A stretch of DNA of 64,000 nucleotides from the NCBI RefSeq assembly GCF_035594765.1, contig NW_026943819.1, positions 17,224,703 through 17,288,702 of the forward strand, in the 5' to 3' direction. Numbering within the stretch: position 1 is the stretch's first letter; every line of letters begins with the position of its first letter. The notes under the pieces were generated by a model. The model was not told the origin of the DNA, made no database searches, and was given only the letters and a program-made list of their open reading frames with translations. This stretch comes from Anolis carolinensis. Lineage: Eukaryota. This document shows, in pieces, positions 1-64,000 of this stretch. The translations under genes were made by a program, and so were the position numbers.

Positions 1-51549: not shown

Positions 51550-53874
51550 TGTTTATATGTGGTGGCAGGTATCACAAAATGTAGCGCATGCAAGCCAAAA
51601 AGTTGGACAACCCCTAGTTTAGACACTGTTGATTGCAGATAGTGTGATTAATAGTGAAAGTAATGTTTCTAAATGTTTTAAAATGTTTTAAATTCTATTT
51701 TAATATGTTTATTTTAATTGTACATTGTTTTGAGGCATCTAGTAGTTGCCTATATGCAAAGCCACCTTGAGTCCCCTTCGGGGTTAAAAAGGCAGGGTTT
51801 AAATATAAAAATAAATAATACATACATAGCACAAATAGATTATCAGTGTTTACTACATTGTATTCATGTTCAATGACGAGCTGCTTTGAGGTTCAAATTG
51901 GTGCAATAATATTTGCACAGGTGTAATTGCTTCCAGATTTGCAAAGAGTGCACCAAAGAGTGCAACTGTAGGCACTGGTATCATCAAGCATGTATGCATC
52001 ATGTTAATAGTTGACTGATTGTTTTCTTAAAATATTATTGTGAAGATGAAGTAGCGTAATTCCTACTACTCTACCCAGGAAAATAAACTCACAAAAAGAT
52101 TGAGTGAATTGGTGCTACCCCTTTAATAAAACAACATAGTCAGATGTGCCGTGGTGGAAAGTAGCTACATCTGTCGCCTTGAGACTTCGCCTTGAAGTAT
52201 TGAGAGGTGTCATCTGGGGCCATCTCAGCCGAGTCTCAAAACCGTAGGCACTCTGACAGAGAAACCTATTAGAAGGCACAACCATCATTAATATCCCAAT
52301 GACATTTTGGCAGATAGCATGGAGAAGGTGAATAAATCTTTCATAACAAGGGCTACTCTAGCAAAAACATCCAATGATATTACAATCCCTATGTGTTCAG
52401 CTGATACATTCCAAGACCTCCCTTGGGCACCTGATACTATGCTGAACCCTATTTTATACTATAGTTGGGCTGGATAAGGGACTTCTACTAGATATCCAAT
52501 AGCAGTTGAGAACAAGATAATAGAGCTTTTGTCCAAAGTTTAAAGACGTTCATAAGGCTAGTTTGGATAGCTTCTTTAAAATTCAAACTAAAGTGCAGAG
52601 TAGATTCACCACTCCTGTTGTGACTGCGCCTTCGGGGACTATGGATGATGGTGGTGGAATTAGAAGAGGAAGGAAAAACCCTCGCGAGGAGGGCTCATTG
52701 GAGGAGTTGCGCAGGAAACGGATTAGAGAGCTCAATGGGGAATCTTCTGAGGAAGTTTCAGATGGGGAGTTTGGGGAAGAAATGGATGCTGGTGAACAGG
52801 TGGTGGCTGAGGAAGTGGGCACTGAATGGGCACAGCCACCGGAGATGTCTGGGGAATTGGGGCCTATGGATACTACTGAACCTGGGGTATCTTCAGGAGC
52901 AGATCCCACTTGGGCTGCTTGGAGAAGGGAGGATGGTTCTTTAAGTGTGCATGGGGTTGAGTGTGGGCAGGATGATTGGAACTCCGACGAGCAATTAGGC
53001 ACGCCTGATCCACGAGCTCTAGCTGTGTGGAGTTCTGATTCTGAGTAAGATCTGGGACACCTGTTGTTTGGGTGTGAGTGTTTGGACACCCAAGAGGAAG
53101 GGGAATAAATTGGGAATGTTTGGTCACTTCACTTTGCGTGTGGCAAGGTGTTGCTGAAGCGCCATTGGGATTTCTGTTCGTTCAAGAAGACTGGACTGGG
53201 ACTTTGCTTCTGATCTGCTGTTACCATCGTTGCCTTGGCTCTTTGTGCCATTTTGTGGACCTGGTTTTGATGACTGCACCCTTTTGGACCCTGGACTGTA
53301 ACTCGACCTTGCTTCTGCCTTCGCCCTTTGATGGATGACTACTCCGGTTGGCTTGCTAAAACATACTTTTGATATATATTTTTGTTTGAACTGCTTTTTA
53401 AACACTGATAGTTAAGTGTTTAAAGCTATCTTCTGTGTTTATGTTTACTTTTTGGCCTATCTCCTGAATAAACTCTGTTTTGTTTGTTAATTGGCATCTG
53501 ACTCTTGACAACTCCACTGACATTAAACTGTTTCCTTCAGGTAGAACAATATTAGTATTTCAGACTGAATAATCCAGTTGCATGAACTAGTAGACTGGAT
53601 CGGAGAAAGTGAACACACAATTATGGATCACTACCACATTTTCCCAAGATCTGTGGGACAATAGGAAGAGGGCTTGGAAATCTTAATACAGTAGAGGAGA
53701 AACAATATTAGCTTCATATTCATACCAATGCTCATTGGAAGCCATTGCAGAAACTCTGCTCATCACAGCAGAATGTAGCTATTACGTGATAACCAAGACC
53801 GAATGAAACTGATGAATCTGTGCATTCAGAAAGTGACTCGGTGCATCCGGTCCTCTGAAAATTATCCCCGTCTT
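51550..53874. repeat. Segmental duplication copy A (3' flank and last exon of gene 8)
   Basis: Colinear similarity to ~61940-64000 (e.g. 52073-52615 vs ~63112-63693; 53511-53820 vs 63689-64000), interrupted by the LTR at 52616-53510. Confidence 0.85.
52616..53510 (+). mobile_element. Solo LTR (Gypsy-like), 895 bp
   Basis: TG...CA, TSD ACTCC (52611-52615, 53511-53515); empty site present in the paralog at 63689-63693. Confidence 0.9.
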
Positions 53875-56800
53875 CTGTAGTGTGATGACTCATGGGCCAT
53901 GTAGTCCTGTTCCTAGCGCTGTTGTGACAGATGAAGAGGAAAACTTAGGTTTCCCACCGTTTCAGCCAGAATTGGAGCTTTCACAGCCAGAGATGGAGCC
54001 CCTGCACCTGCAGGAGATTTGCCTCCCAGAAGTTTCCCAAACAAGCCCTGAGCCGAAATCTCCCCCTTTTTCTCGCCGTGATTATTGTCAACAACAAAGG
54101 GGAGCTCAACAGGCTAATCGCAGAAGCCTGAGAATCGCGGCCAAACAAATGGTTGATTAAACCTGCTTCCCATGGGAATCTTTAGGGAGTCATGCATCTG
54201 GACTCAGAGAATGGCTTTCGGTTCTGGTTCCCCAGAGAATTGTTCTCTGGCGGGAAAACGAGACCCTACTTAGGTGTTTTGCCCTCGTAGGAATCTTGCG
54301 GAGTCAATTCGTCAACTACGGGAGTAGGTTGTGTGTGGACTACGCTCCCGTTTCCAGCCTTGCTTTGCTTCCCAGGACCTTGTTTTGCTTCACGGACCCA
54401 GCCTTGCCTTCCGGACCTCGCCACGAATTTATCACGGATCCTGTTTTTGCTCCTTGTTCTTTGTTGCCTTGAATTAAGCCTTGTATCCAAGAATCAAGTT
54501 ATTTCCTTGCCTTGCCTAAGTTTCATGGACTAAAGGACCTTGTCATCTCCCCTCACTTTGCTTGGCAAAGTGAGTGTTTCGGTTACTGGATTACAACTTT
54601 GGACCTTAATATTTCATATTGGACATTGTTTCCCTGGACTAATTTTGACCTTTCCTGAAAGGTCTACTTCTGAACTATTTCCTACACTTGCTTTTATTAA
54701 CTTTATATATTTCCTCAATAAAGATATTAGATAGATTCTGGCCTCTGTGTATGGTTATTGGTGCTCTGCAGCCTGGGTCGTGACATGTAGAAAAGGAGGA
54801 AAAGAAACATGTTAGTATAGCTGCATCTCTTATTAATGTCTGCCCTGAAATCCCATTTTACACCCATACTTTGAAAACAGGGTCCTTCCCTATTTTCATG
54901 AACTCAGTGTTCACAAATCATTTAGAGCAATGGTAGAAGTTAAAACAAAATTTGGCAAGGATGGGCAATAATCCAGAATTCTGGATCAATCTAATATGTC
55001 TTGGGTTGAAATGGTAACTACCATGAATTTAATACTCAGGACATACAATGAAGATCATGAAAAGGCATTAGTACTACATAACTTCAGAATATTAATAACA
55101 TGGCACAACTATACAGACAATAAGACATGTTAATAATGTCATAGAATCATAGTGTTGGGAGAGACCACATGGGCCATCTAGTCCAACTCCCTACCATGCA
55201 GGAAAAGCACAATCAAAGTACCCCTGAGAGATGGCCATCCGCCCTCTATTTAAAAAGCCTCCAAGCATGGAGGTTCCACCACACTCTGAGGCAGAGAGTT
55301 TCATTGCTGAACAGCTCTTACTGTCAGGAAGTTCTTCTTAATGTTCAGGTGGAATCTCCTTTCCTGTAATTTGAACCCATTGCTCCGAATCTTAGTCATA
55401 AAAACTTTAAATATGATCAGTACTGGGCCCAGAACCAAATCCTGTAGCACTCTACTGGTCGCTTTTTCCAGGATGAAGAGGGACCACTGGTGAGCACCTT
55501 TTGGGTTTGGTCACATTACATATCCACCTGATAGTAGCATTGGCTATCCTATATTTGACAAATTCATTTGCAAGAAGGTCATGGGGAACCTTGTCAAAGG
55601 CCTTGCTGAAATCAAGATATTCTACATTCACAGCATTGCCTGCATCTACCAAGCTTGTAACTCTATCGAAAAAAGATATTAGTCCGGCATGACTTGTTCT
55701 TGAGAAATCCATGTTGACTTTTAGTAACTGTTTTGTCATGCTAAGAGTTAATATGTAACTGCACCATCAAGTCCCCAAAGTCACTTGGAATTTAACATAC
55801 TTGGGTTAATAGTCACAGACAGGCATTTTTGTCCTGGTGCAGCTATACAAGCTGACTTTTCTGTCAGACACTTAGCTGTGACGGGATCAAATCTTTTGCA
55901 GACCAAGCAGCGAAGCTGACTCGGAGCTGGAAAGGGAAAGAGCATAATGCAGAAAGTATTAGATTTAAAACCAAATATGATCTGGCATTTCCACTTTTTT
56001 TAATCAGAGGTTCTCTGTCTTTGAAATTTTCACATGGATATGACATATTACCTTTAGTATCAGAAAAAGCACAGCTCTCTCTGAGTGCCGTCTAGACATT
56101 TATATGAATCTGTTAACAACAATATGTACTGTTTATAGTAGACTCTGCAGAAAATGCTTCAGCTGTACTCCATAAAAAAGGAAAATGAGCCTGTTTTGCA
56201 AGTCTTGCAAATGCTGATTTTTTTTATCAGTAAATGTTTTATTTGTTATCTATTTTATATATTTTGTATCTAAGGCATCAGACTTTAGAAACCACTTTTC
56301 CTGGGGTTGTTTGCACTCAACACCCTTTCACTGAAGCTGAGTGAAGGCACCTTTTTAAAACACTTATTTCAGAGCATGAAGCATGAAGGAGTATTAGCCA
56401 TTTTTAAAAAAAGATATAAATTACCTCCTTGGTTCTAAAGATTATGGAGGAAGAAAGGATTCTATGCCTTCCATCTCAGCTTCTCCCCCTTAATTACGTC
56501 ATCGTTTATTTACAAATAGGCAAAGGAGGAGTCTCATCATATGTTAAACTAGCTGTGCCCGGCCATGCGTTGCTGTGGCGAAGAATGGTGGTATGGGAAA
56601 TAAAGTATTGAGGAATTGGTGGTAGTTAAGGTCAAGGGTAAAGGTTTCCCCTGACGTTAAGTCCAGTCATGTCTGATTCTGGGGGTTGGTGCTCATCTCC
56701 ATTTCTAAGCCGAAGAGCCGGCGTTGTCTGTAGACTCTTCCAAGGTCATGTGGCATGACTGCATGGAGCGGCGTTACCTTCCCGCCGGAGCAGTACCTAT

Positions 56801-57460
56801 TGATGCACTCACATTTACATGTTTTTGAACTTCTGGGTTGGTAGAAGCTGGGGCTAACAGTGGGGGCTCTCTCCGCTCCCCCAATTCAAACCTGCGGCCT
56901 TTCGGTCCAGAAGTTCAGCAGCTCAGCGCTTTAACATGCTGCGCCATCAGGGGATATTATTTCCTAAAGGTTGTGAATATACAATATTTCTGATTGTTGT
57001 TTTTTTTGTCTGTTGGAGGCAAGTATGAATGCTGCAATTAGGAAAAATGATTAGGATGTAATGGCCTTGCAGCTTTAAAGCCTGGCAGTTTCTTCTGAGT
57101 GATTTTTTTGTTGGGAGGTGTTAGCTGGCCCTGATTCTTTCCTGTCTGGAATTCCCTTGTTTTCAGAGTGGTGTTGTTTGCGATATTTTATATGCTTCTA
57201 CTGTCTGTGGCCCTGAGAAAACAGAGGATTGGCCAGACTTTGATGATGGGAATACTTTGTTGGGAGGTGTTAGCTGGCCCTGATTGTTTTCTGTGTGGAA
57301 TTCCCCTATTTTCAGAGTGTTGTTCTTTATTTAGTGTTCTGATTTTAGAGATTGTATTGTTCTGTTTTATTATACCACATTAATTTTTATATATTCTGAT
57401 TTTAGTGTTTTTGAATACTTGGAGCCAGATTGTATTCATTTTCACGGTTGACCGCAACAC

Positions 57461-57506
<46 letters not shown>

Positions 57507-60292
57507 GTAATGATAGTAATAATAATGACTTTGGTAATACATAGTGCTTCACTGCCTTCTCAGCTTCCTTTCTGGAAGAATCCTTTCTTGGGAGGTGTTA
57601 GCTGGCCCTGATTGTTTCCTTTGTGGAATTTCCAATTTCCTTGCTTTATTTACTTTCTTTATTTCTTTATTTACTGTCCTGGTTTTAGAGATTATATTGT
57701 TCTGCATTATTCTATCCTAGAAATTATTTCATATCAAAGTAGAATCTCACTTATCCAACATTCGCTTATACAATGTTCTGGATTATCCAACGCAGTCTGC
57801 CTTTTCATAATCAATGTTTTTGTAGTCAGTGTTTTAAATTCATTGTGATATTTTACTGGTAAATTTGTAAATACAGTACAGTAAAGTCTTACTTATCCAA
57901 CATAAGTGGGCTGGCAAAATGTTGGATAAGCGAATATGTTGGATAATAAGGAGGCGTTAAGGAAAAGCCTATTAAATATCAAATTAGGTTATGATTTTAC
58001 AAATGAAACACCAAAACATCATGTTAGACAACAAATTTGGCAGAAAAAGTAGTTCAATACGCAGTAATGCTATGTATTAATTACTGTATTTATTAATTTA
58101 GCACCAAAATATCACGATATATTGAAAACATTGACTACAAAAATGCGTTGGATAATCCAGAACGTTGGATAAGCGAGTGTTGGATAAGTGAGACTCTACT
58201 GTAATTACTACATAGCATTACTGCGCGTGGAACTACCTTTTCTGTCAAATTTGTTGTATAATATGATGTTTTGGTGCTTAATTTGTATAATGATTACCTA
58301 ATTTGATGTTTAATCAGCTTTTCCTGAATCCCTTCTTATTATCCAATATATTTACTTATCCTGCTGGCCTGTTTATGTTGGATAAGTGAGAGTCTACTGT
58401 ATATTGATAATCTTAAATTATCTGCTTAGAACTGGATTATATGAGGCCTCTTCTTCACAGCTGTATAAAATGCACACTGAAGTGGATTATATGGCAGTGT
58501 GGAGTCAAGATAATCCAGTGCAAAGCAGATAATATAAGATTCTAAATGGGTTATATAGCTGTGTGGAAGGGCCTTGAGTCTACACTGCCATATAATCCAG
58601 TTAAAATCTGATAATCTGTGGAAGAGGCCTAAGTGAGGCCTAAATTTGCCTGTCCCCTAACTGAAACCTGGCTGTCCCTTGGTTGCTAGGCAACCATGTG
58701 GGCAGAGATTAGCCCTCTAAAGTGGCAGCAATTGGATAAAAACAATTATTGCTCTCCCTCTAATTAGGACTTTATTTTTCTTTTCTTTTTGTTGTATCAA
58801 CCCTGAGGCATGTGTGATGGGTTGTGTTGTCAAATTTCGAGGTTGGGGGGCCTGTAGTTTTGTTGCTTTGTCCGCTGCCCTGATGCCATCACTCTTTTAT
58901 ATATATAGATTGGGCATTTTAAACGTCTCTATGCGGAGAATTGAAAAATAAGTCACTTGCCAATAAATTCAGAAATTATGGGAAATGTCAGAGTAATTTG
59001 CAGCGCAGCAGTAATTGGATGGAATCAGTGGAACACAGAATGAAGAGACATCAGAGACGTTGGTAAAACTATATACAAAGTTTTACTGACTTCAGTAATA
59101 ATCAAGACAAACAGACTTGCAGACAATGGACACAGGACTTGACTTCTCAGCAGACAGCAGAACAGAACTGAACTGATGCAATCAGTAATGCACACACACT
59201 TGTGTCTGGACACTCCCCAGTTCCAGCCACACATCAAGGTCAACACAGCTTCTTAGTAATTAACTCTTTCCAGACTATAGTACACTCTGGATGATGCAAT
59301 CAGTATGCAAAGCAGGCAAGACACAAATTTCATTTAAACACTACCAATACACAAATCCCACATTAACAGGAAAATCCCAAACTTTAGAAAAGGCAAGATA
59401 CCTCTACCTCACATTTGAATCTTACGCCATGAGAAGGGCACCATCTGTGGCAGTTTCCTAAGTGTATGGAAACATGTACTCCATTGTGTGTGATAAAGTC
59501 ATAGGTTGCTCTTTTAAAGGCAAAACAGTAGCAGATGAGTTACTGTTTCTTCTTGCAAAAATACATTGGTATTTCAGACTAGAGGTTGATGATGATCATG
59601 AGGTTGATGATCATGAAAATGATGATAAATTACTCACCTACCTCCGTCACTATGGAAGAAAATGATGAAAAACACAACATTAGTTAAAAGTGCATATAAA
59701 AGCAATATATATTAAAATCCATCAATAAATATTTGACTACTTGAAACAAATGTAAAGAAAGTGGAATGATTTGATATTGACTTGTTATGGTCATTTCTAA
59801 ATGCATTAGTAACAAATCTCATTTCCATGCTTTTAACAAACTGAAGCTGCCAAATAGTGCAGTGATGCCTCAGTGTACTGCACAATCAAACTGCAAGAAC
59901 TGGGAGGCTAGATGTGAGAAAGTAAAAAAAATGGAATTTTACTAGATCCTGCAATACCATGTTTGGAATTTCCTTTGTCACTAGAAGGGACTTGGGGTCA
60001 TTTTGAGGAAAATCCTATTTAATATAAAATTTTGCCAGAATTTATTTTGACTCTTGGAGAGTTCCAGACAGCTGAATCAACCCTGGCAATCAATGGAGTG
60101 ACAGATGTCACAGCCAGTTCACCCTCACATCGTAGATTGCAGTTCAATTCCTATCCCCATACTATTGGAGTTCTTGAAAAGATTAACCTTTTCTCTCACA
60201 AACATTTCTCATCTCTTTCACCATATTTGCTAGGACTCACTGAGGACCATGCAGAGAAAAATGGAGATAGTGGAAGCCAGCATCTTATTCAT
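53732..60292 (-). CDS. Gene 8: Ly6/uPAR PATE-like protein, possibly disrupted; core exons 60292-60241, 55926-55801, 53874-53732; candidate micro-exons 59649-59638, 59457-59426, 56434-56425
   Basis: MNKMLASTISIFLCMVL-[MTEVGNCHRWCPSHGNQGA]-PSQLRCLVCKRFDPVTAKCLTEKSACIAAPGQKCLSVTINPKDGDNFQRTGCTESLSECTDSSVSFGLGYHVIATFCCDEQSFCNGFQ*. The ORF is intact but the last acceptor is split by a solo LTR. Confidence 0.8.
53881..54785 (+). mobile_element. Solo LTR (Gypsy-like), 905 bp, inside the gene 8 splice acceptor
   Basis: TG...CA, TSD TGTAG (53876-53880, 54786-54790), AATAAA near 54717. Confidence 0.9.
55137..55722 (-). mobile_element. CR1 fragments
   Basis: LISFFDRVTSLVDAGNAV..YLDFSKAFDKVPHD plus CR1 3' tail. 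Confidence 0.8.
56549..58909 (-). mobile_element. Composite Helitron (2.36 kb) carrying a Sauria SINE, nested MITEs and Harbinger-like pieces
   Basis: Same TC.../...CTAG termini as the short Helitrons; AT insertion site. Confidence 0.75.
58986..59368 (-). mobile_element. Solo LTR, same family as 28612-29006
   Basis: TG...CA, TSD GGAAA. Confidence 0.85.
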
Positions 60293-61154
60293 CTTTGGTT
60301 GATCCAGAAGAGAAACAAAGTCATGGAAGGATGTAAGTGGAGAGAGGAGATGGTGCAGTGAGCTCTGTTCCTCATCACTTTAAGGATTAAGTCAGAAGGA
60401 AATAGGAAGTCAGCCCCGAAGAACAGTGCATATCGATTCTTAGGTGACATTATCAACAAATAACAATCAAGAAATAGAGTGTCCTGTGACCATTTGGAAG
60501 ATTCAACTGAATGGTCAGCACAATGTGCTTTAATGAACAACACAGAGATTGGAATTATCTGAAGAAGGAAATGGGCAAATAACAAAAATGTAAGACTGAG
60601 ACCACTCATGGCATGGTTATCAGTTGTGACATGAAAGAAGGAAATCAATAATTGTGTATTTAATAGTTCAGAACAGGGTTTCTTCTTGCAATACAGTATA
60701 TGCAGAAGATATTTGGAACTAATTGTTCACAACAGGATTTCTTCTAACACTAGAGAATATGCAGCAGATATTTGGGACTAGGGATCTCATCACATGGAAG
60801 TTTTCCTCCATTTTCCCTCTGTGTTCGCACATTGGCAAAACCGAATTCAATGGAGGCCATGATGGGAGACCATGGGGAAAGACGGGTCTCCACTCTTCCT
60901 AATCTATTCACTGATTTCCTCTCACCTTTTTGATGAAGTCCCAAATCCAATGCTATGTTCACTGTGGAGAGGTGTGGGTTGGGGAGCGGCAACCACTGCT
61001 TTGGTGCAATTCTATAAATGTCTCCATCTGTGTTAGGAAATACCGCTCAGCCTCACGTCAATACAAGGCAAGAATCTGGAGCAGATTGTTAAGGGAGCAA
61101 TCTGTAATCAATTAGAATGCAATGCTGTGATACTTAAAGTCAATATGAATTTCT

Positions 61155-61937
61155 CAAAAACAATGCCAGACTAATCTTATCTCTTTTTTCGCTAGAGTTA
61201 AAAGATGGGTAGATGCAGGGAATGCTGTGGATGTGGTGTATCTGGATTTCAGTAAGGCCTTCAACAAGGTTCCCCATGATTTCCTGGTAAACAAATGAGT
61301 CAAATGTGGGCTAGGCAGAACCACAGTTCACTGGATCTGTAACTGGTTAAGCAAACACATCCATAGGATGCTCACCAATACTTCCACTTCATCCTGGAAA
61401 GAAGTGTCTAGTGGAGTGTCAAAGGGCCCGGTCCTGGTCCTGGTTCTATTCAACATCTTTATTAATGACAAAGATGAAGGGTTAGAAGGCACGATCATCA
61501 AGTTTGCAGACAACACCAAATTGGGAGGGATAGGGAATATTCCAGAAGACAGGAGCAGAATTCAAAACGATCCTAACAGGTTAGAGAGATGGGCCAAAAC
61601 TAACAAAATGAAGTTCAACAGGGACAACTGCAAAATACTCCACTTAGGCAGAACAAATGAAATGCAAAGATACAGAATGAGGGACGCCTGGCTCAACAGC
61701 TCTACGTGTGAAAAAGATCTTGGATTCCTCATGGGGAGGAAGGTGAACATGAGCCAACAATGTGATGTGTCAGCTGAAAAAACCAGTGAGATTTTGGCCT
61801 GCATAAACAGAAATATAGCATCAGAAGCTAGATAATCATTTGTCGGGGGTGCTTTAAATGAGATTTTCCTGCTTCTTGGCAGGCGGTTGGACTGGATAGC
61901 CTACGAGATAGCTCTTCCAACTCTTAGATTCTATGAT
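61155..61937 (+). mobile_element. Degenerate CR1 RT fragment with 3' tail
   Basis: SSWKEVSSGV..FADNTKLGG..MSQQCD; stops upstream; tail ttctatgat. Confidence 0.85.
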
Positions 61938-61939
61938 AA

Positions 61940-64000
61940 TATATGTGGTGGCACAATATTATCACAAAAATAATGCATGGACTTCTTTCCTGCCCATGAG
62001 CTACCATCCGTGTTGGTGTATTTTATGTGTGGCCAAAGATAATTCTTCTTCCGATGTGGCCCATGAAAGCCAAAAAGTTGGACACCCCCTGGTTTAGACA
62101 TTTTTTATAAATATATTGGATTTACTACATTGAATTCATGTTTATTGATGAGCTGCTTTGAGTGCCACCGTACGGCTGCATCTGGCTCCTGGTAGCTGTT
62201 CCGAGGGTTTTGGCATCTCTAATCTGTCCTTTCCATGGAGGAAAACAAAGGGCAGAAATGTTTCTCCTGGAAGGAGCCACAAGCATCAATCTACCTTTTG
62301 AACAGGTTACAAGGCCTCTCTGCATTGCTCAAAATCAAAGGAGGACAATTTCTGGCACCTTAAGTTGATTTCTTGCTACTTTGTGTTTGTTTACTACTTC
62401 AGCCCTCAAACCCGCCACAGTGCTCTAGAAATAGGTTCAAATTGGTGAGATAGTATTTGCACAAGTGAAATTGCTCCCAGGTTTGGAATGAGTGCAACAC
62501 AACTGGAAGCACTGTTGCCATCAAACATGCATGCATCGTGCTATTAGTTGACTGATTGTTTTCTTAAAATGTTATTGTGAAGATGAAGCTGCTGAATTCG
62601 TAATTCTAAAATGTTAAAGAAAGTGTGATGAAATAATGATTCTTGAGAAGATCAGGCATATCATACCTAGGCTCCTCCTTCTTATGTTTATTTCTACCCC
62701 TCTTTTCTCTCCAGAAAGGAGACTGAAAGTGGCTAATAAAGTCATCTAAGAAACTCATGCAGACTATATTCCTTAAAATAGGGTTTCTGACTATTAATCA
62801 CAAGAATCTGAGAAACGTTGTGCACCATCTACACATCTATTTTCATAAGGTTTAGGCAACTCATTGCAGCTTGGTAGCTGGTCGCAGATCTGATTTGTCA
62901 TAGTATTTGTTGATAACCTTATGAATTGCTGATGGGCATCTTGTGGCGTTTGGTATGTGCTGAGATTCAAAGAATTCAGTTTCCTCACAAACATTTCAAA
63001 CAACCATTCTAAAAATTATGTCCAGATTTAAAATCAAAATCACGAAATTTCAATGATGTTTAGGTCAGAGGGTTTTTAATATTTCATTTGGATCTCACTG
63101 TCAATATACTGTACCCAGGAAAATAAACTCACAAAAAGATTGAGTGAATTGTTGCCACCTCTTTATTGAAACAACATAGTCAGATGTGCAGTGGTGGAAA
63201 GAATGGTGGTAGCTACATCTGTAGCCTTGAGACTTCGCCTTGAAGTATTGAGAGGTGTCATCCGGGGCCATCTCAGCTGAGCCTCAAAACTCCAGGCACT
63301 CTGACGGAGCAACCTATTAGAAGGCACAACCATCTTCAATATCCCAATAACATTTTGGCAGTTAGCATGGAGAAGGCGAATAAATCATTTATACCAAGAG
63401 ATACTGTAGCAAAAAAAGTTGTTGTTTTTTTTAAAAAAAAAAAAGCATCCAAGGATAGTACAATCCCTATGCGTTCAGTTCATACATTCCAAGACCTCCC
63501 TTAGGCACCTGATACTATGGTGAACCTTATTTTATGCTATCGTTGGGCTAGATAAGGGACTTATCCCAATAACAGTTGAGAAAAAAGGTAAAGATGTTTA
63601 AAGATGTTCATAAGTCAATGAGCCTACTTTTTAGGAGTCAGTAATTTGGATAACTTCTTTAAAATTCGAAGTGCAGAGTAGATTCACTACTCCACTGACA
63701 GCAAACTGTTTCCCTCAGGTAGAACAATATTAGTATTTCAGACTGAATAATCCAGTTGCATGAACTGGTAGGCTGGACAGGAGAAAGTGAATACACAATC
63801 ATGGATCACTACCACCTTTCCCCAAGGTGTGGGTGACAATGGGAAAAGGGCTTGGAAATCTTAATACAGTAGGGGAGAAACAATATTAACTTCATATTCA
63901 TACCAGTGCTCATCGGATGCCATTGCATAAACTCCGCTCATCGCAGCAGAATCTAGCTACTATGTGATAAGGAAGACCGAATTTAGTTAAAAATTCACTT
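61940..64000. repeat. Segmental duplication copy B (3' flank and last exon of gene 9)
   Basis: Paralogous to 51550-53874. Holds the empty LTR site (ACTCC 63689-63693) and has extra blocks at ~62162-62430 and ~62605-63110. Confidence 0.85.
63910..64000 (-). CDS. Gene 9 (partial): 3' part of last exon of a PATE-like paralog of gene 8; continues beyond window
   Basis: ...SEFLTKFGLPYHIVARFCCDERSLCNGIR*. Aligns codon-for-codon with the gene 8 last exon, and the downstream flank is ~90% identical by eye. Confidence 0.85.
   Translation of the reverse strand, partial: SEFLTKFGLPYHIVARFCCDERSLCNGIR

Follow-up and report, generated by a model that had tools for sequence, protein, structure and literature searches.

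A polymorphic solo LTR inserted in the splice acceptor of a three-finger gene of the green anole

Precise integration of a retrotransposon in a splice acceptor has been described for an L1 in RB1 in familial retinoblastoma, where, according to a passage of PMC4859970, the target duplication lies between the polypyrimidine tract and the ag and the transcript is mis-spliced. Insertions within 20 bp of an acceptor are depleted and very likely harmful, as stated in an excerpt of PMC3088655, which also covers insertionally polymorphic LTR elements beside exons of mouse Trpc6 and Kcnh6. For Anolis carolinensis, part of PMC7561263 gives 78,472 polymorphic LTR-element insertions with a mean frequency of 0.10-0.17, many of them private; Gypsy/BEL insertions are described there as low in frequency and in many cases private, with listed lengths that include 859-969 bp. 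Tandem Ly6/uPAR (LU) clusters, with pseudogenes and birth-and-death turnover in the LY6/3FTX cluster, are described in portions of PMC10421932 and PMC4839075.

The locus studied here, gene 8 of a green anole three-finger (LU) cluster, resembles the RB1 case in its retrotransposon in an acceptor, its target duplication between tract and ag, and its predicted aberrant splicing. The RB1 element is a full-length L1 in sense orientation with a 14-bp duplication and demonstrated mis-splicing, whereas the element in gene 8 is a solo LTR in antisense orientation, the duplication measures 5 bp and takes in the A of the AG, and the effect is predicted. The mouse elements are likewise polymorphic LTR elements next to an exon, but they are full-length and none in the polymorphic list of the excerpt lies within 20 bp of an exon, in contrast to a solo LTR inside the acceptor itself, in a lizard. 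The insertion reveals no new mechanism. It provides a natural before-and-after pair: one allele has the strongest acceptor of the cluster, and the other has that acceptor interrupted by a young LTR but is otherwise unchanged. The pair is a simple test case for the choice between a first AG and cryptic sites inside the element, and it illustrates concretely the raw material for birth-and-death in a reptile three-finger cluster. A search of open-licence papers found none on the gene 8 locus.

Gene 8 and its cluster

The window (the whole stretch of 64,000 nucleotides analysed) contains a tandem array of at least nine small LU genes, gene 8 among them on the minus strand. Matching of cysteine patterns recovered 8 first-half exons and 9 last exons. 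The tails after the final CN are 3-17 residues long in all matched last exons, 3 in gene 8, so no cluster member has a tail of GPI length. In this the window is like the PATE cluster, SLURP and the reptile LY6 cluster, which consist of tandem small single-LU genes without a GPI tail; the likeness of gene 8 to them is one of features, with no close protein relative found.

Gene 8 bears the LU signature of 10 cysteines (5 + 5) across two exons and a CC...CN end (Table 1). The first-half exon matched Pfam UPAR_LY6 with E = 0.008 and 17 bits, under the curated cut-off of 24.8. In the Atlas, the leading clusters for the gene 8 protein were all LU clusters, yet scored under 0.9, and the toxin cluster, at 0.76, came below PATE2 and SLURP1. 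Protein searches with single exons found no relative of gene 8, and the sole phmmer match (P0001) was rejected as a repetitive non-LU protein. The gene 8 product is likely a small secreted LU protein, and nothing in its sequence appears to point to a three-finger toxin of the snake type. Extra small exons between the leader and the LU exon, where a microexon is predicted here, are known from PATE genes.

Table 1 Coordinates of gene 8, the solo LTR in its acceptor and the second LTR-like element
Feature	Position	Strand	Remarks
Exon 1, coding part	60292-60241	minus	hydrophobic 17-codon leader, likely signal peptide as judged by eye; GT donor; phase 1
Predicted 12-nt microexon	59649-59638	minus	phase 1-1; predicted on the basis of frame and splice signals (tract, AG, GTGAGT donor)
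Exon with first half of LU domain	55926-55801	minus	5 Cys; GT donor; phase 1; weak Pfam UPAR_LY6 match
Branch point TACTAAC	54817-54811	minus	branch A = 54812; present in empty-site loose ends of runs X1 and X10
Native polypyrimidine tract	54810-54791	minus	now upstream of the LTR
Target-site duplication, upstream copy CTACA	54790-54786	minus	intron positions -6 to -2
Solo LTR, TG...CA (905 bp)	53881-54785	+ (antisense to gene 8)	ends, 5-bp duplication, empty site; polymorphic
First AG inside the LTR (bases 12-13)	54774-54773	minus	exon from 54772 with 32 LTR-derived codons; stop 54677-54675
AATAAA inside the LTR	54698-54693	minus	candidate premature poly(A) signal
Cryptic acceptor in the LTR	54129-54128	minus	score 3.5; exon would start at 54127 and reach a stop after 4 codons
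Cryptic acceptor in the LTR, own tract	53920-53919	minus	score 3.3; exon would start at 53918, out of frame, and reach a stop after 9 codons
Downstream CTACA copy (53880-53876) and G (53875), stranded original CTACAG acceptor	53880-53875	minus	score -5.4
Last coding exon, second LU half	53874-53732	minus	intact frame; 5 Cys, CC-x5-CN and a tail of 3 residues
Second solo-LTR-like element (895 bp)	52616-53510	+ (antisense to gene 8)	5-bp duplication; in gene 8 3' UTR
ATTAAA, likely native poly(A) signal	52127-52122	minus	paralog has AATAAA at matching place

The insertion and its empty site

Read to the base, the LTR is inserted between the branch point and tract of the final intron and the AG of the last exon. 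The first-pass annotation had noted the LTR in the acceptor, the TACTAAC at 54817-54811, the tract, the CTACA duplication, the 905-bp separation and the AG at 54774-54773, and every coordinate it gave was confirmed exactly. The duplicated 5-bp target includes the A of the AG, whose completing G is 53875; the upstream copy thus retains the branch point and tract and has lost the G, and the downstream copy retains the CAG and has lost the tract. Before insertion, 27 nt separated the branch A from the AG. The TACTAAC motif occurs six times in 128 kb (both strands of the window), and its retention in the longer loose ends of runs X1 and X10 supports it as a real branch point.

Six stretches in the window begin with TGT, end with ACA and combine a 5-bp flanking repeat with 7/10 terminal inverted matches; the acceptor LTR, itself at 7/10, is among them, and the search for an empty site, directed at this one, was successful. 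It carries a plus-strand AATAAA at 54717, 63 nt from its 3' end, and both of its flanks are host DNA (intron and exon) rather than internal domain. Summed contig depth was 1,000-800,000 over the element vs 0-42 on the unique flanks, indicating a multi-copy family, although depth does not equal copy number. Pfam searches with four LTR frames, three of them from this LTR, gave 0 families, and the LTR end pattern had 0 matches in metagenome and viral contigs. We infer that a full LTR retrotransposon integrated in the last bases of the final intron of gene 8, and that LTR-LTR recombination then left the 905-bp solo LTR.

Four public sequencing runs (X1, X6, X10 and X12), from four studies, were compared over 53492-53899; their evidence consists of contigs, which attest presence and not absence, and the figures are those of the records listed. 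In run X12, a contig covers 53564-53880 with 3 differences in 317 and continues with 9 letters equal to 54791-54799. The same 9 letters follow a contig of run X6 over 53698-53880 (0 differences in 183, depth only 3.5), and a contig of run X10 over 53721-53880 (0 differences in 160, depth 70) extends 9 letters further; these 9 letters past the junction fall short of the 31-letter bridging rule. The pooled loose-end consensus of X10 equals 54791-54820 at 28/30 positions. The empty site is thus present in three of the four runs, in contigs 99-100% identical to the exon, none of which enters the LTR, and depth at 53884-53899 is 0 in X12, X6 and X10. Run X1 gave an empty piece of 55 letters with 4 differences, perhaps from a paralog, the rest of the exon being uncovered; two X1 contigs that touch 53880-53899 were rejected as a filled junction, since they have no exon flank and represent other LTR copies.

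The filled junction was seen in 0 of the 4 runs among the records listed; the window is the one source of the filled allele. As a control, junction contigs into the second LTR were assembled in X12, X6 and X10, so junctions of this kind are detectable in these three runs. The lack of a run with the filled junction would fit an assembly error in the window; the TG...CA ends and the 5-bp repeat of the empty-site sequence, both exact, are marks of an integrase and not of a mis-join, and private LTR insertions are common in such genomes according to part of PMC7561263, which makes such an error extremely improbable.

The insertion is polymorphic, and the intact acceptor is carried by other animals; four runs are too few for an allele frequency. 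The first-pass annotation had called the insertion recent, which agrees with this polymorphism and with the identity of the empty-haplotype exon stretches to the window (0/183 and 0/160 differences). Its phrase "gene death caught in progress" goes too far for a segregating allele whose intact site is found in 3/4 runs and whose filled junction is found in 0/4. A fixed pseudogene has its lesion on all chromosomes; the intact site is present in X12, X6 and X10, and with an intact haplotype in existence this is an ordinary damaged variant, not a gene lost by the species.

The insertion would be of little consequence if gene 8 were already silent or dispensable on the filled haplotype, owing perhaps to the older LTR in its 3' UTR. 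Consistent with this, the filled junction of that second, 895-bp element is present in 3/4 runs, and the window holds several related LU genes, with further close paralogs in the runs. Against it, no frame is broken in the four gene 8 exons, and their donors and acceptors are canonical except for the split acceptor; the last exon, already noted as intact in the first reading, is open for 46 codons to the stop at 53734-53732; the one exon-2 variant checked (55883) is synonymous; and the poly(A) hexamer survives at 52127. We regard this explanation as unlikely.

Predicted splicing of the filled allele

Acceptors were scored with a model built from the 15 other LU acceptors in the window, a model distinct from MaxEntScan and SpliceAI in which the branch point is not scored. 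Under leave-one-out, the 15 cluster acceptors scored 3.0-13.1. The empty-site acceptor scored 13.7, above all 15 and above all 8101 AGs in the window. Among the 143 intron AGs of the filled allele, the best were 54127 (3.5), 55190 (3.3), 53918 (3.3) and 54772 (1.1); 55190 lies outside the LTR and is hence on both alleles. The low score of 54772, under every native site, arises because the tract ends 14 nt before its AG. Counted from the native branch point, 39 nt away, this acceptor supplies the first AG; it retains a pyrimidine run of 19 nt, and its AG-free zone extends over 46 nt. The branch point favours it yet is absent from the model, so its score ignores that advantage. The first-pass annotation had also drawn attention to this new AG 12-13 nt into the LTR. 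It is present and unsurprising: because the gene strand of the LTR has 77 AGs in 905 nt, one within 15 nt is expected by chance (~0.7).

The old site at 53874 might still be spliced efficiently, with the LTR removed along with the intron. Neither its CAG nor its exon is damaged, a weak acceptor can be sustained by last-exon definition and exonic enhancers, and the LTR-borne acceptors are weak too, at or below the bottom of the native score range. Yet 26% of the 8101 AGs across the window match or beat the -5.4 of this site, the 46 nt that precede it contain four AGs, its AG-free zone is 12 nt, and it has no branch-point motif within 50 nt. It was earlier described as having no pyrimidine tract, which is borne out by T content (only 4 in -22..-5 vs 10-13 in other cluster acceptors) but needs softening, as the site is not purine-rich, with pyrimidines at 9/16 positions vs 11-15 in the 15 other cluster acceptors. 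Efficient normal splicing appears decidedly unlikely to us.

On these model scores, the LTR likely cripples the gene 8 acceptor on the filled allele. The earlier suggestion of a knock-out is backed to this extent, as acceptor damage predicted by a small scoring model; the choice it had posed between 53874 and 54772 is too narrow, since 54127 and 53918 both score above 54772 and the antisense AATAAA at 54698 could end the transcript. All three LTR-borne acceptors truncate the protein. From 54785 to 53874, the only AGs in frame with the last exon are 53943 and 53874 itself, and any plausible new acceptor would therefore cost the protein its last five cysteines; in-frame rescue through 53943 (+23 residues) was rejected on its score of -18.6.

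We therefore favour, as the probable though far from certain outcome, a redirection of splicing into the LTR that gives a truncated, likely non-functional protein from the filled allele, while other alleles carry the intact site. The native branch point and tract would remain the best signal of the intron, and the spliceosome would use the first AG downstream, 54774-54773, for the main product. First-AG scanning by the spliceosome is described in part of PMC1431707, and new AGs may also lead to retention, skipping or use of other cryptic sites, as set out in an excerpt of PMC9284458. Our own estimate of the product shares would be ~45% for 54772, ~25% for 54127/53918, ~20% for intron retention and ~10% for the old site. 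In the 54772 product, 32 LTR-derived residues would replace the last five cysteines; without a downstream exon junction, the transcript should escape junction-dependent decay, and it may end at the antisense AATAAA of the LTR or continue to 52127. Given the disulfide pattern of LU domains, loss of the last five cysteines should prevent folding, and a three-finger core without the C-terminal CC...CN would not be expected to form. Close paralogs and intact alleles may keep the cost low, so that the allele would drift at low frequency; the usual fate of such a segregating allele is loss. The insertion is thus young, segregating and probably damaging; its kind is well known, it lies in a redundant gene cluster, and the genome is noted for such polymorphisms.

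The LTR could instead serve as a working last exon (54772 to ~54670), its product being a half-LU protein that is secreted, stable and extended by 32 new residues. The signals for this do follow in the right order: native branch point, tract, first AG, an open run of 32 codons in which 2 Cys occur, and an AATAAA. The stop of this run lies only 16-18 nt past the hexamer, where cleavage would fall, with no clear GU/U-rich element downstream of the AATAAA; the product would have 7 cysteines and no CC...CN; the filled allele is found in no run, and an open stretch of this length is not rare by chance. A working last exon of this kind is very improbable. The broader idea that the antisense strand of the LTR supplies a last exon ready for use (AG at 12-13 nt, 32 codons, AATAAA at 88 nt), from which carriers make a chimeric secreted protein of half a three-finger domain and an LTR tail, seems to us quite unlikely. 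Were it true, a domain swap would be segregating here, with its ancestral and derived forms open to comparison in living heterozygotes, and the same trap could be set by any other copy of the family that is inserted behind a tract.

Runs X17, X18, X19 and X12 (X17 and X18 being one sample) cover the introns of the gene and are thus DNA-like; among the 15 joints listed for them, none is an exon-exon joint or the empty site of the LTR. None of the listed runs matching 55700-56200 is recorded as RNA, a result with no bearing on expression.

The second LTR and paralogous copies

Filled and empty junctions of the second LTR both occur in X12, X6 and X10, with depths in X10 of 86 for the filled and 145 for the shared sequence. 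Judging from these depths, its empty form may derive from a close paralog, and the element may be older than the acceptor LTR or fixed. A reading of the two LTRs as the ends of one element was rejected, since they do not align and each has its own duplication.

The 3' end of a ninth LU gene lies at 63050-64000 on the minus strand; it is ~89% identical to gene 8 in the 3' UTR and lacks the second LTR, and its acceptor falls outside the window. A paralog-like contig in X12 and X6 departs from the last exon at 53755, where 27 letters match intron positions 54986-54960 on the opposite strand (25/27, by eye). This copy appears to have been disrupted by an inversion spanning the same acceptor. A loose end of X10 at 53807 represents a further diverged last-exon paralog, so the LU subfamily extends beyond the window.

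Both LTRs open with an acidic frame that has no Pfam match, at 53837-54160 (+) and 52524-53048 (+); measured from stop to stop, the two frames span 107 and 174 codons. A stretch at 31234-31380 matches the 3' end of the acceptor LTR at 71% and represents an older remnant of a related family.

What the first reader, a model, noticed from the sequence alone, without database searches (positions are those of the whole stretch)
53732..64000. Duplicates 8 and 9: coding exon diverges faster than non-coding flank
Seen by hand alignment: over the 29 shared sense codons, 14 change amino acid and only 1 is purely synonymous (TGT/TGC). About 20 of 87 nt differ (~77% identity), whereas the adjacent ~220 nt of 3' flank is ~90% identical. 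All Cys are kept. Knowledge: this pattern characterises accelerated evolution in toxin and reproductive protein genes. Inference: positive selection after a ~10-kb tandem duplication.
Basis: partly seen in the sequence, partly recalled or inferred. Interest (0 to 1): 0.7.

Follow-up and report, generated by a model that had tools for sequence, protein, structure and literature searches.

The report
Segment swap in lizard three-finger duplicates
Two neighbouring copies of a green anole gene for a small, predicted secreted three-finger protein differ mostly in one short replaced stretch that also changes length by two codons, and outside it their coding DNA has not diverged measurably more than the flanking DNA, so the apparent fast evolution is likely one local mutation event rather than shown positive selection.

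Summary
The counts are right: 14 amino-acid changes, 1 synonymous-only codon, 20 of 87 nt, flank 20 of 221. The exons are last coding exons of two Ly6/uPAR (three-finger) paralogs in an Anolis carolinensis cluster; six neighbours match RefSeq predicted proteins. But 10 of the 20 differences lie in the six codons at the window edge. That block is about as alike as shuffled sequence (8 of 18, P=0.13). Outside it, 33 aligned codons give dN/dS 1.0, and exon divergence (17 of 128) does not differ from flank (70 of 744, P=0.12). Mild positive selection is not excluded (range 0.7-2.4 times flank). Contigs also show a third copy, an inverted fourth fragment 200 nt upstream of gene 9's exon, and a polymorphic LTR-like insertion in gene 8's splice acceptor. 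Verdict: a birth-and-death cluster with one segment replacement between cysteines 7 and 8; positive selection unproven. Interest 0.3.

The parts
53732..53874 (-). Gene 8 last coding exon (second half of the LU domain, Cys6-Cys10, stop three codons after the CN motif, no anchor tail)
53804..53821 (-). Gene 8 side of the replaced block (18 nt, six codons directly after Cys7)
55801..55926 (-). Gene 8 exon with Cys1-Cys5, phase 1 on both sides
59638..59649 (-). Predicted 12-nt micro-exon of gene 8 (frame-neutral; no RNA evidence)
60241..60292 (-). Predicted signal-peptide exon of gene 8; the four exons total 333 nt in frame
53881..54785 (.). 905-nt LTR-like insertion (TG..CA, 5-bp target duplication) between gene 8's pyrimidine tract and its acceptor AG; polymorphic
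52616..53510 (.). 895-nt LTR-like insertion (TG..CA, 5-bp target duplication) in gene 8's 3' flank, absent from gene 9's
53511..53731 (-). Gene 8 proximal 3' flank, 20 of 221 nt different from 63689-63909
52067..52615 (-). Gene 8 distal 3' flank, 50 of 523 aligned nt different from 63107-63693
54971..54986 (.). 16-bp palindrome in gene 8 intron; gene 9's matching intron stretch ends just past its counterpart and joins an inverted paralog fragment
63910..64000 (-). Gene 9: last 29 codons and stop of the last coding exon, cut by the window end
63982..64000 (-). In-window part of gene 9's 24-nt side of the replaced block (5 more nt lie beyond the window)
   Evidence: loose ends at 53822
63107..63909 (-). 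Gene 9 3' flank (proximal and distal)

Best explanation
Genes 8 and 9 are tandem copies of a gene for a predicted secreted ten-cysteine three-finger protein, and their excess coding divergence sits in one 18-versus-24-nt block after Cys7 that was likely replaced in one or a few local mutation events, while the rest of the exon has diverged at about the flank rate under likely weak constraint. Shown: the block, the two-codon in-frame indel, dN/dS near 1 outside it, and at least four copies of the unit in public contigs (8, 9, a copy C, an inverted fragment D). Inferred: the unit multiplies and decays by birth and death; redundancy loosened constraint; the replacement kept frame and cysteines and so was tolerated, and may or may not have been favoured. 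A short template switch is a candidate cause, because gene 9's block holds a perfect 9-bp inverted copy of the adjacent codons, but this covers only 9 of 24 nt. From knowledge of LU folds, the stretch between Cys7 and Cys8 is the third finger, so the swap would change a surface loop. The likeliest role of the protein, by analogy with PATE genes, is a secreted ligand of the male reproductive tract; expression was not tested.
For: 10 of 20 differences in 18 nt, against 17 of 128 elsewhere (Fisher P=0.00016; scan-corrected P=0.008). Block identity 8 of 18 is reached by 13% of shuffles. 6-nt indel seen in X17 record 18 and X19 record 24, and in loose ends of X1 and X15. 33 aligned codons: 10 replacement and 3 synonymous changes, dN/dS 1.00; with the 4 unlisted differences put wholly on either side, 0.35 to 1.34, none significant. 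Three-copy tally 13.5 to 3.5, ratio 1.16, P 0.42-0.65. A 9-bp inverted match near a 24-nt block occurs in 0.3% of shuffled and 2.7% of real window positions. Extra copies.
Against: The 23 codons after the block still show 9 replacement to 1 synonymous change (P=0.075 against flank). Ten of 17 residues between Cys7 and Cys8 differ. One codon carries three different residues in three copies. The older paralogs give dN/dS 0.18-0.79 in the 18 of 28 pairs that could be computed, so a value of 1 is high for this family and may be a mix of purifying and positive selection. The 9-bp repeat is below the 14-bp cut used for confident template switches (PMC5453318, passages) and was found after the fact. 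No outgroup shows which block is ancestral. Exon 2 of gene 9 was not obtained.
Confidence: 0.55

Rival explanations
1. Positive selection on the third finger after duplication: many separate replacement changes were fixed because they alter the binding partner, as in toxins or reproductive proteins.
For: 18 changes in 68 replacement sites against 9.4% in flank, P=0.0001, if the block is counted as point changes; 9 to 1 in the last 23 codons; three residues at one loop codon among three copies; frame and cysteines kept; gene 6 and its A. sagrei counterpart share the first 19 residues exactly but differ at 21 of the remaining 85.
Against: Block not alignable and carries an indel; it would need a corrected replacement distance of 1.5 against about 0.10 in flank; dN/dS 1.0 on aligned codons; copy C against gene 9 shows about 3.5 replacement to 1.5 synonymous changes in 29 codons (hand count).
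Confidence: 0.3
2. Gene 9 is an orphan exon or pseudogene cut off from its upstream exons by an inversion, so its changes are neutral decay.
For: One 518-nt contig joins gene 9's exon and about 199 nt of intron directly to an inverted paralog fragment (X17); the same junction appears as loose ends in X1. Neither gene 8 nor gene 9 was found among collected proteins. Five cysteine codons would survive neutral change at this distance with probability 0.32.
Against: No stop or frameshift, and the indel is in frame; copy C shares the same block; a small inverted piece inside an intron need not disable a gene; what lies further upstream is unseen.
Confidence: 0.1
3. Gene conversion homogenised the flank of an older duplicate, so the exon only looks fast.
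For: Fragment D is gene-8-like at three listed sites near the stop yet differs from gene 9 at only 4 of 88 nt, which hints at exchange among copies.
Against: Proximal and distal flank diverge alike (9.0% and 9.6%), and the exon upstream of the block differs at 7 of 59 nt, a similar level on the other side.
Confidence: 0.05

Closest known systems
Mammalian PATE/ACRV1 cluster of secreted Ly6/uPAR proteins (PMC3316536, passages; PMC6600238, passages)
   Same: Clustered, signal peptide, ten cysteines, ends soon after CN, some members with extra exons. Genes 1, 4, 5 and 6 meet both PATE spacing motifs; RefSeq names genes 5 and 7 SP-10 and SP-10-like.
   Different: Gene 8 fails both motifs (spacings 2,9,6,7 and 6,17,0,5). 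Synteny with ACRV1/DDX25 and expression were not tested.
ASSET, segment switch in exons of snake three-finger toxin genes (PMC2711939, passages)
   Same: A short exon segment is replaced by an unrelated one while cysteines are kept and non-coding DNA stays alike.
   Different: Here one segment in one pair of a lizard's genes with no known venom role, at about 9% flank divergence; a possible local inverted-repeat source is visible; no functional effect is known.
Plethodontid modulating factor, salamander three-finger pheromone (PMC6487043, passages)
   Same: Non-toxin secreted three-finger family in which coding DNA diverges more than untranslated DNA.
   Different: PMF isoforms are about 30% identical with about 98% identical UTRs and tested positive selection; here flank is 91% and aligned exon 87%.
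TOP1MT-linked LY6/3FTx cluster of squamates (PMC10421932; parts 1-2 of 7, passages, supplement search)
   Same: Three-finger genes in tandem with orphan and duplicated last exons, birth-and-death turnover.
   Different: [quoted passage not shown]

Membership tests
Single-domain Ly6/uPAR (LU, three-finger) proteins | Ten cysteines ending in CC..CN | tested here: met
   Gene 8: 5 cysteines in exon 2 and 5 in exon 3. Gene 9: Cys8-10 in the window, Cys6-7 unchanged in listed differences.
Single-domain Ly6/uPAR (LU, three-finger) proteins | Signal exon plus two domain exons with phase-1 introns | tested here: met
   Gene 8, (predicted; one extra 12-nt exon). Not seen for gene 9.
Single-domain Ly6/uPAR (LU, three-finger) proteins | Profile match to UPAR_LY6 or Toxin_TOLIP | tested here: inconclusive
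   Single exons of genes 8 and 9 miss these Pfam models; gene 8 exon 3 hits DUF4723 at E 0.031. Atlas hits all below 0.9 though LU-named. A profile of the nine last exons hits GPIHBP1, SLURP1 and PSCA at E 0.001-0.003; neighbours carry the Pfam domains.
Single-domain Ly6/uPAR (LU, three-finger) proteins | Three-finger fold | tested here: inconclusive
   Model of neighbour gene 7 has pLDDT 46.7; it shows a strand pair between Cys7 and Cys8 but is too weak to rely on. Gene 8 itself was not folded.
PATE family | Motifs C-X2-C-X7/8-C-X6-C-X7/8-C and C-X3-C-X15/16-CC-X4/5-CN | tested here: not met
   Gene 8 fails both; genes 1, 4, 5, 6 meet both; genes 3 and 7 meet one; gene 2 none.
PATE family | Secreted, no anchor tail | tested here: met
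   Hydrophobic first exon; stop three codons after CN in genes 8 and 9. Prediction only.
PATE family | Position next to ACRV1 and DDX25 | not testable with these tools
   No whole genome held; no marker gene was looked for or met in the window.
PATE family | Male reproductive tract expression | not testable with these tools
   No RNA holder listed.
Snake venom three-finger toxins | Venom-gland expression, toxicity, TOP1MT-linked origin | not tested
   RefSeq 'toxin-like' names of neighbours are automatic; the genes are absent from the published 3FTx/LY6 set as searched.
Genes under accelerated (positive) evolution | dN/dS significantly above 1 on aligned codons | tested here: not met
Only part of one exon; low power.
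ASSET-type segment switch | Short in-exon segment under 50% alike between otherwise similar copies, cysteines kept | tested here: met
   0 of 6 residues and 8 of 18 nt alike, 87% alike around it.
Short-range template switch (four-point model) | New segment is the reverse complement of nearby sequence | tested here: inconclusive
   9 of 24 nt match perfectly (read); chance 0.3-2.7%; under the 14-bp confidence cut of PMC5453318.

The most novel reading that the evidence does not exclude
An unstudied PATE-like cluster of secreted three-finger genes in anoles diversifies the way snake toxins do: a template switch rewrote part of the third finger in one step, selection kept the new loop, and the copies now act as diverging reproductive or chemical-signal ligands. 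This would give a visible mechanism for toxin-style segment switching in a non-venom setting.
Probability: 0.15. Interest if true: 0.6.

Novelty: new member of a known kind. Interest (0 to 1): 0.3.

Why it matters
As it stands, it is a caution: a 29-codon, window-truncated alignment turned one indel-bearing block into an apparent dN/dS of 3. It also points to a cluster of at least nine secreted three-finger genes in the green anole that the searched 3FTx/LY6 survey does not list, with a young, copy-variable subfamily and a segregating insertion in a splice acceptor. If the block proves to be a template switch kept by selection, it would make the unexplained mechanism of segment switching in three-finger genes testable in closely related copies.

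Tried and rejected
No whole genome is held, so gene 9's upstream exons could not be read. Protein searches with gene 8 exon 3 and exon 2 found no relative (weak evidence). The representative search gave 1 hit, P0001, a repetitive unnamed protein with no LU pattern, rejected as chance. PDB search with exon 2 gave nothing useful. No RNA holder listed; the three 'RNA?' runs laid cover intronic and flank DNA and share their joints with the DNA run, so they were treated as DNA and say nothing on expression. I first read the distal flank as 20% diverged from BLAST identity; this was gaps, and substitutions are 9.6%. A third flank alignment (51600-52066) ran into unrelated sequence and was left out of the flank count. 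I first took the insertion at gene 8's acceptor as a sign of a long-dead gene; rejected because 2 of 4 runs hold gene 8 without it. A beta-defensin cysteine scan found nothing. The fold of gene 7 was too weak for a fold search. Earlier findings near this place and by words: none. Paper searches listed no study of this cluster; subscription journals are mostly not covered, and image-only supplements of PMC10421932 could not be seen.

Full report
What the window is. A six-frame scan finds nine last exons ending in CC..CN and eight upstream exons with the first five cysteines. A profile of the nine last exons retrieves seven RefSeq predicted proteins, six from Anolis carolinensis and one from A. 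sagrei. The six map onto genes 1, 2, 4, 5, 6 and 7 of the window. All nine last exons stop soon after CN, so the proteins are predicted to be secreted single LU (three-finger) domains. Genes 8 and 9 were not found as proteins. Gene 8 lies on the minus strand with a signal exon (60241-60292), a predicted 12-nt exon (59638-59649), and domain exons at 55801-55926 and 53732-53874, 333 nt in frame. Of gene 9 the window holds only the last 29 codons and the 3' flank.

The observation. Distal flank adds 50 of 523, so 70 of 744 (9.4%) is the neutral yardstick. Exon against flank gives P=0.0004. dN/dS within the exon is 2.95 but not significant (P=0.12; 0.06 and 0.048 with transition weights 2 and 3). 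Ten of the 20 differences fall in the six codons at the window edge; without them P=0.14.

Beyond the window edge. No genome is held, so I laid contigs of 4 of the 24 listed public runs on gene 9's region and on gene 8's exon. X1 is near-identical and may be this DNA's source. A 518-nt contig of X17 matches 63840-64000 without a difference and rejoins gene 8 at 53822 only after five extra letters. Gene 9 therefore has 24 nt where gene 8 has 18: an in-frame two-codon indel, also seen in X19 record 24 and in loose ends of X1 and X15. Cys7 is kept. Upstream of the block, gene 9 differs from gene 8 at 7 of 59 nt. Three are listed: two synonymous (53825, 53849) and one replacement (53839), by hand reading. 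Four are not listed; the table appears to omit sites near piece ends.

Re-test. For 33 aligned codons there are 10 replacement and 3 synonymous changes, dN/dS 1.00, P=0.65. Placing the four unlisted differences wholly on either side gives 0.35 to 1.34 over 40 codons, none significant. Aligned exon plus acceptor differs at 17 of 128 against 70 of 744 in flank (P=0.12). The block stands out from the rest (P=0.00016; 0.008 after scanning correction) (all). Results on the other side: the last 23 codons alone keep 9 replacement changes in 54 sites (P=0.075 against flank); 10 of 17 residues between Cys7 and Cys8 differ; the 95% range for replacement divergence outside the block is 0.7-2.4 times flank; power is 71% for a twofold and 27% for a 1.5-fold excess. 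Among genes 1-8, 18 of 28 pairs give dN/dS 0.18-0.79 and 10 are saturated, so 1.0 is high for the family. Gene 6 and its A. sagrei counterpart are 83 of 104 identical, with the first 19 residues unchanged; no DNA was available for dS.

More copies. X19 holds a 668-nt contig (copy C) that differs from gene 9 at 7 of 111 nt, shares its block, and lacks two flank stretches; the same gaps show in the DNA run X1, so they are genomic. By hand count C and gene 9 differ by about 3.5 replacement and 1.5 synonymous changes in 29 codons, and one loop codon has three different residues in the three copies. The three-copy tally is 13.5 to 3.5, ratio 1.16, not significant. Whether C is a paralog or a divergent allele is open. 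The X17 contig also shows that about 199 nt upstream of gene 9's exon the intron-like sequence ends, next to the counterpart of a 16-bp palindrome (54971-54986 in gene 8), and joins an inverted fragment D made of the last codons and flank of another copy. Whether gene 9 still has upstream exons is unknown.

The insertion at gene 8's acceptor. A 905-nt element with TG..CA ends and a 5-bp target duplication sits just upstream of the acceptor AG. It leaves 11 pyrimidines in 20 nt, against 16-18 in six other genes and 18 in the displaced tract. It is polymorphic: of 4 runs, X1 has a contig with it, X15 and X19 have gene-8-identical contigs that run straight into the tract, and X17 is uninformative. 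Gene 8 is therefore not long dead; the window's allele may splice poorly (inference).

How it most likely works. Shown: repeated copying of a roughly 10-kb unit, one replaced block with an indel, near-flank divergence elsewhere. Inferred: birth-and-death turnover with loosened constraint, and a single complex mutation for the block. Gene 9's block holds a perfect 9-bp inverted copy of the codons just before Cys7 (read); such a match occurs at 0.3% of shuffled and 2.7% of real window positions. This fits a short template switch (PMC5453318, passages) but explains 9 of 24 nt, is under that paper's 14-bp cut and was noticed after the fact. From knowledge of LU folds the Cys7-Cys8 stretch is the third finger; my model of gene 7 was too weak to test this (pLDDT 46.7). 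I give 0.55 to this reading, 0.3 to true positive selection on the loop, 0.1 to gene 9 being an orphan exon and 0.05 to conversion of the flank.

Comparison with what is known. Four of the eight complete genes meet both PATE spacing motifs as given in PMC3316536 (passages); gene 8 meets neither. The cluster is thus PATE-like, but gene 8 is not filed as a PATE, and synteny and expression are untested. The block matches the description of ASSET in snake three-finger genes, whose mechanism that paper calls not understood (PMC2711939, passages). The coding-faster-than-UTR pattern is established for salamander PMF at far greater contrast (PMC6487043, passages). General LU gene structure is from PMC6600238 (passages). 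In PMC10421932 (parts 1-2 of 7 and passages) four motifs from these genes gave no hit in 6 supplementary files. Searches listed no study of this cluster; searches supplied the comparisons.

Verdict. Real counts, a partly wrong alignment, and an unproven conclusion. New members of a known kind; interest 0.3. The boldest open reading, a template-switch segment swap kept by selection in a lizard reproductive or signal ligand, gets probability 0.15 and interest 0.6.

Noticed in passing
window 53881-54785: Polymorphic LTR-like insertion that separates gene 8's acceptor AG from its pyrimidine tract; present in X1, absent in gene-8 contigs of X15 and X19. A possible segregating splice-damaging allele.
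   Followed up: partly
beyond window end, X17 record 22 (518 nt): Inverted fragment of a paralog's exon end and flank joined to gene 9's intron about 199 nt upstream of the exon, next to the counterpart of a 16-bp palindrome.
   Followed up: partly
X19 record 25 (668 nt); X1, X15: Third copy C, about 6% from gene 9, with two genomic gaps (about 63309-63890 and 62598-62998); not seen in X17. Paralog or divergent allele.
   Followed up: partly
window 63162-63403 and counterpart within 52067-52420: Possible non-coding last exon: a donor-like GT lies 6 nt after the stop in both genes, and an acceptor-like tract and a poly(A) signal (AATAAA in gene 9, ATTAAA in gene 8) lie further down. No RNA evidence.
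   Followed up: no
window 59638-59649: Predicted 12-nt micro-exon in gene 8 only; the same scan found none in six other genes. Some PATE genes also have extra exons.
   Followed up: partly
window 3021-48535: Seven further secreted-type LU genes in both orientations; genes 1, 4, 5, 6 meet both PATE motifs, suggesting a squamate PATE/ACRV1-like locus. Gene 3 (18490-21935) was not among the retrieved RefSeq proteins and no signal exon was found for it.
   Followed up: partly
window 63748 (loose ends in X1, X15, X17): One copy of the flank breaks off into a sequence resembling a repeat seen at about 56640; probably a short insertion in fragment D or another copy.
   Followed up: no
window 50132-50439: Near-perfect tandem repeat with a period of about 50 nt.
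   Followed up: no
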